Shown here one piece after another: positions 1 through 64,000 of a stretch of DNA of 64,000 bases; position 1 is the stretch's first letter, and every line of letters begins with the position of its first letter. The stretch is from Eledone cirrhosa. Lineage: Eukaryota. The position numbers and the translations under genes are program-made. A model generated the notes under the pieces. That model was given only the letters and a program-made list of their open reading frames with translations, was not told where the DNA came from and did not search any database. The DNA lies in the NCBI GenBank assembly GCA_964016885.1, contig OZ024747.1, forward strand, positions 46,996,001 to 47,060,000, written 5' to 3'.

Positions 1-288
1 GGAGTGTTGGTAATACCAGGTAGAACAACTATTATGAAATATACCATTAAATAATTCTGGCAATTCTAACCTTCCATAACCATAGAAAAAACTTTGTTTA
101 CAGTTTACGATTGAAACATGCGGTTATGGAATACATCGATCGGTAATTAAATAGTTTTTAATATGTTATATATATAATGATCCTGGCGATAAATAATATT
201 CAAAGTAAATGAAAAATGTGTTGATCAAATAAATATTATTAACTGTTGAACTTGGTGACTTATTTCTTAGTTAATATATGCTCTGTGA

Positions 289-662
289 TAGCAAGTCAAT
301 AAATCAACAAGCCAGAACATATAAAATCAAGGGAGTGTAAACACAGAAAATATCTTTAAAAATAATTGTTTCTACTTTAGGCACAAGGCCAGCAATTAAC
401 CAGTGCATTACTGGTACTTTATTTTATCGACCCCGTAAGGATGAAAGGCAAAGTCAACTTCGGCGGGATTTGAACTCAGATCGTAAAGGGACGTAACTAT
501 GCTGGAAAGCATGGCGTCCGACCCTCTACTGATACTGCCAATCCACAAAATAATATTAAATAATTAAATTCGGTAATCGCGGTCAGGGCACATATAGTAA
601 GTACAGTGAATTTTTTTGAATTTAATTATTTATTATTATTTTTTAAGATATTTTCTGTGTTT

Positions 663-700
<38 letters not shown>

Positions 701-901
701 GTGTCTGTGTGTGTAAATACAGAAAATATCTTTAAAAATAATAATAAATAATTAAATTCCAAAAAATTCACTGTACTTACTATATGTGCCCTTACCGCGG
801 TTACCGAATTTAATTATGTAATATTATTTTTAAAGATATTTTCTGTGTTTACACTCCCTTGATTTTATATGTTCTGGCTTGTTAATTTATTGACTTGCTA
901 T
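289..901. repeat. Large inverted repeat centred on a (CA)/(TA) microsatellite; left arm interrupted by a SINE
   Basis: 289-366 plus 548-670 is the reverse complement of ~710-901 (tagcaagtcaataaat... / ...atttattgacttgcta). The SINE at 361-546 is flanked by aaaataat on both sides. Confidence 0.85.
361..546 (-). mobile_element. tRNA-derived SINE (family 1), full length
   Basis: Minus strand has an A-box-like tggcagtatcagtag, a B-box gagttcaaatccc and the conserved body ctttgcctttcatccttacggggtcgataaaataaagtaccag. Near-identical copies lie at 5461, 10872, 44029, 56950 and 57181. Confidence 0.9.
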
Positions 902-1372
902 TGAACCACACAGGCATACGGACCATACTTGTATCCCTGTATGTATTAATTACATATAGGACATACTTTTATTATATATACGTATATATATGTATGTATA
1001 TTCTGTCCAGATCTCGCAATTCTACTTATAATATCTTAATAGTACACAGGAATATTCGTGCTTCTTCCTATTAAATATATTTTTACTGTCACCCAATATT
1101 ATCTCTTTACTTTAAATACTGAAAATCTGGTTATGTATTTTCTGCAGTCGCTTTTTAAACTGAATAGACATTTGTACTCAATCACCGCTTTCAATAAATA
1201 TACGAAAGATGTTTTCAATTATGTTATCTAGATAAGATGTATACGTGCATTGATCTGTGTATTGCACACATACCTACATGGACACAAACATACACAAGCA
1301 CATGCACACATGGATACATACAGCCGCACATACGCTGACATACACACAGATACACACATATACACACAAACA

Positions 1373-1660
1373 CACATGGCTTAGTGTTTGGAGCGTTGGG
1401 CTCTCAATCGTGAGGCGTGACACGTTATTTCACGCCGATCCAGTTCACTCAGCTGTAAAATTGAATTGCGACACCACTGATGCCAAGCTGTATCAGTCTT
1501 TGCCTTTCCCGTGGACAAAATCGGTGGCGTGGAGACGGAAGACACGTATGCATAATGGACTGCTGGTCTTCCTCGAATAACCTTACCCGCATTGTGCCTC
1601 GGATGGGAAACGTTCTTTGTGCAATTCCCAAGGTCATTTGTGACCGAAGGGAGTCCTTTA
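1373..1660 (+). mobile_element. Degenerate SINE-like element (second family)
   Basis: tRNA-like start (catggcttagtg...) and a ttatttcacg...cagttcactcagctg motif shared with 1856-1965, 37170-37400 and 56500-56780. Confidence 0.5.
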
Positions 1661-1715
1661 CACACATACACCAAAATATATATATCAATACCTATCAATA
1701 TCTATATCTATCTAT

Positions 1716-1758
<43 letters not shown>

Positions 1759-1855
1759 GAACGATCGACTTTCGTCAAATCGGACCGAGGGAACAGTGTT
1801 TCCGTTGGTCTTTCCAATTGCTAATACTATCTATCGGTCGCAACTCCAGGTAGAA

Positions 1856-1963
1856 GGAGCAACGTGAAATAAAGTGTCTTGCTCAAGGACATAACGCATC
1901 GCCTGGTCCAGGAATCGAACTCACAACCTTACGATTGCGAATCCAATTCCCTAACCACACGCC

Positions 1964-1965
<2 letters not shown>
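1856..1965 (-). mobile_element. SINE 5' tRNA-like head (second family)
   Basis: Minus strand reads gcgtgtggttagg...gagttcgattcctgg (B box)...tgtccttgagcaagacactttatttcacgttgctcc. Confidence 0.65.
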
Positions 1966-2015
<50 letters not shown>

Positions 2016-2025
2016 TATATATATT

Positions 2026-2056
<31 letters not shown>

Positions 2057-2077
2057 TTATATATATTTATATATATT

Positions 2078-2212
<135 letters not shown>

Positions 2213-2510
2213 ATGAACCACCTTAAATCATAGACATACTATATATTTCCGGGGGTACATTGTACCCTCAGATATATATTAACCTTTTTCAATAATCTCC
2301 AGTATGTAGAGATACAAATTTGTCGTTATATTTAGTTACTAAAAATCCTTTTTTTTAGTGGCGAGCTATAGACGGCGAGTCTACGATTTCCCGCCTTCAC
2401 TATACACCAATGTATTTACGGGGCACTTTCACGACCTTTTAGACCTGTATTAGTTGGAGTGAGGTCATATATTTTGTCGTTCCTGGGGTTTTTAACCCTA
2501 GGACAGGAAA

Positions 2511-2596
2511 ATGCTTCTCTGATGATCGTTGCTTTTCCATTAATATCCTGGTGATATTTAATGTTTTGCACCGTGAAACTGTACAGTTAGGGCCAT
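2511..2596 (+). ncRNA. Type I hammerhead ribozyme motif with extended stem II
   Basis: atgcttct-CTGATGA-[49-nt hairpin tcgttgc..cattaatatc/gatatttaatg..gcaccgt]-GAAA-ctgtacag-TT-agggccat. Stem III is the palindrome ACTGTACAGT. It lies in a ~480-bp island between (TA)n tracts. Confidence 0.7.
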
Positions 2597-2709
2597 TAGA
2601 ATAGGTAAATATTTATATTATATTTTTTAATTTTGATTAATTTTAATTGTATATTAATTTTAATTTATTTTGAAAAATTGGTTGAATTTTACTTGTTCTG
2701 CTTATCTTG

Positions 2710-2806
<97 letters not shown>

Positions 2807-3111
2807 TGGAAGCTTAGTAAAATCGAAGCTTTGGCTGAGGGCAAGCAAAGTCGACCTACAATAGGAATGAGTTAGCAAAGCACTCAATAAGGGTAGGTCC
2901 TTAGAGTCATAACATACGTTTAAATAGCTTGACAAATTGAACATTGCGGTAGGCAAGACCCAACCACACAATACAAAACCAACGAAAATACTAACAGGTT
3001 AAAAAGTTACACCTGGACAAATCAAACGATATGCGTTTAAAATGTTTCTATGAATCCGAAATCAGTTATCCAACTTACGTAACAGGCACGCTCGTGGTAT
3101 TCCATGATCGG

Positions 3112-3142
<31 letters not shown>

Positions 3143-3370
3143 TTATATATATATATATATATAATATATTTATATATATATATATTATATATTTATATAT
3201 ATATATATAATATATTTATATATATATATACATAATATATTTATATATATATATATATATAATATATTTATATATATATATATTATATATTTATATATAT
3301 ATATATAATATATTTATATATATATATACATATATATATAATATATTTATATATATATATATATATAATA

Positions 3371-3405
<35 letters not shown>

Positions 3406-3501
3406 TATATATATATATATATAATATATTTATATATATATATATTATATATTAAATATATATATATATATATTAAATATTAAATATATATATATATATA
3501 T

Positions 3502-3598
<97 letters not shown>

Positions 3599-3819
3599 AG
3601 TAAAAAACGAAAAATCAGTGATGCATCTGAACTCAATTTATTGTGTGTTACAATTGTTTCCCCGGCGGACAACTGGAGACGCGATCATTGTGTGGATCTG
3701 TCTGATTCTGGTCCAGATGCATCGCTGATTTTTCGTTTTCTGTTCTATCATACTCTGCTCTGTAAGAACATAGAGTGCTACACCGGCCTACCGCCTATGG
3801 AAGCATCTTAACTACCATC

Positions 3820-3874
<55 letters not shown>

Positions 3875-3922
3875 TAAGTATGTATACGTACATACATATA
3901 TGTATACAGACGTACAGTAGTA

Positions 3923-3962
<40 letters not shown>

Positions 3963-4080
3963 CATGCACACATATATATATATGTACGTATGGATTCACC
4001 GAACATTTATTATAATGCTCGGTGTATTTGTAAACGAACATCACGGTGAATCCATACGTACATATATATATGTGTGCATG

Positions 4081-4124
<44 letters not shown>

Positions 4125-4223
4125 TACTACTGTACGTCTGTATACATACTTATATTTAAGTAACTAAGAGTGAGAAATGAAATTTCGTTTCATTTTTTCC
4201 GTTTATATATATATACATATACA

Positions 4224-4423
4224 TAGGAACATGTATAACCCCGCCAGACGACAGAGCTCCAGGCCGTTTTGACGGTATTTCTAGAGCCAGAAATAGCCGT
4301 CGAAATGGCTTGAGCTCTGCCGTCGGGGTCAAACATTTTCCTATTACCCACACTACTACCCTAAGTATTGAGTACTCTGGTGCGTTATGGTCCATCTGGT
4401 TCCTTACCACACCTCCTTTGTTA
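4224..4423 (+). mobile_element. Fold-back PLE-type 3'-end fragment (family B)
   Basis: About 55-bp inverted arms plus a ~77-nt tail (ttacccacactactaccctaagtattgagtact...). Contains an HHR 3' half, GAAA-(c/t)ggc-ttgagctct-gccGTC. Copies at 11325, 40762, 46791 and 62917, all in (TA)n. Confidence 0.7.
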
Positions 4424-4516
4424 TATATATATATATACAAGGGCGGTGCCCCAGCAGGGCCTCAGCCGGATGGCTGAAACAGGTAAAAGAGTAAAAGAGA
4501 GATATATATATATATA

Positions 4517-5095
4517 GGACTATTTTTATCATATGTAACCCATGTGCAACCACGCAGTATTCTTTCTTCTCATGTTTTTTATATATATTGACCTCTGCTG
4601 CGTTTGTCTGTTTCTCTCTTACTGCTTCTCCTCTTTCTCTCTGTGTTTCTCTCACCTTCTTTCGCCCCCTCTGTCAGTTACACTTTCTCTCGACTGGCCA
4701 CTTCCACTCTTTCACTCTCTGTTTCTCCCCTTCTCACTTCTTCCCGTTTGGCCTGTGTGGGTTCTCTTCTTGCTCACATCTCACTCACGTCAGATGGTCT
4801 GTATATCGCTCGCTCATGAAATCCACCCAGCTAAAGCTGACCGGATAACCATGTTGCTTGTTTTTTCCTATCTTTGTGTTGCTATCAATCCTTCCATGTT
4901 TGTTTACTTGTCTCGCCCGTTTTACGCGATTTACTTGTCCCAATAGCTTTATTTATCTATTGCTCGCACCAACCGGAGGTATATGATTTTTAAAGCGATG
5001 AAATACCAATAAAGGTTGGAAAATCACTGACGAAGGACTATTTTTATCATATGTAAGCCATGTGCAACCACGCAGTATTCTTTCTTCTCGTGTAT
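4517..5095. repeat. Island with ~60-bp direct terminal repeats (period 518), flanked by (TA)n
   Basis: ggactatttttatcatatgtaa(c/g)ccatgtgcaaccacgcagtattctttcttctc occurs at 4517 and 5035. This partial-tandem layout resembles a PLE pseudo-LTR. Confidence 0.6.
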
Positions 5096-5460
5096 TATAT
5101 ATATATATATATACATACATATGGGGGCGGAGTGAATGTATGTATTTGTATAAGTGCGCGCGCTTGAGTATAGTATATTCATTTTCATTTTGACTGTGCA
5201 TTTTTTCGTTATATCTATTATATAATCCATGTTTCTAATTATTTATTTCTTTATCAATATATAATGTCGTCTGTAATATAGTTTTATTAAAACTTTACAA
5301 TGTAGTTGCTTAATAAGAACCTACCACTTAAAAAGTCTTCTATGATAGTTTCTTGTTTATAACATATTTTACATTGACGTTTTCTCGTGTAAGATGGCTG
5401 GTTTTAGCTCACAAATTTCAATTATTATTTCAAGTATTATTGAGGCCTATTAATTCTTAT

Positions 5461-5630
5461 CGGTAGAGGGTCGGACGCCATGCTTTAACGCATAGAGTTA
5501 CGGCCCTTGCCATTCTGAGTTCAAATCCCGCCGAGGTTAACTTTGCCTTTCATCCTTACGGGGTCGATAAAATAAAGTACCTGTAATGTACTGAGTAATT
5601 GCTGGCCTTGTGCCAAAAGTAGAAACAATT
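5461..5630 (+). mobile_element. tRNA-derived SINE (family 1), slightly 5'-truncated, with 12-bp TSD
   Basis: Same body as 361-546. Target-site duplication attaattcttat at 5449-5460 and 5628-5639. Confidence 0.9.
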
Positions 5631-6518
5631 AATTCTTATATCAATATATATTTTTTCTAATCTCAAAACTAAAAACAAACTAATCCTGTAATCAAATGCC
5701 GTGAAGATTTCATGTTGCTGTTTTACCCACATCTCAGCTGCCATCATAGCTGTTCCAGCCATTACATATATTTTGTAAAAAAAACTTTCTGGATTTCATC
5801 TTGTCCTAAGTTTTGCATGTACAGCTAGCTATACAAATCTGTAAGCATGTCGCTCTCTTTTCGATGAAACATTGAATTTGCTATAGTTATGTGGTCGCCA
5901 TGAAATGGTGTCAGAAATTCTGGGGTGAGGTATTTGTAGAGAGTTTGAGGGCTTAAGCTGCATGGTCACCATGAGTAACGTTGAGAGGGGTTGAAATGTA
6001 TAGTAACTTTAAAATGATTCTACAACACCAACTCGCCTTTTTGTAACGTTGCATGCCTGTTGCAAACATTTAGACAAAGTCAGTGTGATGAGATCTATTC
6101 ATTTCTTTCAAATTTTCCTATAACAGTCATCCCCACCTCTTCTAATAGAATAATCTATAAAAACTACCTGCAGCATGTTTCATTTAAACACATGTTGTTA
6201 CTGGCCGAGTGATCAAGAACTTGTTACAAACATGAAAAACTGCGGGATATCTTATATAAGTGTATGTTACCGTAGGCTCAAGTCAACTAAAGCATTATGC
6301 CTTAGATTGCTGTTGTCGGAAACAGCGTGGAATCTCGTTGGGTTGATTATACCTGTAATTCAAAGAGTCAACCTTGTCACACTGTGTGACAGATTGATTC
6401 TGCCTGCTGAGTAGATTAAGTGTACAAAAGCCGGTTTACATTATATTTTAGGTTAGGTATTTTAGTCATCCAACAAATGGATTACTCATTATAGAAACTA
6501 ATGGACATTTATTTACTA

Positions 6519-7113
6519 CTAGCAGTGGTACCCGACGTTGCACGGGATAAGGTATTTTGGAACGCGGGCCGCCAACAGACCTAATCGTGGAAAAACTGCA
6601 TACCTGGACAATATGTAAAGAAAATAAACCGAATACTCTGATGGCTGGATAATCTTTAAGATTTTCCTCAATGAAGCAGGAAAAATGCAGGTTTTCACCT
6701 AATGGGGGCCCTAGGAGATCAAGATAATGAATTATTTTATGTGCATAATATGCCTTGAAATTTCGAGAAAAATCGGCTAGACGTAACGCCTAAAAAAAGA
6801 TCTAAAAAGCTGAAAAAAATGAAGTTTTTCACCTAATGCTTACCTAGGCCATCAAAAAGTTGGATTTTCTTTACTCACAGTATGAAGAAGAGACTGACTA
6901 ATACATAGTTACAATTTCAAGAAAATCGGTCTGACGTAACGCCTCAAAAAAATTCTAAAAACCTGGAAAAAATGCAGTTTTTCACCTAATGTGGGCCCTA
7001 AGGGATCAAAAAGTTGAATTTAATGTGCATAACACTCCCTGAAACATAATTAATACACATGTAAAGTTTGAAAAAATTCGGTTGGGTACTTTTCTAGTTT
7101 TAGGGATTCAAAT

Positions 7114-7161
<48 letters not shown>

Positions 7162-7254
7162 ACACACACACGCACGCACACACACACACACACACACACG
7201 CACGCACGCACGCACGCACGCACGCACAGACATCCTCAGTTTTATATATATAGA
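6519..7254 (-). mobile_element. Non-autonomous Helitron
   Basis: Minus strand starts A|TCtatatatataaaact and ends with hairpin cccgtgcaacgtcggg followed by CTAG|T. There is an internal microsatellite near the 5' end and three degenerate internal repeats (ttttcacctaatg at ~6692, ~6826, ~6979). Confidence 0.8.
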
Positions 7255-7322
7255 TGATGAATACTTACTTCCATTTAATGATTCGGTTCTCAAATTTATT
7301 TTTCTGACTTCACACTGTAATA

Positions 7323-8365
7323 TCTACTTATATATATAACCAGCAATTTCTCTGTCTGTCTGTCCGACAGTGGAAACACGTGCGTAGAGAGAGAGTGAGA
7401 GTGAAAGAAAGAGACAGACTACGAGAGGGGGATAGCGGGAGGGAGAAAGGGAGAGAGAGAGAGAGAGTGAATAGACGCTAAAACACGTGCTACAGAAATA
7501 TTACCTTCCCCTCTCCACTGACTTTGGTCACTGAGGCCAAGGGAATAGCTGGTTGCTATAGAGACACCTTGCACAAGCCAGAAGTAACCAGTTTGAGGCG
7601 GTTCTGACTTGACACCATGCGAAGAAGGTTGCCATTGAATTTGTGGTTGTTGCTGCTGATAATAAGGACCATTTGAAGAAGGTTGCTGCTGATAAGGTAA
7701 TTTATTAATCAGATTGCGCAGTTCCATAACCTACGTTTGATTTGTTCAATTTTTCAATTTTTTTGTTGTTTTTTTTTATTTCTTATTGAAAAAATATAAA
7801 TAATAAAATAAGGTTAGAAATTTAAATACAATTAAATACGATTTAATTTCCATTTCCAGCAGCCAATGTCCAGTGTTCAATTTCATGAAAAAATTGGAAA
7901 TAATTCAAAAAATTGAAGTTTAACTTTTAAACATTTGTTTTGACAATAAAAAAATATTTCCTTATTCACACCTAATGGTATGATTAGAATTTCATAGGAA
8001 TATTTTTTTTCTAACCGCCAGTTATTTATTTTCTCCTTTTTCGTTTTAACATATATTTATTTCAAAGATTTCACCGTATAGATAACATATATATTTATAC
8101 ATGCATAAAAGACACACCGAGAGACGGTGAACATGTGGTGCCGAAAACATTTCTCATCCAAATCTCAACAATATCAGTATATACACTAGATTTGCTAGCA
8201 GAAAACCGCCCACCGGGTGGTTTTCTGCTATTCTATATATCTAAAACAGAGAATGTCTGTCTGACTCCCTAAAACTCGACAACCACCCAACCGATTGTTT
8301 TCAAACTTTACACTTGTATTACTTATGGTAATTTTCAATGAACTACGGACCGCATTAGGTGATTT
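7323..8365 (+). mobile_element. Further Helitron-like non-autonomous pieces
   Basis: Helitron-like 5' ends at 7323 (a|tctacttatatatataa..tgtctgtctgtc) and 8232 (tctatatatctaaaacagagaatgtctgtctg, similar to the 5' end of 6519-7254). GC hairpin tagcagaaaaccgccc/gggtggttttctgcta at 8195-8230. Confidence 0.5.
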
Positions 8366-8483
8366 AGCACACACACGCACAGACACACACGCACACACAA
8401 ACACATATATATATATACATATATATACATACATATATATATATATGTGTGTATGTGTGTGTGTATATACATACGTATATATA

Positions 8484-9360
8484 GAATAGAATGAAACGAA
8501 ATTTCATTTGTCACTCTTAGTACGGCACTTACTTAAATGTAAGTATGTATGTATGTATACAGACGTACAGTAGTATGTATATATATACATACATGTACAC
8601 ATATATATATATGCACGTATCGGTTTACCGAACATTTATTATAATGCTCGGTTTGTTTGTTTGTTTGTACGGCGTAATTCGGGCTGTTTGTAAACAAACA
8701 AACAGCCCGAATTACGCCGTACAGTGTTTAGGCAACCACGTCACCTTTTTGTTCAACACTGACACAGGAACGATGTACTAGTTTCAAGCTTATTAGCTAT
8801 CGTCAGCATCGTATACCTTCCTGCCAGATGGTTGAACCTCTGAAAGTATATACTTTCCTTATGCATATTAACGGCTGAGCAGCCTAATTTGCATATCGAG
8901 TGAGTTCAGTCGGCCGGGCGCACCGAAAACGATAAATGGATTAGAATGAAACGAAATTTCATTTCTCACTCTTAGTACGGCAGTTACTTAAATGTAAGTA
9001 TGTATGATTGTATACGTACATACATATATGTATACATACGTACAGTAGTATGTATATACATACATACATGCACACATATATATATATGCACGTATCGGTT
9101 TACCGAACATTTATTATAATGCTCGGTTTGTTTGTTTGTAAACAAACAAACAGCCCGAATTACGCCGTACAGTGTGCATGTATGTATATATATACATACT
9201 ACTGTGCATGTATGTATATATATATACATACTACTGTACGTCTGTATACATATATGATTGTACGTATACATACTTACATTTAAGTAAGTGCCGTACTAAG
9301 AGTGAGAAATGAAATTTCGTTTCATTCTATTCCATTTATCGTTTTCGGTGCGCCCGGCCG
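8484..9360 (-). mobile_element. HHR-bearing short element (family A) as partial tandem plus inverted copy
   Basis: The unit start recurs at 8488 and 8943; there is an inverted copy at ~9200-9360 and a local inversion at 8650-8725. Fragments also lie at ~3880-4200 and ~39710-39885. Confidence 0.75.
8770..8812 (-). ncRNA. Minimal type I hammerhead ribozyme
   Basis: Minus strand: acgatg-CTGACGA-t-agct-aata-agct-t-GAAA-ctag-TA-catcgt. Perfect 6-bp stem I, palindromic stem III ACTAGT, GUA cleavage triplet. Confidence 0.9.
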
Positions 9361-9785
9361 AATATATATAATTCTTATGTATTGTTATATATGCAGCAAT
9401 GCCATATGTTTTTGGTGAAAAAATCAAAGACCTGAGTTTTCCTATACTGAACAGATCGAAAGGCAACATGGGTGCATTTATTAGAAAGGATTATATTGAT
9501 ATTTCTTTTTTTTATATCATTATATGTTTACATATATCCCTAAATAACATAGTATGTCTTTGTTCATCTATATCACACGTTCCATCTAAGTATATAGCTG
9601 AAGACTTAATCAACTGTTATCGCAAAATCTAATAGAATGAACAGAGTAGCCTGTGTCCCTAGGAACACAGAGGCAGCCACACATGTCTCTAAATGCATAT
9701 GAACATATATATATATATATATATATTTGTTTGTACATTACAACTAGAATACCTGCCTAACATCAATATCATAGGGACACTCAAG

Positions 9786-9924
<139 letters not shown>

Positions 9925-10083
9925 CCACCACCACCACCACCACATGTATACACGTACACACCGGAGAGAAAACGCAGATTCTCCAATGAGAAGTTCTTTG
10001 ATAAAAGAAATTGAAAATTATAAAGGAAATATTCACATACTATTAGTCATGTTTATTTCGACAAGATACATAATGTTAAATGT

Positions 10084-10174
<91 letters not shown>

Positions 10175-10199
10175 GTATATATATTGAACGGACAACTGA

Positions 10200-10850
10200 T
10201 ATATTGGTTCTCAATTCGAAAGACATGCCTTTGCCACCCAAGTACAGGAGATAACAGCGAAATACCTGATGCACAAAAGAGATAACGATGCAGGCAAAAC
10301 ACCTGGTAATGGCGACAGATGTAGACTCTTTGGAAAAAAACATCGAAGATGTCAAACACATCATATGCAGATGTCCAAAGATGTCATCGCCATGCTATCT
10401 ACTTATGAGGCATGATGTAGTGTCCAAAACATTGTAGAATGCAATGTACTGAACGTATAAAAAGTTACAGTGCTGTCGAAGACATACACATACAAAACAT
10501 GAGAGAGTATTAGTGGAATGTTCCAATAAAATGCAGCAATAACAGATCAGACATCTTGATACGGGACAAAGAAAACAAGGCATGCACAGTAGTAGCTCTC
10601 ATGTGTCCAGCAGATGATAATGTAAAGCTGAAGTTTAGTGAAAAGGAAAACATCTATCCGAACTAATAGAAATCTGCAGATATTCCACATTGACTGTACA
10701 TTGACTGCCTCAGTATAAATCTTGAGGAGCTGAGATTCACAGAACCACAAAGGGTACGGCAAGGGTACGGCTAGTTAAGACGTTTCAAGTACATTCTGTT
10801 AAAATAAATGCAAAAATATGTAAAACATTTCAGAAATATTGCATATAATA
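10200..10850 (+). pseudogene. Decayed 3' part of an RLE-type non-LTR retrotransposon (R4/Dong-like)
   Basis: Manual translation across frameshifts gives QEITAKYL...DRCRLFGK.IEDVKHIICRCPKMS..CYLLMRHDVVSKTL (decayed CCHC knuckle + RHD), then ..SCPADDNVKLKFSEKENIY.. (restriction-like endonuclease region). Confidence 0.7.
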
Positions 10851-10871
10851 ACTGCATATATAAATATATGT

Positions 10872-11047
10872 GTCTACTTTAGGCACAAGGCCAGCAATTA
10901 CCCAGTTCATTACTGATACTTTATTTTATCGACCCCGTAAGGATGAAAGGCAAAGTCAACCTCGGCGGGATTTGAACTCAGATCGTAAAGGGACGTAACT
11001 ATGCTGGAAAGCATGGCGTCCGACCCTCTACCGATACTGCCAATCCA
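10872..11047 (-). mobile_element. tRNA-derived SINE (family 1)
   Basis: Near-identical to 361-546; flanked by ataaatatat on both sides. Confidence 0.9.
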
Positions 11048-11248
11048 TAAATATATAGCCACAGAAACATACTGATTCACTCATGTAATAACACCCATGT
11101 CTACACAATTACATCCAAACACATTGACGTACATACTTATTTGCCTAGTTGGTGTTTTCTAAATGGTAATGAAAGAGTCTTGTTTATATATATATATATA
11201 TAGAAGTGGTTACACACAGCAGTTAGTTCACCATACCGAGAACAATTG

Positions 11249-11314
<66 letters not shown>

Positions 11315-11324
11315 ATATATATAT

Positions 11325-11515
11325 ATGAAAAAGTATGACCCCGACGGCAGAGCTCAAGCCGTTTCGATGGCTATTTCTGTCCAGAAATAGCCGTCGAAAT
11401 AGCTTGAGCTCTGCTGTCGGGTCATACTTTTTCCTATTTCCCACCCTACTACCCTACGTATTGAGTACTCTGGTGCGTTATGGTCCATCTGGTTACTTAC
11501 CACAATTCCTGTGTT
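11325..11515 (+). mobile_element. Fold-back PLE-type 3'-end fragment (family B)
   Basis: Hairpin gaaaaagtatgaccccgacgg...ctgtcgggtcatactttttc plus the shared tail; flanked by (TA)n. Confidence 0.7.
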
Positions 11516-11521
11516 ATATAT

Positions 11522-11610
<89 letters not shown>

Positions 11611-11668
11611 TATATATATTTATTGGTGAAATTTATGAAATAAAGACAGAACATACATAAATAAATAT

Positions 11669-11963
11669 GGTGGCTGCCAACTCGTTTTCGAGTACGGCCA
11701 CTACTTTATATCCATGTAGGAGAACCCCTACCAATGTGCTGAACGAGTGTGACTTTTTAGTCCAGCCAGCGACCTGAAAACTCTGGTACAAACACTACAC
11801 TTGTGACAATTATTGACACATAGTGCTGGGCCCATGGTACTATGTGACGACAAGTGCAGAGAGATCTCCAGATATAAAGCAATGCTTGTGCCGTGAAGCT
11901 TTTATAGTGAGTAAAGGCACTGCACAAAGCCAATCCCACTCTCTTAACCAAGATGATATTTAC
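11669..11963 (-). repeat. Dispersed repeat; inverted copy of 54476-54770
   Basis: About 295 bp align in reverse complement with scattered mismatches. Confidence 0.85.
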
Positions 11964-12582
11964 ATAAATACATGCATACATACATACATACATCAGTACA
12001 TGCAAACATATAGGCATGTAGTGAATGCACAAGTAGAACAAATGATGAAAGAAAATATATGAAGAGAGAAAACAAGAGAAATGTCAATGTTAAAAAAATG
12101 AAAATATTCCAAAAGAAATTAAATAGGACCATTGATGCAGAGCATAGATTTCTGCGTATGAAGCAAGAAGTATCATTAAAAGGAACATGTAAATACAGAT
12201 GCACTCAGATACAGGCAAACATACACACGCATACTATATATATGTGTGTGTGTGCGTATATTTATGAACAAATATATATATATATGTGTGTGTATATATA
12301 TATATGCATATATGTATATATATGTTTATATATGTATATATATATATATTTTTTTATATATGTATGTATGTATATATATATGTATTTTTATATATGTATG
12401 TATATATATATGTATATATATGTTTATATATATATATTTATATATGTATATATATATATTTATATAGATATATGTATGTATATATATATATATTTATATA
12501 TGTATGTATATAGATATAGATATACATATAGATATAAATATATATAACGATATTTATATATCTATATATATATATGTATACG

Positions 12583-12633
<51 letters not shown>

Positions 12634-12635
12634 AC

Positions 12636-12689
<54 letters not shown>

Positions 12690-12756
12690 GTGTGTGTGTC
12701 TATATATATATATATGTACATGTATGTGTATATATATGTACATGTGTGTGTATATA

Positions 12757-12787
<31 letters not shown>

Positions 12788-13025
12788 GTACATGTATGTG
12801 TATATAAATATATGTATATATATATATTTTTTTTTATGCACACACAATGTTGTAAGACCAGCAAAATGAACAAAGAAATCTTGAGACAGAATAAGAAAAT
12901 ATTTCCGAAGAACATTCGGTGCAAAGTTTTATTTGATTTCATTTGATTTTTCATTTGATATTTTCTCCTCTACCTCCTTATCATGGTTGTTATGGTTTTG
13001 TTTTTTGTTGATGTCATTATTGTTA

Positions 13026-13079
<54 letters not shown>

Positions 13080-13759
13080 TTATTACTATGATGATCATCA
13101 TCATCTTCATTATTATTGTTTTGTTGTTGTTGATGTTGTTGTTGTTATGTCTCAGAGGTCAGCCAGATATGGCGGTTTCTGAGTGCAATTGTGTAGCGGT
13201 CATTTGTCAAGATTACAATCATTGCATCGTTTCAAAGAAGTTTCTTTTTGGGGAAGGGGCGGGGGGGGGAACACACAGCTTCTTCATGATCTGCCCATAT
13301 TGACTAGCTATCGATTATGAACAGAGAGCGCTCTCTGCCATGTAACATTGTCGCGCTTCACATACATACATACACACATACACACATACATATACGAACA
13401 CACACTAACAAAAAACAACATAAAATAAAGTGTCGGTGAAGTGAAGAAGTAAAGAAGGGTTGGCAAAGTTTACAAAGAAAAAGTTTTAAAAAATCACATA
13501 GAAGAAAAGATAACTGGCAATAAAAAAATTAACATCTAACGATCTGAAAACATAACTCTATGTGGTGTTACATCATTTATCGTTACATGTATTTAGTGCA
13601 TTCAGTACAAACTGATATTCCCTTATGTATGGTTGTTAGCAATTTTCTTTACTTTATGGTTCTCATTTTTGTCCTTTAAATGTACTTTTTCCATGCAAAA
13701 AATGCCACTGGAAAATTATTTTCCTTTCTAAGATTTATTAACGCCCGCATACATAAATA

Positions 13760-14569
<810 letters not shown>

Positions 14570-14791
14570 CGGATTAACAAATAATAGTTAAATGCAGTCC
14601 ACTTAGGTGAAGTCCAGTTATGGTATTCCAGGTAGTGGATGATATTAACGCTTGGCTTGGTTTGACTCAACAAGGCGTTTTCATAGTGATGCTGCGGGTA
14701 TGCTGTAATTCCTATGTTGTAAACACTTGGAGTAATAATAAATCAGGAAAGAAGGTTTACATGGTTTGCTATACAAAAAAGTTTTTAATCA

Positions 14792-14904
14792 CATAGCTTA
14801 CATTTGTTTCACTGAACTGGTATGTCTAGAGATCGCTATCCGCCTAATTTTGCGTCACTCGATCGCCAATACAGAATTATAACCAGTCAGATCTTCGGAG
14901 CATG
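14792..14904 (-). ncRNA. Degenerate hammerhead motif with ~81-nt stem II (probable inverted PLE 3' end)
   Basis: Minus strand: catgct-CCGAAGA (U4C variant)-t-ctgactggt...accagttcag-t-GAAA-caaatg-TA-agctatg. Confidence 0.6.
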
Positions 14905-15042
14905 CGAGAATGAAGAAAATACACAGGCAAGAAAATAAAAGAAAATATGGAGTAGTTATGGCATTCAATTAGAACAACATAAAAATTAGAACTACATAAA
15001 AAATATAAAAAAACAAATGAATCTACACTCACCAGCATAAAC

Positions 15043-16321
15043 ATGGAGGGCCTCAAGATAGTTAACAAACTCGGAATTTCAGATAGGACCGAACCGCTTA
15101 CCCCGTGCAACCCTACATTTAACCTGAAAGATCACAAAAATAACTTTGAAACTAATCCTACCATTAGATTAATATGCCCATCCAAGTCAGACATAGGTAA
15201 AATTAGCAAAAACATTCTAGATAGGGTAATCGCACAAATAAAGGGTAAACTAGAAATCAATCTATGGGGCAACACTAACGAGGCAATTAAATGGTTCAAT
15301 AAAATACAAAATAGGGATACGTGTAACTTCATACAATTTGATATAGACGACTATTATGCATCCATATCCCCAGCTACCCTAGATAAGGCGCTTATATTTG
15401 CCCAAAATAACTCTGATCTTACCCATGATGAAATTGAAATAATAATAGCGGCTAGAAGGACTATCGTAAAATTTGAAAATAACTACTGGGTAAGAAAGGA
15501 TAGAATAAATAGCTTCGATATTACAATGGGTTCAAATGATTCTGCGCAAATTACAGATATCGTGGGGCTATTCATAGCACACAACCTACATAAGGAATTC
15601 AGTAACCTCCAAGGAGGAATTTATAGGGACGACACGTTACTTATAGCTAGGAACCTAAACAACCAGAGCATGGAAAGACTAAGGAAAAATATTAGAATAT
15701 TCTTCAAAAAACTAGGCCTAAGTATTACCTACGAACTAAACCATAAGAAGGTAAATTTTCTAGATGTAACTCTAAATCTAAATACTGGATTAATAGAACC
15801 TTTCCACAAAAATAATGAAAATCTTGCCTACATTAGTTACAACTCAAATCACCCCAAATCCATAATTAAATCCATAGCACGTAGTATATCCCTCCGAATA
15901 TCCCGCCTATCCTCAAACCTAGAAATCTTTAACGAGCATGCTGACTATTATAATGCAGCATTAAGTAGGGCCGGTCATAAAGATAAACTACAGTATATAG
16001 TGAATAAGGACAACATAAACAATCCTAGTAATTTCTACTCCAACCGCTCACATAATAATAAGAATAGCTTGACTAGACATAGGGTTAGACATGTAACACC
16101 TAGAGTAAACGGCCAAAACACTAATAACGTAAACCCTAGAAACAATAGAAGAAACAGACAAAGGAAATACCTATGGTTCAACCCAATATTCAACTCCTCT
16201 ATAAAAACTAGACTGCCCTCTATATTCTTTAAACTAATAGATAAACACTTCCCTATCTCGCATAGATATCACAAACTACTCAATAGATCTACTATAAAAC
16301 TCTCTTTTTCAACAGCAGCTA
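15043..16321 (+). pseudogene. Penelope-like element RT, truncated at both ends
   Basis: Motifs FIQFDIDDYYASI, ITMGSNDSAQITDIVGL, GGIYRDD, VNFLDVTL and HPKSII are collinear with the 16736 ORF. No GIY-YIG domain; the last ~16 aa of the listed ORF come from the next element's pLTR. Confidence 0.9.
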
Positions 16322-16735
16322 ACATAGATCTGTTGAATATGCATACCAATTATAACACATATATATCCTAGAAACGATCGTTAAATAATGAACTTTTTTT
16401 GTTTAATATAAGGAATTGTTTATTCATTAATTGTTTAATATTTTATCTTGACTCTGTATACCGTTTATCTTTCACCGAAAGTGGTTTTTCATTACATCTC
16501 TTCTTTCCATGATATCCGGAATACATTGAGTTCTTCATACGGATTGGACACTACCGTAAACTCTTGGTAGATTTATCTACATAATTTTGCTCCTATTTTC
16601 ACGGAAATATTCGTATTTTTGTACTGTATGTGTGTATTAATTTTATATTTATGTATAAACATATATATATGTATGATTTTGTAAACCCATATACATTTAG
16701 TTGAGCTCTTTCAATTGTCCATCATCCATATCACA

Positions 16736-19177
16736 ATGGAAAAACAATATTTAGGAACCTCCTTGAAAAACATACCAATACCTTCTAAGGACGACTTCTT
16801 ACTCCTTATGATTCAGAAAACTAATAATTTTATCAGAAGGGTTAGATGGAGAGCCTACCACTTCGATAGAAAATCTAAACAAGCAGATCGGAAATATATG
16901 TATGATTTTAATACTTACAAGAATCCACCACACAACTTTTTACTTGAAGACTTCGAGAAAGACCTTTTTAATTTAATTAAACACCTCAAATTTAAAAAGT
17001 ATAAATCCGTCTTTCAAAAGGACCTTGATTCTACCCTATTGGACCTAAAAAAGTCTAAAAAAATCCATGTCCACTCGGACAAAACTGGTAACTTGTATCA
17101 TATGGATATTGAACATTATAACGAGTTCATATATAAAGAACTCAGAAAAAATTATAAAAAATCTAATAATGTGTCACTCACCAACATCAACAACAAAACA
17201 CACAACATAGTAAAAAAACTAAACATTGAAGATAGAACTGAACCTTTGGCATTGAAAAGACCACACTTCAACCTGAAAGATCACAAATCTAACTTTAACT
17301 CAAATCCTTCTATTAGACTTATTTGTCCCTCCAAATCAGATATTGGAATAATTAGCAAAAAAATTTTAGATAGAGTCATCCCACAAATAAGAAAACACGT
17401 TATTTTACCACTCTGGGAAAACACCTCCCAGGTAATTAACTGGTTTAAAAATATTAGGTGTAAATCTTCTGCTTCTTTCCTACAATTTGATATAGATAAT
17501 TACTATTCTTCTATATCACCTATACTCCTGAACAAAGCATTGATATTTGCTAAAAATAGATCTAACTTAACTTTGGATGACATTAACATTATTACACATG
17601 CTAGACTAACACTTATTGAATTTCAGAATGAATACTGGACCAGAAACACATACAGTAATCTTTTTGATATTACTATGGGTTCAAGCGATTCCGCCCAAAT
17701 TACTGATCTTGTGGGCCTCTTTCTCCTTTTCAACATAAATGCCTCTTTTCCCCACCTCAAAGGTGGTTTATATCGTGATGACTGTCTTCTTCTTTCTAAC
17801 AACCTTAGCCTTTCAGAAATCGAAAAAAACAAAAAACATATTAGAACTTTCCTTAAAGACTATTATAATCTTAATATTACTTTTGAAAAAACAAGTAAAG
17901 TAGTAAATTTCCTAGATATAACTTTAGATTTAGCTACGGGTATCTACCAACCTTACCATAAACCTAACCAAAACTTACATTACATACACTCACAATCTAA
18001 TCACCCTAAATCTATCCTTAAAAACCTTGCATATAATATATCACTTAGAATTTCTAACCTTTCTTCTAACCAAGATGTATTTGATAAAAATGCGACCTTC
18101 TATAACGAAGCTCTAGATAGAAGTGGCCACAAAAATAGATTAGAGTATATACCTTCTACTAAAAATACTGAAAGCATACAACATAATATTACCAACAAAC
18201 ACCAAATGAAAAGTACACACCTAAATGCCACCCACACTATACCCCAAAATACTAAATCTTCTAATATAAAGTATAGTAACTCTCAAAAAACTACTCATCA
18301 TACAACTATAATAAATATTAATAATAAAACTCCTAATAAAAAAGATAAAACACATAAATCTACAAATATAACTAAAAATAGTTGTGGTGAGATCATTAAC
18401 ATTAATCCTCCTAGTAAAAATCACGATACAACCTATAAAAATAATAAAAATAATAAACAACATAGAAACCGTAATAGACGAGTTACTTGGTATAATGCTC
18501 CTTTTAATTTACAAGTTAAGGATAATATTGCTAAAAAATTTTTTTATATCCTTGAGAAAAACTTCCCGCCAAACCACAAATACCATCAAATCTTAAATAG
18601 GTCTACAGTTAAATTCTCATACTCTACAACAAATAACATAAAACAAAATATAAGTGCATATAATGCATATAAATGTAAGAAAACCATAAGTATACCACCA
18701 GTACATCAAATTAACCATAATATCTCCTCAAATACAAAATTAACGAAAGGATGTAACTGTAGAAACAAAGCAAACTGCCCATTAAAAGGGAATTGTCTTG
18801 TTAACAACATAGTCTATAAATGTAATGTTAAAACTAAAGATTCTATTTGCTCATATATAGGAGCTACCTCTAACAATTTTAAGACAAGGTTTAATACCCA
18901 CAAGCATAGTTTTAAAAATGCCGCACTGGCTAATACAACATCTCTAGCAGAAAAAATCAATAGTTATAAAAATAAGAATATAAAATATGATTTGACCTGG
19001 AGTGTGCTCAAAAGAGCCACCCCTTATCAAAATAATAGAAATGAATGTAGATTATGCTCCCAAGAACTATTTGAAATAATGAAGTCTAAGGATATCTTAT
19101 TAAATAAACGACAGGAATTAATTATATCGTGTAATCATAAACTAAAAAAAACATTTAAATATTATAAACCTAATTAA
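16736..19177 (+). CDS. PLE reverse transcriptase + C-terminal GIY-YIG endonuclease (813 aa from first ATG)
   Basis: RT motifs FLQFDIDNYYSSI, ITMGSSDSAQITDLVGL, GGLYRDD, VNFLDITL. Linker CNCRNKANCPLKGNC (CxCx5C). GIY-YIG: NIVYKC...YIGATSNNFKTRFNTHKHSF...CRLCSQE...LLNKRQE..SCNH. No stops. Confidence 0.95.
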   Translation: MEKQYLGTSLKNIPIPSKDDFLLLMIQKTNNFIRRVRWRAYHFDRKSKQADRKYMYDFNTYKNPPHNFLLEDFEKDLFNLIKHLKFKKYKSVFQKDLDSTLLDLKKSKKIHVHSDKTGNLYHMDIEHYNEFIYKELRKNYKKSNNVSLTNINNKTHNIVKKLNIEDRTEPLALKRPHFNLKDHKSNFNSNPSIRLICPSKSDIGIISKKILDRVIPQIRKHVILPLWENTSQVINWFKNIRCKSSASFLQFDIDNYYSSISPILLNKALIFAKNRSNLTLDDINIITHARLTLIEFQNEYWTRNTYSNLFDITMGSSDSAQITDLVGLFLLFNINASFPHLKGGLYRDDCLLLSNNLSLSEIEKNKKHIRTFLKDYYNLNITFEKTSKVVNFLDITLDLATGIYQPYHKPNQNLHYIHSQSNHPKSILKNLAYNISLRISNLSSNQDVFDKNATFYNEALDRSGHKNRLEYIPSTKNTESIQHNITNKHQMKSTHLNATHTIPQNTKSSNIKYSNSQKTTHHTTIININNKTPNKKDKTHKSTNITKNSCGEIININPPSKNHDTTYKNNKNNKQHRNRNRRVTWYNAPFNLQVKDNIAKKFFYILEKNFPPNHKYHQILNRSTVKFSYSTTNNIKQNISAYNAYKCKKTISIPPVHQINHNISSNTKLTKGCNCRNKANCPLKGNCLVNNIVYKCNVKTKDSICSYIGATSNNFKTRFNTHKHSFKNAALANTTSLAEKINSYKNKNIKYDLTWSVLKRATPYQNNRNECRLCSQELFEIMKSKDILLNKRQELIISCNHKLKKTFKYYKPN

Positions 19178-19700
19178 TAACATTATTTTAGAAATTAATT
19201 TAATTTAAATGTTAGTTAACCTATAAATTTAATTTAATTAATATTTTATTACAGATGAGAATATAAAATATTATGTAATCTTAAATTATGAAAAACCTTT
19301 AAATATTACTAATATATACTTAGTAATTTAATTTATAGATTAATTTTAATTTATTTAAACCTTTTATTATAACTCTTTTACAGATAAAACATAACAAAAT
19401 AATATCGTGTATCCAATGACAGAGAAATAATTTTTAGTATTATAGACCTAATTAATATACATTTTAGAAATATATTTATTATTTGGTTTTAGTTTTAATC
19501 AACCTAAAAATTTTAATTTTAATTTGCTTAAAATTAGTATCCTTATACAGACGAATTGCAGAATGTCATGTATTCATAGAATGGGATGCGTTTTGGATAT
19601 ATACCTAGTTAATATATTCTATGCAATTTTTTGAAAAAGATATGTATATGTATATGTGTATGTGTATGTGTGTGTGTGTATGTGTATGTGTATGTATGTA

Positions 19701-19751
<51 letters not shown>

Positions 19752-20888
19752 GTGTGTGTATATGTATGTATATGTGTATGTGTATGTATATGTATATGTA
19801 TGCGTATTAATTTTGATTTCTATTTGCATATAATTATATTATGCTATTGATGAAATGCAGTATCTGCTTTATGTATTGTATACCTAATTAACATATACTA
19901 TTGAAATAAATATATAATTTTTAATTTAGTTAACATATAATTTATATTCTACTACCGATGTAATACTTTATTTTATTTTTTTCCCTATTACTAAATTCAT
20001 TTCCTAATATTGATACCATAACGTTATTAACTTTAATTTAGTTATACTGTAATTAATAATCTACTACTGTTTGACTTCAAAATTCTGCTTCAAATATTAT
20101 AAACCTAACTAATTTACACCTTAGAAATCAATATGTTGACTATCTCTGGTTTAGTTAACATATGATTAATGATATACTTATTTATTTTGAGATGCATAGA
20201 TTTTGCCTTAGTTCTTGTTTGTCGTATTTCCTAACACTGAAAATATGTAAGAACATACATTGGATAAAAATACGGAAAATTTTCTATGTTTCTTGAAACA
20301 TATATTTACTTTGATCCCCTTCTCCAAACCCCCCCTTTCCCCCATACTATTATCATCTGTATTTGTAAGCGTCTATGTATGAATATATATGTAGGTAGGT
20401 GTCTATATAGGTTTGGGTATTTATATCTAAATATAAAAATACATATATGCGCATGCAAATATGAATGTAAGATTGCGTGTGTATATATGAGTGTGTATAT
20501 GTATGTATATATGTGTATATATGCATTATATATGTATGTGTATGTGAATGTGTGTACGTATATGTGTATGTAAGTGTATATATGTGTATATATGTGTATG
20601 CATGTATATATAGGAATATATATATGTATATATATGTGTATATGTATATGCGTGTGTATGTATGTGTGTGTATGTGTGTTGTATATATATGTATGTCTCT
20701 CTATTTATATGTTTATCTTCGTATCTATGTGATATGTGTGTGTGTGTGTGTGCATGTATGCATATGTATGTGTTTATGTGTATTTGTGTGTGTGTGTGTA
20801 CATATGTGTGTGTGCGCACACACACACATATATATATGTGAGTGTGTATATGTGTCTGTGTATATGTGTGTGTGTATATATGTATATA

Positions 20889-20942
<54 letters not shown>

Positions 20943-21036
20943 TGTCTATGTGTGAATATATGTCTTTATTAGTATGTGTGTATTTATGTATGTATATGTT
21001 TATGTGTATGTATGTATATGTATGTATGTATGTATA

Positions 21037-21093
<57 letters not shown>

Positions 21094-21213
21094 CTTTATT
21101 ATTATAATATAACTTATGTGTATGTATGTATAAGTGAGGTTGTGTACGTGTATATAATATGTGTATATATAAGTGTAATTAATATATATATATATGTGCA
21201 TGTCTGTTTTTTA

Positions 21214-21249
<36 letters not shown>

Positions 21250-21323
21250 CGTGTGTATATATATATATATGTGAGTGTTTTATATGTATATTTATGGTGG
21301 TATGAGTGTGTGGATATCTATGC

Positions 21324-21366
<43 letters not shown>

Positions 21367-21369
21367 AGT

Positions 21370-21415
<46 letters not shown>

Positions 21416-21722
21416 ATATGTATATATATATATATATGTGTATGTATGTGTCTCTATATATATATCTCTATTAATGCGTGTGTGTATGTATATACATATG
21501 CCTTTTTATTATTATTTTTATTTGTATGTCTGAGTTAGGTGAGGTTGTAGTTTTTTTTATGTATATATGCATATATAGATGCGTATGTATTTGTATATAT
21601 GAGTATAAGTAAGTGCATAAGTATGTATGATTATATATCTAATTCTATGTATGAATATACATGTATATATATATGTGTGTATGTAAGTTGTGTGTGTATG
21701 TATCTACATGTCTATGTGTGTG

Positions 21723-21753
<31 letters not shown>

Positions 21754-21838
21754 GTATATCGATGTGCGTATATGTATGTACATGTATGTACATGTATGTG
21801 TGTATGTATGTGTATGTATATTTAGATGTATGTGTGTG

Positions 21839-21885
<47 letters not shown>

Positions 21886-22702
21886 ATATATATATAGGTA
21901 TATATCTTTATTATTTATTTTTATATATATGTGTATGTGTGTATGTGTTGCGTGTGTGTGTGTGTGTATATATATATATCTTTATATATGTGTATGTGTA
22001 TGTTCGTGTAAGTGTATGTGTGTGTATGACTGTATATGTATGTGTGTATGTGCGTATGCGTAAATATTTCTATGTGTGCGTACATGTATGTATGTGTATA
22101 TATCTGTATGTGTATGTATATTACATTATATTTATTATATTTTATTGTTTTATTTTTTTATTTTTCTTAATTTATAGATACATTTATATTAGACAGTTTG
22201 CTCAGACAGTTGAATACTGACCCCTCCCCCCCCCTCCCACCTAATTTCTGTATCTTGATCTAGAAATGTGTGTGCCAGTGTTTTATGTGAGTGAATTAAT
22301 ATCCATGTGCTTATGATTTTATATCCACATATATAAATGTGAGTGGGGGTGTGTGTGTGTTTGTATGTTCGTGGTTATGTGTATATTTATGCATATACGC
22401 GCGTGTATGTGTGATTGTACTGATATGTGTGAGTATGAAAAAATATATTTATATACTTGATTTCATAAGTATCAATGCGCATCTTATCTGCGCATGTAAG
22501 CTCACAGAGACATTAACCTTGAAATTTCGTATTTGCATCCATCCTTTTAGTATGCGATAACAAATTATACATACATTTTTGTAAAATATGTGTAAGGGTT
22601 TTACATGTATATACACACACCGAACTGCATTTAACCTTTTGTGTTTTCATTGGTCAATTTTGAACTGAAATTTTGAATTGTTGTTATTATCAATAAATAT
22701 AC

Positions 22703-22857
22703 TTCATTATTTCTGAAGACGGCGTATATATGTGTTTGGTATGTATATTTAATCTTGATAATTTGTATAATTTTGTATAATTTTGTACATAGATCTGTTG
22801 AATATGCATACCAATTATAACACATATATATCCTAGAAACGATCGTTAAATAATGAA
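22703..22857 (+). ncRNA. Hammerhead ribozyme with 116-nt stem II in the PLE 3' pLTR
   Basis: ttcattattt-CTGAAGA-[long hairpin tatatatgtgtt..tggtatgtatatttaa / ttgaatatgcatacca..aacacatatata]-GAAA-cgatcg-TT-aaataatgaa. Perfect 10-bp stem I and palindromic stem III. Confidence 0.8.
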
Positions 22858-22908
22858 CTTTTTTTGTTTAATATAAGGAATTGTTTATTCATTAATTGTT
22901 TAATATTT

Positions 22909-26034
<3,126 letters not shown>

Positions 26035-28187
26035 ATTTGGATTTAATGCTCTGAAATAGCGATATATATGTGAAGACAAACATAGAATATTCGAAAATAT
26101 TCTGTATGTTTATAATAAACATTTTGAAGACCTAATCGCTATAGAATAGAATACGTCACGTATTACAATTTGAGATTCTCGATAAAAGCAAGGAAGTAAC
26201 CTACGCGTTTCATTCTTATTTGAAATCATCAGGATTACATATCCAATGCTTTTATCGAGAATGACACAGCTAGAGACTTATAGAATACTTAGCTGTGTAC
26301 AGGAACTGGTTTGAAAGAGCTGTTGCCGGTCCGGCAGAAATTAGAATTTGGATTTAATGCTCTGAAATAGCGATATATATGTGAAGACAAACATAGAATA
26401 TTCGAAAATATTCTGTATGTTTATAATAAACATTTTGAAGACCTAATCGCTATAGAATAGAATACGTCACGTATTACAATTTGAGATTCTCGATAAAAGC
26501 AAGGGAAGTAACCTACGCGTTTCATTCTTATTTGAAATCATCAGGATTACATATCCAATGCTTTTATCGAGAATGACACAGCTAGAGACTTATAGAATAC
26601 TTAGCTGTGTACAGGAACTGGTTTGAAAGAGCGGTTGCCGGTCCGGCAGAAATTAGAATTTGGATTTAATGCTCTGAAATAGCGATATATGTGTGAAGAC
26701 AAACATAGAATATTCAAAAATATTCTGTATGTTTATAATAAACATTTTGAAGACCTAATCGCTATAGAATAGAATACGTCACGTATTACAATTTGAGATT
26801 CTCGATAAAAGCAAGGGAAGTAACCTACGCGTTTCATTCTTATTTGAAATCATCAGGATTACATATCCAATGCTTTTATCGAGAATGACACAGCTAGAGA
26901 CTTATAGAATACTTAGCTGTATACAGGAACTGGTTTGAAAGAGCGGTTGCCGATCCGGCAGAAATTAGAATTTGGATTTAATGCTCTGAAATAGCGATAT
27001 ATATGTGAAGACAAACCTAGAATATTCGAAAATATTCTGTATGTTTATAATAAACATTTTGAAGACCTAATCGCTATAGAATAGAATACGTCACGTATTA
27101 CAATTTGAGATTCTCGATAAAAGCAAGGGAAGTAACCTACGCGTTTCATTCTTATTTGAAATCATCAGGATTACATATCCAATGCTTTTATCGAGAATGA
27201 CACAGCTAGAGACTTATAGAATACTTAGCTGTGTACAGGAACTGGTTTGAAAGAGCGGTTGCCGGTCCGGCAGAAATTAGAATTTGGATTTAATGCTCTG
27301 AAATAGCGATATATATGTGAAGACAAACATAGAATATTCGAAAATATTCTGTATGTTTATAATAAACATTTTGAAGACCTAAAGCATTGGATATGTAATC
27401 CTGATGATTTCAAATAAGAATGAAACGCGTAGGTTACTTCCCTTGCTTTTATCGAGAATCTCAATTGTAATACGTGACGTATTCTATTCTATAGCGATTA
27501 GGTCTTCAAAATGTTTATTATAAACATACAGAATATTTTCGAATATTCTATGTTTGTCTTCACATATATATCGCTATTTCAGAGCATTAAATCCAAATTC
27601 TAATTTCTGCAGGACCGGCAACCGCTCTTTCAAACCAATTCCTGTACACAGCTAAGTATTCTATAAGTCTCTAGCTGTGTCATTCTCGATAAAAGCATTG
27701 GATATGTAATCCTGATGATTTCAAATAAGATTGAAACGCGTAGGTTACTTCTCTTGCTTTTATCGAGAATCTCAAATTGTAATACGTGACGTATTCTATT
27801 CTATAGCGATTAGGTCTTCAAAATGTTTATTATAAACATACAGAATATTTTCGAATATTCTATGTTTGTCTTCACATATATATCGCTATTTCAGAGCATT
27901 AAATCCAAATTCTAATTTCTGCCGGACCGGCAACCGCTCTTTCAAACCAATTCCTGTACACAGCTAAGTATTCTATAAGTCTCTAGCTGTGTCATTCTCG
28001 ATAAAAGCATTGGATATGTAATCCTGATGATTTCAAATAAGAATGAAACGCGTAGGTTACTTCCCTTGCTTTTATCGAGAATCTCAAATTGTAATACGTG
28101 ACGTATTCTATTCTATAGCGATTAGGTCTTCAAAATGTTTATTATAAACATACAGAATATTTTCGAATATTCTATGTTTGTCTTCAT
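26035..28187. mobile_element. Retrozyme-like tandem array: 312-bp unit, one hammerhead per unit, inversion at ~27381
   Basis: ggatttaatgct recurs at 26039, 26350, 26662, 26974 and 27286; inverted units start at 27381, 27692 and 28004. HHR gtaatc-CTGATGA-tttcaaataagaat-GAAA-cgcg-TA-ggttac lies at 26196, 26508, 26820, 27132 (-) and 27395, 27706, 28018 (+). Confidence 0.9.
27395..27437 (+). ncRNA. Minimal type I hammerhead ribozyme (representative array copy)
   Basis: Stem I gtaatc/ggttac, core CUGAUGA and GAAA, stem II ttc/gaa, palindromic stem III ACGCGT, GUA cleavage triplet. Confidence 0.9.
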
Positions 28188-28216
28188 ATGTATATATATA
28201 TATATATGTATATATG

Positions 28217-28269
<53 letters not shown>

Positions 28270-28312
28270 GTATATATGTATATATAATATATGTATATAT
28301 ATATAATATATG

Positions 28313-28370
<58 letters not shown>

Positions 28371-28406
28371 TGTATATATATGTATATATATATGTATATA
28401 TATATG

Positions 28407-28460
<54 letters not shown>

Positions 28461-28464
28461 CATG

Positions 28465-28515
<51 letters not shown>

Positions 28516-28606
28516 ATATATATGTATATATATATATGTATATATATATGTATATATATATATGTATATATATATATATGTATATATATATGTACATATA
28601 TATATG

Positions 28607-28656
<50 letters not shown>

Positions 28657-28700
<44 letters not shown>

Positions 28701-28949
28701 TGTAACCACTTCTATATATACATATATATATATAGATGTGAGATGTCAGAAAAACCACAGACCCTCCATCTCAATTCTACTTTTGAAAAGGAGAAGAACA
28801 GCGAAACCGGTAATGGAACCAAATAAATGTATATATTTTTTTAAAAATAAGACTCCAGTTGCATTTTCGATTTCATCTTTTTTTCTTTATACTTTCACTC
28901 GTGTAGGACACCTCGGTTATTTTTCATTTTGTAAAAAAACCTCACTTTG

Positions 28950-29025
<76 letters not shown>

Positions 29026-29071
29026 GTATATATTTGTATACGTATATATATGTATATACATATATATGTAT

Positions 29072-29155
<84 letters not shown>

Positions 29156-29162
29156 GTATATG

Positions 29163-29211
<49 letters not shown>

Positions 29212-29218
29212 GTATATG

Positions 29219-29273
<55 letters not shown>

Positions 29274-29359
29274 GTATATCTATATATATATATATATATG
29301 TATATATATGTATATGTATATATATATATGTATATGTATATATATATATATGTATATGT

Positions 29360-29409
<50 letters not shown>

Positions 29410-29431
29410 GTATATATGTATATATATATAT

Positions 29432-29481
<50 letters not shown>

Positions 29482-29490
29482 GTATATATG

Positions 29491-29527
<37 letters not shown>

Positions 29528-29566
29528 GTATATATGTATATATATATATATATATATGTATATATT

Positions 29567-29615
<49 letters not shown>

Positions 29616-29622
29616 ATATATG

Positions 29623-29653
<31 letters not shown>

Positions 29654-29836
29654 GTATATATGTATATATATATATATATGTATATATGTATATATATATA
29701 TATGTATATATGTATATATGTATATATGTATATATATATATATGTATATATGTATATATGTATATATGTATATATGTATATATATATATATGTATATATA
29801 TATATGTACATATGTATATATATATATGTATATATG

Positions 29837-29887
<51 letters not shown>

Positions 29888-29920
29888 ATATATATGTATA
29901 TATATATATATGTATATATG

Positions 29921-30001
<81 letters not shown>

Positions 30002-30040
30002 GTATATATATGTATATATATATATATATGTATATATATG

Positions 30041-30073
<33 letters not shown>

Positions 30074-30074
30074 G

Positions 30075-30114
<40 letters not shown>

Positions 30115-30396
30115 CACACACATATATATATATATATACACATATATGTAACCACTTCTATATATACATATATATATATAGATGTGAGATGTCAGAAAAA
30201 CCACAGACCCTCCATCTCAATTCTACTTTTGAAAAGGAGAAGAACAGCGAAACCGGTAATGGAACCAAATAAATATATATATTTTTTTAAAAATAAGACT
30301 CCAGTTGCATTTTCGATTTCATTTTTTTTTCTTTATACTTTCACTCGTGTAGGACACCTCGGTTATTTTTCATTTTGTAAAAAAAACCTCACTTTG

Positions 30397-30400
<4 letters not shown>
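28657..30400 (+). repeat. Duplicated ~290-bp island (28657-28955 and 30113-30400) separated by ~1.15 kb of (TA)n
   Basis: Near-identical sequence in both copies; each contains an HHR 3' half, GAAA-ccgg-TA-atgga, without CUGANGA. Confidence 0.85.
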
Positions 30401-30466
<66 letters not shown>

Positions 30467-30470
<4 letters not shown>

Positions 30471-33090
30471 GGGTGTGTATGATTGTGTATAGAAGATTAT
30501 ATTAATAAAAGGAATTCCAACTTTGTCTGATTTACTTGTTTTATTTACAATCCTTTAAAATTATAATGGTATTATAATGAAATAGCATGGTAGAATATTA
30601 AATGTTAAGTGTTAATTGAACAATTACTTTCATGCTTTCGCAATCTTCAGGTTCATATTCAGTGGTGACAGTCAAGTTTGCAATTTTCAACTGTAATAAG
30701 ATGGGTAAATTCTGTGCCTTATATACAGTAAAAAGGGGCTACAGAATGCTAAGTTTTGCAAACTGTATTTTGCTATTTTTAGAAATGATGAAAATAGCAT
30801 TTTCTATGGTTTTATAAAACATCTTCAGTAATCATCACCATCAACATCACTTTTATTATTATTATTGTTGTTGTTGTTGTTAGTGGTGGTAGTCGACATG
30901 GTCGTAGTCATAGTAGGAGTAATACCCCTAAGCATTATTATTGTTCATTTAGCTTGGATTGGAATTTATTAATAAAATTCTTTTCTTTAATTTTTCTCTT
31001 GATTTTACTTCGGATGTGTAGTTTGTAGAATGGAAATATTATAAATATTTTCCGACTACATGTTGCTAGATGGTTACTCAGGGGTATCTGACCGACATTT
31101 GGGTCTCTGATTTGCTGTCGGTGCACCCGTACACGTCTCGATAGTGCATTTCCAGTTTGGCTGACATATAGTTCTTCACAATTCGGGCATTTAATGCAGT
31201 AAATTAGATTTCTGCTTTTGCAGTTCATATTTGCATTTGGGAATATTTTTCCAGTTTTTGTGTTCATATATTCACCAGTGTGTATGGATTGACATGTGCC
31301 ACATCAGCTATCATCACATTTAGATACAGTGAATGATTGGTCTTTGTTGTTAAGGTCAAACTTTGCCTTTGTTAGTAATTGCTTCAAAATTTTCGGCTGT
31401 CTTTTACTAAGAGTCAAAGATCGATCTGTGATTAAGCCTTTTAATTCATTACTTTGAGCAATGATCAGTAGGTTTGCTTTGGCAGTGTTGAAGATATTCT
31501 GGTGGCATGTGTTGTGTGTCATTATAAATGGTATGACCATTTCTTGGTTTCTTCTTCCTTGGGTTGTCCTAAGTTGTTGTATAGGTATTTTTATAGCCCG
31601 CTGTATGCCATTTTCTATAAGTAGAGATGGGTATTTTTGTTTGAGCAAAAATTCTCTCAGTTCTGTTAGGCGTTTGTTCCTGGTATTGGTATCTTCTACA
31701 ATGGTACAAATTCTTCTGGCTAAGCAGTATGGGATGTTGCGTTTTGTATGAGGTGGATGGCACGACTTAAAATTCAGATATCGATGGGTGTCTGTGTGTT
31801 TATAGAATATATCCGTGGTAATGGTGGTGTCGTTTTTGATTACCATTATATCTAGGAATGGTAATTTGGTCCTACTCATCTCTTTTGTGAATTGGAGAGA
31901 TGGGTGTAGGTTATTCAGGAGGATATTGAACTCATCCAGAGTATCTAGAAATTCTGTCCAGATGATGAAACAGTCGTCAGGGTATCTCTTCCAAGATTTT
32001 TCAATGTACTTTCTAAAGTCAGTGCTATATTTTTGCTCTATTTCTTGGTAGAGTTGTTGTTCTAAGTATCCCATTACAGAGTTCGCGTAAACGGGAGAAA
32101 ACTTCGTTCGTATCGCTGTGCCTCTAATTTGGATGTAATTCTCTCCATTGAAGAAGAAAGTGTTGTTTTCCAGAATAAGTTTGACTGCGTCTAATATAAA
32201 TGGCGCTGTGAATCTGGTGGGAATCAATTCTCTATGTTTTCCACTCAGTATTTAACCACCTTTATTCTAAATCATGTGTAATGTTGGTGTAAAGGCTTAC
32301 CACATCAAAACTAAGTAGAAGTGAATTCGTTTCCGTGGTTTTGGGAAGATGGGACAGGAAGTCGATATCATCCCGGATGAAACTGGGTATGTGAATACAT
32401 AGTGGTTTCAAAATAATGTCAACAAAATTGCTTAGGGCATGTTGGACCAGCTATAATAGGTCTAAGTTTTAAGTCTTTTGGGTGTAGTAATTTAATGTAC
32501 TCACTGTTTTGTTCTTTTACTGCTAGTTGTATTTCTTTTGACTTATGAACTTTCAGTAGGCCTTACAGGTTGCTGGGTTTTGGCTCAAAATTGGTGATGT
32601 AGTCTCTTTCCTTATCAGTAAGTGAGGTATGGTATTTTGAAGCCAGGTTGTTGATCTTCTTCATGATGTTGTGGTCTATATTTGACGGTATTTCATGATA
32701 GAATGTTGTGTCTTTCAGTTGTTCCTCAACCAAATCTTTGTACTATTCAGCATCCATTATAACAACTGCACCCCCTTTATCTGCTTGTTTAATTATTATT
32801 GTTTTATCATTTTGTATACGTTTAAGTGCAGACATTTCCGATTTGTTAATGTTTGGCCTAACATTAGTATTACGTCTAAGAGGAAATTTAGACAGGATAT
32901 AAATGTATTGGTCGAGATAGATATTTCTTCCTTTTGGCGGAGTGAAATTTGATTTATTCTTTACTAGTGATTCATCACTCTCATTACTTTTATCAGCGAA
33001 GAATTCTACAAGTCGTAATTTACGACAGAATTCTGGGGTATCCTCCTTCAGTTCTTGGTGGTTGACTGTTGGAGATGGCGTGAATTTCAG
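30467..33090 (-). pseudogene. Decayed 5'-truncated Penelope-like element (Neptune-like)
   Basis: Fragments: LKFTPSP..FCRKLRL, IIKQADKGGAVV, LLSFDVVSLYTNI, YIQIRGTA..FSPVYAN, RYPDD (damaged motif C), FLDI, HPPHTKRNIPY, KCDDS*CGTC, NLIYCIKCPNC..YVSQT..LSRR..H. Frameshifts and one in-frame TGA. The 3' UTR carries an HHR and ends in (TA)n. Confidence 0.9.
30616..30656 (-). ncRNA. Hammerhead ribozyme in PLE 3' end (stem III palindrome mutated)
   Basis: atgaac-CTGAAGA-ttgcgaaagcat-GAAA-gtaa-TT-gttcaa; an intact version lies at 44532-44572. Confidence 0.75.
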
Positions 33091-33956
33091 GGCCCTAGAT
33101 AAACTTAAACTAAATATTAAGATAGTGGAAAGACCAGGTACCTCCATAAAAACACTTATTAGTAATACATACCTTTTCAAAGACCTCCCTGTATAGATAA
33201 GAAATGCATAATATGTAAACTAAGTCTCCATATTAACTGCACAACTAGAATCATAGTATATAGCATAAGATGTACTGAGGGACAATGTAAAGATAAGAAT
33301 ATAGTGTACATAGGTGAGACAGCTCGTAGTATAGGAGAACGATTAAATGAACACCTGGCGAGAGCTTCAAGATAGAAAAGACTCATCAGTATTCCACCAA
33401 TATGCTAAAATAGAACATAAGGGCAAATTAGAGAACATAGAAATAAAAATCAAATCTACACACAGAAAAGACGCAATGTTTAGACAAATCACAGAGGCAA
33501 TAAACATAAATGAACTCCAACCAAAATTAAATAGAAAACATGAATGGAATAGCAACAGCACAACTTACAATTAAGGACAACATGCAAACACACACACATA
33601 GAACAAACAACCAACTAATAACATGTAAATAAACAAATAAATAAACAAATAAAAACACACACAGACACCCGGATGTAACACATGCACAAACTAAGCACAC
33701 AACACACACAAAAACAAGATGGCGTAGGACAGAACAAAAGAGAGGCACAAAACAAAGAAAAGAATCCCCGCTCACTGATGTGGTCACAGAATGTGTGGCG
33801 AAAGAAGTTTGACAATATATGAACAACCATCCGGTTGTGGAACCAACCAACCAACCAACCAACCAACCGGAAATTTATAATTTAATTTATAATAAATTGG
33901 AGTGAAACCAACTAGTGCGTGTGTTTCTTATTAGCAACATGATCCTCCCAAAGTAT

Positions 33957-33960
<4 letters not shown>
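33091..33960 (+). pseudogene. 3' fragment of a third PLE type (Nematis-like GIY-YIG + 3' UTR)
   Basis: Across two frameshifts: KIVERPGTSIK..PCIDKKCIIC..NCTTRIIVYSIRC..C..VYIGETARSIGERLNEH..SSVFHQY..RQITEAINI..LNRKHEW. Degenerate HHR at 33772-33812 (tca-CTGATGT-g-gtcaca..tgtggc-GAAA..tga). Confidence 0.8.
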
Positions 33961-33998
<38 letters not shown>

Positions 33999-36307
33999 TT
34001 ACAAAAATGTTTTTTCTACTGAATTAAATCCTAACAAGACAAGACTATTCATTGCAAGTGCTTTTCTGTTACATGATCCAGTCTTTTGGGAGCATAGAAG
34101 AGGGTGTTGAAAATATAAACGCATGTTACGTGATTTTACGACTCTTTCAGCCCATGAAGTTAGAGACAAGGAACTCTGCTATATCCATGTAAGAATAACA
34201 GAGAGTGCAATATCAGTCAGTGAAATGTCTGGAAGAGATATGATTTGCCATGAGGTATGGAAAACATTGGATAATGGCCGCAATCTTCCACGTTGAGGAG
34301 AACGCAAAAAGAGGGGCAATGCTTACATGCAGCAGACGTTACATGAGGGTGAATTCCCAAAATTAGAGTGACCATGGTACCATACCATTTAGAGTCATCT
34401 AGAATGATTGCAATGGTCGAAACCTACTGTAATGAGGTTAATTTGAATTACGTCTAACCCCAACAGTGCAGGAAAGGGTTGTACATGAGTAACAACTTGT
34501 TTGTTGTACATGTAGACCATCATAACATTTTGGAAACTTTCCCCTTCGTGAGGGAAATGCAGTCATAAACATGCTGTTATTAATAACTACAATAACAAAA
34601 GCCACTACAGCCGCAGCAGTCGCAGCAACAATATCAACAATAGCCGCAACAGCCAGACGTGAAATAAGAATATACATCGATAAAAAACAATAATATTTTC
34701 ATATGTTCATTTAGTAGTATCTCTATTAAAGCACTTTTCACATAGATATTATACAATAACAAGCAAGGGCACATAAGCAGAGCCTCAACACACAATAAGG
34801 AAGATATAGATAGTAACAAGGTAAAGTCCTTGAAATGGCAGACTGGATGAGTGGGTGAGAAAAATAGAAGAAAAATAGAAAACGAAGAGCTAATGGTCAA
34901 ACATCGAAGACACAAATGTTTTGGAGCTTCAAGACTATAAAAGACTAAAAAAAAAAGGGACGACCAAACAAACAGTCCTGACCACCATCGCTAAGATAAA
35001 GTAACAACACCAACAACAACAACACCAACAACAACTAAAAAACTAACTACAGTAACAATAGCAAGAACCTCATCCAGAAGAACCATAGCCAGTCACACGA
35101 CAGGAACAACTACAAAAGATGATTTCAAGCGCAAGAAATAATCTTTATTAAAACTCCGAGGTATTATTGTATGGACTGTGAGAGATTGGCCGAATAGATA
35201 AAACAATGTAAGGTGAAGTTGAATCCGAAGATAAGTGCTATAGTGCTTTATTAAAATATTTGTGGCACAAAAATTTGAAAAACATTTACCGTTGATTTAT
35301 ACTTATTGACTTATAATGGAGCAAATAGTTTAGGTATAAAATATTTGAAATGTAATAAAAACTGTAAGTACCACAAGGAGTAATTTAGAAATAAGCCTAT
35401 AGGCATAAGGAATGAGAGTAAAATAGGACGACAGAAAAATGATTGAATCATTAACTATAAAATACGATGATGGTAATGCCAAACAAAACGAGAGAGCTGT
35501 AAGAGTGGAAGATAAAAGTACATTATAAATTTTGTTTGAAAGGTCTATTCGTTTAGAACGGAAGTGATAAGTAGGTGGCGACGTCGTGCTACAATAAAGG
35601 TGAGCATTATTTAAATACTGGAAGAAACATCTAGGGAGATCCTATTCCATGACGGGAATAATTGACGTTTGAAAATGATGTTTATAAATTGAACTCTAAA
35701 TCTAATTCTGAAACTATAACAATGGTAGACTATTTTATAAAGATAAATATTAAGTAAATAGGTATCTTCATGCTCACAAAAGTGTTAGTGGAAAATATTT
35801 AATAGAGAGAAATCCTAAGATAATTTTATGGACGTTAACATAGTTTAATCTAATACGTATCATAATTAAAGCTGGAATGGGAGGTGGTTAGTAATCTCAG
35901 ACAATGTTATCTAGGAATTGTTATAGACATTATACTTCATATTTATGATTGAAAATTATACATATCTTGAAAGGATTAAACTAAATCTATTAAAACTATG
36001 CTCTATGAAAAATATAAAGAAAAAATATATGCAAAAAAAAAAAAAAGAATTAAATAGATATAAAATATATGCACACAATGCTTGCAACAACTTTAAATGT
36101 TGTTGTTGAAAATTGCAAAGTGATATTCGTTCTTATATCCCCGAGCCCATAGTGGAAGGTCATTAAAATTTGAAATAATTTTTAACTATTTAAGCAAATA
36201 GTTAAGCGATGCTTATAAGAAGCACGGAACGCTGAAGCTTAGCAGTCTGTTTCAGACAAGACTATTTTTTTTCAACAAAAGCATAGTTGACTTAAGACTA
36301 AATATAG

Positions 36308-36481
36308 ATTGTTTTAGCTGAAGAGTGGACAAAAATTCCTTTGGAGACAATTCAAACTTTGTACGAGTCCATACCTCGTAGAATTCAAGCTGTAATTACT
36401 GCCAAAGGTGGTCCTACCCCATATTAAAATTAATTTGTTTGAAATTTTAAGGTGTTTCCATTATTTTGTCCAAGCCCTGTA
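36308..36481 (+). mobile_element. Tc1-type transposon 3' remnant
   Basis: IVLAEEWTKIPLETIQTLYESIPRRIQAVITAKGGPTPY* is a typical Tc1 transposase C-terminus. It is followed by TIR-like ggtgtttccattattttgtccaagccctg|TA. Confidence 0.85.
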
Positions 36482-36560
36482 TATAGGGCGGAGCCCCAGC
36501 ATGGCCTCAGCCGGATGGCTGGAACAGGTAAAAACGTAAAAGAGTAATATATGTGTGTGT

Positions 36561-36629
<69 letters not shown>

Positions 36630-37463
36630 AAGGAGGATGTGACTCCGGGGGACACTGCTTAGTCTATAATAAAATGCAAACGTTTTGTAGAGTGTGCATC
36701 TTAAAAGATATTTCTGCTAACACGACGAAGATTGTTAACACATATACACACAAATGCATTGGTGCCAATAGGAAAGTCTAATCGTAATTAGTCAACCTGC
36801 TAGAACTAGCAGATAATGTAGTCATGGCTATAGAAGATAAGACGGACACTATTGGTAGTCAGGTGGATCAGATTTGAGGACCATATTTCTGATAGAGACA
36901 TAAGGACATTCAGGTGGTATACGGCATGTCATGGTCAATTTAAATCTGACGGAATCCATCCCTCTTCATGTCTGAACACAACAGATGTCTCCCAGAGTAG
37001 GAGAGAGGGTGACATAAAGAAAGTGAGAAAGCGATATAGAGGATGTATTTACCCGAGTACCAGAGTGGTACTTTTTAATCAATCTCGAAATGAAGTAGAG
37101 CAAAATTAACCTCAGAAGGTTTTTAAATGAGAGCTAGAGAGCCCGAACAAATACCACGTAGCTTTCTATCCGATCATTATGTCGTGGGTTTAATTCCTGC
37201 ACTGGGTTATGTATTGTGTTCTTGAGCAAAACGCTTCATTTCCCGTTCCTCCACTCAACTAAAATAAAGTACCAGCTATAGCTGGAGTTTAACCCTGCGA
37301 TGGACTGGCGTCATGATCAGGAGTAACATTGTATTCTCAGTTGATACACGCCACGAAAACCGGGCTAAGCACCACCATAACGAGCTTCCGGGCTCAGAAC
37401 AGACTTTAGATTTGGACTGCTCGTCAGACTGGTGATGTGATAAAAGATATAAATCTTTTGTCA

Positions 37464-37564
37464 CATCACCAGTCTGACGAGCAGATCGATACAGGAGTCG
37501 GGTCCATAACTTCTATGGGTCACCTTGAGCCAATCTTCTGCGAAACACGCGTAACAGGTCGATG
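37464..37564 (+). ncRNA. Hammerhead ribozyme with 61-nt stem II, preceded by a fold-back
   Basis: catcaccagt-CTGACGA-gcaga...tctgc-GAAA-cacgcg-TA-acaggtcgatg. 37417-37484 is a near-perfect palindrome. Confidence 0.8.
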
Positions 37565-37615
37565 CGCAATAAATATTTTTCATATGGAAACGAAACTACC
37601 TCTATTATTTTTATC

Positions 37616-37683
<68 letters not shown>

Positions 37684-37775
37684 CGGGTTCAATCGGGTAA
37701 CCACATTAAGTAAGGTACTCAATGTTTTCCTTCGAATGAAACAGTTCTAGTCTTGTAGAAGCCAATTCGATATTA

Positions 37776-37810
<35 letters not shown>

Positions 37811-37889
37811 CGTTTCTGAATTTCTTTAGCAAGATTCTTTATTGGCAACATGACCTTCCCAAAGCATATCAATATATATATATATATAT

Positions 37890-37937
<48 letters not shown>

Positions 37938-38469
37938 CTTCTACAAGACTAATACTTCACTTACTGTGGTTACCCCCGATTTAACACGGGACTCACGTAT
38001 GTGTGTGTGTGTCTGTCTGTGTATATCTGCATATATTCATTTACTGGCTTTAGTCCTTAGAATGCGACAAGGCCGCGGCACCACCTGGAAAGGGTAAAGA
38101 AGAGTATCTCAATCGCAGAACAGGTCTTTTAATCAATCTCTTTTTGATCGAAACGATACAAAACATACTTATAGTAACCGTGAACACAAACCGCCAGAAT
38201 AGCGTCACACATACCTACATATTTACATAAGAATGGATCCTACATAGCATTTGTCACCCAAATTCTGTCTACAAGGCTTAAGGTAGCATACAGCAGGACT
38301 GAACCCGAAATCACGGTGGTTCAAAGCGAACTCCTTAGCCATATTGTCATTCCTGCACAGTAAATAGTGGTTATACACACACACTCACACACACAGATAC
38401 AAACACACAAACATACATAATATATATATATATTTGTGTGTGTGTATGTATTTATGTAGCTTTCTATGC

Positions 38470-39275
<806 letters not shown>

Positions 39276-39337
39276 TGTTGATTTAAAACTGCACTATCAA
39301 CAAGTGTTTTTTTTAGCCTTCATATCATGTTCTCCTG

Positions 39338-39404
39338 TTTTATCTGATGAAAACACAAATATTATTGTTTGATGATGTTTGTTTTTGAAATGCGCATAAT
39401 AAAA
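39338..39404 (+). ncRNA. Hammerhead ribozyme (island 39278-39530)
   Basis: ttttat-CTGATGA-aaac-acaaatattatt-gttt-gatgatgtttgt-tttt-GAAA-tgcgca-TA-ataaaa; palindromic stem III. Confidence 0.85.
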
Positions 39405-39580
39405 TATATTGAACTCCTTTAACCATCTTTTGATCTTATATTATGCATACTCCAGTCCCACAAACTGTAGAGTGCTTCTTATCCGATATCTGCATTGCTT
39501 TATTGTACTACAATAAAACTCACCTCCTACATATACATATATATATATATATATATAAATATATATATATGTATATATAA

Positions 39581-39611
<31 letters not shown>

Positions 39612-39634
39612 CATATAAATATATATATATATAC

Positions 39635-39707
<73 letters not shown>

Positions 39708-39883
39708 AAGTATGTATGTATGTATACGTACATACATATATGTATACAGACGTACAGTATTATGTATATATATACATACATGCTACGTATCGGTTTACCG
39801 AACATTTATTATAATGCTCGGTTTGTTTAAGTAAGTGCCGTACTAAGAGTGAGAAATGAAATTTCGTTTCATTCTATTCCATT

Positions 39884-39940
<57 letters not shown>

Positions 39941-40761
39941 GTACAAATATACGTACGTACATATATGTCTGTATATGTATGTTTGAGGGAGATTATGTAA
40001 GTGTGCGATAGAAGATTAGGATAATAAACCTTTCGGCACATGTACATAGACCAGGAGAGATGGCGGGTGAGTGTGGGAGAGAAATAAGTATGTCTGAGAA
40101 TGTGACGAAGGAAGATATGGAGATAGTGAAGGAGAAAGAAAGCAAGAAAAACAGTGAAACGAAGCAACAGTGACGTGATATTTAGCAGCTGCTGATTATG
40201 CAGTTTAGTGGGTGGATGTAAAACTGCAATAGGGGTGGCTTATATCAGGGTAGATGGCGGTAGGCTGGCTGTATCTCTGCTTGACTAGGTAGCTGCATGT
40301 CGGCTTCAACATGTAGGTGGAGAGATATTATTATAAAGCTGCATTAACATACACTGTCGTATGCAGAGAAATACAAACACACAGACACAGACAGACACAT
40401 ATACGGACACACATATATACATTCATACGCAAACACCCACGTATATTCTTTTACTGCTTTCAGTCATTGGATTGCAGTAATATTGGGGTATAGGTATGTG
40501 AGTAAATACGTTTGATAGTAGGAGGGTACCTTATGTTGAGTGGTACAGAGAGAGATATGGAATCAAGGAGAAATATATTTATCCTTTTGGCTAATCCAAC
40601 CCATTATTCTGATTGGTTTGCCATATCATAAACACCTAATTTTTTCCTCTCTTAGTTTTAGTTGCCATATTTTTATTCTGTAGCCATTCTCCACCCCCCC
40701 TCCCTATCTCTCTCTCTCTATATATATTTATATATATTTATATATATATATATATATATAT

Positions 40762-40980
40762 ATAGGAACGAGTAGGACCCCGACGGCTGAGCTCAAGCCG
40801 TTTCGACGGCTAATTCTAGACTAACATTCTGGACTATTTTAGTCCAGAATTAGCCGTCGAAACGGCTTGAGCTCAGCCGTCAGGGTCCTACTCGATCCTA
40901 TTACCCACACTACTACCCCAAGTATTGAGTTCTTTGGTGCGTTATGGTCCACCTGGTTCCTTACCACATTTCCTTCGTTA
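40762..40980 (+). mobile_element. Fold-back PLE-type 3'-end fragment (family B)
   Basis: Arms ggaacgagtaggaccccgacggctgagctc... / ...gagctcagccgtcagggtcctactcgatcc plus the shared tail. Confidence 0.7.
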
Positions 40981-40989
40981 TATATATAT

Positions 40990-41091
<102 letters not shown>

Positions 41092-41141
41092 ACTTATATA
41101 TAATATATAAGAACAAAAGATGGTTAAAGGAGTTCCATGTA

Positions 41142-41208
41142 TTTTATTATGCGCATTTCAAAAACAAATATCATCATGCAATAATATTTGTGTTTTCATC
41201 AGATAAAA
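41142..41208 (-). ncRNA. Hammerhead ribozyme, inverted second copy of 39338-39404
   Basis: Same core; the differences lie in the stem II loop and at a G-U to A-U pair. Confidence 0.85.
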
Positions 41209-41273
41209 CAGGAGGACATGATATGAAGGTTAAAAAACACTTGTGGATAGTTCAGTTTTAAATCAACTTATAA

Positions 41274-41306
<33 letters not shown>

Positions 41307-41327
41307 GTATATATATGTACATATATT

Positions 41328-41398
<71 letters not shown>

Positions 41399-41405
41399 TT
41401 ATTAT

Positions 41406-41436
<31 letters not shown>

Positions 41437-41458
41437 CGTATATATATGTACATATATT

Positions 41459-41569
<111 letters not shown>

Positions 41570-41670
41570 TTATTATTACTATATATATATATATATATAT
41601 ATATACGTATATATATATGTACATATATTTATATAAATATATATATACGTATATATATGTACATATATTC

Positions 41671-41726
<56 letters not shown>

Positions 41727-41754
41727 GTATATATATGTACATATATTTATATAA

Positions 41755-41792
<38 letters not shown>

Positions 41793-41797
41793 GTATA

Positions 41798-41840
<43 letters not shown>

Positions 41841-43254
41841 TTATTTACATATATATATATATAAATTTATATATATATTTATTTACATATATATAAAATC
41901 TTTCTCACTCTGTCTCCTTTACTTTTTTTTTTTTTCTGTACGTATGTTTAAATGTATATGTGTGTAAAAGCGAATTGGCAGATCCGTTAGAACGGTGGAT
42001 AGAAAGCTTTGCGTTTTTCGTTCCTGCTCTTTTCGCTCTGTGTTCAAATCAAGGTCAAATTCACGCGATATGACATGGCTGTATTCCTATGACCTCACCA
42101 GGAGTTCAGAGTTCATGGATGGTTGGATGGATGGATGAATATATATATATATGTGCGTGTGTGTGTGTGCATATACAAATATATAATGTATAAATACAGA
42201 TACACACACATATATATATATATATATATTGGAAGTGGGGATAAGTGGGTTATTTTCACTTAATATTTTTTTTTTATTCCATTAGATGAAAGAATTAATA
42301 AAGACCAGATTAATCTAATTTGAAAGTATTCAAAAATAGCAATTCTAAATGTGTACTTCAGTGTAAATTCCATTGGTATTATTTTCCAAAGAAAATCATA
42401 CTTCATCAAGTTCGAAAGGTTTCGGATAAATTATGTAAATGTTTGATGTTTAGCTTATAATACCAAGCAGAATTTTGTTGTTGCTTACTTGTTACAAAAA
42501 AGCGAAGAAGTAAAAGATTTCTCTACCAAATGCAGGGTATTTAACAAAGGTTTAAATTGTACAAACATTTAAATAGTATATTACAACATTTTTTTCAGGG
42601 CTTAGCCCTTCTTTCGGTATGCAAGAGAGAATTCTTTTTGGTATTGCACCTAGTCGTTTCTCCTTCAGTTCTAGCAATTATTTGAAGTATGAAGGTGCCG
42701 CTTACGTCATCGTGCATAAAATTTTGGTCCAGATTTAATTTTCTTACTGTTTAATCAGGGAGAAGAAAAGCAGTTCTCATGTCCCTTTTCATTGCTTCCG
42801 TGTCTGGTGGAATGCAGGGAAGAATTTATCCTCAAACCAGAGGCCTCTTCCGAAAGCTTTCAACAGAATGGAACCCGCAAAAATTCACCCAAAGTTCAAT
42901 GGGTAACATTAAACCATATGATGAAGTATATCCACCATCAAAATTGTCCATTGCAAAATGACATGTACTAATCTGATTGAGGGTGCAGTCCCTTCATTAT
43001 CGTTAATGCAATGCTGTGCCTTCATATTACTAATAAAAAGGTTCTCTCATATATATATATATGTGTGTGTGTGTGTGTTAGGTAATTCCGAAGAAAAAGC
43101 AAAGGAAAAAGAATGCTCTAAGTATAGAACAGAGCTATTTAAATAGAAAGTGAACAATACAATATATAACTACTCCATCACCAAAGGTTTCTGAACTCTA
43201 GACAATATTAACATACGTCTGGATCGTTATATATTGTGTTGTTCACTTTCTAAT

Positions 43255-43313
<59 letters not shown>

Positions 43314-43404
43314 GTATGTAAAAGGTAAACAGAAATAACAACACAATCGGTACAGTATATGGAAGGTATATATTTGGTTAACGCTTGATATAGCTGGAAG
43401 AGGG

Positions 43405-43440
43405 TCTTAACGTTTCGGACGCTAGTCCTTCATCAGAAGA
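43405..43440 (-). ncRNA. Minimal hammerhead ribozyme
   Basis: tctt-CTGATGA-a-ggac-tagc-gtcc-GAAA-cg-TT-aaga. The host island 43318-43425 has an inverted copy at 44362-44470, and a related motif lies at 47008-47040. Confidence 0.8.
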
Positions 43441-44028
43441 AAGAATGAAAAATAAAATAGATTAAGGGGACGGGCGGGATTGAATTGGAAAAAATGTCTT
43501 TAGATAAAAATAATAGGTCCATTCATAGTGGATCTGTGTCGTCAGTTATGCTGGCAAAAGCGTTCAACGCATTCAAATTGATTAAGTTATATAAAACAGA
43601 ATTTCGACATATATATATTCAATCACACAAACTAGACACTTTCTATTTTGGTAAAGTAATAGAGAAACCGTATAGTTACTGTTGATCACTGACACCTAAA
43701 AGTGATTAATAATAAAAATGATATTTCAATAATTTATTTCTAGAATAAATGCTCAGCATATATATACAATTTACATACATGATTACTTGTATGAGTAACC
43801 TCGGAGAAAGAAACATTTACAGGGTTTAGAACGAAGGACCTTTTAATTGGAAAGCACACTTCTTATTGTAGCACTGTGTCTGATATAGGAAATGAATTGT
43901 GTGTATATCTGTTTCTATGTTTGTATGTATAAATTTCAAAGAGTTACAAACGGATATATATATAAATATACAAGCATGCTTGGCGTATTATTGCACCCTA
44001 ATTTTGACAACCAAAAATTTGAAAAAAA

Positions 44029-44219
44029 ATAATTGCTTCTACTTTAGGCAGAAGGCCAGCAAATACCCAGTGCATTACTGGTACTTTATTTTATCGACCC
44101 CGTAAGGATGAAAGGCAAAGTTAACCTCGGCGGGATTTGAACTCAGATCATAAAGGGACGTAACTATGCTGGAAAGCATGGTGTCCGACCCTCTACTGAT
44201 ACTGCCAATCCACCGCCCT
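44029..44219 (-). mobile_element. tRNA-derived SINE (family 1)
   Basis: Near-identical to 361-546. Confidence 0.9.
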
Positions 44220-44496
44220 GAAAAAAATTTGAAATTTGAAAAAAATAATAAACAGCCTTCAGTCTCTAGGACGCATGGTATATTTTTGAGACTTATTTTA
44301 TGAAAAAAATAGTGTCTTCGACGCCGGGAAATGTGGTATGTGTTTGTATATATATATAGGTCTAGCGTCCGAAACTCTAAGACACTCTTTTTGCTATTTC
44401 AAGAGTTACACTGATATATTCCTTCCATATACTGTACCGTTTGTGTTGTTTTTCTGTTTACCTTTTACATACACACACACACATATATATATATAT

Positions 44497-44720
44497 GTTG
44501 AAAATTGCAAACTTGACTGTCACCACTGAATATGAACCTGAAGATTGCGAAAGCATGAAAGTACTTGTTCATTTAACACTTAACATTTAATATTCTACCA
44601 TACTATTTCATTATAATATCATTATAATTTTAAAGGATTGTAAATAAAACGAGTAAATCAGACAAAGTTGGAATTCCTTTTATTAATATAATCTTCTATA
44701 CACAATCATACACACCCGTG
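44497..44720 (+). mobile_element. Solo 3'-end copy of the PLE at 30467-33090, with intact HHR (44532-44572)
   Basis: Reverse complement of 30467-30690; atgaac-CTGAAGA-t-tgc-gaaa-gca-t-GAAA-gtac-TT-gttcat. Confidence 0.85.
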
Positions 44721-44795
44721 TATATTTATTTATATATATGTATTTATATATATGTATATATATGTGTGTGTGTTTTCATGTATATATATATGTGT

Positions 44796-44894
<99 letters not shown>

Positions 44895-45308
44895 AAATGT
44901 TCTAAACTAACATTTATAGAAAGATTGAAATAAGTAGAATACTGAAATATAAATGTAAAACTCAAGACCAACAACTTTTAAATATAAGTATATATGAGGC
45001 ATTCTGAAATAGGTACTTAATATTGTTTTAGCAAGTTATAAATAAAAGATTAACAGGAGTAAAGTAAGCGAAAACAAAATTTTACCTCATATTTTATGAT
45101 ATTTAAGATTTAATAGCTCCTCTAAAACAAAATATAAAAGAAGGTGGATGTCGTAAAGATATTTTTAACATTTATAAGAAAATAGTGAAATGTGAAACCA
45201 GTTTCATTTGCTGTTTTCTATGTGAGGACAATCTTTTCTTCATCTCTTTAAAATCATAATTGTATTTATCAATCTGATCTGGATGAAAGATAATGGTGAC
45301 ATTTTCAG

Positions 45309-45454
45309 GAGTTGAACTCCTGACAGTGCAGAGATCAAGAGCGTATGCAACAAAGTATTGTATACGATGCTCTAATGATTCAGATAATTCTCTGCCCTTT
45401 ATTACTATAATGAATTTTTCCAAGGCTCCAAACAATAGTCTAAGTATGACTAGT
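45309..45454 (+). CDS. Candidate internal host exon, unknown protein
   Basis: ttttcAG acceptor and GTaagg donor; open frame (G)VELLTVQRSRAYATKYCIRCSNDSDNSLPFITIMNFSKAPNNSLSMTS in non-repetitive sequence. No family recognised. Confidence 0.3.
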
Positions 45455-45926
45455 GTAAGGGGACAAATAAATGAATCTATATTTAAAGATAGACACAAAA
45501 TAGACGTGACAATGTGATTACCGTCATCGAGAGTTAACCCTTTAGCATTTAAACCGGCAGTATCCGGCCAGGATTCTCTCACCTTTTTCTGCTCAAACCA
45601 GCTGTAACCAGCTGCTCATACTGATGTTACGGTATTCTTCTCAAAATAAATAATATCAAAATCTCATAGATTTGCTATTATGTGAGATAATTGTTAGATA
45701 AAGCCTTGACTATGAAAATATAATAGTAAATCTATAGTAAGGTAAATGCTAAAGGGTTGAACATAATGGGCAGGTTTTGTTTTTTTTTTTTTTTAAATGT
45801 TAACAAAACAGACAAACGAGCAACATTTTTATAAAGTTGTATAAAAAATAGAAAAGTTAGTTTTGACGATCAGTTAATTCGATCAAATAGCTGTCGATAG
45901 TTTTAGTTGACTGTATATATACTTAG

Positions 45927-46085
45927 ATGGCAAATTGGCAGAGTCGTTAGAACGTCAGATAGAATGCTTAGTAGTATTTATTCCACTTCACTGTACTCTC
46001 AGTTCAAATCCCACCGAGGTCAACGTTGACGGTCATCCATCCAAGGTCGATAAACAAAGTACCAGGCCAGTACTGGGGTCCATTA
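45927..46085 (+). mobile_element. Older diverged SINE related to family 1
   Basis: tggcagagtcgttag (A box), agttcaaatccc (B box), gtcgataaacaaagtaccag. Confidence 0.7.
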
Positions 46086-47314
46086 TGACTCTATATGTCT
46101 TCTTTACTTTCTCTCTATCACTCTCTTTACTTACTTTTGAAAAATGGCCGTATTCAGATCTGGAGAAGGGATGGGCTACGCCAGGTTTTAAAATATGCCC
46201 AAGAAACGCCGTATAGCACCTCTATGACTCTGCCAGGACTTACGGGTCCATATATATATATATATATACTTAGGTTTCGGTCATTATGCAAAGATATAGG
46301 CATATAAGGCCCTTAATTCCTGATTGAGTACGTCATGTCAGACTATGTGTCTTGGGTATATTAAACTTATTACAGCTCATCCCTCTCCATGCTGGAATAC
46401 AACTAAAAGAGTACTGCTATTTTCATTTATCGAACTCGAACGGTTGAAAGACAAGGTGTACCCCGGCCAGGTTTGAAGTCAGAACACAATGAACCGGACA
46501 TCTGAACCTCTAACCACTCTGTCGATTCGCTGCTCTTATAGATCTACACCATAAATAGATATAATAACATCAGTGGTAGTGGTTACTGTAGTGATGGTGG
46601 TTTACTGTGGCGGTGGTTGTTGTCGTGTGGTGGTGTGTTACTGTTAGTGGTGGTTGTGGAGGTGACGACTCGGATACAAGCAGACAGATAATAAGAAATG
46701 GTGGTGTGAGCCCAGCAACTTCATCAGCCAAACACACAGACACAAATTTACACACATAGAATGACGTATACAGCCAATATATATATATATGCCGTCGGGG
46801 TCATACTTTTTCCTATTACCCACTCTACTACCCTAAGTATTGAGTACTCTGGTGCGTTATGGTCCATCTGGTTCCTTACCACAATTCCTTTGTTATATAT
46901 ATATATATAGTTTAATAAATAAACAAAGAACAAAAAAACATTAAAACGAAGAAGCAGTACAAATGATATTAGTATTAGTTTCACGCTTAAGAGTGGGGGT
47001 GGGGGAAGACGTTTCGGGCATAATCCCTTCATCAGAAGAAAAGTGGCTAGGAAGAGAGTTCCGAGGATGTGTCGGGGGAGTGGTGGAAAGACATTTAAAA
47101 AAGGCGAGGAAAAAACATTTTTTTTTAGAGAGTAAAGGAATTTTCTTTTAAATAAAAATAAAAATGAAAATAAAAATAAAAATAAACAAGTGGCGAAAGG
47201 GTGTGAGGCGTGTAGGGGTGGTGGTGGGTGTAGGTGGGGTGGAGAGGGGAGTGGGAGGCGGGGAGTCCGAGCGGGAGGGCTGAAGGTGGTGTTTGTGTAT
47301 GTGTGTAGGTGTAC

Positions 47315-47397
<83 letters not shown>

Positions 47398-47599
47398 TGA
47401 GAGTTGGAGGAAGAATGAGGTTCCATGTTCAGGTAAAAGGGAAACCGGTGTGTATATGGGGTGGGGTGTAAGTCGGTGTGTTCATATATATATATATATA
47501 TATATTCAATATAGAAATGACTTCTACGGGACTAGATCGGGAGAAATCATCATTTATACTCTGCTATGTATTGAGCACCCTACTTACTGTGGTTACCCC

Positions 47600-47693
<94 letters not shown>

Positions 47694-47698
<5 letters not shown>

Positions 47699-47792
47699 AT
47701 TAAATAAATGGAAACTATATTTATAAAACCATATTTATTCTAATAGAATAAATATGGTTTTATAAATATAGTTTCCATTTATTTAATATCAT
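47694..47792. repeat. Perfect AT-rich palindrome (49-bp arms, 1-nt centre)
   Basis: atgatattaaataaatggaaac...ttcta-a-tagaa...gtttccatttatttaatatcat. Confidence 0.9.
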
Positions 47793-49991
47793 TGATATTA
47801 CTCCAGAAAAACTTGTCGAGTGCTTCGAATCAGTTATAAACATATATATTTGTTGAATTACCAACAAATTAAATATCCCTGTTGCTTATATATATATATA
47901 TATTCACACTTTCTTTCTCTATGGGTTCTCTATGGGTAATTTACACGATTTAGAATAATCGACTATTATTCTATAATCGGGACGTGTTTAATAAACCATC
48001 TGACCATCCCTCTATAGAGGGGCCAGCTTCTTACCCAAAGCCGATGTCTAACCCCTGCCATTCATCTATCGAGCCAGCCACCTATATCAGAAGCCCCATT
48101 CCACTGTTTATCTATCGAACCTACTACCCAAATCAATCGTCCCCCCCCCCGGACTTCTATCAAGGAGACAGTCATTCAGTCACCCAATAACTCAAATAGA
48201 TATTACCAGCTATCCAGCACATCAACTGGCCAACGATACAAGGCCGCCAGTCACAGAATAAAGTAAGTAGAGAGATGTTGTCTGTCTCTTCCTGTCCTCC
48301 ACCTACTCTGCACATCCATCTCCACCTGCACTCCACCTCCATCTCCACCTACTCTCCACCTTCATCTCTACTTGCACTCCATCTCCACCTCCATCTCCAC
48401 CTGCCGTCAACCTCCATCTCCACCTACTCTACACCTCCATCTCCCTCTGCACTCCACCTCCATCTTTATCTGCACTTTACCTCCATCCCCACCAGCGCAC
48501 CACCTCCACCTCCATCTTTATCTGCACTTTATCTCCCCCCACCCCCCACCGCCACCACCACTCCACCGCCACCCCCACCAGCACTCCACCTCCACTTCTT
48601 ATCAGGTCGACACTGTTGTCTTGTCTGTGTTCTAGTTTTCACTGTCTGTCATTGATCTGTAAAGCAGACATTGTGGGGGACAGTTGTGGACTGTGAGGGG
48701 AACGGAGGCGAACGGAATGGATGTACGGCGGCTGGTGGTGGTGGTTGTAGTATACTGGAATGGAGGAGGCGACGCCGCAGGGGGGGGGGAGACAAGAGAT
48801 TAAAGGAGAGGTGATGTGAAAAACATAAAATGGTGGGGTGGGGATTTAGTCACAGTATTGTTATATGAGCGGGGGCGGGGAGAGAATGTGTGAGTAAAAG
48901 AGAGTAGAATAGTAAAATTGTGTGGGAGTGAGTTAGATAGAGTAAAGGAGTGAGCGAGAGACAGTTAAAAAATATGAATCGTCTGCTGCGACGACTGTCT
49001 GTAGTGGAAAATGAGAGATAAACAGCGAGAGATTGCGAGAGATGAAGTGAGGGAAAATCAAGAGAAAAAGAGAGATACTGGTCTACTGGTCGTCTGCTTT
49101 GTACATCTATCCTGGTGTAGAGAGCGAAAGATAGAGGGAATAAAGAGGTAAACGGTGAAATGTATGCTAGGAGACAGACAGAAGGATGGAGAAGTGTACG
49201 TCTGTAATATTAATCTGACTGTATCTAGTAGGAGTGAGTAGAGAAAGAGAAGAGAGAAAGAATCTGAGGGAGAGAAAGACAGAATGAGAGGTTTAGAGTG
49301 AAAGATTCATAGAGCGATAGAGGGAAAGCAAGTAGAAGAGAGCTAGACAGAGAGAAAATCAGAGCGAAAGAGAGAGAGAGAGAAAGGCAAACAAAACGAT
49401 AGACAGACAGACAAAAGGAAAGCCAGACAGGAAGAGAGAGGGAGAGAGAGAGGGAGAGAGGGAGAGAGGGAGAGAGAGAGGGGGGGGGAGAGGGAGTGGG
49501 AGAGAGAGAGAGAGAGAGAGGGAGAGAGAAACTCAGTGATGCAAAGTAGACAGAATTAGATGAAAGAGAGGAGAGCAATTGAAAGAAATGTAAGGTCGTC
49601 TGCAATGTACGGCTAGTGATAGTGTGGCTGGAGGAAGAGGAAGTAGAGGGGGGAGGAGGAGGAGGAGGAGGAGGAGGGGGGTATAATGGTTAAGAAGAGA
49701 CACGAGGCAAAAGTGTGTGTATGAGAGAGAGAGCACGATTATTGGTGGTGGTGGTGGTGGTGGTGGTGGTGGTGGTGGTGGTGGTGGTGGCGTTGGTGGT
49801 AGTGGAGGTGGTGGTGGTGTGGTGATGGTGGTGGTGGTGTGGTGGTGAGGGTGGTGTGATGGTAGTGGAGGTGGTGGGGGTGGTGTGATGGTAGTGCAGG
49901 AGGTGTTGGTGGTGGTGGTGCTAACGACGGAGGCGGTTAGATGCCTGAAATGTACAACTAACAAAGAAGGTAGAGTTGGTCGGAGGCAGAA

Positions 49992-50006
49992 AATGGTCTG
50001 ATGGCG

Positions 50007-50044
<38 letters not shown>

Positions 50045-50270
50045 ATGGTCTGATGGAAAGAGAGAGAGAGAGAGAAATGGTCTGATGGAAAGAGGGAGGG
50101 AGGGGGAGGGAGAGAGATAAATGGTCTCATGGAAAGAGAGAGAGAGAAATGGTCTGATGGAAAGAGAGAGAGGGGGAGAGAGAGAGAGAAATGGTCTGAT
50201 GGAAAGAGAGAGAGGGAGAGAGAGAGAAAGAGAGAGAGGGAGAGGGAGAGAGAGAGAAATGGTCTGATGG

Positions 50271-50316
<46 letters not shown>

Positions 50317-50410
50317 GGTCTGATGGATTGAGATACAGGGAGGGAGAGTGAGAGAGAAATGGTCTGATGGAAAGAGAGAAAGAGAGAGAGGGAGAGAGAG
50401 AGAGAAATGG
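49992..50410. repeat. Compound repeat AATGGTCTGATGGAAA + variable (GA)n
   Basis: About 9 copies of the constant block separated by GA tracts. Confidence 0.9.
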
Positions 50411-50460
50411 TTGGTGTTGTGTTGTGTGTAAAGGTTGAACTCTAATATGACTGTGTTTCA

Positions 50461-51258
50461 ATGTGTTGGTATGTGTTGGTATGTGTTGGTATGTATTGGT
50501 ATGTATTGGTATGTGTTGGTATGTATTGGTATGTGTTGGTATGTATTGGTATGTATTGGTATGTATTGGTATGTATTGGTATGTGTTGGTATGTATCGGT
50601 ATGTGTTGGTATGTGTTAGTATATATTGGTATGAGTTGGTATGTATTGGTATGTGTTGGTATGTATTGGTATGTGTTGGTATGTATTGGTATGTGTTGAT
50701 ATGTATTGGTATGTGTTGGTATGTGTTGGTATGTGTTGGTATGTATTGGTATGTATTGGTATGTGTTGATATGTATTGGTATGTGTTGATATGTATTGGT
50801 ATGTGTTGGTATGTGTTGGTATGTGTTAGTATATATTGGTATGTGTTGGTATGTATTGGTATGAATTGGTATGTATTGGTATGTGTTGGTATGTATTGGT
50901 ATGTGTTGGTATGTATTGGTATGTGTTGGTATGTATTGGTATGTATTGGTATGTGTTGGTATGTGTTGGTATGTGTTGATATGTGTTGGTATGTGTTGGT
51001 ATGTATTGGTATGTGTTGGTATGTATTGGTATGTGTTGGTATGTATTGGTATGTGTTGGTATGTATTGGTATATATTAGTATGTGTTGGTATGTATTGGT
51101 ATGTATTGGTATGTGTTGATATGTATTGGTATGTGTTGGTATGTATTGGTATGTTTTGGTATGTATTGGTATGTATTGGTATGTATTGGTATGTGTTGGG
51201 ATGTATTGGTATGTGTTGGTATGTGTTGATATGTGTTGGTATGTATTGGTTGTATTGG
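50461..51258. repeat. 10-bp minisatellite ATGT(G/A)TTGGT, ~80 copies
   Basis: Direct periodicity of 10. Confidence 0.95.
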
Positions 51259-52260
51259 TAAGTGTTAGAGAGTAATGTAAGTGTTAGAGAGTAGTGTGAG
51301 TGTTAGAGAGTAATGTAGGTGATAGAGAGTAGTGTAAGTGTTAGAGAGTAATGTAAGTGTTAGAGAGTAATGTCAGTCTTAAAGATTAGTGTGAGTGTTA
51401 GAGAGTAATGTGAGTGTTAAAGAGTAATGTATGTGTTAGAGAGTAATGTGAGTGTTATGGAGTAGTGTGAGTGTTAGAGAATAATGTGAGTGTCAGAGAG
51501 TAATGTATGTGTTAGACAGTAATGTGAGTGTTAGAGAGTAATGTGAGTGTTAGAGAGTAATGTGAGTGTTAGAGAGTAGTGTATGTGTTAGAGAGTAATG
51601 TGAGTGTCAGAGAGTAATGTATATGTTAGAGAGTAATGTGAGTGTTAGAGAGTAACGTCAGTCTTAGAGAGTAGTGTAAGTATTAGAGGGTAATGTGAGT
51701 GTTAGAGAGTAAAGTGAGTGTTAGAGAGTAATGTAAGTGTAAGGGAGTAATGTATGTAAGTTTTAGAGAGTAATGTGAGTGTTAGAGAGTAAAGTGAGTA
51801 TTGGAGAGTAATGTAAGTATTAGAGAGTAATGTATGCAAGTTTTAGAGAGTAATGTAAGTTTTGGAGAGTAATGTATGTAAGTATTAGAGAGTAATATAT
51901 GTGTCAGAGAGTAATGAATGAGTTAGAGAGTAATGTAAGTGTTAGAGAGTAATGTATGTGTTAGAGAGTCATGTATGTGTTCGAGAGTAGTGTAAGAGTT
52001 AGAGAGTAATGTAAGTGTTAGAGAGTAATGTCAGTGTTACATAATAATGTCAGTATTAGAGAGTAATGTCAGTGTTAGAGAGTAATGTGAGTGTTAGAGA
52101 GTAGTGTAAGTGTTAGAGAGTAATGTGAGTGTTAGAGAGGAATGTGAGTATTAGAGAGTAGTGTAAGTGTTAGAGAGTAATGTGAGTGTTAGAGAGTAAT
52201 GTGAGTGTTAGAGAGTAGTGTGAATGTTAGTGAGGAATGTGAGTGTTAGAGTGTAATGTG
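51259..52260. repeat. 19-bp minisatellite GTGTTAGAGAGTAATGT(A/G)A, ~52 copies
   Basis: gtgttag at 51262, 51281, 51300 and onward. Confidence 0.95.
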
Positions 52261-52361
52261 GTGTAGTTTTGAGTGGAGAGTTTTCTGTTATAGCTAGTAT
52301 TTAGGTGAAAGAGAGAACATGGGAGTAAATTCTATCAGAGGTAGATAGTGCTAGTGTATCG

Positions 52362-54025
52362 ATGTTACTGGTATATTGGTGTTGTGATAATCCCAAGTAT
52401 GTTACTGGTATGTTGGTGTTGTGATAATCCCAAGTATGTTACTGGTATGTTGGTGTTGTGATAACGCCAAGTATGTTACTCGTATGTTGGTGTTGTTATA
52501 AGGCCAAGTATGTTACTGGTATGTTGGTGTTGTGATAACGCCAAGTATGTTACTGGAATGTTGGTGTTGTGATAACGCCATCTATGTTACTGGTATGTTG
52601 GTGTTGTGATAACGCCAAGTATGTTACTGGTATGTTGGTGTTGTGATAACGCCATCTATGTTACTGGTATGTTGGTGTTGTGATAACGCCATCTATGTTA
52701 CGGGTATGTTGGTGTTGTGATAACGCCATCTATGTTACTGGTATGTTGGTGTTGTGATAACGCCATCTATGTTACTGGTATGTTGGTGTTGTGATAACGC
52801 CAAGTATGTTACTGGTATGTTGGTGTTGTGATGACGCCAAGTATGTTACTGGTATGTTGGTGTTGTGATGACGCCAAGTATGTTACTGGTATATTGGTGT
52901 TGTGATAACGCCAAGTATGTTACTGGTATGTTGGTGTTGTGATAATGGCAAGTATGTTACTGGTATGTTGGTGTTGTGATAACGCCATCTATGTTACTGG
53001 TATATTGGTGTTGTGATAACGCCAAGTATGTTACTGGTATGTTGGTGTTGTGATGACGCCAAGTATGTTACTGGTATGTTGGTGTTGTGATAACGCCATC
53101 TATGTTACTGGTATGTTGGTGTTGTGATAACGCCAAGTATGTTACTGGTATGTTGGTGTTGTGATGACGCCAAGTATGTTACTGGTATATTGGTGTTGTG
53201 ATAACGCCAAGTATGTTACTGGTATGTTGGTGTTGTGATGACGCCAAGTATGTTACTGGTATGTTGGTGTTGTGATAACGCCAAGTATGTTACTGGTATA
53301 TTGGTGTTGTGATAACGCCAAGTATGTTACTGGTATGTTGGTGTTGTTATAAGGCCAAGTATGTTACTGGTATGTTGGTGTTGTGATAACGCCAAGTACA
53401 TTACTGGTATGTTAGTGTTGTGATAACGCCAAGTATGTTACTGGTATGTTGGTGTTGTGATGACGCCAAGTATGTTACTGGTATATTGGTGTTGTGATAA
53501 CGCCAAGTATGTTACTGGTATGTTGGTGTTGTTATAAGGCCAAGTATGTTACTGGTATGTTGGTGTTGTGATAACGCCAAGTATGTTACTGGTATATTGG
53601 TGTTGTGATAACGCCAAGTATGTTACTGGTATGTTGGTGTTGTTATAAGGCCAAGTATGTTACTGGTATGTTGGTGTTGTGATAACGCCAAGTATGTTAC
53701 TGGTATGTTGGTGTTGTGATAACGCCATCTATGTTACTGGTATGTTGGTGTTGTGATAACGCCATCTATGTTACTGGTATGTTGGTGTTGTGATGACGTC
53801 AAGTATGTTACTGGTATGTTGGTGTTGTGATGAAGCCAAGTATGTTACTGGTATGTTGGTGTTGTGATGACGCCAAGTATGTTACTGGTATGTTGGTGTT
53901 GTTATGACGCCAAGTATGTTACTGGTATGTTGGTGTTGTGATGACGCCAAGTATGTTACTGGTATGTTGGTGTTGTGATGACGCCAAGTATGTTACTGGT
54001 ATGTTGGTGCTGTGATAACGCCAAG
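52362..54025. repeat. 37-bp minisatellite GTTACTGGTATGTTGGTGTTGTGATAACGCCAAGTAT, ~45 copies
   Basis: gttactgg at 52364, 52401, 52438 and onward; no unique spacers. Confidence 0.95.
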
Positions 54026-54180
54026 AACGTTTACGTGGATGTTTCAGATGCTGACGGATAATATATATTTGGGAGTGTATGTCTGTATGTATTGATGTGT
54101 GTATGTATGTATGTATGTATGTATGTATGTATGTATGTATGTATGTATGTATGTATGTATGTATGTATGTATGTATGTAT

Positions 54181-54770
54181 AGTGCTACTGTTAACATGTA
54201 TCCCAGTACAACCTGTGCCATGGTCGGGTCGTTGGCGACTAAACTGGCAACCCCACCAAGGTTTCTTGGTGAGGAGGGTGACCTTGGACATCCTGCAGGA
54301 CTAAAAACAAAACCTGTCAAAGGGCAAAGGAGCTCTTGAGAGTCAATGGCCATCCAAAATCACCGGAAAAGATGACCCCTTAGCCTTTGTCAAGGCAGAA
54401 TTCTAGAAGGAAAACTCTGATATAACACCTGCAACCCTAATGCTATCCAATGATGTTGTCTTGTTCTTCGTTTTGGTAAATATCATCTTGGTTAAGGGAG
54501 TGGGACTGGCTTTGTGTAGTGCCTTTGCTCACTATAAAAGCTTTACGGCACAGGCACTGCTTTATATCTGGAGATCTCTCTGCACTTGTCGTCACATGGT
54601 ACCAAGGGCATAGCACTATGTGTCAATAATTGTCACAAGTGTAGTGTTTGTACCAGAGTTTTCAAGTCGCTGGCTAGACTAAAATGTCACACTCCTTCAG
54701 CGCATCGGTAGGGGTTCTCCTACATGGATATAAAGAAGTGGCCGTACTCGAAAACGAGTTGGCAGCCACC
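54181..54770 (+). mobile_element. ~590-bp dispersed retroposon-like element between (TATG)n tracts
   Basis: Its 3' half is repeated at 11669-11963, suggesting a 5'-truncated copy there; it ends in a tgta-type tail. Confidence 0.55.
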
Positions 54771-55068
54771 GTTGTATGTATGTAAGTATGTATGTATGTA
54801 TGAATGGATGGATGGATGGATGTGTGTATGTATGTATTTATGGATGTGTATATATATATATATGGTTACGTGTATGGATGTGTATATGTATGTGTGTATG
54901 TATGGATGGGTGTATGTATGTGTGTATGTATGTGTGTATGTATGGATGGGTGTATTTATGTATGTATATATGTCTGTATGAATGTCTATACGCATACATA
55001 TATATTTATATACATATATATATATGTGAGTGTGTATTTATATATATATATACTTATATATATGTATA

Positions 55069-55145
<77 letters not shown>

Positions 55146-55251
55146 GTATGTATGTAAGCATGTGTATGTGTATGGGTATGTATGTATGCATGTATTTATA
55201 TATGTATATAAGTATATGTGTATATATGTATATACCTAAACACATATATTG

Positions 55252-55288
<37 letters not shown>

Positions 55289-55345
55289 GTGTGTATGTAT
55301 GCGTATGGATGCGTATAGGAAAATATGTGTGTGTATGTGTGTATG

Positions 55346-55395
<50 letters not shown>

Positions 55396-55881
55396 AGTAT
55401 GTATGTATGTGTGTATGTATCTATATATCTATATATATATATGTATGTATGTATGTATGTGTGTAAGTATGTATGTTTGTATGTGTGTAAGTATGTAAGT
55501 ATGTATGTAAGTATGTATGTAAGCATGTGTATATATATATGTGTGTATGTATGTATGTATGTATGTATGTATGTATGTATGTACGTATGTATATGTGGTA
55601 ATGGTTTATTCTTGTACTATAACTGATTATCACAGTATCAAGATGTCTACTAGGCTGTCTAAAATATATGTCCACTTAACTCTGCCTGCTGCCCACAGAG
55701 GTTATTTTCAGACCGGTATGTCTATCAGTCTATCACACTATATACTATTTTAGAGAGAGGAAAAATAAATGAACGAGAAAACTAAAATGGTGACGATGAG
55801 ACAACAAAATAATAAATAAGTGTAAAGTAGTAACGTTAGGATATTTTAGAGGGTTGAAAAACATTTGGTTTAAAGTGAAGA

Positions 55882-55964
<83 letters not shown>

Positions 55965-56099
55965 TAGATAGATAGATATAGATATATACAATATATATGT
56001 ACATATATATATATATATTTATATATATATATATATATTTATTTATTTATTTATTTATATATACATAATATATATATGGGGTCCTGAATCGCTTCATGC

Positions 56100-56153
<54 letters not shown>

Positions 56154-56194
56154 ATATATATATATAATATACACATACATATATATAAATATAT

Positions 56195-56246
<52 letters not shown>

Positions 56247-56360
56247 ATACATATACATATTTAAATATACACACATATATATATATATACATAATTATAA
56301 ATATATATATATATACATATATATATACATATATATATACATATATATATACATATATAT

Positions 56361-56453
<93 letters not shown>

Positions 56454-56949
56454 GTGTGTGTGTGTGTGTGTGTGTGAGTGTGTGTATGTATACTGTAAAC
56501 GCGCGTGGATTGGTGGTTAAAATATTCGATTTATAAATCGTTAAGTCGGGAGTTCAATTCCCAGTACTTTATTTCACGCTACCCTGATTCACACAGTTGT
56601 TTCCTGTAATTCAAAGTACAGAATTCTCACACTCCCAAAAATTATACTCTGAAATTAACGTGTAAGTTGTTGAGCATTCCCAAAACAAACATGTACACAT
56701 TAACGTAGTTCTCAGGGAGATTCAGCCTGAGGCAGGGTCACTCAGATAATGCTAGACTTTCTAATTACAGGTACAGTCATACCGGTGAGCCTCCAAACAC
56801 TTTGAGTGTATTAAATGAAACTCACAAAGCGTTGATTCAGTTCAGCCGAGGCGACCGTAAATGACACTTGCCTAAGTTTATATACACATAGGGATCAAAC
56901 CGGAGACCTAATGGTCTTTCGGATAGATGTTATTATCACTACAACTGGC

Positions 56950-57133
56950 AGTGGATTGGCAGTATTGGTAGAGGGTCGGACGCCATGCTTTGACGTATAG
57001 AGTTACGGCCCTTGCCTTTCTGAGTTCAAATCCCGCCAAGGTTAACTTTGCCTTTCATCCTTACGGGATCGATAAAATAAAGTACCAGTAATGCACTGGT
57101 TAATTTGCTGGCCTTGTGCCTAACGTAGAAACA
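56950..57133 (+). mobile_element. tRNA-derived SINE (family 1) with 21-bp TSD
   Basis: TSD gttattatca(c/t)tacaactggc at 56929-56949 and 57134-57154. Confidence 0.9.
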
Positions 57134-57180
57134 GTTATTATCATTACAACTGGCTCTAGGTGAACAATGAACTCTATAGA

Positions 57181-57360
57181 TAATTGTTTCTACTTTAGGC
57201 ACAAGGCCAGCAATTACCCAGTGCATTACTGGTACTTTATTTTATCGACCCCGTAAGGATGAAAGGCAAAGTCAACCTCGGCGGGATTTGAACTCAGATC
57301 GTAAAGGGACGTAACTATGCTGGAAAGCATGGCGTCCTTCCCTCTACCGATACTGCCAAT
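57181..57360 (-). mobile_element. tRNA-derived SINE (family 1) with ~20-bp TSD
   Basis: TSD caatgaactctatagataat at 57165-57184 and 57357-57376. Confidence 0.9.
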
Positions 57361-58242
57361 GAACTCTATAGATAATGAACAGGGATATGGTCCGAACGTC
57401 GAAGAGCCGAACTCCCACTGTCATTCCCTCCATATCTCTCTCGCCCTTCCCCATCTCTCTGTATGGTGAGCAAATGGGGTCCCACGTGCTGGCCTCCTCA
57501 CAATCCCGGCGGACAGAATGGTAAAGGAGATGCGCTGGAAGTGCCATTCCAACTCGCGAGGCTCACACCACCTGCGGCTGGCCAGCTCAGCGCCTATGCC
57601 GGTGATTGTCAAGCAAACCTGGAAATCACTTTAAGCATATAACCGCTGCTATGTAGTGGTTCGAACTGATAGATATGTCAGCCAGATCTCCTTTAATTAC
57701 GCATAACAACTTACAGAAATGGCACCGGATTAAGCTTGGTAGGAATGTGGTAAAGAATGTGGTAAATCTTGTTATTTCGCCTCGAACAGGATCGCCGGAG
57801 TACTAATCAGCCAACTGGAATCCCTGTGTGTTGGCGAAATTCGCTCAACGAACAGTTGTATGACTCACTGACTGGTTGGCTGGCTGACTGACTGTCTGAA
57901 GATGAACTGACTGACTCAGAGATTGACTTCCGGTATGCCTGAATTTATGTCAGTGTGTCAATGTGTCAGCAGAAGGCTTTATGCTGTTAAGTGTAAAGGA
58001 TACCGTGATATATACTAACAACATGAAAACACACGCACACGTACGCATGCGTACATGAACACACATGCATTATATACAACATACACAAATATACATGCAC
58101 AAAACCGGACATATTCATAAACAAACTTAACATAATCAATGAAATAAAAATACAATAAAAAATATGCATGTATAATTATATCCGTGTGTTGTGTGTACGT
58201 GCATATATGCATTATGAATGTTTATATATATTTATATATATG

Positions 58243-58312
<70 letters not shown>

Positions 58313-58326
58313 TATTTATGAATATT

Positions 58327-58464
<138 letters not shown>

Positions 58465-58610
58465 GCATAAAAACGCACACTCACATATGTGTGTATGTCT
58501 GTGTGTAAGCGCACAAACATATAGCAATAAACCTGATAACATCTATACATATATATTTATATTCTTATGAGTAAACACACATACACACACGCATGCCCGC
58601 ACATACACAG

Positions 58611-58685
<75 letters not shown>

Positions 58686-58744
58686 GGTTACTTTGAATAA
58701 AACCCGATTGTACAACCGAGTCACGTTATTCTTCATTTTATATA

Positions 58745-58825
<81 letters not shown>

Positions 58826-58826
58826 A

Positions 58827-58903
<77 letters not shown>

Positions 58904-58929
58904 CACACACACACATATATATATAAATA

Positions 58930-59262
58930 CTTTTAATATAGATGAGATTCTACAGGACTAGAACTGTTTCATTCTTTAGAAATCATCAGGAATATAAATT
59001 ATAGCCTTAAAGAATTAGCTTTTGAATTCCCCTTTCTTTCAACCAATGACCTCCACCCATCCCGTTCCCCTACCCTCTCCTACCACCTGAAAAGATATAA
59101 ATACCACAACATTTATTTTTGGAAAGCCAGATTCCTGATGATTGCTAAAGAATGAAACAGTTCTAGTCCTGTAGAATATCACCTATATTAAAATTGTTAT
59201 ACTCTGGTATGCATTGAGTACCTTACTTACTGTGGTTACCTCCGATTCAACCCGGAATAACT
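58930..59262. mobile_element. PLE-type 3'-end island (family C) with two divergent hammerheads (58947-58993 -, 59131-59177 +)
   Basis: attc-CTGATGA-tt(t/g)ctaaagaat-GAAA-cag-ttctagtc-ctg-TA-gaat on each strand. Fragments also lie at 37682-37780, 37936-37990, 47510-47600 and 62575-62815. Confidence 0.85.
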
Positions 59263-59265
59263 TAG

Positions 59266-59364
<99 letters not shown>

Positions 59365-59378
59365 CATACATACATACA

Positions 59379-59413
<35 letters not shown>

Positions 59414-60194
59414 CACATATATAAATATCACATATATGTACATACACATATATAGCGTATATTTATACATATATATATCAATGTGTGTGTGTGTGTGTGC
59501 TGTAATATTATATTTGGGTAACATGAAATCCCAGCAGAACACCTATCCTTTATTTTCATCTTCTATGTCCTTTTTGAATAGTATTTCGCGCCAAATTAAA
59601 AATCACTTTAGAGTGACCTCCCGTACATAGAAATCTCCTGTGATTTTCTAAGTAAATAAATATCCGCAATTCAATAAATCATAAAATATCCTTCACCCCA
59701 AAACTCCGCCAAGGCAAAAAAAAAAAAATAACAGAAACAACGAAGGAAAGAAAGAAAGAAAGAAAATCATTTCCTTCCCTTTTTTTTTTAATAAATTCAC
59801 ATCGGAACCGACCCTGTAGACGTACACATGTACAAATATATGTCAGAAACATATATATATTTATATATACAGTCACATATATGTTAAACCGTTCAAAAAG
59901 TCACAGATACAAACTCAATGTAGAATCACAAAACCTATATATACACATATATTTCAATACAAATCTGAAGATATAATTAGATACACAAGACGAAAACACA
60001 CAAAAACACCCCCCGGGAGAGAGAGAGAGAGAGAGGGAGAGAGAGAGAGAGAGAGAGAGAGTGAGAGAGAGAGAGAGAGAGAGAGTATGTGTGTGCGTGA
60101 GATATAGAAAGAGAGAGAGAGAGAGACTAAAAAACATTCATCCATGGGAAATAGACGTCAGATGATATTCCAGAGGCACCATTTTGCGCATTTT

Positions 60195-60489
60195 AAATCT
60201 GATGGCGATCTTTTCATCCTCAGCATATTTGTTCCAGGGGTAATGACAATGTAAGTGTGAAAGAGAAATGTGAAAAAAAATGTGATTCCAGTACATAACT
60301 GGTATTTATTTATCGAACCCTAGAGGGTAAGATACAATGGTGGCATTATAAATCTGATGGAGATCTTTTCATCTTCAGCTTATTTTGTTCCAGGGGTAAG
60401 GACAATGTCAGTGTGAAAGAGAAATGTGATCCCAGTACATAACTGGTATTTATTTATCGAACCCTAGAGGGTAAAATACAAAGGTGGCA
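60195..60489. repeat. Local tandem duplication (~150 bp x2)
   Basis: taaatctgatgg...atacaa(t/a)ggtggca is repeated at ~60195 and ~60349. Confidence 0.85.
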
Positions 60490-60913
60490 GGTAGCGTATT
60501 CTATCAGATCATCTAGAGAATGTGCCAAAATGCTGCCTTACAACAAACTTAACAGCCAATATCACGCAATTCACATACAGTAAATTAGTGAATATAATTT
60601 ACCAGTGGAATATCTAGCAATAATAAACGTACAATTTCGGTTTAACTTTGCAGTTATACACGTATGTATGAATATGTGTAGGTATGAATGTATGTTGTAT
60701 GATTGTACGTATGTATTTTGTATATATGTATGTGTGTATGTGTGTATGCATGTATATATGTATGAATGAATATAAATACACACACACATACATACACACA
60801 CACACACACACACATATAGATATATATATGTGTGTGTGTAATAAACAACACAAGCTCTGTATTATACATAGAGCACTCTTCTTTACTTTAGCTTTTCCAC
60901 GGAAATACTTAAC

Positions 60914-60954
<41 letters not shown>

Positions 60955-60977
60955 GGTGTGTGTGTGTGTATGTATAA

Positions 60978-61014
<37 letters not shown>

Positions 61015-61015
61015 G

Positions 61016-61182
61016 GTGTGTGTGTGCATTTATATATGTATGCGTGGAAGATAGACGTTAAACGATGATCATGATCATGATCATGATGATGATATATATA
61101 TATGTATGTGTGTATGTGTGTGTATGTGTGTGCATTTATATATGTATGCGTGGAAGATAGACGTTAAACGATGATGATGATG

Positions 61183-61221
<39 letters not shown>

Positions 61222-61287
61222 CATTTATATATGTATGCGTGGAAGATAGACGTTAAACGATGATGATGATGATGATGATGATGATAC

Positions 61288-61290
<3 letters not shown>
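61016..61290. repeat. Three tandem copies of gcatttatatatgtatgcgtggaagatagacgttaaacg(atg)n + microsatellite
   Basis: Direct reading. Confidence 0.85.
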
Positions 61291-61332
<42 letters not shown>

Positions 61333-61461
61333 AACGAAGCGCACGCAAGCACAGACATGCACAATCACGCATATACAATTTAATTTAGCATGCTACTGGT
61401 TTTTCAAGAATTTATAGACCGTATGGCTATATATATATACAGACAAATACACATAGAGGCG

Positions 61462-61513
<52 letters not shown>

Positions 61514-61629
61514 CGTGTCTATTTATCTATATCTATATTTCTATATGTATATGTTTGTATTTATGTATTAGAATATATCTAAAAATGCGTACATAGAAAC
61601 ACACACACACATATATATGTATATATATA

Positions 61630-61723
<94 letters not shown>

Positions 61724-61966
61724 ATATACATATATTTATATATACATATATATACATATATATATAATAAAATATAAATAATATATATATATAATATACA
61801 TATGTTTATATATACATATATATATATTATATATATATATATAATATATATATGAATAATATATATATATTATATATATATATAAATAATATATATTTAT
61901 ATTTTATATATATATATATAAATATATAAATATATATGCATATATATATATATATATGATATATAA

Positions 61967-62042
<76 letters not shown>

Positions 62043-62072
62043 ATATATATATATATACGTATATATATATAC

Positions 62073-62130
<58 letters not shown>

Positions 62131-62438
62131 TAAAGTTTGAGTGTGTGTACGTGTGTATTGAGAGAAAATGACAAAATCTGAGTTTATGATAATATTAACT
62201 GTAAGGTGTATCTACACACGCACACACACATACATTTATATATATATATATATAAATATATATATATATATGAAACATTTTGGGGCGTTTTGGAAGCCTC
62301 AACAATGCAGATGGGTAAATCTTCGGGTAACAAGATCCGGTGGTGAGAGGAAATGTAGAATGAGATGTATAGTGTGTAGAGGAACGTAGGAAAGAGCGTA
62401 AAAAATAAAAATAATAACACGAGATAGAGTTACCTTGG

Positions 62439-62574
<136 letters not shown>

Positions 62575-62815
62575 GTTATTCCGGGTTGAATCGGAGGTAA
62601 CCACAGTAAGTAAGGTACTCAATACATTGCAGAGTATAACAGTTTTAATATAGATGAGATTCTACAGGACTAGAACTGTTTCATTCTTTAGATAATTTCT
62701 AAAGAATGAAACAGTTCTTGTCCTGTAGAATCTCATCTATATTAACACTTTTATACTTTGCTATGTATTGAGTACCTTACTTACTGTGGTTACCTCCGAT
62801 TCAACCCGGAATAAC
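62575..62815. mobile_element. ~240-bp fold-back palindrome of two family C 3' ends
   Basis: About 117-bp arms with a few mismatches; the centre falls inside HHR stem II, so the CUGAUGA core is lost. Confidence 0.9.
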
Positions 62816-62820
62816 TTACC

Positions 62821-62854
<34 letters not shown>

Positions 62855-62871
62855 TATATATATATATATTA

Positions 62872-62916
<45 letters not shown>

Positions 62917-62920
<4 letters not shown>

Positions 62921-63031
62921 AACAAGTAAGACCCAGGGGTCTTGCTTGTTCCTATTACCCACTCTACTACCCTAAGTATTGAGTACTTTGGTGCGTTATG
63001 GTTCACCTGGTTCCTTACCACATTTCCTTCG

Positions 63032-63033
<2 letters not shown>
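62917..63033 (+). mobile_element. Short fold-back family B fragment
   Basis: taggaacaagtaagaccc-ag-gggtcttgcttgttccta plus the shared tail. Confidence 0.7.
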
Positions 63034-63085
<52 letters not shown>

Positions 63086-63163
63086 TTGTGTGTGTTTTTT
63101 ACTGTGTGTGTGTGTGTGCGTGTATAGTAAGGGAGCGGGTAATAGAAATGGATGGACACATAT

Positions 63164-63229
<66 letters not shown>

Positions 63230-63400
63230 GTATATGTAAGTATGTGTGTGTGTGAATGTATGTGTGCATGTATGCGTGTGTGGCGCGATTTTGTTCGAAC
63301 TTTGAGGCCACTAGCTCATTTCTCTACATTATATATTTACATTACCCCAGCATGGGTTGAAATAAAATTTGAACGTTCAAAGTTCTATCATGACACATGT

Positions 63401-63439
63401 TTATGCTCAGTGTAAGGTTTTCTACATTCATACAAGCAT

Positions 63440-63470
<31 letters not shown>

Positions 63471-63523
63471 GTACATCTATATATGATAATATAATTCGAG
63501 CCATATATATATACACACATACA

Positions 63524-63586
<63 letters not shown>

Positions 63587-63621
63587 TTGTATGTATGTAG
63601 AAAACCTTACACTGAGCATAA
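63401..63621. repeat. ~40-bp inverted repeat flanking a (TA)n tract
   Basis: ttatgctcagtgtaaggttttctacattcatacaagc / gcttgtatgtatgtagaaaaccttacactgagcataa. Confidence 0.85.
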
Positions 63622-63670
63622 GCATTTTCAATAAATTGTTGCCTGAGATATACTTCACACCTTTAGATAC

Positions 63671-63742
<72 letters not shown>

Positions 63743-63837
63743 GTATAGATAGATAAAATAATATAGATATATATTTAAATACATGTATATAAATATATAA
63801 ATATATGGACACACATATATAATATATATGTGTGTCC

Positions 63838-63869
<32 letters not shown>

Positions 63870-64000
63870 GCGTGCGTGTGTGTATATGTATGTATATATA
63901 TATATATATACATGCATGTGTGTATATGTATGTATATATATATGCGTGCGTGTGTGTATATGTATGTATATATATGTTTATATATGTACACACATACACA

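What the first reader, a model, noticed from the sequence alone, without database searches (positions are those of the whole stretch)
26035..28187. Retrozyme-like array: 312-nt, highly structured, self-cleaving non-coding unit (candidate circular-RNA retroelement)
Seen: about 4.3 + 2.6 near-identical copies of a 312-bp unit, each with one minimal type I hammerhead (gtaatc-CUGAUGA-uuuc/gaau-GAAA-cgcg-UA-gguuac). All six frames of the unit contain stops, so it is non-coding even as a circle. The rest of the unit is largely helices: a 16-bp perfect stem attctcgataaaagca/tgcttttatcgagaat clamping the HHR, plus acacagcta/tagctgtgt, aaacat(ac)agaatatt hairpin, aatacgt/acgtatt, tagcgat/atcgcta and tgccgg/ccggca. 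Established: tandem 150-400 bp HHR repeats (non-LTR retrozymes) in several animals yield monomeric circular RNAs and are thought to use PLE proteins, and palindromic stem III allows dimeric folding. Inference: this is a young, viroid-like branched circRNA family, possibly undescribed in this lineage, copied by rolling-circle reverse transcription into a (TA)n tract.
Basis: partly seen in the sequence, partly recalled or inferred. Interest (0 to 1): 0.9.

Follow-up and report, generated by a model that had tools for sequence, protein, structure and literature searches.

The report
Two-armed ribozyme repeat with Penelope footprint
This is one of well over a thousand back-to-back genomic insertions of a small, protein-free repeat that carries a self-cutting RNA motif; it is a known kind of element, and its fixed ends and near-identical units suggest that a borrowed Penelope-type enzyme likely copied a small RNA circle round and round from both sides of a DNA break, a route long proposed but not yet shown.

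Summary
The 312-bp hammerhead repeat is real and non-coding, but it is not one tandem array: 4.3 units lie on the minus strand and 2.6 on the plus strand, head-to-head, with 3' ends pointing out into (TA)n. The family has at least 14,243 hammerhead copies in about 1,700 insertions. The two outer ends are fixed and 35-36 nt apart; 38 of 38 head-to-head insertions on a 94-Mb stretch use one of each. That is the published 'inverted copy plus tail' footprint of Penelope-like elements (PLEs), and young PLEs in this genome show it too. Inherited variants are fixed in all units of arrays up to 28 units long, hammerhead cut sites are read through, and the fold covaries across families 56-63% identical. 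Best reading: a non-LTR retrozyme inserted by two-ended PLE priming, likely on a circular monomer. Not shown: cleavage, the RNA circle, the donor PLE. Against: this window's arms differ at one site, and a few arrays show multi-unit patterns. The scan found the same family and reading before on other DNA of this genome.

The parts
26035..27382 (-). Left arm, 4.32 units; 3' end outward at unit phase 214 (tail end), 5' end truncated at phase 114
27381..28186 (+). Right arm, 2.58 units; 5' end truncated at phase 308, 3' end outward at phase 178 (non-tail end); both units covering phase 254 carry A where all four left-arm units carry G
27381..27382 (.). Head-to-head junction of the two 5'-truncated arms, 2-nt microhomology
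26035..26070 (-). 36-nt 'tail' (phase 179-214): present at the left outer end, absent at the right; inferred stretch between two reverse-transcription start sites
   Evidence: PMC11167929
27395..27437 (+). Type I hammerhead, predicted cut after 27431; helix I 6 bp, helix II 3 bp plus U.U, palindromic helix III
27706..27748 (+). Type I hammerhead with a private change in helix II, predicted cut after 27742
28018..28060 (+). Type I hammerhead, predicted cut after 28054
27132..27174 (-). Type I hammerhead (minus strand)
26820..26862 (-). Type I hammerhead (minus strand)
26508..26550 (-). Type I hammerhead (minus strand)
26196..26238 (-). Type I hammerhead (minus strand)
27682..27770 (+). Example of the 16-bp stem (27682-27697 with 27755-27770) enclosing a hammerhead; covaries across families
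27803..27956 (+). Example of the region (phase 107-260) best conserved in sequence between young and old families; holds both outer-end sites; inferred enzyme-binding region
22909..26034 (.). (TA)n-rich target tract, left flank
28187..28700 (.). (TA)n-rich target tract, right flank

Best explanation
This is a two-armed, head-to-head insertion of a non-coding 312-nt hammerhead repeat (a non-LTR retrozyme) in a (TA)n tract, likely made by a borrowed Penelope-like reverse transcriptase-endonuclease that primed from both ends of the cut DNA, most likely on a circular one-unit RNA. Steps: (1) an array is transcribed, neighbouring hammerheads pair through the palindromic helix III and cut out monomers, which a host ligase closes (inferred from published retrozymes; not tested). 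(2) A PLE protein binds the conserved region at phase 107-260 and nicks both strands of (TA)n (inferred; target preference shown). (3) One DNA end starts copying at phase 214, the other at phase 178 (ends shown; priming inferred from the published in vitro PLE). (4) Each copies round the circle through the hammerhead cut site many times (read-through and clonal units shown; circle inferred). (5) The two cDNA ends are joined in the middle by 0-5 nt microhomology (junctions shown). I put PLE mobilisation at about 0.9 and the circular monomer template at about 0.7.
For: Architecture: 30 of 39 loci taken from the best hits are minus-then-plus; the script classed 27 of 30 as tail + non-tail, two more are so by eye (L053 has an inner third piece, L065 a mutated end), one is atypical (L036), none has two equal outer ends. 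Unbiased test: 51 non-tail and 53 tail junctions in C1 0-94 Mb give 40 neighbour pairs within 12 kb; 38 are head-to-head and all 38 are mixed, P 3.6e-12; the other 2 are neighbours from separate insertions. Genome-wide 1,678 non-tail junctions and 904 tail junctions on the forward strand alone (reverse count inflated by the gap pattern). PLE footprint in print: inverted 5'-truncated copy and a 30-40 bp tail at one end (PMC8557442 passages; PMC3846280 passages); two internal start sites that define the tail, both strands nicked and extended (PMC11167929 main text). Same footprint in this genome's PLEs: 8 of 8 fetched family-B elements have one tail and one non-tail end (picked for paired ORFs, not for ends); two ends also in families A, C-F and H. 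Enzyme supply: about 80 of 150 scored family-B copies and 150 of 150 family-H copies are identical (rounded) over 217 aa, many in long open frames. Monomer bottleneck: in 38 loci of the 310-nt type (350 units) 73 locus-sites carry a variant in every unit (19 distinct variants, 7 seen in one locus only), 8 in some units, 64 in one unit; in the 312 set 38 fixed, 11 partial, 114 single. Both arms agree at 58 of 58 such sites in 36 two-arm 310 loci. Arms reach 27 units. Template is not cut at the hammerhead: 173 cut sites read through, 0 of 78 inner ends at the cut (1.8 expected), 1 of 74 in a partly overlapping set. Selection on the RNA: 23 of 76 predicted pairs change on both sides among 11 units of families 56-63% identical, against 3-5 for slid controls, with C3-G8 swapped to U3-A8 in the core (variant published in PMC4209133); inherited substitutions break the fold in 3 of 16 cases, single-unit ones in 20 of 39, P 0.025. 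Double hammerhead -12.3 kcal/mol against +7.2 for two monomers. Readable target duplications of 11-15 bp at a few loci such as L036 and L143.
Against: No cleavage, RNA or circle was observed. The published PLE starts internally on uncleaved linear RNA and needs no hammerhead cut, so fixed ends and read-through do not need a circle. In this window the arms differ at phase 254 (A in 2 of 2 right units, G in 4 of 4 left); in 27 two-arm 312 loci 4 sites in 3 loci disagree against 27 that agree. Multi-unit patterns exist: L229 repeats two private changes 7 units apart, L226 and L230 repeat changes in distant units, and 7 runs of adjacent units share a change in the 312 set. Single-unit changes shared between loci are slightly above chance: 12 against 7.2 +/- 2.7, P 0.069. 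Arm lengths correlate only weakly (rho 0.32, P 0.057, 37 loci), so a locked enzyme pair is not shown. No sampled PLE terminal repeat is homologous to the unit; tail lengths of the two youngest PLEs (about 55 and 135 nt, read by eye) differ from 35-36. The active hammerhead fold is not the lowest-energy fold (monomer -7.4, pair -16.7 for other folds). Only 1 of 9 Xenopus retrozyme dimers cleaved in vitro (10.64898/2026.07.22.740005). The covariation count uses a structure derived from the same alignment and includes near-duplicate rows. Target duplications are unreadable or uninformative at most of 70 loci.
Confidence: 0.65

Rival explanations
1. Same PLE-driven two-ended insertion, but the template is an uncleaved linear (or multi-unit circular) transcript of a homogeneous source array; the monomer circle, if made, is a side product.
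For: Internal initiation on uncleaved RNA is shown for a PLE in vitro. The 7-unit periodic changes in L229 and repeated changes in L226 and L230, arm-specific changes in 3 loci including this window, shared single-unit changes slightly above chance.
Against: A new change arises in one unit; to be fixed in all 19-28 units of an array (L045, L226, L229) it must pass through one unit. 19 and 11 distinct fixed variants in samples of 38 and 39 loci mean that this happens often. Linear copying can only shorten arrays, yet the youngest are the longest.
Confidence: 0.2
2. PLE machinery inserted short arms, which later grew by DNA-level tandem duplication and homogenisation, as satellites do (the local amplification proposed by Li et al. 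2026).
For: Seven runs of adjacent units share a private change in the older 312 set; the idea is in print.
Against: The youngest loci (0.06% single-unit changes) average 9.2 units, the older 312 set 4.4 (the sets were picked differently), and the oldest families mostly show 1-2 units in 30 loci. Single-unit changes outnumber adjacent runs by more than ten to one.
Confidence: 0.07
3. The enzyme copies hammerhead-cut linear monomers and jumps from the 5' end of one to the 3' end of the next.
For: Would give multimers from monomers without a ligase and could mix units, explaining partial patterns.
Against: No pile-up of inner ends at the cut; the variant list of 170 units shows no insertion or deletion at the cut site; arrays are clonal rather than mixtures.
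Confidence: 0.05
4. The second arm is a fold-back (self-primed) DNA copy of the first, as once proposed for PLE palindromes, or the palindrome is an assembly artefact.
For: Self-priming proposed in PMC3846280; a few junctions use the 16-bp stem as overlap.
Against: Inner ends of the two arms lie at unrelated phases, either arm can be the longer one, the outer ends differ by a fixed 35-36 nt, and single-unit changes are rarely mirrored. Short-read contigs of run X1 show (TA)n loose ends at both end sites.
Confidence: 0.03

Closest known systems
Metazoan non-LTR retrozymes (Cervera and de la Pena 2020, PMC7229834: parts 2-4 of 6 read, supplement too large to read; review PMC7761336: passages; Li, Clavereau and Pollet 2026, 10.64898/2026.07.22.740005: parts 1-3 of 5 read)
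   Same: Tandem non-coding units of about 310 nt, GC about 33%, one type I hammerhead per unit with a weak palindromic helix III (a U.U at the base of helix II as in axolotl HHR_Amex2), highly paired circle fold, thousands of copies, PLEs in the same genome.
   Different: Those texts describe head-to-tail repeats only: 'inverted' and 'tail' occur 0 times in PMC7229834 and only in a reference title in Li et al.; 'retrozyme' with 'head-to-head' finds 0 papers. Here almost every insertion has two inverted arms with one tail and one non-tail end. PMC7761336 says the repeats show no motif pointing to the mobilising element; here a conserved region holds two fixed ends. Circles and cleavage are shown there, not here.
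Endonuclease-bearing Penelope-like elements, Neptune and Hydra clades (PMC8557442: passages and section 11; PMC3846280: passages; PMC11167929: parts 1-2 of 4)
   Same: Partial tandems, inverted 5'-truncated copy joined head-to-head, 30-40 nt tail at one end, (TA)n target, hammerhead about 130-170 nt upstream of the 3' ends.
   Different: No ORF; no sequence homology to the terminal repeats of the seven or eight PLE families sampled here; up to 27 whole units per arm.
Non-autonomous Chlamys elements such as MRC1 of Chlamydomonas (passage in PMC8557442)
   Same: Non-autonomous PLE passengers with multicopy head-to-tail insertions.
   Different: Those resemble their autonomous partner at the 3' end and most Chlamys lack hammerheads.
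Hammerhead viroids and newt satellite 2 (recalled, and as described in PMC7229834 and PMC4209133)
   Same: Size, branched fold, double-hammerhead cleavage through a palindromic helix III.
   Different: Hammerhead in one polarity only, copies live in DNA, no sign of RNA-to-RNA replication or infectivity.

Membership tests
Non-LTR retrozyme | Tandem non-coding units of 150-450 bp, GC under 50%, no LTR/PBS/PPT | tested here: met
   312 bp, GC about 0.33, stops in six frames; PBS and PPT were not searched for, no LTR in the build
Non-LTR retrozyme | One type I hammerhead per unit with intact core | tested here: met
   7 of 7 cores intact, covariation across families; Rfam only sub-threshold
Non-LTR retrozyme | Dispersed multicopy family, co-occurring with PLEs | tested here: met
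Non-LTR retrozyme | Self-cleavage (as monomer or dimer) | not testable with these tools
   energy only: dimer favoured over monomer, other folds lower still
Non-LTR retrozyme | Accumulation as circular RNA | tested here: inconclusive
   only assembled contigs of runs of unrecorded kind were available; a closed-loop contig cannot tell a circle from tandem DNA
PLE-mobilised non-autonomous element | Inverted 5'-truncated copy and tail at one end only | tested here: met
   38 of 38 pairs; 40 of 40 loci chosen by end pairs or hammerhead hits
PLE-mobilised non-autonomous element | Microsatellite target as for Neptune/Hydra | tested here: met
   (TA)n at nearly all of 70 two-arm loci
PLE-mobilised non-autonomous element | Sequence shared with the terminal repeat of an autonomous partner | tested here: not met
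   no significant match in 50 GIY-YIG loci, 18 family-B loci and 21 family-H loci; only 150 of 10,596 candidates were scored, so other families may exist
Autonomous PLE | RT and GIY-YIG ORF within the unit | tested here: not met
Hammerhead viroid / viroid-like replicon | Ribozyme in both polarities and RNA-to-RNA replication | tested here: not met
   hammerhead on one strand of the unit only; replication not testable here

The most novel reading that the evidence does not exclude
Each insertion is the fossil of one RNA circle copied by rolling-circle reverse transcription from both ends of a break by a Penelope-type enzyme pair that starts at two sites 36 nt apart, so the family descends through a single-circle bottleneck at nearly every generation and is selected on its RNA fold and ribozyme; this would be direct genomic evidence for the proposed retrozyme life cycle and a minimal 310-nt substrate that explains how PLEs make their inverted, tailed insertions.
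Probability: 0.45. Interest if true: 0.78.

Novelty: new member of a known kind. Interest (0 to 1): 0.57.

Why it matters
Retrozyme papers propose, but do not show, that PLE enzymes copy RNA circles into tandem DNA, and the origin of PLE inverted structures and the role of their hammerheads are stated open questions (PMC8557442). This family gives about 1,700 young natural products with a strict rule (one tail end plus one non-tail end), clonal units and two young candidate enzymes with intact frames in the same genome. That makes the question testable with a 310-nt RNA, a (TA)n target and a purified protein. The element itself is an ordinary member of a published class, and this window's copy belongs to an older, minor subfamily.

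Tried and rejected
Rfam at gathering score: nothing; the bicoid_3 hit (E 0.0018) was rejected as a chance fit to an AT-rich hairpin. Sequencing runs: no RNA holder listed. Runs X4, X5 and X6 each gave one contig of unit length plus 30 (342, 340, 340), the form of a closed loop in an assembly graph, which tandem DNA gives as well. The PLE-B stretch laid on the same runs was covered in X1 and partly in X6, with nothing laid in X4 and X5; depth is no copy number and a blank proves nothing, so this was not used as evidence. Search for the donor PLE: GIY-YIG screen, exclusion patterns, BLAST and a profile of the retrozyme families against PLE loci found other retrozyme families but no homologous terminal repeat. 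Likeness of the tail end to family C and of the non-tail region to family B (81% over 26 nt, E 0.11) is AT-rich and not significant; family C is also older. One chimera of a family-B arm with an old retrozyme arm (L177) could be a later insertion with deletion. A short ORF in the unit (about 30 codons, seen by eye) is not kept in the old families. The dimer energy had a misplaced helix and was redone. Target-site duplication in this window cannot be read inside the microsatellite. The host lineage was not determined; octopus and cephalopod were only a guess used in one paper search, which listed no paper on cephalopod retrozymes. PMC5785218 is not held. Supplements of PMC7229834 (too large) and of the bioRxiv preprint (closed) were not seen and could show inverted retrozyme loci; PMC4209133 does mention pairs of hammerheads 100-700 bp apart on opposite strands for truncated PLEs.

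Full report
Observation. Taking the hammerhead strand as the RNA, the 5' ends meet in the middle with a 2-nt overlap and the 3' ends point outward into (TA)n. With phase 1 at 27697, the hammerhead core lies at 16-22 and 37-46, the predicted cut follows phase 46, the left arm ends at phase 214 and the right arm at phase 178. All seven hammerheads have intact cores. The unit has stops in all six frames and folds far better than shuffles. Rfam gives only a sub-threshold hammerhead match.

Family. The window lies in a 3.0-Gb genome. A DNA search gave 221 matches from 40 scored of 483 candidates; I fetched 38 other loci. A core pattern matches 14,243 times against 0 for the control; this is a lower bound, since 9 of 38 sampled loci carry a change at the variable core position N7 that the pattern excludes. 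The dominant subfamilies are 310-311 nt and 94-95% identical to this unit; this window's 312-nt subfamily is minor and older (0.2% single-unit changes against 0.06%). An older superfamily of 313-324 nt units shares the end region (5,421 matches).

Architecture. Of 39 loci, 30 are minus-then-plus; the other 9 show one arm or a second arm too short for the script. Outer ends fall in two classes 35-36 nt apart. The script called 27 of 30 tail plus non-tail; two more are so by eye and one is atypical. As an independent test I listed junctions of each end class with (TA)n and paired the first 51 and 53 on contig C1: 38 of 40 close pairs are head-to-head and all 38 are mixed (P 3.6e-12), median span 2.3 kb. 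Junction counts (1,678 non-tail; 904 tail on one strand) suggest about 1,700-1,800 insertions. Inner ends are spread over the unit (chi-square P 0.057) and mostly joined by 0-5 nt of overlap.

Link to Penelope-like elements. An inverted 5'-truncated copy and a 30-40 bp tail at one end are PLE hallmarks (PMC8557442, passages; PMC3846280, passages). A purified PLE nicks and extends both strands of AT-rich DNA and starts at two internal RNA sites that bound the tail; hammerhead cleavage was not needed (PMC11167929, parts 1-2 of 4). This genome holds many RT plus GIY-YIG elements, at least six families with the Neptune-type zinc-finger linker (clade assigned from motifs, no tree) and a Hydra-type family with the RWK-like, DKT and CxCx5C motifs. 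All show two alternative ends; 8 of 8 family-B elements have one of each. Families B (0.18% pairwise divergence) and H are young with many open frames and are the likely enzyme donors by age. No sampled PLE end is homologous to the unit, so the donor is unnamed.

Template. A variant that arises in one unit can fill a whole array only by passing through one unit. In 38 loci of the 310 type (350 units, 30 newly fetched by their end pairs plus 10 earlier loci, two of the 40 typed as 312) 73 locus-sites are fixed in every unit, counted against one natural reference unit, 8 are partial and 64 single; both arms agree at 58 of 58 sites. In the 312 set (170 units) the figures are 38, 11 and 114, with L045 carrying a private change in 19 of 19 units. 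Cut sites are read through 173 times with no pile-up of inner ends there. This favours a closed monomer. Against it: this window's arms differ at phase 254, as do arms of L044 and L060; L229 repeats two changes at a 7-unit spacing; single-unit changes shared between loci are 12 against 7.2 expected (P 0.069); arm lengths correlate weakly. Some insertions may therefore use two molecules, multi-unit templates or later DNA duplication.

Selection on the RNA. Among 11 units from young and old families, 23 of 76 predicted pairs change on both sides (3-5 in slid controls), covering the long clamp stem and hammerhead helices I-III, and the core switches between C3-G8 and U3-A8, a variant already published (PMC4209133, passages). 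The structure came from the same alignment and some rows are near-duplicates, so the count leans upward. Within the young family, inherited substitutions break the fold or core in 3 of 16 cases against 20 of 39 for single-unit ones (P 0.025). Helix III has room for one pair in a monomer; the double hammerhead scores -12.3 kcal/mol against +7.2 for two monomers, though other folds are lower still. The window's subfamily has a weakened helix II.

Comparison and novelty. It meets every testable feature of non-LTR retrozymes (PMC7229834, parts 2-4 of 6), whose circular template and PLE partner are proposed in print. The two-armed tailed build and clonal-array argument were not found in the searches made; subscription papers and the supplements named under Tried and rejected were not seen. 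My reading was fixed before I opened the scan's notes, which show that other agents reached the same reading on other loci of this genome; that is not independent support.

Verdict. A real, young-family retrozyme insertion with a PLE footprint; new member of a known kind. PLE mobilisation about 0.9, circular monomer template about 0.7, whole mechanism 0.65. Interest 0.57: ordinary class, but an unusually clean handle on an open mechanism.

Noticed in passing
window:14983-22909 (+): Hydra-type PLE: open 830-aa frame at 16685-19177, a diverged partial frame upstream, a hammerhead with a very long helix II near 22710-22850, and a 3' end at the start of the (TA)n tract that holds the array. Very young family; its two ends are about 135 nt apart and its unit is about 6.7 kb, longer than the <3 kb given for Hydra.
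   Followed up: partly
window:28741-28952, 30187-30399, 30417-32835: Two 3' ends of Neptune-type family A and a 5'-truncated family-B copy (minus) flank the array: the tract is a nest of PLE-made insertions.
   Followed up: partly
L214-L221 (family B): Two overlapping frames (476 and 775 aa) with a U UUU UUA site at the overlap in 14 of 14 copies: likely -1 frameshift.
   Followed up: partly
L177:1792-2102 and adjoining retrozyme arm: One insertion made of a family-B arm joined head-to-head to an old-family retrozyme arm: possible template switch naming family B as donor; single case.
   Followed up: partly
L144, L160, L162 terminal repeats; window 28770-28815: Neptune-type families A, D and F carry hammerhead-like motifs with a U3-A8 core and a palindromic helix III.
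   Followed up: no
window:62570-62860, 59150-59302, 47561-47648; L153:8500-8710: Another short, very common head-to-head element in (TA)n whose hammerhead core and helix II resemble this unit's.
   Followed up: no
L154:8568 and 9079; window 8806 (-): A further hammerhead repeat with a 511-bp period, weakly matched by the retrozyme profile (E 0.003).
   Followed up: no
L038:3909-4150: A retrozyme arm runs directly into (TTAGGG)n-like repeats at an internal site.
   Followed up: no
L229: Two private changes recur exactly 7 units apart in a 19-unit arm: multi-unit template or block duplication.
   Followed up: no
runs X4, X5, X6: Three runs labelled with other organisms each hold one closed-loop contig of the unit; kind of run unknown.
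   Followed up: partly
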